Shown here: in pieces, positions 1 to 64,000 of the stretch
How the letters are laid out: every line of letters starts with the position of its first letter
Numbering within the stretch: position 1 is the first letter of the stretch
NCBI GenBank assembly: GCA_963848295.1
Contig: CAWKDB010000010.1
Coordinates: 2,688,001-2,752,000, forward strand
Reading direction: 5' to 3'
Source: an uncultured delta proteobacterium
GTDB taxonomy: Bacteria > Myxococcota_A > Polyangia > Haliangiales > Haliangiaceae
DNA: 64,000 bases
Notes under the pieces: model-generated
Told to the model about the DNA's origin: nothing
Database searches by the model: none
What the model saw: only the letters and a program-made list of their open reading frames with translations
Position numbers and translations under genes: made by a program

Positions 1-126
1 CGAGACCTCGGGATCCGCCGCGCCGGTCCGAGCGCTGGCGCTCGGGGCCGCGCTGCGCAGCCACCACCAGGCGCCCCCGCCGATCGCGACGATCGCGACG
101 ACGATCGGCACCGGGCGCGCACTCAT
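1..126 (-). CDS. Hypothetical membrane-anchored protein, 5' part only (runs off the window)
   Basis: ATG at 126 reads MSARPVPIVVAIVAIGGGAWWWLRSAAPS..., an N-terminal hydrophobic anchor; TACGCT -10-like hexamer 7 nt upstream; frame open to the window edge. Confidence 0.55.
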   Translation of the reverse strand, partial: MSARPVPIVVAIVAIGGGAWWWLRSAAPSASARTGAADPEVS

Positions 127-147
127 TCGCGGTAGCGTAGCACCCCG

Positions 148-2674
<2,527 letters not shown>

Positions 2675-2678
<4 letters not shown>

Positions 2679-3175
2679 AGACGCTGCAAACCGCCTGGAC
2701 CCAGGACGAGCTCGCGGCGAATCGCCGAGGCGAGCTCCTCGCGAGCCAGGTCGCGAAGATCCGCGCGGGCCGGTGGAAGCTCCTCGTCGCGACCGCTGGC
2801 GTGATGTTCGCGGTCGGCATTCCGCTCGCGATGTTCCTGGGCGCCGGCGAGAACCAGCACGCGCTGATGCTGACGATCGGCTACTTCGTCTCGGGACTCG
2901 GCGCCGTGATCTACCTCGGCCGCGCCGCCGGACGCCCGTTCCGCGAGCGCACGCTGATCACGCTGACCGGCGTGCTCGAACGTAGCCCGATCGGCCACCA
3001 GCAGTTCCGCCTCGACGGCCAGCTCGTGCGGCCGCTGTACGCGGGCCTCGAGCGCTTCGTCGGCGCGAACATCGCAGCGTACGTGCTGCCGAAGACGAAG
3101 ATCGTCGTCGCGGTCGAGCCCGCTCAGCTCTCTCAGTCATCCGCTCCCACGCCCGAGAAGTTGAACGCGACGTAG
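2675..3175 (+). CDS. Hypothetical membrane protein with two TM helices
   Basis: ATGA overlap with the PBP1A stop; MKTLQTAWTQDELAANRRG..., two hydrophobic segments. Confidence 0.7.
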
Positions 3176-3540
3176 CCGCCGCTATCGAGCGAGCCGCCGG
3201 CCTCGAGCATCAGCGTCTCGCCGTCGATCACGTCGAGGTTGCCGTTCTCGACCGAGAAAGACAGGTCCGCGATCGCACACGTCTGACCGGGCTCGACCAG
3301 CTCGTAGAACTCGTAGTCGTCGTGGCTCTTGTGGACGTTGTCGATCTCTTGCTCGCCGAGCCGATCGATCGCGAGCGTGCAGCCATCGGTGACATCGAGC
3401 AGCCCGTCGGAGACCGAAACCTCGATCGAGCCGGCGCCGGTCGCGCCGCCGGTGGCGACGAACCAGTAGTCTCCGTGGTAGCTGCCGGATGGTGTCTGCG
3501 GCACGCACGAGGCGACGGCGAGCAGGTAGAGCAAGCGCAT
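3133..3540 (-). CDS. Hypothetical acidic lipoprotein
   Basis: Lipobox-like signal MRLLYLLAVASC; typical codon usage. Confidence 0.7.
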   Translation of the reverse strand: MRLLYLLAVASCVPQTPSGSYHGDYWFVATGGATGAGSIEVSVSDGLLDVTDGCTLAIDRLGEQEIDNVHKSHDDYEFYELVEPGQTCAIADLSFSVENGNLDVIDGETLMLEAGGSLDSGGYVAFNFSGVGADD

Positions 3541-3601
3541 GCTCCAGCTCTAACGCCTTGCGCGCGCTCGACGGATTAGAGCTTCGTTGCGGGGGTTAAG
3601 A

Positions 3602-4072
3602 CTAGCGATCGACCGCGGCGACGCTGTCGCCGGTGAAGTGCGTGACCAGCCCGCTCGTGACCACGACGCGGCCGACCCGCCGCTGCTCGAGCTCCGACAG
3701 ACCGGCGCACAGCGCTCGCCGACTCGCTTCGGGGGCGTGGCCCCGGTCGACGAGCACGACGACCCCGCCGTCGCGGACGACGCGACTCCATTCGCGCAGC
3801 GCGGCTTGCCAGCCATCGTCGGTCGCGAGGTCGACGCCGACCACCGCGGCGAGCGAGTGATCGTCGATCGACGACAGATCGGGCAACGCGCCCGCGACCT
3901 TCTTCGCAGCGCGAATCGATAGACCGACCGGCACGACATCGCACCTCGCGGCGGCGAGGGCCGCGGCGAGCTTGGCGTCGCCGATCACCGCGAGTCGACG
4001 GTCGGCGTCGGCCGACGCGAGCGCTTCGCTGATCGCGGTGACCGCGGGCGCGAGGAACAGACCGCCCAGCAC
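3602..4072 (-). CDS. Degenerate class I SAM-methyltransferase-like protein
   Basis: WQAALREWSRVVRDGGVVVLVD resembles the Methyltransf_11 C-terminal motif; no clear GxGxG; GTG overlaps the upstream stop. Confidence 0.5.
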   Translation of the reverse strand: MLGGLFLAPAVTAISEALASADADRRLAVIGDAKLAAALAAARCDVVPVGLSIRAAKKVAGALPDLSSIDDHSLAAVVGVDLATDDGWQAALREWSRVVRDGGVVVLVDRGHAPEASRRALCAGLSELEQRRVGRVVVTSGLVTHFTGDSVAAVDR

Positions 4073-4575
4073 TACTTCATCGACATCGTGCCGAGGTAGT
4101 CGCGCTTGCCGACCTCGACGCCGTTGTGGCGCAGGATCGCGTACGCCATCGTCAGGTGGAACATGAAGTTCGGCTGCGCGTGCTCGATGAAGTAGTCGAG
4201 CCCGCTCATCGCCTTACCTTCCCACCGCGGCAGGCTGATCTTGTGGGTCGCGATGTGCTCGAAGTCCGACGCCTTGAACTCCTCGAGGTACGCGACGACG
4301 GTCGCGATCCGCTTGCGCGTCTCGTCGATCGTCTTCTCGGTGTCGGCGTGCGCTGGCGGCGTCTTGCCCGACGTGCGCGCCGCAGCGTACTTCGCGTTGT
4401 CGCACGCGGACTGGATCTGGAACACGAGCGGCAGCATGTCCGGTGCGAGCCGGAACTGGAGCAACGTGTTCGGGTCGTACTTCTTCGCTTCGGCGTGCGC
4501 GATCGCCTTGCCGAGGAAGGTATCGAGGTTGCCGAGCAGCTTCTTGATCTCGAGCACGAACGGGAAGATGGTCAT
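4072..4575 (-). CDS. DUF1993 family protein
   Basis: RLAPDMLPLVFQIQSACD and PNFMFHLTMAYAILRHNGVEVGKRDYLG are family motifs. Confidence 0.9.
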   Translation of the reverse strand: MTIFPFVLEIKKLLGNLDTFLGKAIAHAEAKKYDPNTLLQFRLAPDMLPLVFQIQSACDNAKYAAARTSGKTPPAHADTEKTIDETRKRIATVVAYLEEFKASDFEHIATHKISLPRWEGKAMSGLDYFIEHAQPNFMFHLTMAYAILRHNGVEVGKRDYLGTMSMK

Positions 4576-4607
4576 GGCCGAAGCGGTAGCACGGCCCGAC
4601 CCGGCTG

Positions 4608-5366
4608 TCAGCGATCGCGGAGGTACTCGCAGCGCGGCGCCTGGATCTGCGGCGTCACCCACGAGACGTTCGCGAGCTCGTCGAGCAAGAACCGAAAGTT
4701 CCAGTAGCCGACGACGAAGAAGTCCATCTTGCGCCGGATGATGCCTCCGCCCGTGTCGTCGGCCCGGACGCAGCCGTCGTGGACCGAGCCATCGGGCAGC
4801 ACCATGCCGTCGAACTCCGGAATGTAGAGCGGCTCGCCGATCGGGATGATCCGCTGATCGACCGCGACGGACTTGTACGGGATCAGCGGGCGGGTGCCCG
4901 AGCCGCGGCCGTACGGATACGCGACCGGATCGAGCGATTCGAAGCACGTGCCGTAGCCGAACTTGCATCCGCCGGTCGTGTTGACGACGCGACCATCGGC
5001 CATCACCCCCGAGCCTTCAAGCCGCAACGCCTTCGCGAAGTCCTTGTGGACATGCGCGTAGTAGAACCCCTCCTTGGTATAGATCTCGACCCTCGGCGCG
5101 CGGGGCGGCGGCGGCGGCGGCTTGTTCTTCGGCCAGGTCGGCGGCAACGGCGGGGCGATCGGGTCCTCGAAGCTCTTCTCGTCGGTGAGCCAATAGAACC
5201 GCAGCGCCCAGCCGTAGTCTTGAACGAGCGGATAGCCGCAGCACAGCTTGTCCTTGCCTCGCAGCACGGCTTTGGGCTGAACCGCGACGCCGTCCTTGGC
5301 GAGCTTGCTGTCGTCTGCGTTCGCCGTCGCCGCGATGACGGCCAAGACGAACGCGATCTTCACCAC
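4608..5366 (-). CDS. Secreted 3D-domain (MltA-like) protein
   Basis: Signal peptide; VAVDQRIIPIG, ADDTGGGI and MDFFV provide the three conserved Asp. Confidence 0.8.
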   Translation of the reverse strand: MVKIAFVLAVIAATANADDSKLAKDGVAVQPKAVLRGKDKLCCGYPLVQDYGWALRFYWLTDEKSFEDPIAPPLPPTWPKNKPPPPPPRAPRVEIYTKEGFYYAHVHKDFAKALRLEGSGVMADGRVVNTTGGCKFGYGTCFESLDPVAYPYGRGSGTRPLIPYKSVAVDQRIIPIGEPLYIPEFDGMVLPDGSVHDGCVRADDTGGGIIRRKMDFFVVGYWNFRFLLDELANVSWVTPQIQAPRCEYLRDR

Positions 5367-5389
5367 GATCTGATCGTACTGTGGAACCG

Positions 5390-7393
5390 ATGTGGGTGCA
5401 CGACCTCGCCGCCGCCGACGCTAGCTGTGGGGGCAAAGCGGTCGGGCTCGCGCGCTTGATCGCCGCGGGCTTGCCGGTGCCGGACGGGTTCGCGATCGAT
5501 GACGCGGCGTTTCGCGCGGTCGCACTGCCATTCGGCCGTGCTGCCGGACGCGCACTGGTCGCGGGCCCGCCGTCGGCGGCCGAGCTGTCGACGCTCGGCC
5601 ACGAGCTCGAGCACGCGGCGCAGGCCGTGGAGACGACCGAGCTCCCCGCGGACTTCGTGCGCGAGGTCGAAGCGCGCGCCGCGGCGCTCGGCGATCGCGT
5701 GATCGTGCGGTCGTCGGCGACGATCGAAGACGGCGAGGCCGGCGCTGCAGCCGGCGTGTTCTCGTCGCGGGTCGTCGCGATCGCGGACTTGTGGCCGGCG
5801 ATTCGCGCGGTGTGGTCGAGCGCGCTCACCCCACTCGCAGCGGCCTATGCGCGCCGGCGCGGTGCGGCGATCGCGATAGGTGTCGTCGTGCAGCGCCATG
5901 TCGCGGGCGAGCCGGTCACGATCTACACGCGCCCGCCGGGCGATCCCACCGGCGGTGATGTGCTCGTGCAACGCGGCTCGCCGCCGACGTTGCTCCGCGT
6001 CCGCCGCGAGAGTACGGATGGAGCCGCCCAGCAATTCGGCGGCGCCGCCGCCGGGGGGCAAGCGCGTGACGTCGAGCTCGCGCTACATGCCGAGCGTGCG
6101 ATCGCGGCACCGAAGGGCGCCGACGTCGAGCTCGTCGGCGAGTGGGTCGTGCAAGCGCGGCCGATCGTGCACCCGAGAGCCAACGTGCTCGTCCCGCCGC
6201 CGGACGGTGTACTCGCGCCGCTACGCGATGGGCGCGTGTGGACGTGGGACATCGCGCACAACCCGGATCCGCTCTCGCCGGCGCAACAAGGCCTCGTCGA
6301 GCGCGTCGCCGCAGCGGCGCACCACGAGCTACGCGTCGTCGCGGGCTATCTGTACTCGACGCCGCGCAGAGTCGCGCCCGTGCCGCAGATCCGCACTCGC
6401 ACCGAGCTCGTCGCGCGCGCCGCCGAGCTCGAAGCCGAGCTCGCGACGATCCTCGCCGGTAAGTCGCGATCGCTTGCCGAGGCGATCGAGCGCTACGTCG
6501 CGTTCTACGCGATCTGGGCCGGTCGGTTGTCGCCGTTGATCGCCGCGGCGGGGCCGCGCAACGCCGAGCTCGGTGCGCGACCGTCTGCGGTCGAGTCGCA
6601 GCTCGCGGCCGCGGCCCGCGGTGAGCTCGCGATCGCGGACGTCGAGACCACGCTCGGCGTGCTCGCCCCGGCCTGGGACGTCGCCGTTCCTACGTTCGGC
6701 GAGCAGCCCGGGGCGATTCGGGCCGCGATCGCGCGCGCCGCGGCGATCCCGAAGCCGCCGCCGCTCGCGGTGGGCTCGCCGGACCTCGAGCTCGCGCGCG
6801 CCGCGGCGGACCTCGCGGAGCGCGACGACACGTGGTTTGCCCGCGCGCAGTGGCTCGTCCGCGAGGCGTTGCTGCGCCGCGCCGACGAGCTCGGGATCGA
6901 TCGCGACGACGCCGCGTGGTTACCGCTCGCCGAGCTCGCCGGGGCGTCCGGCCCGTCTCGCGACGACGCCCACCGCCGCGCTCGAGCCGCTCGCGCTGCC
7001 GCCGATCGCGCCGCGCGCTGGCACATGCCGGTCTCCGTCGGCGCGGTGCCACGGCCGGCTGGCCCGGCGCTGCACGGCGTTGGCGCCGGGCCGCAGGTGA
7101 CTGGTCGCGTGGTGCGATTCGCGTCACTTGCCAGCGCGATCGCGGTCGGCCGTGGCGATGTCGTGGTCACTCGCGCGGTGACGCCAGCGCTCGCGATCTT
7201 TGTCGTCGGCTGCGCCGCGATCGTCAGCGAAACCGGGGGCCTGCTCGATCACGGCGCGGCACTCGCGCGCGAGCTCGGCGTGACTTGCGTCGTCGGCTGC
7301 CGCGATGCGTGGTCGCAACTTGCCGCAGGCGCTGTGGTTACTGTCGACGGTGACGCGGGCTCGATCGACGTCTACTCGGCGTCGTCGTCGTAG
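5390..7393 (+). CDS. PEP-utilising dikinase-like enzyme: ATP-grasp domain, central domain, C-terminal His-swivel domain
   Basis: GGKAVGL, VPDGF, VRSSATIED, VQARPI; C-terminal GGLLDHGAALARELG; start chosen from TACTGT 7 nt upstream. Confidence 0.8.
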   Translation: MWVHDLAAADASCGGKAVGLARLIAAGLPVPDGFAIDDAAFRAVALPFGRAAGRALVAGPPSAAELSTLGHELEHAAQAVETTELPADFVREVEARAAALGDRVIVRSSATIEDGEAGAAAGVFSSRVVAIADLWPAIRAVWSSALTPLAAAYARRRGAAIAIGVVVQRHVAGEPVTIYTRPPGDPTGGDVLVQRGSPPTLLRVRRESTDGAAQQFGGAAAGGQARDVELALHAERAIAAPKGADVELVGEWVVQARPIVHPRANVLVPPPDGVLAPLRDGRVWTWDIAHNPDPLSPAQQGLVERVAAAAHHELRVVAGYLYSTPRRVAPVPQIRTRTELVARAAELEAELATILAGKSRSLAEAIERYVAFYAIWAGRLSPLIAAAGPRNAELGARPSAVESQLAAAARGELAIADVETTLGVLAPAWDVAVPTFGEQPGAIRAAIARAAAIPKPPPLAVGSPDLELARAAADLAERDDTWFARAQWLVREALLRRADELGIDRDDAAWLPLAELAGASGPSRDDAHRRARAARAAADRAARWHMPVSVGAVPRPAGPALHGVGAGPQVTGRVVRFASLASAIAVGRGDVVVTRAVTPALAIFVVGCAAIVSETGGLLDHGAALARELGVTCVVGCRDAWSQLAAGAVVTVDGDAGSIDVYSASSS

Positions 7394-7734
7394 TCGGGCT
7401 CGTTCGGGTCGGTGTCGTCGGCCTCGTCGGGCTTGTCAGCCGGCAACGGCGTGCCGAGTCCGGCGTTGACTCGCTCGCGCAAGTCTTTGCCGACCTTGAA
7501 GAAAGGCAACCGCTTCTCGGCGACATGAACCGTCTCGCCGGTGCGCGGGTTACGACCTTCGTAGGCCTTGTACTTGCGTACGGTGAAGCTACCAAAGCCG
7601 CGGATCTCGATACCTTCGCCGCGTTCGAGCGCTTTCACCATCGAGTCAAAGATGGTGTTGACGATCGCCTCCGCCTTACCAGCCGGGAGCTTCAGTGTCT
7701 CGGAGATCTTCTCGATCAGCTCGGACTTGGTCAC
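7372..7734 (-). CDS. ihfB: Integration host factor beta / HU family DNA-binding protein with acidic tail
   Basis: MTKSELIE...IEIRGFGSF...GRNPRTGE...PFFKVGKDLRERVN. Confidence 0.9.
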   Translation of the reverse strand: MTKSELIEKISETLKLPAGKAEAIVNTIFDSMVKALERGEGIEIRGFGSFTVRKYKAYEGRNPRTGETVHVAEKRLPFFKVGKDLRERVNAGLGTPLPADKPDEADDTDPNEPDYDDDAE

Positions 7735-7817
7735 CCGTAACTCCGCGTAACTAGATACAGGCTAAACAAGCGAGGCCCCTCTGCGCAAGTATAACGCCGC
7801 GAAATCAAACATATGCC

Positions 7818-8669
7818 CTAACCGCCTGTCGATCCCGGCGCCGGGATCGACAGCTCGTCATCCGACTTAAATGCACGATAATTAAGCGGAAAATGATATG
7901 TCTCACAGCGGTGGCGGGCATAGAAGTCGACGAGATCTCTCCAGCCGATCTCACCGCGATCGACCTGGCTTTGGACCGCCTGGGACGCTACCGCCGAGCA
8001 TCTCAGCGCGCCGTCGAGCGTCTGGTGACCGCGCGCGATCCTATCGTCGATGCCGACGAGCTGCGGCGGAACCTGGCGAACGTAGTACGCCTCGAGCGGC
8101 GTTAGCTCGAGGGTCTCGACCTTCGTGATCGCGATCGACATGCCGTCGCGCCACGCACACTCGGTCCTCGTCTGCGATTGGCCTTTCGCGATCACCATCG
8201 CGTCGAACGCGAGCGGACGCGCGGTGTTGCAGACCTGGACCGAGACGCTGGGTTGAGTCACGACCTGATACGCGACCGCGCTCGCGAGCGTGTTGTCGAT
8301 CTGCATGACGAGATCGCCGCCGGTGCGCTCGAGATGAACGCGCAGCCCGGCGAGCTCGATCGGCGGCTGGCCCGGCTCGATCACGTGGCGCGCGTCGTCG
8401 ACGCGATACGCGAGCTTCTTCCGCATGTCCTCGACGGTCGGCGCGCGCACCCCGGCGAGGCCAGCGTCGTGGGCGAGGAAGTCGGCGTACACCACCGGCG
8501 ACGCGGTCGTCTGGTCGAGCAATTGCGCGCTCGTACCAGTCGGCGCCGCAGGCGCGGCGGACTTCGCCGGCAACGACACGCCGCCGCAGAATCGCACGTA
8601 GGACATGACGACCACGAGCGCAGCGCCACCGACCACGACACCGACGCGAAACTGCTGATCGGTCGCCAT
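7818..8669 (-). CDS. Hypothetical membrane-anchored protein
   Basis: N-terminal TM, several Cys, long ORF with coding-like codon bias. Confidence 0.7.
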   Translation of the reverse strand: MATDQQFRVGVVVGGAALVVVMSYVRFCGGVSLPAKSAAPAAPTGTSAQLLDQTTASPVVYADFLAHDAGLAGVRAPTVEDMRKKLAYRVDDARHVIEPGQPPIELAGLRVHLERTGGDLVMQIDNTLASAVAYQVVTQPSVSVQVCNTARPLAFDAMVIAKGQSQTRTECAWRDGMSIAITKVETLELTPLEAYYVRQVPPQLVGIDDRIARGHQTLDGALRCSAVASQAVQSQVDRGEIGWRDLVDFYARHRCETYHFPLNYRAFKSDDELSIPAPGSTGG

Positions 8670-8799
8670 CAGACTTCACCATACACCGGCGCATTGCCAA
8701 CCGCGCGCATGTGCACAAGACGCGCAAGGCAAACACCTCGCATGGTCAGGGGAAACAATTGACACCGTCGGCGGCGGTAGCGCCTAATCGGGCGACGAG

Positions 8800-9714
8800 A
8801 TGCGCGGTGGGAACCGGATCGTTTGGCTCGCTGCGCCGTTTGCGGTGGTGTGCGCGCTGTTGATCCACTCGGTGCCGGCGTACGCCGATCACGTCGCCGA
8901 TCTGAGCCAGCTGCTCCAGAGCTCGAGCGACAAGACCCGGCTGTCGGCGGTGTCGGCGCTGATCCACCTCGGCGACAAGCGCACGCTCAGGCCGCTCGTC
9001 GCCGCACTGCGCGATCCCGACGCGAAGGTCCGCGCGCTCGCCGCCACCGGGCTCGGCCGGCTCGGTCACAAAGCGGCGCTGCCGTCGCTGCGCGGCGCCG
9101 CGGTCGACGACACCGACCCGACCGTTCGAAAACGTGCGCGCGCCGCGGCGATCGCGGTCGCGAAGGCGAACAACCTGCCGAACGAGCTGCCGTCGCTCCA
9201 GCCCGCGACCGATCCGGCGCGCGAGGCGCGTCACTCGACCGTCGGCTTCGGTCACACCGCGCACGCGGTCGAGGATCGGCCGGATCTGTTCGTGCTCGTG
9301 AAGTCGTCGAACGACGACTCGCCCGGCCGCGCCGACAAGGCGACGCGCAAGCAGAACTCCGACATCGTCCAGCAGGTGCTCGTCGATGCGTTCAAGGCGG
9401 CGCCGCAGGTCACGATGGCGCAGGCCGAAGCGGAGCGCTGGGGCCTCGACCCGCGCCACATCGATCTGTCGGTCGTCAAGATGGATGTCGCGACCGACGG
9501 CGGCTACGTCGAGGTCGACTGCGAGCTCAGGCTCGCGATCTCCGACGACACCGGCAAGATGCTCTCGTTCCTATCCGGCGGCGCGAAGGTTCAAGTGCCG
9601 ACGCGCACCTTCAACCCGCGCTTCCTGCCCGGCCTGCGCAAGGAAGCGCTCGAAAACGCGATGAAGGGCATGTTCGACAAGCTCCTCGCGCACCTCCGCC
9701 AGACCCTGGCGTAG
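8800..9714 (+). CDS. Secreted HEAT-repeat protein
   Basis: Signal peptide; PBS-lyase-type HEAT repeats (LVAALRDPDAKVRALAATGLGRLG, DTDPTVRKRA). Confidence 0.8.
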   Translation: MRGGNRIVWLAAPFAVVCALLIHSVPAYADHVADLSQLLQSSSDKTRLSAVSALIHLGDKRTLRPLVAALRDPDAKVRALAATGLGRLGHKAALPSLRGAAVDDTDPTVRKRARAAAIAVAKANNLPNELPSLQPATDPAREARHSTVGFGHTAHAVEDRPDLFVLVKSSNDDSPGRADKATRKQNSDIVQQVLVDAFKAAPQVTMAQAEAERWGLDPRHIDLSVVKMDVATDGGYVEVDCELRLAISDDTGKMLSFLSGGAKVQVPTRTFNPRFLPGLRKEALENAMKGMFDKLLAHLRQTLA

Positions 9715-9817
9715 GGACGCTGTCTCTATTGTCAACTTGCGGCGCAGTCACGCCGCGCTAACTCGTTGCGATCGCCCAGGAACCGCTGGGGACGCTGTCT
9801 CTATTGTCACCTTGCGG
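9714..9817 (+). repeat. REP/MITE-like half element: two direct copies of GGGACGCTGTCTCTATTGTCAMCTTGCGG, 75 bp apart
   Basis: Copies at 9714-9742 and 9789-9817; the first starts within the TAG stop; same motif and spacing at 48583/48658. Confidence 0.85.
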
Positions 9818-9845
9818 TGCCTGGTGGGTCGATCGAACCGGGTTG

Positions 9846-11249
9846 CTATGGCGCTTCCTTCGACAACAGGTTCATCAGCGCGACCGCGATCGGGAACGGC
9901 TTGTGATCGTCGATCGTGCCGCCTTCGTCGGCGTTGATCGCGAGGCCGACGAAGAACCACTTGCCATCGGCGCGCTTCAACAGCCAGTCGAGCGCGAGCA
10001 CGCCGGGCTCGGCGCCGCCTTTGAACCCGACGTAAGGGTACGCCGCGTTGTCGATCGGCAGGCCCTCACCTTTGTTCTTCGTCAGCACGTCGAGCACCGC
10101 CGCCGCTTTCGGGTTTTGCGCACGATCGCGCAGCGCCGCCATGACTCGGCACATGTCCTCGGTGCTCGCGAACCACTCGAGCTTGTCGATCGAGCGCGCG
10201 CTGTCCCAGTCCGTGCTGGTGTCGACCGCGGGTTTGCCGGCGAGCGTGCGATCGAGGAACGCGCGGCGTTTGTCGGTCGACAGCGCGAGGTACTTTGCCC
10301 GATCGGCGGCCTCGCCGAGCTTGAGGATGAACAGCTCGCGCGTGCCCATGAACGGGATGTTCAACGCCGGCTTGGCATGCTTGGCCTCGCGCAGCGTGGC
10401 TTCGACCGCCTTGCGCCCGACGGTATAGAGCAGATGATCGGTCGCCGTGTTGTCGCTGATCGAGATCATCCGATCGGCGAGCTCGCGCACGGTCAACTTC
10501 GTCCCCGCGTCGTCTTTCTGAGTCACGCCCGACGGCAAGCTCTTCCACTCGGCTCGTACAGGAATCGCGTCGTCCCACGCTTGCTTGCCGGCGATGATCC
10601 GATCGGCGAGCCCGAGCAGCACGTAGAGCTTGAACGCCGAGCCGATCGCGAGCTCGTCCGTCGCGGCGAGGGCGTGCAGCGGCTTGCACGCGCCTTTGGC
10701 GTCGATCTCGGCGACGAGCAGCTGGGCATGGGGGGCGAGCGCTTTGAGCTGCGCGATCGCGTCGTCGTACGACGCCGGCGGCGGCCCGGTGTTCTCCTCG
10801 ATGACGAGGCCGGCGATCTTGCCGGTCGCGGGATCGAGCGCGAGCTTGAAGTCGATCGGCCCGGCCGCGGTCTTCGCGTGCGCGATCATGCCTTCGGCGG
10901 GCTGATCGACACTATCGATCGCGATCGCGCCAAGCTGGGCGGCCATCGTCGGCAACAGCTCGATGACCTTGTCGGCGCTGACGTTCTGAAGAAACTGAGG
11001 CGAGAAGTGCGCGTTGACGTCGTCGAGCGAGAGCTTGCCGTCTGAATTCGCGATCCGGTCGATCACCCACGCGAGCTGATCGCCGGTCGGGTTGTGGGGC
11101 ACGCCCGGGAAGCTGGCCGCAGCCGGGGCGGCGGGCGGTGGCGGCGGCGGCGCGACGGTGACGCGAGGTGCCGCGATCGGCGCGACCGGCGGTTTCGCGG
11201 GCGAGCCACAGGCGGCGAGCGCCGCGGCGAGGACGACGAACGTGCGCAT
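9846..11249 (-). CDS. Lipoprotein serine hydrolase, class A beta-lactamase-like (Cpe/LpqF-type architecture)
   Basis: Lipobox LAACG; SAFK (SxxK), SDN and KGG motifs. Confidence 0.85.
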   Translation of the reverse strand: MRTFVVLAAALAACGSPAKPPVAPIAAPRVTVAPPPPPPAAPAAASFPGVPHNPTGDQLAWVIDRIANSDGKLSLDDVNAHFSPQFLQNVSADKVIELLPTMAAQLGAIAIDSVDQPAEGMIAHAKTAAGPIDFKLALDPATGKIAGLVIEENTGPPPASYDDAIAQLKALAPHAQLLVAEIDAKGACKPLHALAATDELAIGSAFKLYVLLGLADRIIAGKQAWDDAIPVRAEWKSLPSGVTQKDDAGTKLTVRELADRMISISDNTATDHLLYTVGRKAVEATLREAKHAKPALNIPFMGTRELFILKLGEAADRAKYLALSTDKRRAFLDRTLAGKPAVDTSTDWDSARSIDKLEWFASTEDMCRVMAALRDRAQNPKAAAVLDVLTKNKGEGLPIDNAAYPYVGFKGGAEPGVLALDWLLKRADGKWFFVGLAINADEGGTIDDHKPFPIAVALMNLLSKEAP

Positions 11250-11310
11250 CGCCACGGACCTTACTCCGGCGCCCCCGCGCGGTGCGACCGCCGTGCATAT
11301 ACTCGCCGCC

Positions 11311-13971
11311 ATGTTTCGGGTCGTAGTGGCGCTACTCGCGCTGTGCGCTGTCGCGCGCGCGGACGACGGCGTGCGTGGGCCCGATCCGGCGCCGCCGCCG
11401 AAGCCGGTCGGCGTGGTCACGAAGCCGCCGAAGCTGCTCCAGGCGGTCGCGCCCGAGTACCCGCCGGCCGCGCTCGCCGCCGGCAAGACCGCCAAGGTCA
11501 AAGTCCGCATCCATATAGACGCCGCGGGCACGGTCAGCTCGGTCGAGGTCGTCGACCATGTCGGCGATGGCTTCGACGAGGCCGCGGTCGCCGCCGCGAT
11601 GCAGTACGTGTTCGACCCCGCCGAGATCGACGGCAAGCCCGCCCCGATCACGGTCGAGACCACGATCAACTTCGTGATCGAGCAACGCGAGCAGCCCGAG
11701 CCGCCGCCGGTGCCGCCGCCGCCGGCCGAGCACGCCGGCCCGCCGAATCACGCCGGGCGCATGGCCGCGCCGGTGACCCTTAAGGGCTACGTCGTCGAGC
11801 GCGGCACGCGCAACAAGATCGCCGGCGTGATCGTCTCGATCAGCGAGCTCGGCGTCGATCTAGTCAGCGGCGACGACGGCTCGTTCTACTTCCACGGCAT
11901 CCCGCCGGGGCACTACAACGTGCTCGCGGTCGATCAGAAATACGATCGACTGTCGCGCCCGATCGTTCTCGCGAAGGGCGAGACGGTCGAGGTCCGGCTG
12001 TGGATGCGGCCGAAAGGCGGCAACCCGTACGAGACGGTCGTCGAGGGCGAGCGCGACACGCTCGAGGTCACGAAGCGCACGCTGCAGCGCCAGGAGCTGC
12101 AGAGCGTGCCCGGCACGTTCGAAGATCCGCTCCGCGTGATCCAGACACTGCCCGGCGTACAGCGCGCGCCGTTCGGCCTCGGCCTGTTGCTGATCCGCGG
12201 CTCGAACCCCGATGACACCGGGATCTTCCTCGATGGCCACGAAGTGCCGTCGCTGTTTCACTTCCTCGGCGGCCCGTCGATCTTCAACGCCGAGATGATC
12301 GACTCGCTCGATCTCTATCCCGGCGGCTTTCCGGCGCGGTTCGGCCGGTTCCACGGCGGCATCGTCGCGCTCGAATCGCGCGAGACCAAAGACGATGGCG
12401 TGCACGGCTCGGCGAAGGTCGACTTCATCGACGCCGGTGGCTACCTGCGCGCGCCGATCACGAAGGATCTGACGTTCGCCGTGTCGGGACGCCGGTCGTA
12501 CATCGATGCGTTCCTCGGCTTGTTCTTGCCGGCCGCGTCCGACGGCGAGACGCGGATCGTCACGCCGGTCTACTACGACTATCAGGCGAGGCTCGACTAC
12601 AACTTGCACGCCGACGGTCACCTGTCGCTGATGATGATCGGCTCGGGCGATTCGCTCCACGTGCTCGACCGCGATCCCGCCGCGCAGACGTCGACCGACC
12701 TCAACAGCTCGATCGACTTCTTCCGGATCATCGGCGCCTACAAGCGCCCGCTCGGGGGCGATCTCAAGCTGACGATCTCTCCGGCGTGGGGGCTCGACAC
12801 CGTGACCGCGACCGGCGCCGAGGCCGAAGCCTCGGGCCCGTTCACGAGCATCGCCGTCGTCAACAACTCGCTGTCGTATCGCATGCGGGTCAACGGCCGG
12901 ATCGACAAGTATTTCGTGATCGACACCGGCATCGACTTGCTGTCGCGCGTGACCAGCTACCAAGCACTGCTGCCGATCGGCGATAACCTCGTCAACGCGA
13001 ACGGCATCGACATTCCGCCGACCCAGATCTTTCGCGGCTCGCAAGAGCTCGGGCTCGGCACGTACATCGACCTCGGCATCGATCTGACGTCGCGGCTTCG
13101 ACTCGTCACGAGTCTGCGGCTCGACGGCTACGTGCTCGACGGTCAGTATCGCAACTCGATCGATCCGCGCCTCGTCGCGCGCTACAAGCTGTCGCCGACG
13201 CTGACGCTCAAAGCCTACGTCGGCCACTTCACCGAGCCGCCGCAGCCCGAGGCGCTCGATCGCAGGTTCGGCAACACCGGGGTCCAGCTCGAGCAAGCGA
13301 TCCACACCGGCGTCGGCTACGAATGGAAGCCCGACGCATACTGGTCGATCGACAGCGAGATCTACTACGTCCATCGCTACGACCTCGTCGTGTTCACCGA
13401 TGCGGCGAACCTCAACCCCGACGGCACTGTCACGTACGTCAACTTCGACAACACCGGCGTGGAGAATTCATACGGGCTCGAAGCGATCATCAAGCGCCAG
13501 CTCAGCGCGCACTTCTACGGCTGGCTGTCGTACACGTTTTCCAAGTCGCGCCAGCGGCTCGTTCCGGCCGACGCGTGGGAGCCGACCGCGTTCGACGAAC
13601 CGCACGTGCTCAACGCGGTCGCGAGTTGGAAGCCGGGCAAAGGCTACGAGTTCGGCGCGCGCTATCAGCTCGCGAGTGGCCGGCCCGATACGCCGATCAT
13701 CGGCGCGACCTACAACGCCGACACCGGCTCGTACGATCCGGTGCGCGGGCCCGCGCGCTCGATCCGGCTACCGACGTTCAGTCAGCTCGACGTGCGCGCC
13801 GAAAAGGACTGGCTCTATCAGAACTGGAGCTTCGGCGTGTACCTCGACATCATCAACGTGATCAATCAGCAGAACGTCGAGGCGATCCAGTACGACTATC
13901 GCTATCGCCAGTCGGCGCCGATCACGAGCTTCCCGATCCTCCCGACCATTGGAATCAAAGGCACATGGTGA
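11311..13971 (+). CDS. TonB-dependent receptor with N-terminal TonB C-terminal domain and carboxypeptidase-regulatory-like domain
   Basis: APEYPPAA...FDEAAVAAAMQYVFDPA (TonB_C); plug DPLRVIQTLPGV, IRGS, YPGGFPARFG; barrel ending in IKGTW. Confidence 0.9.
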   Translation: MFRVVVALLALCAVARADDGVRGPDPAPPPKPVGVVTKPPKLLQAVAPEYPPAALAAGKTAKVKVRIHIDAAGTVSSVEVVDHVGDGFDEAAVAAAMQYVFDPAEIDGKPAPITVETTINFVIEQREQPEPPPVPPPPAEHAGPPNHAGRMAAPVTLKGYVVERGTRNKIAGVIVSISELGVDLVSGDDGSFYFHGIPPGHYNVLAVDQKYDRLSRPIVLAKGETVEVRLWMRPKGGNPYETVVEGERDTLEVTKRTLQRQELQSVPGTFEDPLRVIQTLPGVQRAPFGLGLLLIRGSNPDDTGIFLDGHEVPSLFHFLGGPSIFNAEMIDSLDLYPGGFPARFGRFHGGIVALESRETKDDGVHGSAKVDFIDAGGYLRAPITKDLTFAVSGRRSYIDAFLGLFLPAASDGETRIVTPVYYDYQARLDYNLHADGHLSLMMIGSGDSLHVLDRDPAAQTSTDLNSSIDFFRIIGAYKRPLGGDLKLTISPAWGLDTVTATGAEAEASGPFTSIAVVNNSLSYRMRVNGRIDKYFVIDTGIDLLSRVTSYQALLPIGDNLVNANGIDIPPTQIFRGSQELGLGTYIDLGIDLTSRLRLVTSLRLDGYVLDGQYRNSIDPRLVARYKLSPTLTLKAYVGHFTEPPQPEALDRRFGNTGVQLEQAIHTGVGYEWKPDAYWSIDSEIYYVHRYDLVVFTDAANLNPDGTVTYVNFDNTGVENSYGLEAIIKRQLSAHFYGWLSYTFSKSRQRLVPADAWEPTAFDEPHVLNAVASWKPGKGYEFGARYQLASGRPDTPIIGATYNADTGSYDPVRGPARSIRLPTFSQLDVRAEKDWLYQNWSFGVYLDIINVINQQNVEAIQYDYRYRQSAPITSFPILPTIGIKGTW

Positions 13972-15095
13972 AGCTGACGATCCAACCGCCCCGCCATTCG
14001 GCAGCGCTGCTGACCAGGCACAGGTCCCGGTCAGCGGTCATCGCGGCGCTCGCGCTGTCGGCGTGCACCAAGTTCGAAGATCCCGACATCGTCGTCGATC
14101 TGCGCGTGATCGCGATGGAGGCGACGCTGCCCGAGCAGGTGATCGACGTCGATCTGGCGAACCCTCCGCCCGCCGATGAGCTGCTCGCCCAGGTGCTGCC
14201 GACCCGCGTGTGCGCGCTCGTCGCCGATCCGAGCTTTTATCGCGATCTGCGCTGGTCGATGACGCTGTGCCCGCCGGGCGAGGACGACCGTTGCGACGAC
14301 CCGTCGTATGTGATCGGCAGCGGCGTGATCACCGATCCCGACGGTACGTTCTATCCCGGCACCGATCTCCCAGTTCCCGAGCCGCAGATGTGCGCCGAGG
14401 TCCCCGCCGACAGCAGCTTGCTCAACGTCGTGCTCGCGACGTTGAACGGCGACTCGCTCAAGGGCTTCCAGGGCCTCGACTACGAGGTCCTGCTCGAGGT
14501 CGGTGGCGTCGGCGCGGATCCGAGCCTCGATCAGTACGCAGTCAAGACGTTGCAGCTCGCCGCGCGCGTGCCGTCGAATCGCACCGCGAACAACAACCCA
14601 TACCTCGATACGAGCTTTTCGCCGGGCGACTCCGGCAGCCAAGGGCTGGTCGCGATCGTCGACGGCGCCGACTTCCCGCTGCCGCTCGGCCGCTGCATCG
14701 ATGACTGCACCTTCCCGGGCAGTTGCTTCTTCCCGACGAACCCACGGCCCGGCGCCGCGTTTGAAGTGGCCCCCGGCGAGCAGGTCGAGCTGACTCCGAA
14801 CGAGCCCGACGGTGTGCACGAGCAGTATTTCCTGCCGACCACCGACGGGGGCGCGGAGATGTTCACCGAGAGCCTGACGTACGATTGGACCGCTTCGGGC
14901 GGCAAGTTCTCGACCGGCTCGACCGGCGGACCGCGCGACCTCGCCGGCAACCCCGCACCGCTCGCGACGACGTGGACCGCGCCGAGCGCGGACGATGTGC
15001 CCAACGGCGCCGACATCGCGGTGTGGGTCGTGCAGCGCGACGAGCGCTACGGCGTGCAGTGGTACGAGTCCTGTTTCCGTGTCAGTGCGCCGTGA
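13965..15095 (+). CDS. Lipoprotein associated with the TonB-dependent receptor
   Basis: Overlaps the receptor stop; LSAC lipobox; acidic, Cys-containing, DLRVIA motif. Confidence 0.75.
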   Translation: MVKLTIQPPRHSAALLTRHRSRSAVIAALALSACTKFEDPDIVVDLRVIAMEATLPEQVIDVDLANPPPADELLAQVLPTRVCALVADPSFYRDLRWSMTLCPPGEDDRCDDPSYVIGSGVITDPDGTFYPGTDLPVPEPQMCAEVPADSSLLNVVLATLNGDSLKGFQGLDYEVLLEVGGVGADPSLDQYAVKTLQLAARVPSNRTANNNPYLDTSFSPGDSGSQGLVAIVDGADFPLPLGRCIDDCTFPGSCFFPTNPRPGAAFEVAPGEQVELTPNEPDGVHEQYFLPTTDGGAEMFTESLTYDWTASGGKFSTGSTGGPRDLAGNPAPLATTWTAPSADDVPNGADIAVWVVQRDERYGVQWYESCFRVSAP

Positions 15096-15141
15096 CCTCG
15101 CCGCGCTGGATCCGCCGCTCGCGCAGTGGCATACGCACGAG

Positions 15142-15669
15142 ATGCGTGGCCTCGTCGTCGTCGCGGTAGCTGCCGGGTGCTGGACCGATTCGTCGTCGCC
15201 GCCCGCCGCGACGCCTGCGCCAGTCAGTCTTGGGTCGGTGCACGGATCCCTCGGGCCCGCGGAGGCGCCGCCAGCGCCGGCACCTGGCGCTCCGACGTTC
15301 GACATGACCGGCCTCGCCATCGGCGGCGCACCGGCTCCAGCGCCGACGCACCCGCCAACCGTACAGGTCGGCGCTCCGGCCGGACCTGCCGCAATCCCGC
15401 CGGAGGTGATCCGCCGCGTCGTGCACGAACATCTCCGCGAGCTCAGCGCTTGTTACGAGCACGCGCTCGAGACCGACCCGAAGCTCGCGGGCGCGGTCCG
15501 GGTGCGGTTCACGATCGGGCCGGATGGTCGCGTCGTGCAGAGCCACGGCAAAGGCCTGCAAGCGAACGTCGACGACTGCATAGCGACCGTGATCTCGACG
15601 GTGCGGTTCCCACTGCCGGCGAACGGCGGGTCGGTCGTCGTCGAGTACCCGTTCGACTTGTCGCCGTAG
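15142..15669 (+). CDS. Lipoprotein with AgmX/PglI-type (TonB-like) C-terminal domain
   Basis: AAGC lipobox; IRRVVHEHLRELSACYE...LAGAVRVRFTIGPDGRV...VEYPF. Confidence 0.8.
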   Translation: MRGLVVVAVAAGCWTDSSSPPAATPAPVSLGSVHGSLGPAEAPPAPAPGAPTFDMTGLAIGGAPAPAPTHPPTVQVGAPAGPAAIPPEVIRRVVHEHLRELSACYEHALETDPKLAGAVRVRFTIGPDGRVVQSHGKGLQANVDDCIATVISTVRFPLPANGGSVVVEYPFDLSP

Positions 15670-15673
15670 CAGG

Positions 15674-16015
15674 TCAATCGATCGTGAAGTCGAGCGAGTT
15701 CGACGTCCGCCCCATCGCGCTGACGCTGACGCTGACGTCGCCCGGCGCGCTCTGCGGGACCTCGACCATGATCTCGACGTCGCTCCACGTTGTCGGCGTC
15801 GCCGGGGTCTGATCGAACTCGACCGTGCCGGTGCTGTCGCAGGTCGGATCGTCTTGGCCGGTCTCCGGCCGCTGGCAGAAGTAGTCGCCATCGATCGAGA
15901 CCACCGCACCCGGCGGCGCGTGATCCGGCGTGACGCTCGACGCGAGCGGCGCAGGCACGTCGTCGTTGAGCGAGCAGCCCCCGCAGACGAGCAAGACTAG
16001 ATACAGGCGTCGCAT
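15674..16015 (-). CDS. Small IPT/TIG-domain lipoprotein
   Basis: CGGC lipobox; SVTPDHAPPGAVVSIDGDYF, WSDVEIMVEVP, SNSLDFTI. Confidence 0.75.
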   Translation of the reverse strand: MRRLYLVLLVCGGCSLNDDVPAPLASSVTPDHAPPGAVVSIDGDYFCQRPETGQDDPTCDSTGTVEFDQTPATPTTWSDVEIMVEVPQSAPGDVSVSVSAMGRTSNSLDFTID

Positions 16016-16440
16016 AGGCCACGCACGTGGACCTCGACCTGACGCTGCTTGACCGCTCGCGGAGGGCGCTTGCGCTCGGCGCGGGGAGTGCGGCGCACCG
16101 CGAGCTCGATCTCGGGCAAGCACGCGACCGTGCCGCACTCGGTGCACACGAAATGCGGATGCGCCGATTCATCGTGGGCCGACAAGGCCTCGAACCGCCA
16201 CACGTGATCTCCCACGTCGGTGCGGCGAACGAGCCCGGCTTCGGCCAGGTCGGTGAGGTTGCGATAGATGGTCGCCCGATCCCACGCTTGGCCAGCGAGC
16301 CGATCGGCGACATCGCCGTGCGACATCGCCGAATCGCTCGAGCGCAACAACTCGAGCACGGCAAGCCGCGACGGAGTCGCCCGCAGCCCGGAGGCTCGCA
16401 CTACAGTTCGCATGTCATCGAGCTCGGCTCGGCTCGCCAT
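15997..16440 (-). CDS. Fur-family metalloregulator
   Basis: GLRATPSRLAVL, DRATIYRNL, HPHFVCTECG and C-terminal CDAC. Confidence 0.92.
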   Translation of the reverse strand: MASRAELDDMRTVVRASGLRATPSRLAVLELLRSSDSAMSHGDVADRLAGQAWDRATIYRNLTDLAEAGLVRRTDVGDHVWRFEALSAHDESAHPHFVCTECGTVACLPEIELAVRRTPRAERKRPPRAVKQRQVEVHVRGLCDACI

Positions 16441-16472
16441 CGATCACGACTCTACGCTGCTCTTACCCGGCG

Positions 16473-16498
16473 TGCAAGCACTTGCAAATCAGTTGCGA
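16473..16498. promoter_or_regulatory. Overlapping palindromes upstream of the Fur-family gene, putative operator
   Basis: TGCAAG-CA-CTTGCA (perfect) and TTGCAAAT-C-AGTTGCGA (imperfect) in an AT-rich patch. Confidence 0.5.
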
Positions 16499-17139
16499 TA
16501 ATCAGGATTCGCCTCGATGTGGAAGTGATCCTTGTGCGAGATCGGGTCGTTCTGTGGCGTGAGCACGCCGCGAAACCCCGGGGTCGTATCGATCGTGCGC
16601 TCGATCGCGTGGAGTAGCTCGTCGCCGGCCTGGTAGTCCTTCGCGACCACCGCTTCGCGGCCGGTGTCGTCGACGAACGACACGACGTCCATCGCGAGCC
16701 CGAGCGCGTGACGCGACAAGATGTCTTTGGTCTTGCCGCCGACTCGGACCTTGCTCCACCGATAGATGCTGCCGAACCGGACCTCGCGCACCCCGAGGCC
16801 GTACAGCGCCTGACCGACCTGCGCGAGCCCGAGCGCGAGCTGGCAATCCATCACCGGCGCGTGCTTGTCATAGAGCGCGGTGTACTTGATCCCACCGAGC
16901 GTGAAGTCCGCCAGCGTGATCGGAGCGACGACGTGGCCCTGGGGCCTCGCGGCTCGCCAGCCGATACCGAGCTCGTCGAGCCTGGCTTCGCAGGTCTTGC
17001 CCGCGGTGACCATCGTCTGTGACGGTGGCCACGTGAACCCGGCGGGCATGTTGTTCGCTCGCGGCACGTGGCGCGCGGGCTTCGCGTCGGCGGCGCCGAA
17101 GCCACCCGCGACCAGCGCGATCACGACCCAGCGCGTCAT
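16489..17139 (-). CDS. Extensin-like C-terminal domain protein (zinc peptidase M15-like fold)
   Basis: Signal peptide; SRHALGLAMDV and HKDHFHI motifs. Confidence 0.8.
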   Translation of the reverse strand: MTRWVVIALVAGGFGAADAKPARHVPRANNMPAGFTWPPSQTMVTAGKTCEARLDELGIGWRAARPQGHVVAPITLADFTLGGIKYTALYDKHAPVMDCQLALGLAQVGQALYGLGVREVRFGSIYRWSKVRVGGKTKDILSRHALGLAMDVVSFVDDTGREAVVAKDYQAGDELLHAIERTIDTTPGFRGVLTPQNDPISHKDHFHIEANPDYRN

Positions 17140-17167
17140 GCTGCGGACGATAGATCGAAACCCGTGT

Positions 17168-19033
17168 TCAGGGCGGTGAGGTTGGCCCGGGGTCGGACTT
17201 CGCGATCGGGAGTTGACTCGATGACGTCTCGGGCGGCCGACCGAGACGGGCGGCATGCACGATCGCCATGCTGAGCGCGGTCTCGACATCCGGGGCATAC
17301 GCGACCTTGCCCGGATCGCGATGGATGCCGGCACGCGCGAGGATCTCGCTGACCTCGAGCGTGAGGCCCGAGAAGATGACCTTGACGTTCGACCGATGCA
17401 GACGATCGAGCACCGACTCGAGCGCGACGAGCCCGGTCGCGTCCATCGTCGGCACGTGGCGCATCTCGAGGATGTAGGTGTGGTCTTGGTCGCCGGCGAT
17501 ATGCAGCGCCTCCATCGCGCTCTTCGCCGCGCCGAAAAACAGCGGTCCGGCGATCTCGTAGACGCGCACGCCGGGGGGCACGGGCAGGTTCAGATGGCTC
17601 GGGGTCTCGAGCTCGGCTTTGGTCAGCACCGACATCCGTCGCATGAACAGCAACGCGGCGAGCACGACCCCGACCGTGACCGCGATCACCATGTCGAACG
17701 CGACGGTGAGGCCGAAGCAGGTCAGCATCACGAGCACGTCGTGGCGCGGCGCGATCCGCAACAGCCGTACGAAGTGCCGGGCCTCCGACATGTTGCGCGC
17801 GACGATGATCAGCAGGCCGGCGAGCCCGGCCATCGGCAGATAGCCGACGAGCGGCGCGAGCGCGATCGTGCATGCAAGCACGAAGATCGAGTGCATCGCG
17901 GCCGACAGCGGCGAGCGAGCGCCGGCGCGGATGTTCGTCGCGGTGCGGGCGAGCGCACCCGTCGCGGGAATCGCGCCGAAGAATGGACACAAGATATTGC
18001 CGATGCCGAGCGAGATCAGCTCGGCGTTCGGATCGTGGCGCGTGCCGCTCATACCGTCGGACACGACCGCCGCCATCAGCGATTCGATCGCGCCGAGCAT
18101 CGCGATCGCGAACGCCGACGGCAGGAGCTCGCGAATCGTCGCGTAGCTCAGCGTGAACGACGGGTAGCCCGGATCGACGAAGTGCCAGGGCAAGCCGGGC
18201 TGCGGCGGCAGCGGTGGAATGCCATGACCGTGCTGACCACCGCCGAGGTCGTAGCTGAACGACGACCCGATCGTGCTCGCGTGAAAGTGCCAATCGGCGG
18301 GCAGCACGTCGTTCGCGATCACGACGAGCACCGAGACGACGGCCAACGCGATCAGCGGCGCAGGCACGCGCTTGATCCATTTCGGCAGGGCGAGCAACAA
18401 CGCGACGGTCAGCGCCGCGACTCCGACATCACCGGGGTTGATGTTGGCCTTCGCGTCCCATAGCGCGCCGACGTATTCGAACGTCGTGTGGGTCGACGGC
18501 AACGTGACGCCGAACGCGTACTTGAGCTGGAGCACGGCGATGACGACGGCGATGCCCATCGTGAAACCGGTCGTCACGGGATGCGGGACGAACTCCATCA
18601 GCTTGCCGAGCCGGGCGAGGCCCATGACGAGCAGGATCACGCCTGCCATCAAGCCAGCGCATAACAGGCCGCCCAAGCCGAACTTCTGCACGATCGGCAG
18701 CAGCACGACCACGAACGCGGCGGTCGGCCCGGTGACCTGAAACCGCGTGCCGCCGAGCATCGAGCACGTGACCCCAGCGATGATCGCGGTGTACAGCCCG
18801 TGCTCCGGTCGCAAACCACAAGCGATCGCGAGCGCCATCGACAGCGGCAACGCGACGATGCCGACGACGATGGCGGCGAGCACGTCGGCCCGGAAGTCGC
18901 GTACGGTGTAGCCCTCGCGCAGCCGGCTGCGCAGGCCGTAACCGATCAGGTCCTTCGCGCGATACGCGAGCGAGACCTGCCGCTGCACTGCGTCCGACAG
19001 CTCGTCGACGTATCGCAGCGCACGCCGAATCAC
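17168..19033 (-). CDS. dauA: SulP/SLC26 family C4-dicarboxylate/anion transporter with STAS domain
   Basis: VALPLSMALAIA, GPTAAF, GAIESL, ARTATNIRAGARSP, GPLFFGAA, DATG; TIGSSF..GIPP..LPW loop typical of DauA/YchM; start uncertain. Confidence 0.88.
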   Translation of the reverse strand: MIRRALRYVDELSDAVQRQVSLAYRAKDLIGYGLRSRLREGYTVRDFRADVLAAIVVGIVALPLSMALAIACGLRPEHGLYTAIIAGVTCSMLGGTRFQVTGPTAAFVVVLLPIVQKFGLGGLLCAGLMAGVILLVMGLARLGKLMEFVPHPVTTGFTMGIAVVIAVLQLKYAFGVTLPSTHTTFEYVGALWDAKANINPGDVGVAALTVALLLALPKWIKRVPAPLIALAVVSVLVVIANDVLPADWHFHASTIGSSFSYDLGGGQHGHGIPPLPPQPGLPWHFVDPGYPSFTLSYATIRELLPSAFAIAMLGAIESLMAAVVSDGMSGTRHDPNAELISLGIGNILCPFFGAIPATGALARTATNIRAGARSPLSAAMHSIFVLACTIALAPLVGYLPMAGLAGLLIIVARNMSEARHFVRLLRIAPRHDVLVMLTCFGLTVAFDMVIAVTVGVVLAALLFMRRMSVLTKAELETPSHLNLPVPPGVRVYEIAGPLFFGAAKSAMEALHIAGDQDHTYILEMRHVPTMDATGLVALESVLDRLHRSNVKVIFSGLTLEVSEILARAGIHRDPGKVAYAPDVETALSMAIVHAARLGRPPETSSSQLPIAKSDPGPTSPP

Positions 19034-19059
19034 CGCCGTAGTATGTCACAACCAACACC

Positions 19060-19475
<416 letters not shown>

Positions 19476-19476
<1 letters not shown>

Positions 19477-19569
19477 GGACGGTGTTCACTTTGACAACCG
19501 GCCGCGCAGGTATCGATCACGATCGTAGGCACTTAGCTGGGGACGGTGTTCACTTTGACAACCAGCCGC
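19476..19569 (+). repeat. REP-like variant pair GGGACGGTGTTCACTTTGACAACCRGCCGC, 64 bp apart
   Basis: Copies at 19476-19505 and 19540-19569 with 1 mismatch; starts within the TAG stop, as at 9714. Confidence 0.8.
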
Positions 19570-19615
19570 CGCTGCGTCACGTGACTGTCAGACCCGGTGC
19601 GTAGGGTTCGGGCGC

Positions 19616-19984
19616 ATGGTCGTGCTGTCGAACCACCGCGTCGGCCCGAGCTCGGAGCTCATGGTGTCGGTCGAAGTCGCCTCGGAGATGCTCGCGGCGA
19701 TCGCGACGGCGGCGAAGCCGCTCGCGGCGTCGAGGTGGGAAGCCGAGCTGGTGCGCTGGCTCGAGCAGCGCGCGTCGAGGGTCGGAGGGGCGTTCGATGT
19801 CGGCGAGATCGCCTGGACGCCCGAGCACTTCGAGCTGCAGCGCGAGTTCCTGATCCGGGCGGCGATGGTCGCGGCGCACGGCAGCCAGCACGCGTCGGCG
19901 CTGCGCCGGTGGACGAAGTTGGTCGAAGCCCTGCCACGCGAGGCGGTCCAGGTGGGCCGGCGGTGGGACTGGGCCGAGATCTGA
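19616..19984 (+). CDS. Hypothetical protein
   Basis: 122-aa ORF with coding-like third-position GC filling the gap. Confidence 0.6.
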   Translation: MVVLSNHRVGPSSELMVSVEVASEMLAAIATAAKPLAASRWEAELVRWLEQRASRVGGAFDVGEIAWTPEHFELQREFLIRAAMVAAHGSQHASALRRWTKLVEALPREAVQVGRRWDWAEI

Positions 19985-20065
19985 CCGAAATTACTTACGA
20001 AAATCGCTAACTCTGCACGTACGCGGGCGCTGCCGACCACGGCTCAGACACGCTAGAGTCTCGCC

Positions 20066-21019
20066 GTGGCCGAGGGTATCGCCGGGCCGGGGTTCTACCC
20101 GCAACCAAACGAATGGACATGCGGTCCGTTTGCGCTCAAGCACGCCCTGCTCGCGCTCGGCCGGATGGTCGACGTCAACCAGATCTCGTCGACCGCGCGC
20201 ACCCACTGGTGGTCGGGCACGAACGAGATCCAGCTCGCCCGCGCCGCGCGCGAATTCGAGTGCGACCTCGTGCTCGAACGCCGCAGCGATGACGAAGCCG
20301 CGCGCAAGCTGCTCGTCAAGTACCTGCGCGAGCAGACGCCGGTGTTGCTGTGTGTCGACGAGTGGACGCATTGGATCACGGTCGTGCGCTCGGAGAATCG
20401 CCAGTTCGTCGTGATCGATTCGAACGACGATCCGCTGCTGTCGGTGCGCACGTGGCCTCAGCTGCGCAACTGGTGGCGCTATCACGACGTCGACTACGTC
20501 AAGGACAAGCCGCCGGTGCTGTTCGACCTGATGGCGGTGACGCCGCGGTTCCGCATCACGGTCAAAGCGGACTTCTCGGTCGAGCGCGTGAAGTTCCTGC
20601 GCCGGCAGGAGAATCGCCGGCTCGCACGCCATTGGAACGAGTATCTCGAAGACCTGCTCGAGATCTGCAAACCGCCGTCGGTGCGGATCGCCGAGCCGCT
20701 GTCGATGGGCGAGTTCTTGCGCCGCCACGCCGAGCTGCTCGTCACGCGCGTCGTGTACTGGCATGGCGACGTCAACCGCGAGGAGGTCGCGCGCGTCCTG
20801 CGCGAGCTCCGGTTCGTGTGCGAGACGTACGGCCTGGTCATTCCGGCCTCGATGAGCCGGCGTGCGCTCGCCGACCTGTCGATCGTCATCTCGTTGTGGG
20901 CGTGCGCCGACCGCGGCGTCGACAGCATGTTCGGCGCAACCGGTGCCGAGGCGAAGCCGGGCAAGTCCGGCGACGGCGCGCGCAAGAAGCGCAGCCGCGC
21001 GAACGGCAAGCGCCACTGA
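20066..21019 (+). CDS. Papain-fold (C39-like) cysteine peptidase domain protein with helical C-terminal extension
   Basis: QPNEWTCGP (Q..C), HWITV and IDS give a putative Cys-His-Asp triad; no signal peptide. Confidence 0.65.
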   Translation: MAEGIAGPGFYPQPNEWTCGPFALKHALLALGRMVDVNQISSTARTHWWSGTNEIQLARAAREFECDLVLERRSDDEAARKLLVKYLREQTPVLLCVDEWTHWITVVRSENRQFVVIDSNDDPLLSVRTWPQLRNWWRYHDVDYVKDKPPVLFDLMAVTPRFRITVKADFSVERVKFLRRQENRRLARHWNEYLEDLLEICKPPSVRIAEPLSMGEFLRRHAELLVTRVVYWHGDVNREEVARVLRELRFVCETYGLVIPASMSRRALADLSIVISLWACADRGVDSMFGATGAEAKPGKSGDGARKKRSRANGKRH

Positions 21020-21029
21020 GACGTGCGGC

Positions 21030-21194
21030 CCGGTCCGAACCGGCCCGACGCTCGACAGCAACCAGCCGATCCAGTTCGGTGCCGACCGCGACGACGGCGT
21101 GCCGACCGGCTTGTTCACCGGCTCGCTCGACGAGCTCACGTTCTACGATCGCACGCTGTCAGACGCCGAGATCGCGGCGACTGCCGAGGAGTAA
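21030..21194 (+). pseudogene. Orphan 3' remnant of a LamG/concanavalin-like domain gene
   Basis: PIQFGADRDDG..FTGSLDELTFYDRTLSDAEI is a typical LamG C-terminus; no start codon or 5' part. Confidence 0.65.
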
Positions 21195-21205
21195 CCATCG
21201 CGAGC

Positions 21206-21248
21206 TCGCGCTGCGGCGCGAGCCGTCGTCTCGATCGGCAAGTCTGAC
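21206..21248. repeat. Degenerate duplicate of the rhodanese gene 3' end (22146-22188)
   Basis: Ungapped 35/43 identity by hand alignment; encodes LPIETTARAA versus LPIEATARAA. Confidence 0.75.
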
Positions 21249-21257
21249 AAGCTGACG

Positions 21258-22058
21258 CTACCGCGCGGCGGTGGGGCCGAGCCCGAGCGTGACCGCGACC
21301 TCGATCGGCTTGCCGCCGCGCAACCCGGTGAACCGCACGGTCTGACCGGCACGCGCCGCGACCGTGTGCTGCAGCGTCGGACCGTCGATGATCACCGCTC
21401 CGTCGAGCGCGAGCAGCAAGTCTCCGGGCATCACGCCGGCGATGAACGCGGGCGAACCGTGGATCACCTCGAGCACGCGCACGCCGGTGTTGCGTTGCAG
21501 CTGCGTGCGCTGCGCCGGCGTGAGCTCGGCGATGTAAGCGCCGAACGGGCTCGGCTTGAGCTTGGCCCAGAACGTCGCGGTGTAGTTGTAGCGCGCGACG
21601 TCGACGTCTTCGGTCATCGTCGTGTAGTTGTCGTCGGTGCGCGAGTGCGAGTGCTCGTTGCCGTGAGCATCGGTCCTCGTCCACGTCGTGACGCTCGGGT
21701 TATCGACGGTGTGATCGACCTGCTGGGTCTGGGTGCCCGCGTCGCTGTCATAGAGCATCACGAGCGAGGCCTGGTGTTCGGCGGCGACCGAGCGGGCCAG
21801 CGCTTCGGATTCGGCCGGCGTCAGCTCGTTGTTCTCGAACTCGGAGTAACCGACCTTGACGTAGCCTTGCTCGAACAGCGTGCGGTTGTCCGCGTCGATC
21901 GACGCGCCGTGGATGATCCGCGCCGGCCCGGACGCCGGTTCGAGCTTCGCCGCGGTGTTGGCGTCGACCGGGCCGAGCTTGTCGATGTAGTAATCGCGGT
22001 AGGCGTTCGGACCGGCGATGCAACCCGTGGCGAGGAGGGTGAAGAGCAAGTAGCGCAT
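21258..22058 (-). CDS. Lipoprotein with C-terminal PDZ domain
   Basis: LATGC lipobox; GVRVLEVIHGSPAFIAGVMPGDLLLALDG. Confidence 0.85.
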   Translation of the reverse strand: MRYLLFTLLATGCIAGPNAYRDYYIDKLGPVDANTAAKLEPASGPARIIHGASIDADNRTLFEQGYVKVGYSEFENNELTPAESEALARSVAAEHQASLVMLYDSDAGTQTQQVDHTVDNPSVTTWTRTDAHGNEHSHSRTDDNYTTMTEDVDVARYNYTATFWAKLKPSPFGAYIAELTPAQRTQLQRNTGVRVLEVIHGSPAFIAGVMPGDLLLALDGAVIIDGPTLQHTVAARAGQTVRFTGLRGGKPIEVAVTLGLGPTAAR

Positions 22059-22145
22059 GTCTGCAATAGACATCCGCGACGCGAAGCGCTCGTTGCGTTG
22101 GTGTCAACAAGCGTGGACGTCAGCTGCCGGACCGTACAACCCGGA

Positions 22146-22475
22146 TCACGCCGCGGCGCGCGCGGTCGCTTCGATCGGCAAGCCTGCCTTCACCCAGGAG
22201 GTGGTCCCGCCATCGAGGCTATAGACATGGGTGTAGCCGAAGCGGGCCGCGAGCTTCGCCGCCGACAAGCTGCGGACTCCGCGCGCGCAGACAAACACGA
22301 TCGCGTCGCGGCGCGGCAGCGCGGCTTCGACATCGGCGCGGAGGTCATCGAGCGGCACGAGCCGCGCGCCCGGAATGTGCCCGGCCGCGAACTCGTCCGC
22401 ATCGCGGACGTCGACGAGCTCGGCGCCGTGCGCCAGGAGCTCCGCGATCTCGGCGGCGGTGAGCGTTTCGACCAT
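22146..22475 (-). CDS. Single-domain rhodanese (sulfurtransferase)
   Basis: LVDVR..EF.AGHIPGA, active-site loop CARGVRS, LDGG..W. Confidence 0.92.
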   Translation of the reverse strand: MVETLTAAEIAELLAHGAELVDVRDADEFAAGHIPGARLVPLDDLRADVEAALPRRDAIVFVCARGVRSLSAAKLAARFGYTHVYSLDGGTTSWVKAGLPIEATARAAA

Positions 22476-22613
22476 GCATCCGTTATAACGGCGGACGTCA
22501 TGGTATGCAAGGGGTCTGTTTTAGCGGATGCCATAACTACACGTAACCACGTGAGATTATCGAGGTGTGCGTCCGCGGGAGTAGAATACGCGACGGTCGT
22601 CGAGCGTTACCGC

Positions 22614-23612
22614 GTGGTGCTTCGACCGCTGGCCATCGTGATCGCGAGCGCTGCCCTACTCTCGCGCGCTGTGGCGGCGGCTCCCGCCGTGGTCGATCCG
22701 ACGCCGGTCGAAGTCATCGGCATCACCGACGCGGTTCAGCTCGCGAGCTCGGCGTACGCGGATCGAACCTGCGCGCGCCGGGCGAACGGTCACGTCGTTT
22801 GTTGGGGCGGACGATTCACCGGCAACACCGGAGTCGTCGATCCCAAACCGGTCGAGGTTCCGGGGCTGTCCGACGCGGTCGATGTCGCGGTATCGGTCCA
22901 CAATGCGTGCGCGCGCAAGCGCGATGGCTCGGTCGTGTGCTGGGGCGCCAAAGACGCGAACGAACGAGTCGTGTGGACCACGCCGACGCCGGTGCCCGCG
23001 CTCGCCCGGACCACGGTGCTCTACGGCGATGCGATGACCTGCGGCGCCGGTCCGAACGTGCTCGCGTGCACCGACGGAAGCGACAGCGTGTTTCATCCCG
23101 TCCCGGGTGCACCGCGGCGGGTCTGGCGCGGTGACAAGGGCCGGTGGGAGTGGCGCTGCTTCGAGGTCGCGAGCGCGATCACGTGCGAGGTCTCGTACGC
23201 CGAGCGCCATGCGGGCACCTCGCTCGCGCTCGAGACCGACTTCGGCGACCTCGACGGGATCCGCGACCTCGCCCTGCCGAGCGACTCGATCGACACGACC
23301 TGCGTCGTGCGCCGCGGCGGCAGCGTCGAATGCCGCGCGAACGAGGACGCACCAGGCAGCTACGTGGCGATCTCCGCGCTGGCCGACGTCGTCGCGCTGC
23401 GACACGGTTGCGCGTTGCGCGCCAACGGCACGGTCGCGTGCTGGGACGAAGGCGGCCGCCAGCGCGACGCGGTCAAAGCGGTCGCGGGGATCACCGACGC
23501 GGTCGAGCTCGTCGCCGGTGACGTGCACTATTGCGTGCGGCGCAAGACCGGCCACGTCGCCTGCTGGGGGTACATCGGACTCCTCGGCGACGGCCGAAGA
23601 CCTACGCCGTAG
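22614..23612 (+). CDS. Secreted RCC1-like repeat protein
   Basis: Repeats of CA.R.DG.V.CWG and P.EV.G..DAV; start approximate. Confidence 0.75.
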   Translation: MVLRPLAIVIASAALLSRAVAAAPAVVDPTPVEVIGITDAVQLASSAYADRTCARRANGHVVCWGGRFTGNTGVVDPKPVEVPGLSDAVDVAVSVHNACARKRDGSVVCWGAKDANERVVWTTPTPVPALARTTVLYGDAMTCGAGPNVLACTDGSDSVFHPVPGAPRRVWRGDKGRWEWRCFEVASAITCEVSYAERHAGTSLALETDFGDLDGIRDLALPSDSIDTTCVVRRGGSVECRANEDAPGSYVAISALADVVALRHGCALRANGTVACWDEGGRQRDAVKAVAGITDAVELVAGDVHYCVRRKTGHVACWGYIGLLGDGRRPTP

Positions 23613-23613
23613 C

Positions 23614-25299
23614 TCAGGCCGGCGCGCCGGATTGCAGGCGATGCAGCGCCTCGACCAGCGCATCGACGTCCTCGGACACGTTGTACAGCGCGAGCGAGGC
23701 GCGCACCGTGGCCTCGAGGCCGAACCGCCGGAGGATCGGCTGAGCGCAGTGATGGCCCGAGCGCACCGCGATGCCGTCCTGGTCGAGCGCGGCGCCGATG
23801 TCCTCGGTGCGATGACCGTCGAGCACGAAGCTCAAGACGCCGGCCTTGTTTGGCGACGTGCCGATCATCGTCAGGCCCGGCACGGTCGCGAGGCGCTCGG
23901 TCGCGTACTCCAGCAGCTCGTGCTCGTAGCGATCGATGACGTCCATCCCGATCGCCATGATGTAGTCGAGCGCGGTGCCGAGGCCCGCGGCGTCGGCGAT
24001 ACTGCCGGTGCCGGCCTCGAACCGGAACGGCGGCGGTTGATAGACCGTCTTCTCGAACGTGACGTCGGCGATCATGTTGCCGCCGCCCTGCCACGGCGGC
24101 ATCGCATCGAGGATCGCGCTCTTGCCGAACACCGCGCCGATCCCGGTCGGTGCGAACACCTTGTGGCCGGAGAACACGTAGAAGTCGCAGTCGAGATCCT
24201 GGACGTCGACCGGCATGTGCGAGACCGCTTGTGCGCCGTCGAGCGCGACCACCGCACCGTAGCGATGCGCGATCGCGATCATCTCTTTCGCCGGCGTGAT
24301 CGTGCCGAGCGCGTTCGAGACCTGTGGAAACGCGACGAGCTTCGTGTGGCGACCGAGCAAGCGCTCGTAGGCTTCGAGCATCACGTCGCCGCGATCGTCG
24401 ACCGGCGCGACCTTGAGCTTCGCGCCCGTCGCGGTGCACAGCTGTTGCCACGGCACGATGTTCGCGTGGTGCTCGAGGTGCGTGATCACGATCTCGTCGC
24501 CGGCTTCGATGTTGCGCCGGCCCCAGCTCTGCGCGATCAGGTTGATGCCCTCGGTCGCGCCGCGCACGAAGATGATCTCCGACGACGATGGCGCGTTGAG
24601 GAACTGCTGCGTGGTCTTGCGGCCTTGCTCGTACGCATCGGTGGCGCGCGCCGCGAGGGTGTGCGCCGCGCGATGGATGTTCGAGTTCTCGTGCGTGTAG
24701 AACTCGCGGAGCCGCTCGATCACGGCGAGCGGTTTCTGCGTCGTCGCCGCGTTGTCGAGCCAGACCAGGCGCTTGCCGTGGACGCGCTCCTCCAGGATCG
24801 GAAAGTCGCGGCGCACCGCGTAGGGATCGAACGCGCCGCGTTGCCGGACCGAGCGCGCGAGCGAATCGTCCTGCGCCGCCGAGTCGCGCGGCAGCTCGAG
24901 GTGCGAGAAGTCGAGCTCGGGCGGCGCATGCGCCGGCAGGTAATTGGGCGGTGCGTCGATCGCGATCGGCGGGCCTCCGAGATCGGGCACGCCGCCGAGC
25001 GGAAGCGCGGGCGCCTGCAACGCGTTCGGCACCGATCCCGACATCGGCGAGAGCGAGGTCGGCACACCGGCGCCTGGGAACGCCTGCGACGCGAGCTGTT
25101 GCAGCGCGAGCGAGAGCCCGGCCGGATCCTCGAACGGTGCGCCCGGCGGAACCCCCGCCGAGGTCGCGAGCCCGGGGCTCGCACTCGACAGCGCGTACGG
25201 CACCGGCATCGGCGCGAGCGCCGGGACGATCCCGCCGCCGGCGTCGATCACCTGACCGAGTGGACCGCGCAGCTCGTGCGGAGGCTGATCACTTGTCAT
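23614..25299 (-). CDS. SufS-like cysteine desulfurase with long Pro/Ala-rich N-terminal extension (family 2A encapsulin cargo)
   Basis: RRDFPIL, LDNAATTQKP, HHANIVPWQ, FSGHK (PLP Lys), RSGHHCAQP (catalytic Cys); about 150-aa low-complexity N-terminus. Confidence 0.93.
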   Translation of the reverse strand: MTSDQPPHELRGPLGQVIDAGGGIVPALAPMPVPYALSSASPGLATSAGVPPGAPFEDPAGLSLALQQLASQAFPGAGVPTSLSPMSGSVPNALQAPALPLGGVPDLGGPPIAIDAPPNYLPAHAPPELDFSHLELPRDSAAQDDSLARSVRQRGAFDPYAVRRDFPILEERVHGKRLVWLDNAATTQKPLAVIERLREFYTHENSNIHRAAHTLAARATDAYEQGRKTTQQFLNAPSSSEIIFVRGATEGINLIAQSWGRRNIEAGDEIVITHLEHHANIVPWQQLCTATGAKLKVAPVDDRGDVMLEAYERLLGRHTKLVAFPQVSNALGTITPAKEMIAIAHRYGAVVALDGAQAVSHMPVDVQDLDCDFYVFSGHKVFAPTGIGAVFGKSAILDAMPPWQGGGNMIADVTFEKTVYQPPPFRFEAGTGSIADAAGLGTALDYIMAIGMDVIDRYEHELLEYATERLATVPGLTMIGTSPNKAGVLSFVLDGHRTEDIGAALDQDGIAVRSGHHCAQPILRRFGLEATVRASLALYNVSEDVDALVEALHRLQSGAPA

Positions 25300-26200
25300 G
25301 GTACTGGTCGACCTCGACGCCCTCGAGCACGCCGATCGCGTCATCGGTGAGCACCGCAGCCGAGCAGTACAGCGAGATCAAGTAGCCGGCCGCGCCGCGC
25401 GTGTTGATCCCCATGAAGCGGATCGACAAGCTCGGGCTGACCTCGCCCGGGATCCCGGGTTGGAACAGGCCGATCACGCCGCGCTTCTTCTCGCCGGTGC
25501 GCATCAACATGATGTCGGTCTTCTTGCCCGACACGTGCAGCTTGTCGCACGGCACGAGTGGCAGGCCGCGCCAGGTCAGCATCGGCGAGCCGAACAGCGT
25601 CACCGTCGGGGGTGGCACGCCGCGGCGCGTACATTCGCGACCGAACGCCGCGATCGCGCGCGGGTGTGCGAGGAAGAACGCCGGTTCTTTCCAGACGCGC
25701 GCGATCAGCTCGTCGAGATCGTCGGGCGTCGGCGCGCCGCCGCGCGGCTTGACCTTCATCGAGTCGTGCACGCTGTTGAGCAAGCCGTACGAGCCGTTGT
25801 TGACGAGCTCGTCTTCCTGCTTTTCTTTCATGCGCTCGACCGCGACCGCGAGCTGCTCTTTGACCTGATCCATCGGGCTGCGGAACAAGTCGGAGATCCG
25901 GGTGTGGACCTCGATCGAGGTCGTCACCGTCGTCAGCTGGTACTCGCGCGGCTTGTCGGCGTAATCGATCACCGCGAGCGGAAGCTCGGCCTGATCGTCG
26001 GGCGTGCACTCGACCGCGAACTTCGTATCGAGCACGCGATTGACGCGATAGACGCCGGCTTCGACCGGAGTCCAGGGCAGCAGCCCGACGAGCCAGCGCG
26101 GCGTCGATCCGAGCCACTGCGGCGGCGTCTTCGTGGTGTTCGCGAGCTGACGAGCGGCGCGTTCGCCGAGGGTGCGATGATCGGCTGACGATTCGGCCAT
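25289..26200 (-). CDS. Family 2A encapsulin shell protein (SrpI / major membrane protein I type)
   Basis: AARQLANTTKT.PQ, TPRWL..LLPW.PVEAG.YRVNR, YGLL, PTPDDLDELI..VWKEPAFFLAHP.AIAAFGRECTRRGVPP. Confidence 0.93.
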   Translation of the reverse strand: MAESSADHRTLGERAARQLANTTKTPPQWLGSTPRWLVGLLPWTPVEAGVYRVNRVLDTKFAVECTPDDQAELPLAVIDYADKPREYQLTTVTTSIEVHTRISDLFRSPMDQVKEQLAVAVERMKEKQEDELVNNGSYGLLNSVHDSMKVKPRGGAPTPDDLDELIARVWKEPAFFLAHPRAIAAFGRECTRRGVPPPTVTLFGSPMLTWRGLPLVPCDKLHVSGKKTDIMLMRTGEKKRGVIGLFQPGIPGEVSPSLSIRFMGINTRGAAGYLISLYCSAAVLTDDAIGVLEGVEVDQYHDK

Positions 26201-26284
26201 GATGTGTGGGCGTGAATAACACGCGCGCCGATCGCGAGACGAGTCGCGCGATGCCCAAGACACGCGTCCGTTCTTGCGGATGCG

Positions 26285-27031
26285 TTATCCGAGGCCGAGG
26301 CGGTCTTTGAGCGCGCGCACGCGATCGCGAGCGACGGTGAGCTCGGTCGTCCCGTCGCCGAGCCGCACGCGCGTGCCATCGGCGCCGGCGTGGACCTCGA
26401 CGATCGCGGCGAGCCGGACGAGCGTCGCGCGGTGAATCCGGAAGAACCCGGCGCGCGCGTAGCGGTCTTCGAGCTCGGAGATCGACGGGTCGACGACATA
26501 GCTACGCTCGCCGACGACCGCGTAGCTCAGCTTGTCCTCGGCGTAGAAATGGCTGATCCGATCGAGCTCGACGAGGTGGATCTTGTCGCCGAGCCGCGAC
26601 GCGATCCGGTCGGCGCTGGCCGCCGCCGCGATCCGCGCCATCGCCGCGACGAGCTGGGCATCGGCGTCGTGCGACGCGCGTAGCCGATCGAGCTTGTCGA
26701 GCGCGCGCGATAGCTCGTCGTCGCGCACCGGTTTCATCAAGTAGTCGATCGCGTTGACCTCGAACGCGCGCAAGGCGTGCTCGTCGTGTGCGGTCGTGAA
26801 CACGATCATCACGGTCGCGGGCAAGCGACGCGCGACCTCGAAGCCGTCGAGCTCGGGCATCGAGATGTCGAGGAACACCGCGTCGACGTGGAGCGACGCG
26901 ATGCGAGCGACCGCGTCGGCCGGATCGGTGGCGTGCCCGGCGACCTCGACGCGACCGGTCGCTTCGAGCATGCGCTCGAGCCGCTTGATCGCGAGCGGCT
27001 CGTCGTCGACCACGAACACGCGGCGCTTCAC
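26285..27031 (-). CDS. LytTR-family response regulator
   Basis: REC domain (VDDE, FLDISMP, TA, DYLMKP) plus LytTR domain (FFRIHRATLV). Confidence 0.93.
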   Translation of the reverse strand: MKRRVFVVDDEPLAIKRLERMLEATGRVEVAGHATDPADAVARIASLHVDAVFLDISMPELDGFEVARRLPATVMIVFTTAHDEHALRAFEVNAIDYLMKPVRDDELSRALDKLDRLRASHDADAQLVAAMARIAAAASADRIASRLGDKIHLVELDRISHFYAEDKLSYAVVGERSYVVDPSISELEDRYARAGFFRIHRATLVRLAAIVEVHAGADGTRVRLGDGTTELTVARDRVRALKDRLGLG

Positions 27032-28059
27032 GCGGCCTCCGCCGGCAACTCGATCGTGACGGCGGCGCCGGTCGTCGCCGCCGCGGGCGCGACGAGGGTC
27101 GCGCGCGCGCCGTACAGCGCGTCGAGCCGAGCGCGCAAACCGTCGAGGCCATGTCCCGCGCGCCAGACCTCCCCGGAAAACCCCGGGCCATCGTCGCGAA
27201 CCTCGATCGACAGCCGGTCGCCTGCGCGCCGCGCGGACACGTGAATCGCCGCTCCACTGGTTCGCGGCGACACCGCGTACTTCACGCTGTTCTCGACCAG
27301 CGTCTGCACCGCGAACGCCGGCACGCGCACGTTCGCGAGCTCGGCCGGTGCGTCGACGTCGAACCGCAAGCGGTCGCCGAATCGCACCCGCTCGATCTCG
27401 AGATAGTCGCCGACGATGCGCAGCTCTTCGCCGAGCGCGACGCTGCCGTGCGCGTCGAGCGAGAACCGCAACAAGCCCGCGAGCCGCTCGAGCACGTTCT
27501 CCGCGCGCGCAGGATCATCGGGGATGAGCGCGATCGCGCTGTTGAGTGCGTTGAACAGGAAGTGCGGGCGGACGCGTGACTCGAGCGACGCGAGCCGCGC
27601 CTCGGTCGCGGTCGTCTCGGTGTCGGCGATGCGCTGGTGCAACTGCGCGAACGACACTGCGCCCACGGTCACCGGCACCGCGATCGCGAGCGCGATCTTG
27701 AATCCGCCGACGTAGAAGTCCCAGAACGCGTCGCTCGGCACCCAGCCGATCGCGATCGTCGCGAGCCCGACGACGAGCGAGCCGACCGCGCTGAGCACGA
27801 GCAGCACGCCGGCGTAGCTGAACCAGCGCAGCAGCTCGGGCTTGCCGGCGAGATGGGGCTTGAGCCGGCGAAACACGTACGACGCCGGCAGGCCGATCGC
27901 GGCCGAGTACATCACCGAGATCGTCCACGACACCATCACCGACCGGAGCCCGAAGCGCGACGCGAACGCGATCGCGAAGGCCGCGCCGATCACGGCCGCG
28001 AGCACGGCCACGCGGAGCATGCCGCGGCGTCCCGTGTCCATCTCGCCCGAGCGTATCAT
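27028..28059 (-). CDS. LytS-type membrane sensor histidine kinase
   Basis: Four TMs; RPHFLFNALN, ERVRFGDRL, QTLVENSVKY, DDGPG. Confidence 0.93.
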   Translation of the reverse strand: MIRSGEMDTGRRGMLRVAVLAAVIGAAFAIAFASRFGLRSVMVSWTISVMYSAAIGLPASYVFRRLKPHLAGKPELLRWFSYAGVLLVLSAVGSLVVGLATIAIGWVPSDAFWDFYVGGFKIALAIAVPVTVGAVSFAQLHQRIADTETTATEARLASLESRVRPHFLFNALNSAIALIPDDPARAENVLERLAGLLRFSLDAHGSVALGEELRIVGDYLEIERVRFGDRLRFDVDAPAELANVRVPAFAVQTLVENSVKYAVSPRTSGAAIHVSARRAGDRLSIEVRDDGPGFSGEVWRAGHGLDGLRARLDALYGARATLVAPAAATTGAAVTIELPAEAA

Positions 28060-28733
28060 CGCCCGTGGCAGTCGTTACACGTCGTCCGCTCGACGGCGGC
28101 GCCCGCGACCCGCGCCTTCGCGCTCGGCAACAGCAGGCTACCGGTTGCGTCGTGCTCCATCCGCTCGTACGCGAGGCGCGCCTTGTCCTTGTCGCCGAGC
28201 GTCGCGTAGGCGTCGGTCAAGCCGTAGAGCAGCTGCTCGCGCGCATGCAGCGTGAGCTTCGCGAAGTACGTCTGCTGGACCGCGAGCGTCATCTCGTAGT
28301 CGCTCACCGCGAGCCTGAGCAACCGCGACTTCTCCGGCTCCGGGACGAACGCCGCCGCTCCCATCAGCGCCGCGCCGCGCGGGATGCGTACGCCGACATC
28401 GTTCGGGGCGAGCTCGACCGCATGATCCATCTCGGCGATGCCGGTCCGATACAGCGCGAGCCCGGCGACGCGATCGCCGGCGCGAAACTTGAACGCGGAC
28501 TGCACGACGACGGCCGCGCCGTGCCACACCAGCGCTTCGGCGTTGCGCGGATTGACCGCGAGCGCGTCGTCACATCGCTTGATCGCGCGGGCGAGTGCCG
28601 GCGCGTCGCCGCGAGTACCATCGAAGAAGTCTTGGCGAACTTGCTCGTCGAAACGGGGTGGTTTGGCAGGTGCCGGATCGGCGTAGGCGGTGGAACAAGC
28701 GGTGAGCGCGGCGATGAGGAGGATGGCTTTCAT
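28056..28733 (-). CDS. Exported helical/TPR-like protein with C-terminal CxxCH motif
   Basis: Signal peptide MKAILLIAALTAC; ALAVNPRNAEALVWHG and AVELAPND helices; ends in CNDCHGR; ATGA-coupled to the kinase. Confidence 0.75.
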   Translation of the reverse strand: MKAILLIAALTACSTAYADPAPAKPPRFDEQVRQDFFDGTRGDAPALARAIKRCDDALAVNPRNAEALVWHGAAVVVQSAFKFRAGDRVAGLALYRTGIAEMDHAVELAPNDVGVRIPRGAALMGAAAFVPEPEKSRLLRLAVSDYEMTLAVQQTYFAKLTLHAREQLLYGLTDAYATLGDKDKARLAYERMEHDATGSLLLPSAKARVAGAAVERTTCNDCHGR

Positions 28734-28776
28734 GCCGGCGATGTAAGGCCGCGCCGTGGTTCGCGGAATAGGCGTT

Positions 28777-28829
28777 CCGACGAACGGTCGTTATGCGCCG
28801 ACGAACGGCAGCTCTAGTCGGACGAGCCG
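28777..28829 (-). promoter_or_regulatory. LytTR (AlgR-like) direct-repeat boxes CCGTTCGTCGG with 21-bp period
   Basis: Identical 11-mers at 28777-28787 and 28798-28808, degenerate third at 28819-28829, upstream of the CxxCH-LytS-LytTR operon. Confidence 0.75.
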
Positions 28830-29231
28830 CTACGTCGCCGGCCAGACCGTCGTGACGTCGAGCTTCGCGCGACCGCCGTCGAGCTGCTGGGTCTGACCGC
28901 GATGCATCACGAGCACCGACTTGTTGCGAACCTCGTTCGATCCCGAGACCGTGCGCCAATCGAGCTCGACCCGGACGGCATCGACGCCTTCGAAGTAGCT
29001 GCACGCTTTGACCTCGTCTTCGTTCGTCGAGCTCTTGCTCGAGATCAACCCGCACGACCGGTCGTTGAGGATGATGCCGAGCCGGCGAACTCCCGTGCCG
29101 TCGTTGATCGCAAAGCGGAGGTTGACGTTCGAGATCGCTACCGTATGCGCGGGCGGTGGTTGCGGCGGATCGGCAAGCGCGGGAGCGCACAGCAACGTAG
29201 AGACGAGGGCGGTGGCGAGCAAAGTTTTCAT
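28830..29231 (-). CDS. Small secreted hypothetical protein with two Cys in the mature part
   Basis: Signal peptide MKTLLATALVSTLLCAPALA; beta-strand-rich. Confidence 0.7.
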   Translation of the reverse strand: MKTLLATALVSTLLCAPALADPPQPPPAHTVAISNVNLRFAINDGTGVRRLGIILNDRSCGLISSKSSTNEDEVKACSYFEGVDAVRVELDWRTVSGSNEVRNKSVLVMHRGQTQQLDGGRAKLDVTTVWPAT

Positions 29232-29244
29232 GCTCGCTGCGTAG

Positions 29245-29260
29245 AGCAAGCGATGGGCCA
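29245..29260 (-). promoter_or_regulatory. Putative sigma-54 -24/-12 promoter
   Basis: TGGCCCATCGCTTGCT (GG-N10-GC) just upstream of the ATG at 29231. Confidence 0.55.
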
Positions 29261-29370
29261 CGCGGTAACTGCGCGAGTCGGCGTCGCGGCGGCATCGCGA
29301 AGTGTCAGAACGTCACGCGCCGACGGCACGGGCAAGCCCGGCCGTCAGCACTGCCGCATGGCGGTGCGGT

Positions 29371-30444
29371 TCAGTCGACGAGATCCGTGGCGGCGTCGTT
29401 GACCGCGCGGCGCAGCGCTCGCATCGCCTCGGCGCTGCCGTCACCGCGCGTCGGATGGACGCGATTCGCGAGCAACGCGCACCATCGCCGGCGCGGCAGA
29501 TCGAGCCATAGCGACGTGCCGGTGAAGCCGAGGTGACCGACCGCACCATCGCGCGGCCAGCGATCGCCCGCTTGCGAGCTCCCCGGCGCCGGTGCAGGCG
29601 TGTCCCAGCCGAGCCGCCACGATCCACTCGCGACCGGCGCATCGCGGAAGAACCGCTCGACGATGTCCGGCGCGAACCGACCGCGCGCCTCGCCGTTGCC
29701 GGCTGCGACCATCGCCTCGGCGAACGCGGCGACATCGGCGATCGAGGCGAACAGGCCGGCGTGACCACAGACGCCACCGCCGTAGTACGCGTTCTCGTCG
29801 TGGACTCGGCCGCACACGAGGCCTCGATCGTCGAGCTCGGTCGCGACCGCGCCTGCGATCGCACGGGTCCCGGCGAACGTCGCGGCGAGGCCGAGCGGCT
29901 CGGCGACCCGCTGCGCGAACGCGAGCTCGAGCGGCAGGTCGGCGGCGCGCTCGAGCAACGCGCCGAGCGTGATGTAGCCGAGGTCGCTGTAGACCGCGGC
30001 AATGCCGGGCGGCTGACACGGCTCGCGCATCGCACGCGCGACGAGCTCGGCGCGCGGATCGGCCGGTGGCTGCGCGCGCAACGCGCGATACAGGTCGACG
30101 TGCGCGACGAAGCCGGCGGCGTGACCGAGCAGGTCGCGGACCGTGCCGGTCGACGAGGCGTCCGGTAAGTAGCTGCGAATCGGCGCGGCGAGGTCGAGTG
30201 CTCGCTCGCCGGCGAGCACCATCGCGATCGCGGCCGTCGCGATCGGCTTGGTCAGCGATGCGACATCGAACGGCGTCGCGTCGTCGATCGGCTCGCCGCG
30301 ATCCGGCACGCGCCGCGTGAACCCGCGCGCCAGGCGGAACACTTCTCGCCCGTGGTCTCCGACGGAGACCGCCGCCGCCGACCCGAGGCCGCTGGCGAGC
30401 GCGTCGTCGATGATCGCGGCGAGCGCTTCGCCCGTTCGGTCCAC
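29371..30444 (-). CDS. Serine hydrolase, class C beta-lactamase / esterase family
   Basis: FDVASLTK, LLGHAAG, YSDLG, VHDENA, GHAGLF, GHLGFTG. Confidence 0.9.
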   Translation of the reverse strand: MDRTGEALAAIIDDALASGLGSAAAVSVGDHGREVFRLARGFTRRVPDRGEPIDDATPFDVASLTKPIATAAIAMVLAGERALDLAAPIRSYLPDASSTGTVRDLLGHAAGFVAHVDLYRALRAQPPADPRAELVARAMREPCQPPGIAAVYSDLGYITLGALLERAADLPLELAFAQRVAEPLGLAATFAGTRAIAGAVATELDDRGLVCGRVHDENAYYGGGVCGHAGLFASIADVAAFAEAMVAAGNGEARGRFAPDIVERFFRDAPVASGSWRLGWDTPAPAPGSSQAGDRWPRDGAVGHLGFTGTSLWLDLPRRRWCALLANRVHPTRGDGSAEAMRALRRAVNDAATDLVD

Positions 30445-30470
30445 ACGTCACATGCTACTCTGCGGGGCGC

Positions 30471-32207
<1,737 letters not shown>

Positions 32208-32363
32208 CGGCGGACGTGAGACGGGCTCGGGCTCGGGCTCGGGAAAACTGATCGCCCGAGGGCCTCGTGCGTTTGTAGCGGGATGGCAACGATCCAGGGC
32301 AGTTGCGAGTTTCCGCACAAAGCTGGTCACGAACCGACGGCTGCTCCGCACATGGGAGGCGAG

Positions 32364-32942
32364 ATGCAGGCCCAAGCCGCGGCGGTGACGATGTCCGAAG
32401 CGGTGACGATCGACCCGATCGCGGCGCTGATCACCGCCGGCAAGCATCGCGACGCGGTCGCCGAGTGCGCGCGCAGCCATCGCATGGTGCTCGGCCGACT
32501 GTGCATCGCGCTGCTCGGCTCGCAGGCCGATGCCGACGAAGCCGTGCAAGAGACGTTGCTGCGCGCGCATCGCGCGATGGCGACGTATCGCGGCGAGGGC
32601 TCGATCAAGGCGTGGTTGTGCGGCATCGCGCGCCACGTCTGCGCCCACGCGCTCGAGACCCGGCGCAAAGGCCGCGAGCTGCTCGAGATCGTGCCGGACG
32701 CACCCGACGCGAGCGACGCGCGCGAGGCATTCGAGAAGCGCCGCAGCGCGCGCGTGATCCGCGACGCGATGACGAAGTTGAAACCCAGCGAGCGCGAGGC
32801 GCTCGTGTTGCGTTACGTCGCCGACCTCAGCCACCGCGAGATCGCGGAGGTGATCGGGCTCGACGAAACGAGCGCGCGCAAGCGGACGAGCCGTGCGCTC
32901 GCCCGGCTGCGCGTCGTGATCCCGCCAGACGCGATCGATTGA
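32364..32942 (+). CDS. ECF RNA polymerase sigma factor
   Basis: DADEAVQETL, AWLCGIARH (region 2); REALVLRY..LSHREIAE (region 4); start uncertain. Confidence 0.9.
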   Translation: MQAQAAAVTMSEAVTIDPIAALITAGKHRDAVAECARSHRMVLGRLCIALLGSQADADEAVQETLLRAHRAMATYRGEGSIKAWLCGIARHVCAHALETRRKGRELLEIVPDAPDASDAREAFEKRRSARVIRDAMTKLKPSEREALVLRYVADLSHREIAEVIGLDETSARKRTSRALARLRVVIPPDAID

Positions 32943-32953
32943 GGAGAACGAAT

Positions 32954-35900
32954 ATGTCGACGCCATGTGACCAAGTAAGTGATGACCTGTCCGCCCTCGT
33001 CGATGGCGACCGCGACGCGATCGCGCGCCACGCCGACCACCTCGCGAGCTGCGATCACTGCCGCGACGCTCGCCACGAAGCCACGCTGCTCGCAGACCGC
33101 GTCACCGCGTCGGGTGCCGACTACGTCGCGACCGGCGACCTCGTCGGCCAGCTGATGGCGCAAATCCCCGCCCCCGCGCCCGTACCCGAGCCCGTACCCG
33201 TTCCTGCTTCCACGCCGAGCAAACCCGCGCGCCGCGCTCGCCCGATCGCATGGGTTGCGGTCGGCGCCGCGCTCGCGGCATCGGCCGCCGGCATCTACGT
33301 CAAGCTCGATCATCGCCACAGCAAGGGCGCGATCGCGGCAGGCGGGCACGCCTTGCCGGAAGGCGCGATCGGCTCGATGACGTCGACCACCCGCGCGGCC
33401 GCCGATCGCGATGCCGGTGTCTCGATCAAGGTCGGCTCCGGCGACTGGCGACCGCTGCACGCTCACGATCCGCTCGCCGGCGGCGCGACGGTGCGCACCG
33501 ACGAACGGACGCGCGCGACGTTCGATCTCGCAGACGGCACGCACCTCGTGCTCGATCACCAGACCGAGCTCGCGTTCGACGCGAACGAGCCGCGCCACCT
33601 GCGCGTCACCGCCGGTCGATTGCTCGCCGACGTCACGCACCTCGACGGCCATCCCGCGCAGGTCGCGACGCCGCTGGGCCAGATCGATGTCGTCGGCACG
33701 CGGTTCGTCGTCACCGCCGCCGCAAACCTCACCGCGGTGCAAGTCGTGCGCGGCCAGGTCGTGGTGCGCGACGCCGCCGGCGATCACCAAGAGGTTCGCG
33801 CGGGCGAAGAAGGCTCGATCGATGGCGGTGCGATCAGCGTCGCGCCGGTGCCGTCGCTCGCGCGCGATGTCGAATGGGCGGAGCAGCCGCTGCCCAAGTC
33901 CGATGACATCACCGCCGGCGTCGGCTCGCTGCGCGCGTACAAACCGGGCGAGACGCGCGATCGCGACTGGAACCTCGCGCTCGCGAACCACGACGTCAAG
34001 GTCCGCATCGTCGGACCGATCGCGCGCACCGAGATCACCGAGACGTTCCGCAACGACTCGGCGGCCGAGCTCGAAGGCGTCTATCAGTTCCCGCTGCCCG
34101 CCGACGCCCAGATCGACGGGCTCGCGCTCGATCAGAAGGGCGCGCCGGACGGCTTCGCCGATGGCGCGTTCGTCGACAAGGAGCGCGGCGCGAAGATCTG
34201 GAAAGGCGTGATCCAGAAAGCGGCGCCGCAACAGATCGCGTCGAATAACTCCGAGATCATCTGGGTGCCCGGCTCGTGGCGCGACCCGGCGTTGCTCGAC
34301 TGGAAGCGCGGCGGCCGATTCGAGCTCCGCGTATTCCCGATCCCCGCGCACGGCCAGCGCACGATCAAGCTCGCGTACACCGAGGTCGTCGCGCCGCACG
34401 GCACCTGGCGCCAGTACGTCTATCCATTGCCGCACTCGAACGACGGCTCGACCGTCGCCGATCGATTCTCGGTCGACGTCGAGGTCCGCGGCGCCGCGCC
34501 AGGCCTCGTCCGAGCGGCGGGCTACGACCTCAAGGCCGATCCGGCGCGCCAAGCGGTCGGCGCGCCTGCGTGTTCGAGCAGGGCGGGTTCGTGCCGCGCG
34601 GCGACCTCGTGATCGACGTATCGCCCGGCCGATGCCGGCGCCGAGCTGCGCGCCTGGACGTTCGCCGGCGGCGCGGCGGTCGCGCCCGACGACAAGCTCG
34701 CCGAAAAGCACGGCGTCGGGATCGACCCGCTCGTCGTCGCCGCGCAACGCGCCGAGGCCGCCGATACCCGCGCGACCGCGGTGCTCGCGATCACGCCGAA
34801 GCTGCCGCACTGGCAGGACGCGAAGCCGCGCGACTACATGATCGTGCTCGACGCGAGCCAGTCGATGACCGGCGAGCGCTGGACGCGCGCGAAGGAGCTC
34901 GCGAGCGCGATCGTCACCGACATGGATCGCCGCGATCGGTTCTCGCTGATGACGTGCGATAGCGACTGCCGCAAGTTCGGCGACGTGCGCTCGCCATCGC
35001 CGACCTCGGAGCGCGACGCGCGAGCGTGGCTCGAGGCGCAGACCGCCGGTGGCGCGACCGACGTCGTCGAATCGATCCGCTCCGCTCAAGCCGCGCTCGC
35101 AGACGGCGACCGCGACCGCTGGGTGCTGTACATCGGCGACGGCTTTGCGTCGACCGGGTTTCGCCGGCCGGCCGATGTCGCGCATGCGATCGGCGGCGCG
35201 GTCAACGTCTCGACGATCGGGATCGGCGGCGATGCCGACGCCCTGCTGCTCCAGGCCGCGGCGCGCGGCGGCGGCGGCAGCTATCTCGCGTGGACGCCGG
35301 GCGAACGGGTCGGCACCGCGGCGCTCGCGGCGCTCGACTCGACGTACGGTGCCGCGCTCGAGCACGCGACGGTCGAGCTCCCCGCCGGGCTCGCCGATGT
35401 CGCGCCGTCGACACTGCCGACCGTGCGCGCCGGCGACGAGGTGCTGCTCGCGGCGCGGACCGAGGGCTCGGTACAAGGCGATGTGATCGTGCGCGGCACG
35501 GTCGCGGGCCAGCCGTTCGAGCAACGCTATCCGCTCAAGCTCGACGTCTCGACGAAGAGCGGCAACGGCTTCGTGCCGCGGCTGTGGGCGTCGCTCGCGA
35601 TCGATCAGCTCGAAGCTGCCGGCACCGGCGAAGACCGCGCGAAGATCGTCGCGCTGTCGCAGGCGTACGGCGTGATGTCGCGCGAGACGTCGTTGCTCGT
35701 GCTCGAATCGCCGGCGATGTTCGATGCGTTCGGCGTCGATCGCCACGTACCGGCCGCGAAGTGGACCGGCGAGGACGATCTCGACGAGGTCGCGAGCTCG
35801 AGCCCGCACCTACAAGCGAACAGGACCGGGACGTTGATGGCAGGTGCGAGCGCCGCCGCGGGCGACAAGAAAGCGTCGGATCCCGACGACGATGCCGCCG

Positions 35901-37300
35901 CCACGAAGGTGCCAGCGGTCGCCGCGAGCCCGGTGATGGCGCAGGCGGAGGCCAGGCCGGTCGCGACCGTGCCCGCGAAGGACAGGGCCACCGTCGGACA
36001 TGATCTGGCCGAGCGTCGCTTCGGCATGGGTGCCGGCGGCGGCCGCGGCGGCTATGGCGACGACATGGTCGCGCTGCGCCGGACCTGGATCCGCGTGCCG
36101 GCGATCTCGGCGTACGGCTCGGTCTCGCCGAGCATCGCCCAGGCGATGGGCGACGCGGAACGCGCGCTCCAGCAGAACCCCGACAGCCGCGAGAAACATC
36201 GCGCGTTGGTCCAGACGCTGGCGTTCGCCGGCGAGCTCGACCGCGCGAGAGAGGTCACCGCGAAGTGGATCGATCGCGACCAGCTCGATCCGCAGGCCCT
36301 CGGCTACGAGGCCGATCTGCTGGGCCGCGCCGGCGACCGCGACCAGGCGTTGCGGACGCTCGCCGGGCTCGTCGACCTCGATGCCGATCGCCCCGCGCTA
36401 CACGAGCGGATGATCCGCGCCTACGAGCAGATCGGCAAGCTGTCGCAAGCGTGTAGCCATCGCATCGCGCTCGCCGCGATCTCGCCGAAGGACGCGAAGG
36501 TTGCCGCGAACGCGCTGCGCTGCCTGCGCGACCTCGGTCGCCACGACGATGCCGAGCTGATCGCGAGCGCCTTGCCGGACGACGCGACCCGCGCCGCCGC
36601 CGAGAAGGCTGCGTTGGTCGCTCCGGTCGTTGCGAAGTCAGGCGACCTGGTCGTCGACGCGCACTGGGACCACGGCGCCGATCTCGACATCTCGTTGATC
36701 GCGCCCGACGGCAGCCGCGTGTCGTGGATGGGCGCGTCGGGACGCAGCGACGCGACGGTCAGCGATGCGACCAGCACCGAGCACGAGCGCCTCGTCGTCG
36801 GTTCTCTGCGCAGGGGCAACTACCTCGTCGAGGTGACGCGCGCGTCCGCGGCCTCGACGTCGGGCTCGATCCGCGGCACGCTCGAGGTCACCGCGCTCGG
36901 TAGCAAGCGCTCGTTGCCGTTCGAGCTGCGCGGTGCTCACGCGATCATCGGCCGGATCGCGATCTCGCTCGAAGAGCACCTCGAAGAGATCGGTAGCAAT
37001 GATGCGCACGTCGGCTTCGGCCACATCGCGGACCAACAACTCGGCCGCGTGATGATGGCGCGCTCGGTGTCGCTGCGGCAATGCTACGAGACGGCGGTCG
37101 GCGCGAACCCGAGGCTCGGTGCCGGCCGCATCACGTTGACGGTCGCGATCACCCAATACGGCGGCGTGCAGCTCGCGACCTCGGCGTCAGCCGGCTTCGC
37201 AGGCGTCGCGGAGTGCGTCAAGCAGGAGCTGTCGACGATGCACACGAGCTCGAGCGCCGCGGGCACGACGTTCCGCGTCGGACTCGCGTTCACGCGATAG
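32954..37300 (+). CDS. Large anti-sigma fusion: zf-HC2, TM, FecR, VIT, vWA, TPR-like and AgmX/PglI-like C-terminal domain; compensating frameshifts near 34565-34620
   Basis: HLASCDHC; FecR VRTD..LADG, TP.G.I.VVGTRF; VIT ARTEITETF.N..LEGVYQFPLP; MIDAS DASQS, GATD, IGDG; LRQCYE near the C-terminus. Confidence 0.82.
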
Positions 37301-37303
37301 TCG

Positions 37304-37861
37304 CTACTCCCAGCGCAGGTCGAGCTGGCAGACGTCGTCGCCGCGCGTCCGGCACTTGGTCTCGTCGACCGTCGCGCGATGGCCGCCCGAGAGCTCGACC
37401 GAGCGTTCGGCCCAGCCCGCGACCGAGAGGCAATGCGCGACGTGTGGCGACGCGAACCCGCGGATCCGCGCGACCGCGCCCTTGGGCCCGCGGGTCATGA
37501 CCTCGAGGTAACCGGAGTCGTAGTGCGCGCTCCACAGCCGGACCGCGCGGCCCAGGATCCAGTGCACGGTGCCGACCTTGAAGAACAGGCGGTAGATCGT
37601 CGTGAGGTTCGCATCGGCGCCGTGGCGGCCGAGCATGCGCACGAGCTCGAGATCGCCACGGCCGAACAGCCGATCGATCACGAGGTTGAGCTCGATGAAC
37701 TGGTCGAACGGATACCACCGCGCCTTTTCGATGCCACCGGTGATCACGGCGCGCAGCTCCGGCGAGCACTGGGCGATCAGCCGATCGGTGCCGGCGGCGC
37801 CGTGCCCGAGCTGCACCCACAGCACGCGAGATGACAGCGCGCTTCCCTTCACATTCGCCAT
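37304..37861 (-). CDS. Conserved myxobacterial protein with V4R/H-NOX-like fold
   Basis: N-terminal VKG, WYP motif, C-terminal [15 protein letters not shown]. Confidence 0.65.
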
Positions 37862-37991
37862 GCGCCTCTGCCTTTCAGGCAGCCGCTCCTCCGGGGCGTC
37901 GCCGCTTCGCGTCGGGGCGCGAGCGACGTTCGCTCGGGGAACGCTCCTTCGTCGCTTCCCTCGTCATGGGCCACGCCTCTACTATACGCGC

Positions 37992-39554
<1,563 letters not shown>

Positions 39555-39579
39555 AGATGCGATCGAACGAGATCAGATC

Positions 39580-41454
39580 GTGTACGAGTACGTGACACGT
39601 GGCACGTGCACGTTCACGTCCACGACCTTTGTCGTCGTCGCGTTCCTCGCCGCTTGCCATCCCCATGAGGTCTCGCTCGCGCCGCTGCCACCCGTCGCGA
39701 CCGCGCGTTACCTCGAAGGCCGGCTCGCGGCGTATCGCGGTGACTGGCCGACCGCAGCGAGCGCGCTCGCCGATGCCGCGGCTGCCGCGCCCGATCAGCC
39801 GATGATCGCGATCGCGCTCGCCCATGCGCTCGCGAAAGCCAAGCGCGAGCCGGCCGCCCGCGACGTGCTCGCCTCGGCGCGCGCGCGCTGGCCGGATCAT
39901 CCTCAAGTCTGGCTCGCGTCGGGCGACCTGCTGGCGAGCGCGCTGCCGATCGATGGAACCGCGCCGTCCTCCGGCGGCGCTGCCGGCGATGGACGAGCCA
40001 CCGCCGTCGATGGAACCGCGCCGTCCTCCGGCGGCGCTGCCGGCGATGGACAAGCCACCGCCGTCGATGGAACCGCGCCGTCCTCCGGCGGCGTTGCCGG
40101 CGATGGACAAGCCACCGCCGTCGATGGAACCGCGCCGTCCTCCGGCGGCGCTGCCGGCGATGGACAAGCCACCGCCGTCGATGGAACCGCGCCGTCCTCC
40201 GGCGGCGCACGAGCCACCGCCGAGGCTGCCGCCGCCTATCGCCGGGCGATCTCGCTCGCGCCCGACAACGAGCGCGGTTATCTCGGCCTCGCGCGCGTCT
40301 TGCTCGCGGGTCATCACGAGCGAGCCGCCGAGGACACGCTGCGTTCGCTCATCGCGCACGTCCCGGCGTCGGTCGACGGTCACTTCCGACTCGCGCAGCG
40401 CCTCGCCGACCGCGACGACCTCGCCGGCGCCGCGAAGGAGCTGCGCGCCGTGCTCGAGCGCGACCCCGACCACATCGACGCGCGGATGGCGCTCGCGCGC
40501 GCCGAACGCCGGCTCGGCGATCTGACCGATGCGATCGCGCAGACCCGCAGCGCATTCGATCGCGCGGCACAACCGATCGACCTCGCGCAAGAGCTGTTCT
40601 TCTTGTTGTGCGAGGCGGGCGACATCACGGCCGCGAAAGATCTCCTGACGCTGCTCGACGATGATCGCAGCGATCCCGACACGCTCGGCTTGGTCGCGCG
40701 GCTCGAGCTCGGGCTCGGCGCGGTCGATGTAGCGCACGTGATCGCGAGCCAGCTCGCGAGCATCGATGCCGATGCCGCGGCGCTCGTCGAGATCGAGATC
40801 GCAGCCGGTACCCACGATCTCGACGCGGCCGAGCGCCTCGCCCTCGCCCTGCCGGCTGACTCGCCGGTGTACGGCGCCGGCCGCCGGGTCGCCGCCGACG
40901 CGATCCGCGCGAGTCACGGCGCTCCCGCGCGCGCGTTCGCACTCGTCGAGCCGGCGTGGCGAGCCCGACCCGGCGATCTCGATCTCGCGCTGTCCGCCGC
41001 GCTCGCGCTCGCCGGGTTGCATCGCGGTGACGAGGCTCGCGCCGCGCTCGCCGCGGTCAAGGCCGCCCCGGCGCTCGAGCTCGCCCGCGCGCGGCTCGAC
41101 GACGCGCTCGGCGATGACAAAGCCGCGATCGCTCGAGTCGAGGCGCTGATCCGCGCGCACCCCGACGACGCCGCCGCGCTCAACTTCGCGGGCTACCTCA
41201 TGGTCGACACGGGCGCGCGACTCGAGGTCGCCGCGCGCTACTTGAAGACCGCGCGCGAGCTGCAACCCGGCGATCCCGCGATCATCGACAGCTGGGGCTG
41301 GCTGTTGCTGCGCCGCGGCGATCGCGAGGGCGCGCTAGCCGCGCTCGAGCTCGCCGCCGCGCTCGCGCCGCTCGATCGAGACATCGCGCTCCACCTGCGC
41401 GCGGCCCGCGCCCCCACCACGAGCGGCCAGCTGGTGGTACCATCTAAGCCATGA
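39580..41454 (+). CDS. TPR-repeat lipoprotein containing an in-frame 19-aa tandem repeat
   Basis: FLAAC lipobox; ALNFAGY and [13 protein letters not shown] motifs; start uncertain. Confidence 0.8.
39952..40208 (+). repeat. 57-bp coding minisatellite, 4 full copies plus a partial fifth ([19 protein letters not shown])
   Basis: Units start at 39952, 40009, 40066, 40123 and 40180; near-identical. Confidence 0.95.
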
Positions 41455-41777
41455 GCGGCCGGATCCTCGTCGCAGTTGTCGCGTTCATCGCGCTCGCCGC
41501 GCCGGGCTGCAAGAACGGTCCGTCCGACGACCAATGCAAGAAGTTGCTCGACCACATGGTCGACCTCGAGTTCAAGAAGGGCGGCGCGGTCGCGAGCAAC
41601 GATCAGATGAAGGCCGAGCTGCTGAAGCAGAAGCAGGCGGCGCTCGTCGGCAAATCCGCCGACGAGTTCATGAAGACGTGCACGTCGTCGTTCTCGAAGG
41701 AGCGCGTCGAGTGCGCGCTCGACAAGACCGAGCTCGACGGCGATAACGGCGTCGCGAAGTGCGACGAGAGCAAGTAG
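41451..41777 (+). CDS. Small helical lipoprotein with four mature-chain Cys
   Basis: APGC lipobox; ATGA-coupled to the TPR gene. Confidence 0.75.
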   Translation: MSGRILVAVVAFIALAAPGCKNGPSDDQCKKLLDHMVDLEFKKGGAVASNDQMKAELLKQKQAALVGKSADEFMKTCTSSFSKERVECALDKTELDGDNGVAKCDESK

Positions 41778-41781
41778 TCGG

Positions 41782-42825
41782 CTAGGCCAGCGTCCCGTTC
41801 AGCGTCTGGAACACGACCTCCGCGACCCGCTCGCCGACGGCGGTCGACGCGGTCGCGCCATGACCGCCGAGGCCGGCGGCCCAGACGAGCCAAGGCCGCG
41901 TGCGATCCGAGACGATTCGCATCCGCAGGTCCGGCGTGAAGCAGCGCTGACATGCCCAGCGGCCGACCACCGTCGCGCCGGCGAGCGCGCTCTTGCCGAG
42001 TCGGGTCGCCAGCGCTGCATCGCCTTCGGCGTCGGCTTCTTGATGGCCGGCCGCCACCGGCACGCCATCGCACGGCGAGACCAACACGCCGTCGGCCGCG
42101 GCGCGCACGTACAGCTCCTGCTCGCCGAGATGCCACAACCAGGGCGCGCGATCGACGACCCCGCCGCCGACGATGTAGACGTGCCGTTTGAGCGCGACCA
42201 ACGGCGGCGCCCCGACGAGGCGACCGGCCCACGCGCCCGAAGCGTCGACGACGACCCGCGCCTCGAGCTCGCCGAGCGCGGTCGTCAGCCGGGCGCCGAC
42301 CCCGTCGGGCTCGACCGCGGTGACCCCGGCGTTGCGGGCGATCTGCGCGCCACCGGCCCGCGCACCGGCGGCCAGCGCCGCGAGTAAGCCCGCGATATCG
42401 ATCACGCCGTCGCTCGGCACGTGCAGCGCCGCGGCGATCGAGAGATCGGGGAGATCCGGCCACCACGCCGCGACCGCGGTCGTCGCGACCGGCTCGACCG
42501 CGATCGAGAAGCGCTTCGCGCGCTCGACGTACGCCTCGGCATCGACGGCGTTGTCGAACGTCAGGACTCCGCCGCTCTCGCGCCACACGCCGCCGAGCTC
42601 GCGCAGCAAACGCGCGCCGCGCACGGTGAGCGCGGTGGTCTCGTCGTCGTCGACGAGCTGGCGGCCGAGCCCGGCGCTGCGCCCGCTCGCGAACTTGCCG
42701 AGCTCGGCCTCGCGCTCGAGCACGATGCTCGCGATCCCGCGGCGGGCGAGCGCCCATGCGGTGGCGACGCCGGCAAATCCGCCGCCGATGATAGCAACAT
42801 CGGTCGTGGCCGGCAGCTCGCTCAC
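41782..42825 (-). CDS. FAD-dependent oxidoreductase (DAO / glycine-oxidase family)
   Basis: VAIIGGGFAG, ASGRSAG, VDASGAW, TPD, AGLGGHG. Confidence 0.88.
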   Translation of the reverse strand: MSELPATTDVAIIGGGFAGVATAWALARRGIASIVLEREAELGKFASGRSAGLGRQLVDDDETTALTVRGARLLRELGGVWRESGGVLTFDNAVDAEAYVERAKRFSIAVEPVATTAVAAWWPDLPDLSIAAALHVPSDGVIDIAGLLAALAAGARAGGAQIARNAGVTAVEPDGVGARLTTALGELEARVVVDASGAWAGRLVGAPPLVALKRHVYIVGGGVVDRAPWLWHLGEQELYVRAAADGVLVSPCDGVPVAAGHQEADAEGDAALATRLGKSALAGATVVGRWACQRCFTPDLRMRIVSDRTRPWLVWAAGLGGHGATASTAVGERVAEVVFQTLNGTLA

Positions 42826-42885
42826 GGTGGGCTTGTAGCACGTTGCCGGTTGACCGCGCCGTCTTCGTCTAGGCAGACTCGATCC

Positions 42886-43116
42886 ATGCCGAAGCTGATC
42901 CGTCTGGATACCGGTGCCGAGATCGGAGAGATCAGCGATGCGCACCTGCAATTCCTCGTCGATCACCTCGAGGAAGAGAACGACGACGACAAGGACTACT
43001 TCATCGATCGCGAGACGATCGAGCTGTTGTCCGACAACGGCGGCGACCCCGAGCTGCTCGCGATGCTGGAGAAGGCGATCGGGCGCGATGAAGACATGAC
43101 GATCGCCTGGGAGTGA
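42886..43116 (+). CDS. Small acidic conserved hypothetical protein
   Basis: 76 aa, LQFLVDHLEEE..DKDYFID..TIELL; strong coding bias. Confidence 0.75.
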   Translation: MPKLIRLDTGAEIGEISDAHLQFLVDHLEEENDDDKDYFIDRETIELLSDNGGDPELLAMLEKAIGRDEDMTIAWE

Positions 43117-43166
43117 GTGGCTCCCGGGCATTGGCGGACGCGAGCCGGGCTCGATATGATCGCGGT

Positions 43167-44249
43167 ATGGGCCGGGTCGTCTCGCTTGGGCTGCTCGCAC
43201 TCGCCGCGTGCGCACATGGCGGCAAGCCGCCGAACGACCCGGCGACCGCGCACGAGCGGATCGTGTCTGCGGCCAAGCGCCACGACGCTGCGGCGATCGC
43301 GAGCCTGTTGCGGGCACCGCTCAGCTACGGCGGCTTGTGGTTCGCCGATCGCGGCTGCGCGGCGAAGTTTCCGACCGCGACCACGCTCGGCGCCGATCAG
43401 CTGCCGGCGTTCGCGAAGTGCCTCGCCGCGCTCAAGCTCGAGACCAGCCCGCGCAGGTCGGCGCTCGCCGACGCCGTGATCCTGACCTACGACCCCGGCA
43501 TCGAGATCGAGCTCCGGTTCGGCGTCGACGACAACGGGGCGTGGCTGTCGTCGATCGGCTACCTCGGACGGCGCGAGCCGGGCGATCCCGAGCCGACAAT
43601 CTCGCCGTCCGCGCTCGAGCTGCGCCGAGAGGCCGGGATGCGCGAGCCCGAGCTCGATGCCGATGCGCACACCAAGCTCGACAACGACATCAACGTCAGC
43701 GGCAACACCTACGCGTACGCTTGGCTGCGGGTGTGTGTCGATCCGAACGGCGCGGTCACGGCCTCGCCGCGCGACGGCTCGTCGCAAGCCGCCGAGGAGG
43801 TCTTCGCCGCGGCGGTCAGCGACTGGCGGTTCCGACCGTTCAACGCAGGCGGCTCGGCGATCACGGTGTGTACGCTCAAGCGCTTCACCTACGGCACGAG
43901 CCCGACCGACGAGGTCTTGCCCCTGCCGCAGATTCCCGGGCCGCCGCGAACCGTGACCCCCGACGCGCTCGGCAAGCGCATCGTCGGCGATCCCCAGGTC
44001 GCTCCGACGGAGGCGATCAAGCTCGACCTCGCCAAGCACCACAACCCCGCACTACTCGGCGTGTTCCGGTTTTGTCTCGCCGAGACCGGCGCGGTCGACA
44101 ACGTCACGACCGTGCTGTCGAGCGGCAACACCGACTACGACGCGTTGATCAAGCATGCGATCCTCGCGTGGCGCTACAAGCCGTACGTCAACGGCGGCAG
44201 ACCGACCGCGGTGTGCAGCGAGGTCGTCTACTCGTACCGCCAGTCCTAG
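43167..44249 (+). CDS. Lipoprotein with two TonB C-terminal-like domains
   Basis: LAAC lipobox; two CV/CL..G.V ... WRF/Y.P ... VC repeats. Confidence 0.75.
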   Translation: MGRVVSLGLLALAACAHGGKPPNDPATAHERIVSAAKRHDAAAIASLLRAPLSYGGLWFADRGCAAKFPTATTLGADQLPAFAKCLAALKLETSPRRSALADAVILTYDPGIEIELRFGVDDNGAWLSSIGYLGRREPGDPEPTISPSALELRREAGMREPELDADAHTKLDNDINVSGNTYAYAWLRVCVDPNGAVTASPRDGSSQAAEEVFAAAVSDWRFRPFNAGGSAITVCTLKRFTYGTSPTDEVLPLPQIPGPPRTVTPDALGKRIVGDPQVAPTEAIKLDLAKHHNPALLGVFRFCLAETGAVDNVTTVLSSGNTDYDALIKHAILAWRYKPYVNGGRPTAVCSEVVYSYRQS

Positions 44250-44306
44250 CCGTATCACCACGCGTGGCAGCTGCGCCGGCGCGGCGAGCTTGCGGCGGGC
44301 TGACTA

Positions 44307-44597
44307 CTACTTCTTCGCCGCTTCCTGGCAGGCGTCGAGCTGCTTCATCGTCGGGTCACTGCCGAGCGCGTTGATGCAATCGAGGCCCTTCTGGGTCTCG
44401 GGGTGCTTCTTGAGCTCGTCGCGGCATTCCTTGACCGCCTCTTCCTTCATCTTGTCGACGCCGTACTCCGCGCCGCCTTTGGGCATGTCCTTCATCATCA
44501 GCGGCGCGATCTTGTCCATCGCGCGAGTGCAGTCGTCTTTGCTCGAGCAAGCGGCGAGGGAACCGAACAGCGCGAGGGCGATAGCAATGGTCTTCAT
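44307..44597 (-). CDS. Small four-Cys lipoprotein, paralog 1 of 3
   Basis: LAAC lipobox; C..K, C..HPE..L.C, T..C pattern. Confidence 0.75.
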   Translation of the reverse strand: MKTIAIALALFGSLAACSSKDDCTRAMDKIAPLMMKDMPKGGAEYGVDKMKEEAVKECRDELKKHPETQKGLDCINALGSDPTMKQLDACQEAAKK

Positions 44598-44645
44598 GGG
44601 GTCCGGCATCTTACTCGACGATGCGACCCGCAGTGAACCGCGAAG

Positions 44646-44990
44646 TCACGGCGTGTGACCGCTGTCGACGGTCTCGGGCCGGCGGTCGTGGACCGAGTGC
44701 CTCGGTGGAATTTTCTCGAACGGCGGGCAGGCCGCGATCTGGACGTCGGTGGGCGCATCGGGCAGCGCGATCAGGCACGCGAGCGTCGCCTTCGCGCGCT
44801 CGGGGTCCTTCGCGACCGAGGCGTGGCACTTCTCGACGCCTAGCTTCATCCGATCGGCGTTCGCGGAGCCGGAACCGCCGGCTCTGGCCCACGCATCGCT
44901 CGACGCGATCTTCGCGACCGCGAGCGCGCAGTCGTCGTGCTTCGAGCAGGCCGCGAGCGCGAGCGCCGCGAGGATGGCGAGCTTGGTCAT
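44646..44990 (-). CDS. Small four-Cys lipoprotein, paralog 2 of 3
   Basis: MTKLAILAALALAACSKHDDC; same Cys pattern with DPE. Confidence 0.72.
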   Translation of the reverse strand: MTKLAILAALALAACSKHDDCALAVAKIASSDAWARAGGSGSANADRMKLGVEKCHASVAKDPERAKATLACLIALPDAPTDVQIAACPPFEKIPPRHSVHDRRPETVDSGHTP

Positions 44991-45034
44991 GGCTGCTGCA
45001 TGTCGATCTTCGGGTTCACGCCGCGAATCGTAAC

Positions 45035-45313
45035 TCAGTGGCCCGGCGGTTTCGTGGTGCATTCGCCGACTTTGGCGATCGTGACCTCGCCGCTGATCGC
45101 GAGGATGCACTCGAGCTGCGTTGCGCGCTCGGGATGCTTCGCGAGATCCGCGCGGCACGAGGCGAGCACCTGATCCTTGACGTTGCCGATCGACTGCTCG
45201 GACGGGCGATTGCCGTCGAGCATCGCCGCGGTCTTGTCGTAGACCCGCTCGCACACGTCCGGCTTCGAGCACGCGGCGATGGCGACGAGCGCGAACGCGA
45301 GTACGAGCTTCAT
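45035..45313 (-). CDS. Small four-Cys lipoprotein, paralog 3 of 3
   Basis: MKLVLAFALVAIAACSKPDVC; same Cys pattern with HPE; TACAAT 6 nt upstream. Confidence 0.75.
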   Translation of the reverse strand: MKLVLAFALVAIAACSKPDVCERVYDKTAAMLDGNRPSEQSIGNVKDQVLASCRADLAKHPERATQLECILAISGEVTIAKVGECTTKPPGH

Positions 45314-46326
45314 GGCGTGATTGTAGGCCGCGCGCGCCCGCCGCGAAACACCGTGAAGTGAAGCGCGAGCAAGCTGACGTTGACCGCCGCGATCGCGGCG
45401 CCGTGCCCGACGACCCAGTACGGAAAGCCGGCGAGGCACGCGATCATCCACACGAACACGTACGTGTCGCGGCGGCCGAACGAGCGCAGCCACGTGATCG
45501 GCGAGGTCGGATCGTAGACGTCGTCGGCGGTCGCCTTGCCCGACTCGAACCACCAGCGAAACGCGAAGATGTCGCCGGTGCCGGTGCGACGATAGACCGA
45601 GACGTACGTGACGATCGAGACGAGTAGGCGACCGCACGCCGCCGCGAGCCCGATCCATCGCCAGATCCCGCCGAGGCCGAACCCGCACGCGGCGATGAAA
45701 GCGTTGTCGACGATGTCGTCCGACAGGTTGTCGAGCCACTGGCCGAGCTTGCTGTACTGGTAGCGCAGGCGCGCGAGCTCGCCGTCGCACGAGTCGAGGA
45801 TCGAGTTGACTTCGAGCAAGACGCCAGCGATCGCGGTCGTGACGTAGTGACCGCGGCTCGCGAGGTAGGTCGCGAACAGGCCGACGACGATCGCGACGAT
45901 CGTGACGTGGTTCGGCGTCACCGCGAGCGAGCGATGCGACAGCACGCGCGTGATCCGCATCGAGAACCGCCAGTTGATCAGCGCGTCGACCGGGCCTTCG
46001 AACGACTTGTTCATCCGGCGGATCAGCGCCCACTCCGCGCGCGCGCGGGCCGCGTCGTCGACGAGCTCGACCCCGGCGATCACGTCGGCGCGCTCGCGCC
46101 GCGCGTCGGCCGGAGGCTCGCTACCCGGTGCGACGAACTCGATCGGAATCGGCAACGGGCGAGAGAGCTCGACCGGCGCCGCCGCGATCACGGCGCGCGT
46201 CGCACCTGCCTTGGCGACCTCGCGGATCCGGCGCTCGAGCGCGGTCAGGCCGCCGACCACTTCGAGATGGCGCGCGCCGGTGGTCTCGAGAAACGCGACA
46301 GTCTCCACGCGCGCGCACGCTAGCAC
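45310..46326 (-). CDS. CDP-alcohol phosphatidyltransferase family protein
   Basis: TPNHVT; DSCDGELAR......SKLGQWLDNLSD signature; start uncertain. Confidence 0.88.
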   Translation of the reverse strand: MLACARVETVAFLETTGARHLEVVGGLTALERRIREVAKAGATRAVIAAAPVELSRPLPIPIEFVAPGSEPPADARRERADVIAGVELVDDAARARAEWALIRRMNKSFEGPVDALINWRFSMRITRVLSHRSLAVTPNHVTIVAIVVGLFATYLASRGHYVTTAIAGVLLEVNSILDSCDGELARLRYQYSKLGQWLDNLSDDIVDNAFIAACGFGLGGIWRWIGLAAACGRLLVSIVTYVSVYRRTGTGDIFAFRWWFESGKATADDVYDPTSPITWLRSFGRRDTYVFVWMIACLAGFPYWVVGHGAAIAAVNVSLLALHFTVFRGGRARPTITP

Positions 46327-46362
46327 CTGCGACCGCGGCCCGCGAGCCGGTCGCGGCGCGAG

Positions 46363-47220
46363 CTAGGTCGATGGGCCGGGCACGACCTGCGTGATCGTGA
46401 TCGTGCCTTCGGCGTTCGCGGTGCCAGCCTTCTTGTAGGCCGTCACGGTATGCGCGGTCGTCGGGAACGTCGTCGTGCCGAGCGTCGCCGAGACCTGGGT
46501 GTCTCCGTCGGGGACGTTGAACACGAAGAAGAAGCCGGCGGCCTGGGCCGCCAAGGTTCCGAGGTCGAACTGCGTGCCGACATCGGCACCATTCTGCTGC
46601 ACGCTCAGCGTCGCGCCCTTGATCGCCACGCCGCCGCAGTCTTGCACCTGCACGAACATCGAGCCGTTGGTCGAGTCGTCCTGCGTCGCCATGACGAATG
46701 ACGCGAGCTCTCCGAAGGTGGCGTCGTCGACCACCGGCATCAGCACGCCGGCGGCGGACGCGTGCAGCAGGTTCGGCGGATAAACATAGCTGATCCGGTA
46801 CGTCGTCGCGCCGTTCTTCGGCGTGACCGCCTTGACGAATGCATCGAGCGGCGTGCCCGAGGTCGTGAGCGACACCGAGAACGTGCCGTCGATGGCGCTC
46901 GTCGTGTTCGCGATCGACACCGTCGGTGCGGATACGAGGTAGGCGTCGAGCACGACGCCCGCCTGGGCCGTGAGACCGCCGCCGGCGATGCTGATCGCGT
47001 CCGCGGTGCCCGCGTAGGTCAGCGTGTCGGGAGCCATCGTCGGCTGCGGGTTGGTCAGACACGAGAAGTCGTAGAGCGACGCATCGACGCTGGGCGCGTC
47101 GATCGCCTCGGCGTCGATCGCGGCGTCGATCAGCTTGGGCGCGTCGACGACAGTGCCGTGGTCGTTACCGCATGCAGCGAGGCCGGCGGCGAGGGCAAAA
47201 CAAGCGCGGAGATTCCCCAT
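46363..47220 (-). CDS. Thr/Ala-rich beta-sandwich lipoprotein (carboxypeptidase-regulatory-like)
   Basis: LAACG lipobox; IDA-repeat linker; TTSAIDGTFS. Confidence 0.72.
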   Translation of the reverse strand: MGNLRACFALAAGLAACGNDHGTVVDAPKLIDAAIDAEAIDAPSVDASLYDFSCLTNPQPTMAPDTLTYAGTADAISIAGGGLTAQAGVVLDAYLVSAPTVSIANTTSAIDGTFSVSLTTSGTPLDAFVKAVTPKNGATTYRISYVYPPNLLHASAAGVLMPVVDDATFGELASFVMATQDDSTNGSMFVQVQDCGGVAIKGATLSVQQNGADVGTQFDLGTLAAQAAGFFFVFNVPDGDTQVSATLGTTTFPTTAHTVTAYKKAGTANAEGTITITQVVPGPST

Positions 47221-47300
47221 AGGCGGGTTTCGTACACCCGTTCGCCGCGCGGTTCCATGCAAATGCGGTGACCGAACGCGAGACGCTGGAGCCGCAACTT

Positions 47301-48569
47301 CTATGCGGGTGTGCGGCGCAGCACTACGATGTGCTCGGCCTTCGGCCGGTCGCCGAACGCGTTGCGCTCGACCGGGCCGTGCATCGGCCGGTGCTGGCTC
47401 GCCCACGCGAGCACGACGAGCTCGTCGCCCAGCACCTCGCGCAGATCGTCGAGGGCATAGATCGCGCGACCGCGCGCGACCGAATCTCCGACGACGAGCG
47501 CCACTTCGCGCCCCGGCCGCAGCGCATGCGCGATCGCCGCGATGACCTCGCCGAATTGGCCGAGCCACTTCGTATGGGGCTGTTCGCCCGCTTCGAAGCT
47601 GCGCCGCGAACCGATCTCGCCGGCATCGAGCACGCGATGACGCAGTGCGAGAAAATCGAACCGCAGCTTCTGGTGGTCGGCGTAGTCGTACGTGCCCGCG
47701 TACGGCGGTGACGTCACGATGCCGGCGGCAGATCCGGCCGCGACGACCTCCCCGAGCGTGCGTGCATCGCGTTCGAACACCTCCGGGGGCGCGCCCGGCG
47801 TGCCCGACAGCTCGTCGAGACCGGCGACCAACAAGTCGACGCGCTTCGCGAATAACCGCGCCGGCAGCCCGCGGCCGATCGTGCGCTCGATCCACGTGTC
47901 GTCGGTATCGGAGGCGCGCGAGCTGACCTTGTAGAGGATCGACGACAAGCACGCGTAGAGCACGTCGCCGATCTGCGTGTCGCGCTCGCGCAGCGCTTCG
48001 ATCGCGCTCGCCATGAACTCGAGCTCGCGCCGCACGTGCGGCTGAAACCACGACAGCAGCTTGCGATCGCGAGCGTTCGGATCGAACCCCTTCGGCTTGC
48101 GCGTACCGACCGCCTCGCCGCCCGAGCGCCGCGCCGCCTTTCCGGCGGCGAGCGCGTTGCCCGCGATCGCGTGACCGGCCTCGCGCAACTGGCTGCGCCG
48201 GCGCGGCGTCTGCGTCCACGTCTTGGCGCGCGCGATCAGCGTCGCGAGCGGATTGAGATCGATGCCGATCGCTCGCCGGCCCGCTGCGCGCGCTTCGACC
48301 AGCACCGTGCCCGAGCCGCAAAACGGATCCACGATCGGCGCGGTCCGCGGCGCGCCCTCCCCGACCAGCCCCACGAGCACCCGCGCCGTCGCCGGATGCA
48401 TCCGCGCCGGATACGTATGAAAAGGATGCGTGAATTCCGTCGCCGCCTCATGATCCACCGTCGGTGCGCGCAAAGCCCGCACCAGCACCTCCGCCGTCTC
48501 CCGATCCCCGTCCGCCTCGATCCGCCCCGGCGCGCGAGTCATCGACAACGAGCGGCGCTCCTGAGCCAT
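47301..48569 (-). CDS. Orphan amino-methyltransferase, probably DNA N4-cytosine, motif I before motif IV
   Basis: THPFHTYPARM, DPFCGSGT (motif I), TSPPY (motif IV). Confidence 0.8.
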   Translation of the reverse strand: MAQERRSLSMTRAPGRIEADGDRETAEVLVRALRAPTVDHEAATEFTHPFHTYPARMHPATARVLVGLVGEGAPRTAPIVDPFCGSGTVLVEARAAGRRAIGIDLNPLATLIARAKTWTQTPRRRSQLREAGHAIAGNALAAGKAARRSGGEAVGTRKPKGFDPNARDRKLLSWFQPHVRRELEFMASAIEALRERDTQIGDVLYACLSSILYKVSSRASDTDDTWIERTIGRGLPARLFAKRVDLLVAGLDELSGTPGAPPEVFERDARTLGEVVAAGSAAGIVTSPPYAGTYDYADHQKLRFDFLALRHRVLDAGEIGSRRSFEAGEQPHTKWLGQFGEVIAAIAHALRPGREVALVVGDSVARGRAIYALDDLREVLGDELVVLAWASQHRPMHGPVERNAFGDRPKAEHIVVLRRTPA

Positions 48570-48582
48570 CGCCGCACCATCG

Positions 48583-48875
48583 GGGACGCTGTCTCTATTG
48601 TCAACTTGCGGTCCGGGCCCGCCGCTCCAACACCCCGTGATCGCTGCGGAAGCGCTGGGGACGCTGTCTCTATTGTCACTTTGCTGGCCTTGCTTACGCA
48701 CCGTGCCTCGACTTGCGAACCTGATCACGAGGTTCGGCCGGCAAGACCTTCTCCGAACGGCTCCGAACAGGTGGCAAAGTGACAATAGAGACAGCGTCCC
48801 CAAATAACGTCAACGATCGTCAGCAGATCGCCGCCGTGGGTGCGCAAGCAAGTTGACAAAAGAGACAGCGTCACC
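48583..48875. mobile_element. About 290-bp non-autonomous REPIN/MITE-like element with four motif copies in head-to-head arrangement
   Basis: Forward copies at 48583 and 48658; reverse copies at 48774-48802 and 48848-48875; lies between divergent genes. Confidence 0.7.
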
Positions 48876-48887
48876 TTTGCTGGGGCC

Positions 48888-49175
48888 ATGCCCATGCCTC
48901 TCGAGATCATTGGCCTCGGAAAACCTGAGGTCCGGTTCGTGTGGGACGACGGACTCGAGGATGTCTGGCAGACTCGCGAGCTGCGGATCCTGTGCACGTG
49001 CGCGAATTGTCAGTCGGAGGCGACGGGGGAGCGCTTGCTCGATCCCAAGACGGTGCCGGCGGGCATCACGGTGAGCGAGATGCAGCTGATGGGGAATTAT
49101 GGGGTCGGGATCCATTTCTCCGACGGGCACACCACCGGCATCTTTCGGTTTCGCAATCTGCGGAGACCGAGGTGA
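48888..49175 (+). CDS. DUF971 / GBBH-like N-terminal domain protein
   Basis: [24 protein letters not shown]. Confidence 0.88.
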
Positions 49176-49837
49176 TCGCAGAGCTCGAGCAGCTGTGGGC
49201 GAAGCGGCGAAGCATCCGCGGCTTTCGCAAGGAGCCGATCGCCGAGGCCGAGCTGCAGCGCATGTTCGCGGCGTCGCAGCGCGCTCCGAGCTGGTGCAAT
49301 GTCCAGCCGTGGCGGGTCGCGGTCACGATGCCGCCGAAGACCGAGGCGCTCGCCGGCGCGATGGTCGATGCGGCGAAGAGCGGGTTGCCGCAGGCCGAGG
49401 TCCCGTTTCCGCTCGCGTATCCCGACCCGTACCAGGGCCTGCGGATCGCGTGCGGGGTCGCGCTGTATCGCGCCTTGGGCATCGCTCGCGATGACAAGGC
49501 CGCGCGCTATGACGCCTGGCTCCGCAACTACGAGTTCTTCGGCGCACCGCATGTCGCCATCGTCGCGTGCGATCGCCGGCTCGGGCCGTACGCGTACGTC
49601 GACGTCGGCGTCTGGCTCGGGTACGTGCTGACCGCCGCGGATGCACTCGGCATCGCGACGTGCCCGATGGCCTCGGTCGCGGCTTACCCCGCCGCGTTGC
49701 GCGCGCAGCTGCCGATCGCCGAGACCGATGTGATCCTGTTCGGGCTCGCGCTCGGTCGCGCCGACGATGCCGCGCCGGCGAATGGATATCGCACCGGCCG
49801 CGAGCCCGTCGCGACCAACGTCGCGTTCGTCGTGTGA
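49172..49837 (+). CDS. Nitroreductase family protein
   Basis: [30 protein letters not shown]-coupled to DUF971. Confidence 0.9.
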
Positions 49838-49862
49838 TAAGCTATTCGGCCTCGGGGAGATC

Positions 49863-51326
49863 ATGAGATCACGGGCTTTTTTCGTTATTTGGTTCGCGAT
49901 CACGGCGCTCGCCGCCCCGCTCGCGTCCGCGCAGTCCGCCGACGCGCTCAAGAAAGCGCAAGCGAGCTTCGACCAAGCGCAGGTCGATTATCTGCAGGGC
50001 AAGTACGACGAAGCCGCGAAGGGCTTCCAGGAGGCGTACGCCGCGCGCCCGTTCCCGCAGTTCCTCTACAACATCGGCGCGAGCTTCCACATGAAGGGGA
50101 AGAAGGGCTCGGACCTCGAGTCGTACGAGAAGGCGGTCGAGTTCTACAAGAAGTACCTCGACGAAGATCAGCAGGCCTCCGATCGCGCGAAGGTCGAGAA
50201 GACGGTCGGCGTGCTCGAAGCCGAGATCGCGCGCCTGAAGACACCGGCGAACGCGGGCTCGGGCTCGGCCGCGATCGCCGCGACGCCGTCGCAAGAAGTC
50301 CAGCAACTCGGCGACGTGAAGGTGCACGGCCTCGTCATCATCGAGAGCGAGCCGGCCGGCGCGACGATCTATCAAGACGACAAGAAGAACGGCAAGTTCA
50401 ACGTGACGCCGTGGTCGGGCACGCTCGACGGCGAGCACAAGATCATCCTCGAGAAGCGCGGCTACAAGGTCGCCGAGACCACGATCACCGCCGACCCGTC
50501 GAAGCTGTTCGTGCTGCGCGTCGTGATGTCGCAAGACGGCTACCTCGGCTGGGTCGACATCACGTCGAACGTGCCGGGCTCGGAAATCTTCATCGACGAC
50601 AAGGCGCAAGGCGCGATCGGCAAGACGCCGCTGTCGCAGAACATCAAGCCGGGCAAGCACACGTTCTGGATCACGGCCGAGGGCTACGACGAGTACAAAG
50701 AGTCGGCCGACATCGAGCAAGGCGAGACCCACGAGATCAAGGCGCAGCTCAAAGGCTCGCCGGTCGGCAAGCTCTACGTCGTCGGGCTCGGCATCGAAGA
50801 CTCGGTGATCATCGTCGACGGCAAGGTGCTGTGCGAGCGCGGACCGTGCCTCAAGCCGCTGCAAGAAGGGCCGCATACGCTGACCGTGCGCCGGCCCGGG
50901 TTCAAGCCGTACAGCGAGCGGATCACGATCCAGGCGAAGACCCAGACCCAGATCAAGATCAACCTCGCGCCCCAGCCGAGCCGCAGCGACGCGGTGGTCG
51001 CGTACGTGCTCGCCGCCGGGTTCGGCGGCGGCGGCGTGTTCCTCGGCCTGCAAGCGAACAGCATCCGCGACGAGCTCAAGAAGGGGATCGCGGCCGGCCA
51101 GCCGCCGGTCGATTCGAACGATCCGCGGTTCTTGAAAGGCAAGCTCTACGCGATCGGCGCCGATGCCGCGTTCGCGGTCGCGGGCATCACGCTCGTCACC
51201 GCGATCTACTACACGCTCCGCGACAAGGGCGCGCCGACCACCGGGTTGATCGATGTCCGCGCACTCGCGCTCGAGCCCGCGATCGGCCCGGGCTTCGCCG
51301 GTCTCGCGATGGGAGGGCAGTTCTGA
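49863..51326 (+). CDS. Secreted TPR plus multi-PEGA domain protein with C-terminal TMs
   Basis: Signal peptide; FQEAY..P..LYNIG; SEPAGA, SNVPG..IFID, GKTP repeats. Confidence 0.88.
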   Translation: MRSRAFFVIWFAITALAAPLASAQSADALKKAQASFDQAQVDYLQGKYDEAAKGFQEAYAARPFPQFLYNIGASFHMKGKKGSDLESYEKAVEFYKKYLDEDQQASDRAKVEKTVGVLEAEIARLKTPANAGSGSAAIAATPSQEVQQLGDVKVHGLVIIESEPAGATIYQDDKKNGKFNVTPWSGTLDGEHKIILEKRGYKVAETTITADPSKLFVLRVVMSQDGYLGWVDITSNVPGSEIFIDDKAQGAIGKTPLSQNIKPGKHTFWITAEGYDEYKESADIEQGETHEIKAQLKGSPVGKLYVVGLGIEDSVIIVDGKVLCERGPCLKPLQEGPHTLTVRRPGFKPYSERITIQAKTQTQIKINLAPQPSRSDAVVAYVLAAGFGGGGVFLGLQANSIRDELKKGIAAGQPPVDSNDPRFLKGKLYAIGADAAFAVAGITLVTAIYYTLRDKGAPTTGLIDVRALALEPAIGPGFAGLAMGGQF

Positions 51327-52594
51327 TGCGGACTCTCGCGATCACGGTCGCGCTCGGCGGCCTCGCCGCGTGCAACTGGACGACGTTCGATGATCTGTCG
51401 AACCAGACGTGGGTCAACTCGACCCAGAAGCCGGATCAGAAGTCGTCGGACTGGGGCGTCGCGATCCAACGCGGCTCGCTGAACGGTACGCCCGGCCGAC
51501 TCGCGGTGCTCGGCACGAACAGCACCGTGTACACCGCGCTGTCGTTCGGCACCGACGGCAAGTCCGAGCTCGACGCTGGCGTCGTCGACGATCAGCTCAA
51601 CGGCGAGGCGCTCCTGCAAGATCAGCCGATCCTGCTCGCCGATCCCACGACCGACAACCTGTCGCTCGTCACGCCGACGCAGGACAGCGGCGCGGTCGCG
51701 TTCACCGGCACGACCTCGCTCCAGGTCGTGCAGTTCGCCGCCGGCACGATCCCGACCGGTGCGGCCTACATGAGACTGTCGAACTCGGCGACCGCGGTGT
51801 TGTTCGTCGCGATCGGCGACCTCGTGCTGCCGAACATCGGCTGTCCGAGCTTCAAGCCACCGCAGCTCACGCTCGAAGACGAGGACACCGCCGCCGATAA
51901 CCCCGTGATGGTCGCGGCGATGGCCGGCGTGCCGATCAGCTCGGCGATGCACGACGACCTCGTCGTGTGGGCGACCGACGGCAAGCTCTACGTCTATCCC
52001 GACTTCGACTCCGCGGCTTCTCCGATCAACGACATCAGCTGCCCGATCAACCTCGACCAGACGCTGCACGCCGCGACCGTCACCGACACCGGCTTCCTGC
52101 CCGGCACCGGCGCGCAGCTGCTCGTCGACGGCACGCTCGTGGTCGCGACCGGCGAGAAGGTCGGCAGCTCGACCACCACGAACTCGCCCGAGAGCTTGCT
52201 CGCGGTCTACGACGTGTCGACCGGTACGCCGACGCTCGCCGGCGCCCCGATCGATCGCAACGACGGCGTCGGCCTGCACGCCGCGGTGATCCAGGCCTAC
52301 GACGGTCAGAGCTACTTGTTCGCGGGCTTCCCGACCGCGCCGGTCAATTCGCTGACGACCGGCGTCGTCGAGGTGTTCTCGTACGACGCGGCGAACGGCA
52401 TCGATTCCCAGCCGGTGCAGACGCTGTACGACGCGCAGCCCGACGACAACGAGCTGTTCGGCCGGTCGCTCGCGATCATGCCGTACGAGGGCGCGAACGT
52501 CCTCGCGGTCGGCGCGAGCAACGAAGTGTTCGCGTACTACCAGATCGTCGACAGCAGTGGCACGCCGATCTACGAAGACCCGCGGACACACTGA
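51326..52594 (+). CDS. Acidic lipoprotein, probable beta-propeller (FG-GAP-like)
   Basis: TGATG coupling; LAAC lipobox; ELFGRSLA..LAVGA. Confidence 0.72.
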   Translation: MRTLAITVALGGLAACNWTTFDDLSNQTWVNSTQKPDQKSSDWGVAIQRGSLNGTPGRLAVLGTNSTVYTALSFGTDGKSELDAGVVDDQLNGEALLQDQPILLADPTTDNLSLVTPTQDSGAVAFTGTTSLQVVQFAAGTIPTGAAYMRLSNSATAVLFVAIGDLVLPNIGCPSFKPPQLTLEDEDTAADNPVMVAAMAGVPISSAMHDDLVVWATDGKLYVYPDFDSAASPINDISCPINLDQTLHAATVTDTGFLPGTGAQLLVDGTLVVATGEKVGSSTTTNSPESLLAVYDVSTGTPTLAGAPIDRNDGVGLHAAVIQAYDGQSYLFAGFPTAPVNSLTTGVVEVFSYDAANGIDSQPVQTLYDAQPDDNELFGRSLAIMPYEGANVLAVGASNEVFAYYQIVDSSGTPIYEDPRTH

Positions 52595-52606
52595 TCGCGA
52601 GCACGA

Positions 52607-54470
52607 GTGAAGCGCACCTGCCCGGCGTGTCAACGAGAGTTCGACGAAGCCGGGTTTTGCCCGTTCGACGGCACGGCGCTCCGGGAGCCCGACGTCAGTA
52701 AGCCCACCGTGCTGTCGGCGTTCGTCGACGCGCAGATGCCCCCGGCCGACACGAAGCTGCCGACCGAGCCCGATCTGCGCCGAGATCAGGACCCGACCAA
52801 CCGCGTCCGCGCGATCTCCGCGGCGGCCGCGACTCAAGACGCGCTCGACAGCATGCGCAAGCGCACCGAGTACGACTCGCTCGTCGGTGACACGCTCGAC
52901 GGCCGCTACTTCATCAAGGCGAAGATCGGCGAGGGCGGCATGGGCGTCGTGTTCGCCGCGCGCCACGCCGTGATCGAGCGGCCGCTCGCGATCAAGGTGC
53001 TGAAGCGCGAGGTGATGCGCGACACCGCGACGATCCGCCGCTTCGTACAAGAGGCGAAGGCGGCATCGCGGATCGGCCACCCGAACATCGTTGATGTCAC
53101 CGACTTCGGGACGACCCCCGAGGGCATGACCTACTCCGTGATGGAGTTCGTCGACGGCACGACGCTGGCGAAGGCGATCAAGCACGGCGCGCCTTTTCCC
53201 GCCGAACGCGCGATCCGGATCGCGTCGCAGATCGCACGGGCGCTCGGCGCGGCGCACGACAAGGGCATCGTCCACCGCGATCTCAAGCCGGAGAACGTGT
53301 TCTTGATCGACCGCGAGGGCCGCACCGACTTCGTCAAGATCGTCGACTTCGGCATCGCGAAGGTCACGCCGCTCGACGGCCAGAGCGATGGCCCGCGCCT
53401 CACCCGCGTCGGCTCGGTGTTCGGCACGCCGGAGTACATGGCGCCCGAGCAAGCGGCCGGGCGCAGCGACACCGACGGCCGGGTCGATATCTACGCGCTC
53501 GGCACGATCCTCTACGAGATGTTGTGCGGTCGCGTGCCGCACAAGAGCGACAGCATGGTCCGCACGATCGCGATGCAGATGCTCGACGAGATTCCGCTGC
53601 TGAGCGGAGCACATCCCGAGATCGAGATCGCGCCCGAGCTCGAAGACGTCGTGATGCGCGCGCTCGCCAAGAAGCGCGAGGACCGCTACCAGACGATGGC
53701 GGAGCTGCTGTCCGCGCTCGAGCGGGTCTACGACTCGATCACCGCGCCGCCGACCCGCGAGGAGCTGCTCAAGTCGTTACCGCCGTTGCCGCCCGGCGCC
53801 GATCCGATCCCGCTCGCGACCGACGGGCTCGCGACCGCCGCGACCGCCGCGCCGACCGTGCGCCGGATCCGACACGAGCCGCAGTTCGTGACCTCGGATC
53901 GCCCGATCGCGTTCGATCACCTGCTCGCCGACCAGAGCCAGCCGGTCCGCCGTGGTCGCTGGCCGATCGCGCTCGCCGTGCTCGTGGTAGCCGGCGGCGG
54001 CGCGGTCGCCGCGATCCTATTGATGCGCGGTCACGGCGACACCGTCGCGATCGTCGAGCGCGATGCCGCGCTCGCCCAGCGACGCCGCGCTCGCCCACGA
54101 CGCCGCGCTCGATGGTTCGCTCGTCGTGCTCGCCGCCGACGCCGCGATCGCGCCGCGGCCTGTGCCCGACGCCGGCCTGGTCGTCATCGACACGCCGAAC
54201 CATCGCGGCACGATCGACGTCCAGGTGTTCACGAAGCCCGACACCGCGCAGATCTACGTCGCCGGGCACTTGCGCGGCGAGAACGGCACCCACGTCGAAG
54301 AGCCGTACGGGACACGGCTCGCGATCGAGTGTCGCCAACCGGGTTACCGGGCCGGCTCGGTCGTCGTGGTGTTCGACGGCCGGCAGGAGAAGGTCCAGTG
54401 CGAGCTCGCGCGGATCAAGCGCTGCGTGCCCGGGATCAAGAACCCGTTCGACGACTGCCCACCCGACTAG
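52607..54470 (+). CDS. Hanks-type Ser/Thr kinase with N-terminal zinc ribbon, TM and PEGA-like C-terminus; +1 frameshift near 54079
   Basis: CPAC..CP.DG; GEGGMG, AIK, HRDLKPEN, DFG, APE; the C-terminus continues in ORF 54063-54470 (KNPF end). Confidence 0.9.
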
Positions 54471-54500
54471 CGAGAACCGGGTGGGCCGACCCGCGACTGC

Positions 54501-54822
54501 TCAGTGCGCGAGGTCTTGCTCGAGCTGCTTGACCTTGTCGTCGACGTTCTTGTCGTCGATGTCCTTCTTGGCCTGAGCCTCGAAGTCGACCTCGGTGGGC
54601 ACGTCGGCCTGCGCCGCCGAGCCCGAGCCGCTGCCCGCGTTGGCTGCCGAGCCCGAGCCGCTGCCCGCGTTGGGCATGGTCGCCGAGCCCGAGCCGGCGG
54701 AATCCCGCGGCAGCCGAGCCGCTGCCCATCGCCGGAGCGGGTGCGGGTGCTTCCTTCGCCTTCTTCTTGCAACCCGAGACGGCGAGCAACGAGACAAATG
54801 CGATGACGAACGTCGACTTCAT
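54501..54822 (-). CDS. Small lipoprotein with Gly/Ser-rich linker; +1 frameshift near 54703
   Basis: MKSTFVIAFVSLLAVSGCKKK; NAGSGS repeats; C-terminal VPTEVDFEAQAKKDI. Confidence 0.7.
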
Positions 54823-55898
54823 GGCGTGGCTCCCTTCGCGCCGAACCCGGCTTTGAGCGCGGTCATCCGTTGGTCGTGACGATCGTTCTCGCGGCTCGTC
54901 GCGACATCGACGCGCACCGCGAGCTTGCCGTCGGCCTTGAGCTCGGCGACCTCCTTGGCGCGCGCCAGCTCGGCCACGCGCTGCGCGTGCAGGGTCAGCT
55001 CGGCCTGGGTGTCTGGATCGGCGAGGAACGCCGCATCCCACTTCGCGCGCAGCTCGGCGATGCGGGCTTCGCGACGTTGCTCGCGCGTCGTGTCGAGCTC
55101 CTGGTCTTGCTTCACCTCGGCGGCCTCGCGGGCCGCGCGATCCTTCGCGAGCTCGTGCTGGCGTGCGGCCCACTCCTGCTCGGCCTGCTTGTGCCGTTCG
55201 TCGTCGAGCTTGCGCGCCTCGGCCTCGGGATCGCCGGTGGCCACGACCTCGAACTGGCCGACCGGGAGGGCGCGACCGTGCTCGCGATGCAACACGATCT
55301 CGCCGGTCGCGGCGCCCGCCGGGATGTCGAACACGATCTCCTCGGGCTTGATCTTCGCGGCCGCGACGTGCGTCCCGGCCCACATCACTTCGATGTCGGG
55401 GGGGAAATTGCGGCCGCGGATGACGACGTGCGCGCCGGGCTTGCCGCGCGCTGGCCAGTAGCTGCTCACGACCGGCCGGTCGATCTTCCATTCGTGATGA
55501 TGATCCTCGCCGGGCGGCGACATTGGTCCGGGCGGTCCGCCCACCGGTGGTGGTGGCGCTCCCGCGGCCGCCCACTCACCTTCGACGTAGGCCCAGGTCG
55601 CGCCGCGCGCCTCCCAGCGGCCCTCGCGCCAGTGCTGGCCGGGGTGCTCCTTCTCCCACCGACCGCGGGTCCACGCCCACTTCTCCGCCTTCCAGTCCCA
55701 GCGACCGGGGATCCACTCGAAGCCGGCCTTGACCCCGTGGTTCTCGGCTTGTGGCGCCGGAGGCGCGAGCCGAGGTCCGTGATCGTCGTGGTGTCCGCGA
55801 TCGTGGTCTTTGTCCTTGTCGTGGTCGTGCGGTTGCGCCAGCGCCGGTGCACTCACCAGCGCGAACGCACCGATCAGCGCCGCTCTCGTCAATCCCAT
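54819..55898 (-). CDS. Secreted YXWGXW-repeat, IPT/TIG and coiled-coil protein
   Basis: WIPGRWDW, WTRGRW, WREGRW; GKPGAHVVIRGRNF; AGGAGG RBS. Confidence 0.8.
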   Translation of the reverse strand: MGLTRAALIGAFALVSAPALAQPHDHDKDKDHDRGHHDDHGPRLAPPAPQAENHGVKAGFEWIPGRWDWKAEKWAWTRGRWEKEHPGQHWREGRWEARGATWAYVEGEWAAAGAPPPPVGGPPGPMSPPGEDHHHEWKIDRPVVSSYWPARGKPGAHVVIRGRNFPPDIEVMWAGTHVAAAKIKPEEIVFDIPAGAATGEIVLHREHGRALPVGQFEVVATGDPEAEARKLDDERHKQAEQEWAARQHELAKDRAAREAAEVKQDQELDTTREQRREARIAELRAKWDAAFLADPDTQAELTLHAQRVAELARAKEVAELKADGKLAVRVDVATSRENDRHDQRMTALKAGFGAKGATP

Positions 55899-55973
55899 GT
55901 GGTCCTCCTTTTTGGAGGCCCGAGCGTACCGGAAACAACTTTGAGAACCAACGATCTGGGCGCGATCCTGCGT

Positions 55974-57095
55974 TTATGGGCGATTCGAGAAGTGCTGGAC
56001 CGGGAACGGATCGGCGGTCTCGCGCGTGTTGAGCTCGTTGTCATCGGGCAGCGGCTGGACCGGGATCCCGAGCGCCATCAACCCGGCGACGTCGTTGTAG
56101 CGCAGCTCCGCGATCGCGATCGGGCGATCCGTCGCACGCACGAACCGGGTCCACTGCGCGGCCGAGTAGCGCTGCTCGCCGAACTGCGTGCCGAGGCCGA
56201 GCCGACCGGTCGACGGCGCCTCGTCCTTCGCGACCTCGTCATCGCCACCGTAGTCCGCGGCGGTCGCACGACCGGCGTGATACGCGCCGCCTGCGCCTTG
56301 CCCGTTCGCGGCCGGAGCGGCCGTCACCGTCGGAGCCGGCGCCATCTTCTCCGCCGGTTCGTACCCGCGCGGCGGCGGCGGGGGAGCCGGCTGGTCAGCC
56401 GACGCGGTCGTCTTGTCGGCGTCGTAGTGATGGCCGCTGCCCTTGGCGGCGCCGCCGTTGGTGTACGTCGGCGCGGTACCGCGGCGGCTGTCGAGATCAT
56501 CTTTGTAGTCGTAGTGATGGTTCGGGTCTTTCGCCGACGCGTCGACGTTGACATCGTCGGGGGCGACCATCTGCGGTTGACCCTGCTCTTCGAAGATCGC
56601 GACCGCGATCACGCCGACGTTGCGCGCCTTGCCCTTCTGGCCGGCGTACGAGCCGTCGACCGACGAGAATCGGAACGTCGCGACGTTGTCGGTCGAGGTG
56701 CGAAAGCCTTCGATCCGGGTCTCGCCGTACGCCGGCACGACATAGCCGCGCTTGTGGAGGTCGCCGTCTTCGCCATCGATGACGTCGAGACCATCGACCG
56801 TGACGACCGCCTCGACGCGGTTCGGCGTCGGGTTCGTCACGCGGATCGTGTAGCGCTCGCTCGCGCTGCCCTGGACGTAGAACCGATCCTTGAACGCGTA
56901 CGTCGGCTCGGTCGAGCCGTCTTCGCGGATGACCTGGACGTCGTAAGGCGCGCGGACCTTCGCGTTCGCGATCGCGAGCGCGGTGCGCGGTGCGGCGATC
57001 TGCTGACCGGGCGGGCCGGGGTTGAGATCGGCGTAGGCCGACGAGCAAGCGGCGGCGAACAGGAGCGACGCGAGGACGGTGCGGAGGCTCGACAT
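55974..57095 (-). CDS. Secreted conserved hypothetical protein
   Basis: Signal peptide; ERYTIRVTN, VDGLDVIDG, RGYVV, GVIAVAIFEE, LGTQFGE. Confidence 0.75.
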   Translation of the reverse strand: MSSLRTVLASLLFAAACSSAYADLNPGPPGQQIAAPRTALAIANAKVRAPYDVQVIREDGSTEPTYAFKDRFYVQGSASERYTIRVTNPTPNRVEAVVTVDGLDVIDGEDGDLHKRGYVVPAYGETRIEGFRTSTDNVATFRFSSVDGSYAGQKGKARNVGVIAVAIFEEQGQPQMVAPDDVNVDASAKDPNHHYDYKDDLDSRRGTAPTYTNGGAAKGSGHHYDADKTTASADQPAPPPPPRGYEPAEKMAPAPTVTAAPAANGQGAGGAYHAGRATAADYGGDDEVAKDEAPSTGRLGLGTQFGEQRYSAAQWTRFVRATDRPIAIAELRYNDVAGLMALGIPVQPLPDDNELNTRETADPFPVQHFSNRP

Positions 57096-57190
57096 GGGTC
57101 ATGAAGACGCACGAGCTAGCCGCTTCGATCTAAGACGATTGGGGCTGTGATCTCGACTAGATAGCCGGCGCCGTGTGTATAGTGCCCGAC

Positions 57191-57853
57191 ATGGCGCCGA
57201 AGCAAGCTCGGGGTAAGTCCAAGCCGGCGCGCGGCTCGATCGAACCGCGCCGCCCTTCGGCGGTGCGTGGCTCGGCCAAGCCGACGAAAGCCGCGCGCAG
57301 GGGGCCACCCGACGTCGTGCTGTCCGATCCGACGTTGTTCGACCCGTTGACCCCGGGCGAGACCGCCGATGCGCTGCGCACGCTCACCGAGGATCGCCGC
57401 GTCGCCACGATGGCGAAGGTCGGCCGCTACCGCGTGATCTGCACCGAGCCGCTCGTCGTCAAGCCGCCGCACTGGATGGCCGGACATCGGCTCGCGCGCG
57501 TCGTCGCATACGACTACGCGTCGGATCGCGCGGTCGATGCGTGCGTCGATCTCGATGCCGGCGTCGTCGCGCACCTCGAGCTGACTCGAGCGCAGCCGAT
57601 GTTGTCGCGCGAAGAAGAAGCGCTCGCCGTTTCGATCGCGACGCTCGACGAGCGCGTGCGCGATCGCCTGCAGCTCGGCGATGCGCCGCAGGCGACGATG
57701 CATCATTGGGGACGCCTCCCCGGCGATCTCGCGTTCGAGCGCCGCTCCGCCGCGGTCGTGTTCGGTCGCAACGATGGCCACGCGACGTTGATCGCGGTCG
57801 TCGATCTCCTCGATCAGATGGTGACGCAGGTCGTCCCCGCCGGGATGTGGTGA
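57191..57853 (+). CDS. Protein resembling copper amine oxidase N-terminal (N2/N3) domains
   Basis: DPLTPGET..A and QPMLSREE..A match the starts of CuAO N2 and N3 domains; TATAGT 7 nt upstream. Confidence 0.6.
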   Translation: MAPKQARGKSKPARGSIEPRRPSAVRGSAKPTKAARRGPPDVVLSDPTLFDPLTPGETADALRTLTEDRRVATMAKVGRYRVICTEPLVVKPPHWMAGHRLARVVAYDYASDRAVDACVDLDAGVVAHLELTRAQPMLSREEEALAVSIATLDERVRDRLQLGDAPQATMHHWGRLPGDLAFERRSAAVVFGRNDGHATLIAVVDLLDQMVTQVVPAGMW

Positions 57854-57856
57854 GCG

Positions 57857-58661
57857 ATGAGTAACCAGATCTCCGAAGCGAACTGGAAGTTCAACTGGCG
57901 GCTCACCGAGTCCGCCGGGATCATGATCTACCTCGCCGACTTCAAGGGCCGGCGCGTGTTGTGGGAAGGCTCGCTGCCGTTCGTCACCGTCGATCATCAG
58001 CACGAGACGCTCGATGTCGACAGCGATCCGGGCGAGGTCCACGGCCCGTGGTGGGTGCCGCTCGGCGCTCGCACGTTGAACGGCCCGGTCCGCGTCCAGT
58101 CGTTCCGCGGCGGCGTCGAGCTGTCGGCGAGCTTCGCGGCGGGGCCGTATCACTACACCCAGCTGTGGCGGTTCCACGACGACGGTCGGATCTCGCCGTG
58201 GCTGACGATCTTCGGGCCCGGCGTGCACGACCAGCACACGTATCACCCGCACTTCCGGTTCGACTTCGATCTCGACGGCGCGCGCGACGATGCGTTCGAG
58301 CGCTACGAAGACGGCCGCTGGCAGCGCGTCGAGCACGAGGGCTGGTTTCCGTATTCCGGCGAGGCCGACGATCACGGCAACGTGTGGCGCCAGGTCGATT
58401 TCGGCTCGCGCGCGGCGATCAACATCCGGCCCGCACACCTGGGACGACGCCGAGATGTTCGCGATCCGCTATCACGACGGCGAATGGGCGCCGTTCTCGC
58501 CGCGCAGCGCCGCGGGCAGCCAGCCGTTTCCAGCCGCGTACGTCGGCGACGAGCCGCTCGACGGCGATGACGTCACGCTGTGGTACGTCGCGCACGTCCA
58601 CTTCGATCAATCGTTTCCGTACACCGCGGGTCCGTGGATCCGCGTCGAGTGGCCGAAGTAA
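57857..58661 (+). CDS. Miniature copper amine oxidase-like catalytic domain, about 267 aa; +1 frameshift near 58430
   Basis: NWKF, GRRVL..SL, GPYHY..WRF..DGRI, HPHFRFDFDLDG, DDVTLWY..H.H. Confidence 0.7.
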
Positions 58662-58673
58662 TCAGCGCGTCGC
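58640..58673. repeat. 34-bp direct repeat, left copy
   Basis: CCGCGTCGAGTGGCCGAAGTAATCAGCGCGTCGC, identical to 59268-59301. Confidence 0.95.
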
Positions 58674-58730
58674 CGGGCTCGCGAGGGTGGCTGTGGATCG
58701 GCCTGTCGCGGAGGTGCTATGGTTGTATTG

Positions 58731-58958
58731 ATGCTGGTCATCAAGACCACCGTTCGCAACGGGCGGATCGTCGTCGACGAGCCGACGAGCCTCCCGGACG
58801 GTCGCGAGGTCGAGCTGTGCGTCGTGAACGACGACGGCATGAAGGAAGACGAGCGCGCTCGGTTGCACGCCTCGATCGCCCGCGGTCTTGCAGATGGCCG
58901 CGCCGGTCGCGAGGCCGACCTCGGAGCGTTTCTGGATCAGCTCGACGACGAATCGTGA
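58731..58958 (+). CDS. Putative antitoxin
   Basis: Small acidic ORF (VRNGRIVVDEPTSLPDG..., SIARGLAD.RAGR) GTGA-coupled to the toxin; alternative ATG at 58719. Confidence 0.75.
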   Translation: MLVIKTTVRNGRIVVDEPTSLPDGREVELCVVNDDGMKEDERARLHASIARGLADGRAGREADLGAFLDQLDDES

Positions 58959-59260
58959 AGGTCGTCCTGACCGAGGAAGCGCAGCGCCAGGCGCGCGCCG
59001 AGCGGCGGTGGTGGCGCGAGCACCGCGACGCCAAGCAGCTGTTCACCGCCGAACTGCGTAACGCGCGCGAGCTGCTCGCCAACGCGCCGAAGCACGAGGT
59101 CTACGGCTCCTTCGACGGCCAGCCCGTTCGGCGGTTGTTACTGGCGAAGACGCGTTGCCATGTCTACTACTACGTCGTCGAGCGCGAGCAGCTGGTCCGC
59201 ATCGTCGCCATCTGGGGCTCGACTCGCGGTTCGGACCCGAGCAAGGTCGAGCCGCGGTGA
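58955..59260 (+). CDS. RelE/ParE-family toxin
   Basis: MKVVLTEEA..., basic, VRRLLL..HVYY......VRIVAIW. Confidence 0.8.
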   Translation: MKVVLTEEAQRQARAERRWWREHRDAKQLFTAELRNARELLANAPKHEVYGSFDGQPVRRLLLAKTRCHVYYYVVEREQLVRIVAIWGSTRGSDPSKVEPR

Positions 59261-59267
59261 GCGCGCC

Positions 59268-59301
59268 CCGCGTCGAGTGGCCGAAGTAATCAGCGCGTCG
59301 C
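59268..59301. repeat. 34-bp direct repeat, right copy
   Basis: Identical to 58640-58673. Confidence 0.95.
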
Positions 59302-59947
59302 GTCGAACGCGGCCGAGTGCAGCCCGAACATCACCGCGATCGCGCGGTCGTCCGGATCGATCAGATCGACGCGGCCCTGCACGGCGACCGTGACGAACGG
59401 CGTGAGCCACACGCTCGCTCGGGCGCGAGCATCGATGACGCCATCGAGGTCGATGTCGGCCGGGCCCTGACTCGCGTCGAGCGCGAACACGCGTAGGCCA
59501 CCCGCGAGATCGCCGCCGAGCATGAAGCGCCCGAACGTGATCTGCTTGCCGATCGCGAGCGTGTTGCGCAAGAACGTGCCGGTCGCCGCGCTCGCTGGAC
59601 CGGTCATGTCGAGCGCGAGCACGAAGTCGTCTGCGAAGTACCAGACCGTGCGGCAGCCCGAGGTGCCAGCCGAATTCGAGGCCGCGGCCGTCGAGCTCTC
59701 CGGCCATCGGCGATCCCGTCGCGGTCCGCGCAGCCACGGGCATCGACGCCAGCGCACCTTCGACCATCGCGCGATCGGCGGTGATCGTCGTGATCCCGAG
59801 GTCGAGGCCGAGCGAGATCGGCAGTCGCCACATCCCGAACCGATGACAGTGGCGATAGCCGACGACCTTCGAGACTTCGTGACAGCTCGAGTGCGCCTCG
59901 GCGAGGTGCGGCACGAGCAGCGCGAGGACGAGCAATGCAGCCTTCAT
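59290..59947 (-). CDS. Putative small outer-membrane beta-barrel protein, module copy 1; frameshift near 59645
   Basis: MKAALLVLALLVPHLAEA signal; CHEV..VVGY..C.RFGMW; DARA...WLTP; AFDATR. Confidence 0.7.
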
Positions 59948-60411
59948 GGCGGACCTCCGCGCACACAGCCAGCGCTGGGCGGTGGCCGCGCCCGGCTCGA
60001 TCGCGCCGATGTCGACGCAGACCTCCGCGAACTGCGCCGCCGGCGTATCGCGACCGTCGCGATATTCGATGAGCTCCTGGCCGTGGCCGAGCGCGAGGAT
60101 CAGGCGCGACCGCGATCTCTTGGCCCGGATCGTACGGACGGAGCGGGACCTCGCCGCCATCGAGCCCGCGCGCGACGACCGGCAGGTTCGCGAGGTCGAC
60201 GTTCACGCGATGCTCGCAGCGATTGCCGAACGTGTAGCCGATCGACCGGGCCCATCGTGTAGCCCTGGTCGTCGCGGGTCACCGCGAGATCGAGGCAGCT
60301 CGTCGTCGCGCGTTGGCCGGGAAAACGGATCCGCCACAGGTAGTCAAACGAGCCGGCGTGGTAGCCGCAGCCGGCGACGAGCGCGACGGCGAGCGCGAGC
60401 GGGCGAGTCAT
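59944..60411 (-). CDS. Lipoprotein, module copy 1; several frameshifts
   Basis: VAGC.Y..GSF, GQR...CLD, FGNRCEH, VDLA, VCVD, W.C spread over several frames. Confidence 0.65.
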
Positions 60412-60501
60412 GCTCGACATGATCGCTACGATCGCGCCGCGACTTGCTAAGGCCGCGTGAAGGCTTCGTGGCTCAGGAAGTCTTAACGGTCGCGCCCGCG
60501 G

Positions 60502-61143
60502 TCAGCGCGTCGCGTCGAACGCGCGCAAGTGCGCGCCGAACATGACCGCGACCGCGGCGTCGTGACTGTCGAGCAGATCGACGCGGCCCTGGACGCCGAG
60601 CGTGATCCACGGCGTCAGCCAGACATCGGCCTGCGCGCGTGCATCGATGACGCCGTCGAGCGCGACCTGATCGTGCGCGACCGCGCCGGGCGGCGCGAAG
60701 TCGGTGAACCGAAACCCGCCGGCGAGATCGCCGCCGATCGTGAGTCGCCCGAACGTGTGCTGCATGCCGACGCCGAAGTCATCGCGACCGGTCGCGACGC
60801 TATCGCCGGTCAGCGGATCCGTGATCCCGAGCGCGAGCGTCAAGTCGTTGCTGACGTACCAGCCGTGCGGCAGCGAGAACCGATAGCCGAACATGAAGCC
60901 GTGCGCGTCGAGTGACCCGGACACCGGTTCCCCGGTCGCCTCGCGCGCGATCGCCATCCCGGTCGGCCGCTCGACCGCGAGCGTCGTGATCCCGAGCTCG
61001 AGCGACATCGATATCGGCACCGACCACATGCCGAACCGCCCGCAGCGGGGATAACCGACCACCTTCGCGACCTCGTGGCAGGTCGGCTCCGCCTCGGCGA
61101 GCTGCGGCACGAGCAGCGCGACGACGACCACCGCCGCCTTCAT
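60502..61143 (-). CDS. Putative small outer-membrane beta-barrel protein, module copy 2
   Basis: Signal peptide; CHEVAKVVGYPRCGRFGMW; amphipathic strands; ATGA coupling. Confidence 0.78.
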   Translation of the reverse strand: MKAAVVVVALLVPQLAEAEPTCHEVAKVVGYPRCGRFGMWSVPISMSLELGITTLAVERPTGMAIAREATGEPVSGSLDAHGFMFGYRFSLPHGWYVSNDLTLALGITDPLTGDSVATGRDDFGVGMQHTFGRLTIGGDLAGGFRFTDFAPPGAVAHDQVALDGVIDARAQADVWLTPWITLGVQGRVDLLDSHDAAVAVMFGAHLRAFDATR

Positions 61144-61604
61144 CGCGGACCTCCGACGCACACCCAGCGTTCGCTGCGCCGGCTCTCCGGCTCGAGCGCG
61201 CCGACATCGACGCAGACATCTGCGGTGTGCGCCGCGGGCGTGCCGGCCGAGTCGCGATACTCGATCTCCTCCTGACCTTCGCCGAGCGCGACGATCGCCG
61301 CGGGCCGGAGCTCGGCGTCCGGATCGTACGCGTGCAACGGCGTGACCGCGCCATCGATCCCGCGAGCGACGACGCGCAGGTTCGCGAGGTCGACCATCAC
61401 GCGGTGCTCGCAGCGATTGCCGAACGTGTAGTCGATCACCGGCCCGAGCGTGTAGCCCTGATCATCGCGGCCGACGCCGAGATCGAGACACGCACCGGCG
61501 ACGCGTTGACCGACGAACGGATGCCAGTAGTAGTCGAACGAGCTCGGCTTGTAGCTACAGCCGGCGACGACGAGCGGGGCGAGCCAGATAAGTCGATGAG
61601 CCAT
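61140..61604 (-). CDS. Lipoprotein, module copy 2
   Basis: VAGCSYKPSSF, GQR..ACLD, FGNRCEH, VCVDV, WVC. Confidence 0.8.
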   Translation of the reverse strand: MAHRLIWLAPLVVAGCSYKPSSFDYYWHPFVGQRVAGACLDLGVGRDDQGYTLGPVIDYTFGNRCEHRVMVDLANLRVVARGIDGAVTPLHAYDPDAELRPAAIVALGEGQEEIEYRDSAGTPAAHTADVCVDVGALEPESRRSERWVCVGGPR

Positions 61605-61957
61605 GACTCATGTTGGCCCGCTCGCGGATCAAAGCCACGACGCTCGGGAAATACTATCGGCCGTAAATATTAAGCGCGTTAACATCGCGTGCGCGCGAGT
61701 GTGAAGCGCGAAACATGTCGCTCTGTCGACGTCGAGCTGCGCCATCAGAATTTGCGCCAGCCGTCGCTGAAGACGCCGTGCCGGTAGACCCGAGCGTTAT
61801 ACGCGTCGATCGCGTCACGATTATCGGCGAGCCAAGCCCCGCGGTCCGCCGTGCGGATCGCGACCTCTTCGCGCGCCCACCAGGTCGGCTCTCACCGACA
61901 GATCGATCGGCGTCTTCATACGCATCATCATAATATGCGCAGGCTCTCCGGGGATGC

Positions 61958-62632
61958 TCAACGATCGCGCCCGAACGCGCGGGTATGCAGCGCGAAGTAC
62001 AAGCCGCTCGACCAGCTGCCCGCGTCGATCACGCTCGCGCCCGCGTCCGCGCCGACCGCGATCCACGGGTTCAGCCATAGCTCGCCGCGAACGCGCGCTT
62101 CGACGATGGGAACCGCGAGGCCCGTCGCGGCGGTCGCGGGATCGAACGAGACAACGCCCACACCGCCCTCGAGCTCGACCGACAACGACGCGCGGCCGGC
62201 GCGATGCCGCACACCGAGCACGCCGCCGAGCCCGACGTACGTATACGGATCCGGCGTCGTCGAGCCGCCCGACACGATGCCATCGACCGACGTCTCGATC
62301 GCGAAGTACAGATGATGCGGCAGGCCGACACCGAGTCGATCGGTGGCGCCGATCGCGAGCAAGCCAGTGCGGCGCCCCCCGGACGTCATGCCCGCGGTGC
62401 GAGCGGCGGGCGCGAACGGCACGTCGAGCTCGAGGTGCCTGACCTCCGTGCCGAGCTCGATGATCAGGTCCGGGAACCGCGCGCTGATCGACCAGACGCC
62501 AAACGGATTGCACGCCGAGAACCCGACGACCTCGCATGGGCACCGCGGCCCGACCGCGAACCCGCCGTTATCGGCACGAGCCGCGCCGGCGATCGCCGCG
62601 AGCCCGCTCGCGATGGCGACAGCGCGAATCAC
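61958..62632 (-). CDS. Putative small outer-membrane beta-barrel protein, module copy 3
   Basis: GTG start overlapping the upstream stop; CPCEVVGFSACNPFGVW; EAR...WLNPW; HTRAFG. Confidence 0.75.
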   Translation of the reverse strand: MIRAVAIASGLAAIAGAARADNGGFAVGPRCPCEVVGFSACNPFGVWSISARFPDLIIELGTEVRHLELDVPFAPAARTAGMTSGGRRTGLLAIGATDRLGVGLPHHLYFAIETSVDGIVSGGSTTPDPYTYVGLGGVLGVRHRAGRASLSVELEGGVGVVSFDPATAATGLAVPIVEARVRGELWLNPWIAVGADAGASVIDAGSWSSGLYFALHTRAFGRDR

Positions 62633-63078
62633 GGCGTCACCGCCAGGCGGCCATCGCCGAAGCACATCCATTGCGCAGCCGTCGCGTGCGCGATCGGCGC
62701 GACGTCGACGCACACCGCAGCGAGCTCGCCCGGCCCGGCGTCGTACGCGATCACCTCGCGCCCGGCCATTCGACCGTCGATCGGCAGCGCGCGCAGCTCG
62801 TTCCGGAGATCGACCGGCGCCATCGCGAGCTCACGACCATCGCCGGTCCGGCCAACCACGTGCACCGCGGCGAGATCGACGACGGTCGGATGATCGCAAC
62901 GATTGCCGAAGTCGTACTCGAGCTCGGCGATCCCATCGCGCTCGCTCCGCCCGGCGACCGAAACATCGAGGCAGCCCAGCGTCGCGCGCTGCCCCGGGAA
63001 ATCGATGGCGAGCCGGCGGAACGATCCGGGCTGGTAGGCACAACCGGTGATCGCGACGAGCGAGACGACGCAGCGCAT
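62629..63078 (-). CDS. Lipoprotein, module copy 3
   Basis: ITGCAYQPGSF, GQRATLGCLD, FGNRCDH, VCVDV, WMC. Confidence 0.8.
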   Translation of the reverse strand: MRCVVSLVAITGCAYQPGSFRRLAIDFPGQRATLGCLDVSVAGRSERDGIAELEYDFGNRCDHPTVVDLAAVHVVGRTGDGRELAMAPVDLRNELRALPIDGRMAGREVIAYDAGPGELAAVCVDVAPIAHATAAQWMCFGDGRLAVTP

Positions 63079-63089
63079 ACCCGCCGCAT

Positions 63090-63105
63090 AGCAAGACGTC
63101 GGCCG
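63090..63105 (-). promoter_or_regulatory. Putative sigma-54 -24/-12 promoter
   Basis: CGGCCGACGTCTTGCT (GG-N10-GC) just upstream of the ATG at 63078. Confidence 0.4.
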
Positions 63106-63237
63106 ACCGCGAACCGCTCGATTGCCGTGCGATGGCGCGGACCTGCCTCATCGTGCCGCGTCGCTGACGCAACACCGTCATCGGGTTGCAACAACGTCGC
63201 GCTTGCGGTGCGCAGCGCCGAGCATGATGGTCCGGCG

Positions 63238-64000
63238 ATGCCGCGTTTGTCCGTCGTCCTGGTCCTCGCCGCGTGTACGTCGAAGACCACGGCGCTGCCC
63301 GACGCACCTCCTCCCGTTCCGGTCGCGACCGGCGCGGTCGGTGCCTGGCAAACCGCGCCCGCGCTGCCGATCGCGCGCGCGAACCTGTGCGCCGCCTCGA
63401 TCGACAACTGGGTGCTCGCGATCGGCGGCAACCACGCCGATGCCGCCGGCGACTTCGTCAAGACCGCCGAGATCGACGCGGCTCAGCTCTCCGACGACGG
63501 CACCCTCGGGCCGTGGCAAGTCGCGGGCATGCTGCCGAGCCCGGTCAGCGAATGCGTCGCGACGAGCGATAGCAATCATCTCTACGTGATCGACGGCCTG
63601 TACGACGACGCCGCCGACGCCGGCCAGGTCTTCACCGCCGACCTCGACGCGACCGGCCACCTCGGCACGCTGACCTCCGCCGGCACCCTGCCGAGCGGCG
63701 ATGTCGTGATCTCGCAGAGCGCGTTCGTCCGCGACGGCACCCTCGCCGTGATGAACCCCGAGCTCGCCGACCCCGGCTCCGCCACCGACCCCGCGAACAC
63801 CGTGCAGACGATCCGCACCGCGATGACCGCGCCGTTCGCGTGGAGCGTCGACGGCTGGAACATCACGTGGCGCGACCAAGCGCAGTACGCCTTCGCCGAC
63901 GGCTTCGCCTACGTCATTGGCGGCTACGGCGAAGACGACGCGAACACCGTCACGACCGACGTCTACATGGCGCCGATCGGCGCGAGCGCCGCGATCGGTG
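63238..64000 (+). CDS. Kelch-repeat lipoprotein, partial (runs off the window)
   Basis: MPRLSVVLVLAAC; W.TAPALP.AR, LAIGG, LYVIDG, YVIGG; absent from the ORF track because no stop falls in the window. Confidence 0.8.
   Translation, partial: MPRLSVVLVLAACTSKTTALPDAPPPVPVATGAVGAWQTAPALPIARANLCAASIDNWVLAIGGNHADAAGDFVKTAEIDAAQLSDDGTLGPWQVAGMLPSPVSECVATSDSNHLYVIDGLYDDAADAGQVFTADLDATGHLGTLTSAGTLPSGDVVISQSAFVRDGTLAVMNPELADPGSATDPANTVQTIRTAMTAPFAWSVDGWNITWRDQAQYAFADGFAYVIGGYGEDDANTVTTDVYMAPIGASAAIG

What the first reader, a model, noticed from the sequence alone, without database searches (positions are those of the whole stretch)
57191..58661. Split, miniaturised copper-amine-oxidase-like system with a rewritten TPQ motif
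Seen: two genes separated by 3 nt, neither with a signal peptide. Gene 1 (220 aa) has DPLT..E and QP.LS.EE. Gene 2 (about 267 aa after one frameshift fix) has, in order, NWKF, GRRVL..SL, GPYHY.QLWRF..DGRI, HPHFRFDFDLDG and DDVTLWY..HVH. Known: copper amine oxidases (TynA/AGAO type) are single chains of roughly 600-750 aa with N-Y(TPQ)-D/E-Y, an HxH copper pair before RLD.D.DG, and a third His after D.V.WY. Inference: this pair keeps the precursor Tyr (58148-58150) and all three copper ligands. However, the motif reads P-Y-H-Y, the region that normally carries the catalytic Asp is much shortened, and the N-domains sit on a separate gene. It could be an undescribed two-subunit quinoprotein or a copper protein with different chemistry.
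Basis: partly seen in the sequence, partly recalled or inferred. Interest (0 to 1): 0.8.

Follow-up and report, generated by a model that had tools for sequence, protein, structure and literature searches.

The report
Amine-oxidase fold with relocated metal site
Two adjacent genes, kept by nearly all members of one family of soil myxobacteria, encode the two halves of a shrunken copper-amine-oxidase fold that has lost the residues for the usual copper/quinone chemistry and instead conserves a four-histidine cluster, predicted to sit on the opposite face of the sheet and likely forming a new, unstudied metal site.

Summary
The genes, motifs, 3-nt gap and frameshift are real. A contig otherwise identical to the window lacks the extra base, so the frameshift is probably an assembly error. 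Gene 1 is CuAO D2+D3 behind a basic tail; gene 2 is a 267-aa D4 (Z 25 to AGAO). A heterodimer is predicted. The pair is a conserved two-gene unit under purifying selection: gene 2 is in 115 of 125 genomes of the order, and the two ORFs are separate in 98 of 98 loci that hold both.

Against E. coli TynA only one of three copper histidines survives (H127; H526→Tyr129, H689→Phe/Tyr249). The TPQ-position Tyr is Phe in 25 of 138 homologues (15 changes on the tree), and no catalytic Asp is conserved. So it is not a TPQ oxidase.

Best reading: a cytoplasmic two-subunit metalloenzyme with a relocated site; metal and substrate untested. The scan earlier noted split compact CuAOs in other genomes, mostly with the copper site intact; a look-up by sequence found none like this one.

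The parts
57191..57853 (+). Gene 1 (subunit A, 220 aa): basic disordered N-tail followed by CuAO D2+D3 (N2/N3) domains, about residues 46-220
   Evidence: Model pLDDT 76; Foldseek E 2.4e-7 to AGAO; VIA Z 11.1, rmsd 7.4, 161 aligned to ECAO 97-283; dN/dS 0.035 against L001
57191..57322 (+). Lys/Arg/Ala/Pro-rich N-terminal tail, variable in sequence and length, conserved in composition; nucleic-acid or polyanion binding is inferred only
   Evidence: 88 orthologues: median 49 aa (22-160), K 0.21, K+R 0.26, D+E 0.05; pLDDT about 50; 8 ORF segments in the own genome pass the same filter, some in doubtful frames
57857..58661 (+). Gene 2 (subunit B, 267 aa in intact relatives): compact CuAO D4 beta-supersandwich, about 140 residues shorter than the matching AGAO span
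   Evidence: Model of the intact relative P0124: pLDDT 89.9, pTM 0.88; VIA Z 25.1, rmsd 2.5, 253 aligned to AGAO 234-619; PF01179
58430..58433 (+). One extra base in a C run: frameshift in this assembly, probably a sequencing or assembly error
   Evidence: Gene 2 is in one frame in 78 of 79 testable relatives; DNA alignment; otherwise identical contig without the base
58148..58150 (+). Tyr98, position of the TPQ precursor (TynA Y466); not constrained to Tyr in this clade
   Evidence: Mapping; Y112/F25/A1 of 138, 15 parsimony changes
57992..58000 (+). D46-H47-Q48; H47 replaces the conserved active-site Tyr (TynA Y369); part of the remodelled inner cavity with W66, Q102, H124, H127, Y129
   Evidence: H47 138 of 138 and 80 of 80; Tyr in 96 of 108 rows of the distant-relative alignment; mapping
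58226..58243 (+). H124, H127 (= Cu ligand H524, kept) and Y129 (= Cu ligand H526, lost)
   Evidence: H124 137, H127 137, Y129 137 of 138
58244..58252 (+). H130-P-H132: first half of the His4 cluster, predicted on the sheet face opposite the old Cu site
   Evidence: H130 138, H132 136 of 138; strand 127-137 continuous in the model; register
58593..58604 (+). H246-V-H248: second half of the His4 cluster; F249 is the position of the third Cu ligand (H689), lost
   Evidence: H246 138, H248 134 of 138; position 249 Y82/F51/H5; best coevolution register i+j=376 makes H130 and H246 cross-strand partners
58446..58454 (+). D197-A-E199: near-invariant acids on the next strand; possible second-shell or bridging residues (geometry uncertain)
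   Evidence: 137 of 138 each; coevolution favours sum 441, which pairs E199 with W242 rather than H246
58262..58270 (+). D136 and D138 (with D238 at 58569-58571): equivalents of TynA D533/D535/D678, recalled as the structural Ca site
   Evidence: Mapping; 136-138 of 138; D138-D238 among the top coevolving pairs; the Ca role of these residue numbers is recalled, not from a call

Best explanation
The two genes encode the separated D2/D3 and compact D4 halves of a copper-amine-oxidase fold that lacks the canonical copper/TPQ residues; they are predicted to form a cytoplasmic heterodimer that likely works as a non-quinone metalloenzyme, with a divalent metal likely held by H130, H132, H246 and H248 on what is predicted to be the open, opposite face of the sheet. 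Shown by alignment and counts: the fold, the split, the conservation, the loss of two Cu ligands, the catalytic base and a fixed precursor Tyr, and the near-invariant His4 set. Predicted: the heterodimer, with D3 capping the old TPQ loop. Inferred: face and clustering of the histidines. The canonical triad is residue i, i+2 and the cross-strand partner of i (127, 129, 249); the new one has the same pattern (130, 132, 246), shifted by three residues and therefore flipped through the sheet, with H248 as a fourth ligand. Inferred and weakest (about 0.3): the metal (Zn, Mn, Fe or Ni more likely than Cu in the cytoplasm) acts as a Lewis acid for hydrolysis or isomerisation of an anionic substrate in the groove left open by loss of the CuAO insertions, and the basic tail of subunit A holds the complex on nucleic acid or another polyanion.
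For: Fold. Complex score 0.81 against best control 0.01; runs agree in at least 66% of contacts; partner pLDDT at least 89; the mark was reached by 116 of 157 solved and 2 of 215 mismatched pairs; likeness to solved single-chain CuAOs can explain the pass. Residues 130, 132, 246, 248, 197 and 199 are not named in that interface (an unnamed residue is uncertain). Register to AGAO and TynA. Internal control: 57 of 106 distant compact relatives keep Y98+H127+H129+H249; 57 of the 58 with H129 also have H249 and all 58 have Tyr98, so the canonical site is at 127/129/249. Strand register 376 scores best (mean z 2.0; D138-D238, P131-A245, Y129-F249 among top pairs). H130 and H246 invariant, H132 136, H248 134 of 138; H130, H132, H246 in 80 of 80 metagenome loci. 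Near-core: 111 of 117 genomes of the family, mostly one match each. dN/dS 0-0.07. H130 aligns with mutarotase H175 in all three profile comparisons, a weak lead.
Against: No coordinates were available, so His-His distances were not measured; face assignment rests on strand alternation and a shallow coevolution signal (Meff 115). No metal binding, activity, substrate or expression was shown; no RNA run was laid. A second near-invariant set (H47, W66, Q102, H124, H127, Y129) lines the old cavity and could be the real site. H132 is Cys or Tyr in 2 and H248 Pro or Asn in 4 of 138. Coevolution does not place E199 next to H246. H130 and H246 are also common in relatives that keep the canonical Cu site (41 of 57 have H130+H246+D/E199), so they could be structural. 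Neighbouring genes give no substrate clue. The mutarotase alignment has only 0.7-8% probability.
Confidence: 0.5

Rival explanations
1. The remodelled old cavity is the working site: H47, H124 and H127 (with Y129, Y/F249, W66, Q102 and H171 of subunit A) bind a metal or substrate under the D3 lid, and the outer histidines are structural or mediate oligomerisation.
For: H47 138, H124 137, H127 137, W66 138, Q102 138, Y129 137 of 138; subunit A residues 167-176, 188, 190 are predicted to cover 45-47, 61-68, 95-98, 122-124, as a substrate channel would; subunit A is always retained.
Against: H47 sits at the TynA Y369 position, which contacts the cofactor rather than the metal (PMC3382800 passage on HPAO Tyr305); H127 is Gln in one divergent member; this reading does not explain the clade-specific H132 and H248.
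Confidence: 0.2
2. A non-catalytic pseudoenzyme: a metal- or ligand-sensing or buffering scaffold, possibly nucleoid-associated through the H1-like basic tail of subunit A.
For: All canonical catalytic features are gone; basic tail kept by composition in 88 orthologues and rare in the genome; near-universal, mostly single-copy retention.
Against: Two dense clusters of invariant polar residues are more typical of enzymes (general knowledge); no DNA-binding domain; the tail is short (22 aa) in some members.
Confidence: 0.19
3. A metal-free acid-base isomerase working like galactose mutarotase, using H130 at the position of the mutarotase cleft His on the shared supersandwich.
For: Mutarotases are among the next-best folds (Z 14.5, rmsd 3.4, 219 aligned); hhalign puts H130 on E. 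coli GalM H175 (scores 19-28; 15 shuffled controls, run against the H129 profile that scored 23.2, gave 10-20).
Against: Probability only 0.7-8%; no alignment of the GalM H104, D245 or E309 regions; four His plus acids suit a metal better.
Confidence: 0.06
4. A two-subunit TPQ (or related quinone) copper amine oxidase with a rewritten motif.
For: Fold, domain order and Tyr at the TPQ position in 112 of 138; H127 kept; distant relatives do keep a full site.
Against: H526 and H689 equivalents are Tyr and Phe/Tyr; the Tyr is Phe in 25 of 138 with 15 changes; Asn, Asp/Glu and Y369 equivalents are lost; no conserved acid in 63-72; the HPH/HVH histidines are predicted on the other face from Tyr98.
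Confidence: 0.04
5. A decayed fragment of a once full-length amine oxidase gene.
For: Frameshift in this assembly; fused single-chain forms exist among distant relatives.
Against: Separate ORFs in 98 of 98 genome loci and 77 of 77 metagenome loci; dN/dS 0-0.07; extra base absent from an otherwise identical contig; no fused close form found.
Confidence: 0.01

Closest known systems
TPQ copper amine oxidases: Arthrobacter globiformis AGAO (PDB 1rjo, 1av4) and E. coli TynA/ECAO (1d6u); Pfam PF01179 with N2/N3
   Same: D2-D3-D4 domain set and order; D4 fold (Z 25.1, rmsd 2.5); D3 predicted to cap the TPQ loop; H524 and D533/D535/D678 equivalents kept.
   Different: Two genes totalling about 490 aa instead of one chain of 620-750 aa; long D4 insertions missing; two of three Cu His, the T-x-x-N-Y-D/E motif, the Y369 equivalent and the catalytic Asp lost; new His4 cluster and inner H47/H124; cytoplasmic; basic N-tail.
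Uncharacterised compact CuAO-like family (G-W-Y-R-Y / HxHH / W-Y-x-x-H-x-x-H type; e.g. P0352, P0365, P0284); noted earlier by this scan in other genomes; no paper found
   Same: Same compact D4 of about 260 aa, split or fused gene-1-like D2/D3 (probability 81%), shared H130, H246, D/E199.
   Different: Those keep Tyr98, H127, H129 and H249 (57 of 106) and many carry signal-like N-termini. The window's clade (support 0.96; 1.0 with P0247) falls among the Y129 lineages without the Cu site and alone among them conserves H47, H124, H132 and H248.
Galactose mutarotase / aldose 1-epimerase (GalM, PF01263)
   Same: Same beta-supersandwich (Z about 14); open-cleft active site (PMC5622589 passage); cleft His weakly aligned with H130.
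   Different: No significant sequence similarity (at most 8% probability); other cleft residues not matched; GalM has no D2/D3 partner and, as recalled, needs no metal.

Membership tests
TPQ copper amine oxidase (EC 1.4.3.21, PF01179) | D4 beta-sandwich fold with D2/D3 alpha/beta domains | tested here: met
   the domains are on two genes
TPQ copper amine oxidase (EC 1.4.3.21, PF01179) | Three strictly conserved Cu histidines (AGAO H431, H433, H592) | tested here: not met
   H127 kept; 129 is Tyr in 137 of 138; 249 is His in 5 of 138; definition from PMC3382800
TPQ copper amine oxidase (EC 1.4.3.21, PF01179) | T-x-x-N-Y-D/E consensus with invariant precursor Tyr | tested here: not met
   A-G-P-Y/F-x; Phe in 25 of 138, 15 changes at the site
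TPQ copper amine oxidase (EC 1.4.3.21, PF01179) | Invariant catalytic Asp (AGAO D298, ECAO D383) | tested here: not met
   D383 maps at or near G70, at the edge of a deletion; no conserved acid in 63-72
TPQ copper amine oxidase (EC 1.4.3.21, PF01179) | Conserved Tyr hydrogen-bonded to TPQ O4 (ECAO Y369, HPAO Y305) | tested here: not met
   Invariant His47
TPQ copper amine oxidase (EC 1.4.3.21, PF01179) | Homodimer of 70-80 kDa chains joined by beta-hairpin arms | tested here: inconclusive
   Chains are 220 + 267 aa and the long D4 insertions are absent in alignments; a D4-D4 dimer was not modelled
TPQ copper amine oxidase (EC 1.4.3.21, PF01179) | Cu-dependent quinone formation and amine-dependent H2O2 | not testable with these tools
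   Needs protein
Aldose 1-epimerase (PF01263) | Family profile match | tested here: not met
   No PF01263 hit for either piece or for P0124; hhalign at most 8%
Aldose 1-epimerase (PF01263) | Cleft residues Arg71, His96, His170, Asp243, Glu304 (L. lactis numbering) | tested here: inconclusive
   Only the H175 (E. coli) position aligns, with H130; no residue-level structural alignment available

The most novel reading that the evidence does not exclude
An amine-oxidase scaffold whose metal site has been turned through the sheet: the HxH-plus-cross-strand-His triad was lost on the inner face and rebuilt three residues along, as His4, in the ancestral supersandwich groove used by mutarotases. The result is a new two-subunit metalloenzyme class, tethered to nucleic acid by a histone-H1-like tail and part of the core genome of Kofleriaceae/Haliangium predators.
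Probability: 0.3. Interest if true: 0.8.

Novelty: new variant of a known kind. Interest (0 to 1): 0.6.

Why it matters
CuAOs are known as single-chain, homodimeric TPQ enzymes with a strictly conserved site. Here the fold is split, trimmed and kept under strong selection in almost every genome of an abundant but barely cultured predatory family, without that site. If the His4 groove is the working site, this is a clean natural case of an active site moving to the other face of a sheet, and a possible link between the amine-oxidase and mutarotase branches of the supersandwich fold. It also means database labels such as 'Cu2+-containing amine oxidase' on these proteins are probably wrong. A cultured carrier exists (Haliangium ochraceum Hoch_6831), so the test is direct.

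Tried and rejected
Single-sequence phmmer to pea CuAO and the A3 profile to ECAO gave such gaps, but the A3 profile to human DAO, the deeper profiles and co-variation of 129 with 249 give the gapless register. My first idea of a contiguous H130-H246-E199 triad is weakened: coevolution favours E199 opposite W242. Mutarotase homology: profile-profile probability 0.7-8%, kept as a lead only. Fused close forms: one longer hit for gene 1, an N-terminally extended ORF with no D4 (8000 candidates scored, weak evidence); none among the top 150 of 637 representatives. Gene neighbourhood: conserved flanks (divergent 373-aa secreted-type protein without family, Ser/Thr kinase, PEGA protein, SEC-C protein, and ORFs I read from sequence as 2-oxoacid:ferredoxin oxidoreductase subunits) look like plain synteny and change in other genera. 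No relative in viral contigs. No locus for the nearest outgroup P0247. No other PF01179 match in the own genome, 85% complete. Promoter/terminator scan uninformative. Zinc rode along in the complex job but its position was not reported. Protein atlas gave only automatic names. Literature searches (listings) found no description of this clade; subscription journals are mostly outside the library and no supplements were read.

Full report
Observation. One extra base in a C run at 58430-58433 causes the shift. Gene 2 is in one frame in 78 of 79 testable relatives (one more locus is cut by a contig end). A contig of run X1 matches the window exactly except for leaving out that base, and the same run holds the neighbouring insertion unchanged (one contig of depth 4.5, possibly the source sample). 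The break is therefore probably an assembly error. I used an intact relative (P0124, 267 aa, 97% identical over the first 191 residues) for modelling.

A real, conserved pair. Gene 2 has 181 homologues among 257 candidates, nearly all 264-292 aa among the 120 listed, named from Kofleriaceae, Haliangium and other Myxococcota. It is present in 115 of 125 genomes of the order, 111 of 117 in the family, mostly as one match (two of the 115 are unpublished genomes G363 and G310). Outside the order, a 301-genome phylum sample gave 11 other matches, and those I read were other forms. Of 100 genome loci, 98 hold both genes and all 98 have them as separate ORFs, mostly overlapping or within 10 nt. In 80 metagenome loci, 77 of 77 with room upstream have gene 1 adjacent and separate. 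dN/dS against the nearest relative is 0.035, 0.074 and 0 for gene 1 and the two parts of gene 2 (one pair only). Neither product has a signal-like stretch.

Fold. The gene 2 model (pLDDT 89.9) matches CuAO D4: Z 25.1, rmsd 2.5, 253 of 267 residues on AGAO 234-619; the eight CuAO entries score 23-25 and the next folds, mutarotase-like supersandwiches, about 14-15. The gene 1 model (pLDDT 76) is a disordered basic tail plus two alpha/beta domains matching CuAO D2+D3 (Foldseek E 2.4e-7; Z 11.1, rmsd 7.4, 161 aligned). A complex job scored 0.81 against a best control of 0.01 (runs agree in at least 66% of contacts, partner pLDDT at least 89; 116 of 157 solved and 2 of 215 mismatched pairs reach the mark). 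D3 residues 167-176, 188, 190 cover the old TPQ loop 95-98 and W65/W66. Halves of a solved fold can pass from memory, so this shows likeness, not binding.

The wider family fixes the register. A profile search of 1.84 billion representatives found 637 hits; of the best 150, 109 rows spanned the domain and 106 remained after removing P0124 and two fragments of this clade. Of these, 57 keep Tyr98, H127, H129 and H249; 57 of the 58 with H129 also have H249, and all 58 have Tyr98 (kin are not independent, so the p-values overstate). A profile rich in such members aligns to AGAO at E 1e-24 with no gap across HQHIFSARLD or DIVVWHTFGLTH. Mapping onto E. coli TynA gives H47=Y369, P97=N465, Y98=Y466, H127=H524, Y129=H526, H130=I527, H132=N529, H246=G686, H248=T688, F249=H689, with no conserved acid near D383. 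CuAOs need three strictly conserved Cu histidines, T-x-x-N-Y-D/E, an invariant Asp base and the O4-binding Tyr (PMC3382800, passages and section 4 read). This clade has one of the three histidines and none of the rest. Position 98 is Phe in 25 of 138 sequences with 15 parsimony changes at the site, against 0-3 for the histidines (the set may hold near-duplicates), and in 9 of 80 metagenome loci. The hydroxyl is dispensable, so TPQ formation is very unlikely.

What is conserved instead. Two sets. Inner cavity: D46, H47, Q48, W66, Q102, H124, H127, Y129. Other face: H130 and H246 (138 of 138), H132 (136), H248 (134), D197 and E199 (137 each), R134. Both strands are continuous in the model (127-137, 239-248), and coevolution picks i+j=376 as the best register between them (mean z 2.0, Meff 115). 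The canonical triad is then i, i+2 and the partner of i (127, 129, 249), and the new one has the same pattern (130, 132, 246), three residues along and hence on the opposite face, with H248 beside it. This is inference from register and alternation; I could not measure distances. E199 is more likely opposite W242 than H246. H130, H246 and D/E199 are also found together in 41 of the 57 canonical-site relatives, where 132 is mostly Tyr. On the tree (FastTree, 264 columns, rooted on TynA) the clade groups with P0247 (1.0) among lineages that have Tyr129 and no Cu site, apart from the canonical-site clade (0.997). Profile comparison with mutarotases repeatedly put H130 on GalM H175, but at 0.7-8% probability (scores 19-28; shuffled controls 10-20). 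The L. lactis mutarotase site is an open cleft that includes His170 (PMC5622589, passages); that this is the acid catalyst and equals E. coli H175 is recalled.

Tail and context. Subunit A begins with a Lys/Ala-rich tail in 88 orthologues (median 49 aa, K+R 0.26, D+E 0.05). Eight ORF segments in the genome (about 5400 likely ORFs) pass a similar filter, some in doubtful frames. Neighbours are syntenic within the family but give no pathway.

Mechanism. Most likely (0.5) a cytoplasmic heterodimeric metalloenzyme without quinone, the metal held by the His4 cluster in the groove exposed by loss of the CuAO insertions, the old cavity capped by D3. Lewis-acid chemistry on an anionic substrate and tethering by the tail are my best guess (about 0.3). 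Rivals: inner-cavity site (0.2), non-catalytic sensor or scaffold (0.19), metal-free mutarotase-like (0.06), TPQ oxidase (0.04), decay (0.01).

Novelty. It fails CuAO membership on four defining features while sharing the fold. Eight literature searches (listings, three papers opened) found no description; PMC12058724 (passages) covers plant and animal CuAOs lacking the motif only. Supplements were not read and could list these genes. The scan's notes show split compact CuAOs in other genomes, mostly keeping the Cu site, one with a changed site beside a cytochrome and one with a dead partner; look-ups by sequence and by relatives returned nothing. Verdict: new variant of a known kind, interest 0.6.

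Noticed in passing
window 58640-59301: A ParE-type toxin-antitoxin pair (antitoxin-like 58719-58958, ParE 58955-59260, PF05016) lies between exact 34-nt direct repeats that duplicate the 3' end of gene 2; it is absent from the close relative L001, so it looks like a recent insertion with target duplication.
   Followed up: partly
window 55974-57095 (-): Divergent 373-aa secreted-type protein with no Pfam or NCBIfam family, next to the pair in 73 of 81 loci.
   Followed up: partly
window 59290-63100 (-): Tandem array of paralogous gene pairs (a lipoprotein-like ORF and a secreted protein that looks outer-membrane-like); the copy at about 59.3-60.4 kb is frameshifted and diverged, 53% identical to 60502-61161.
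   Followed up: partly
window 52607-54467 (+): Ser/Thr kinase changes frame near 54040-54114 relative to L001, another probable frameshift in this assembly.
   Followed up: no
P0284, P0352, P0365, L086 and others: A large compact CuAO-like family keeps Tyr and all three Cu histidines (57 of 106 representatives), with G-W/x-Y-R-Y in place of N-Y-D-Y, plus an extra H130/H246/D199 set absent from AGAO and TynA; these are the real candidates for minimal TPQ enzymes.
   Followed up: partly
P0261, P0262, P0269, P0271, P0351, P0371 and others: A second large group of secreted-type compact domains has lost the His sites altogether and is fused to cell-surface modules (dockerin-like, PKD-like, read from sequence), suggesting non-catalytic binding use of the fold.
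   Followed up: no
G000 C10:310862 (-), C11:470714 (+), C10:3316006 (-), C10:770278 (-): A few other proteins in this genome carry H1-like Lys/Ala-rich N-tails, one 868 aa long and one with a helicase-like motif (identities not tested).
   Followed up: no
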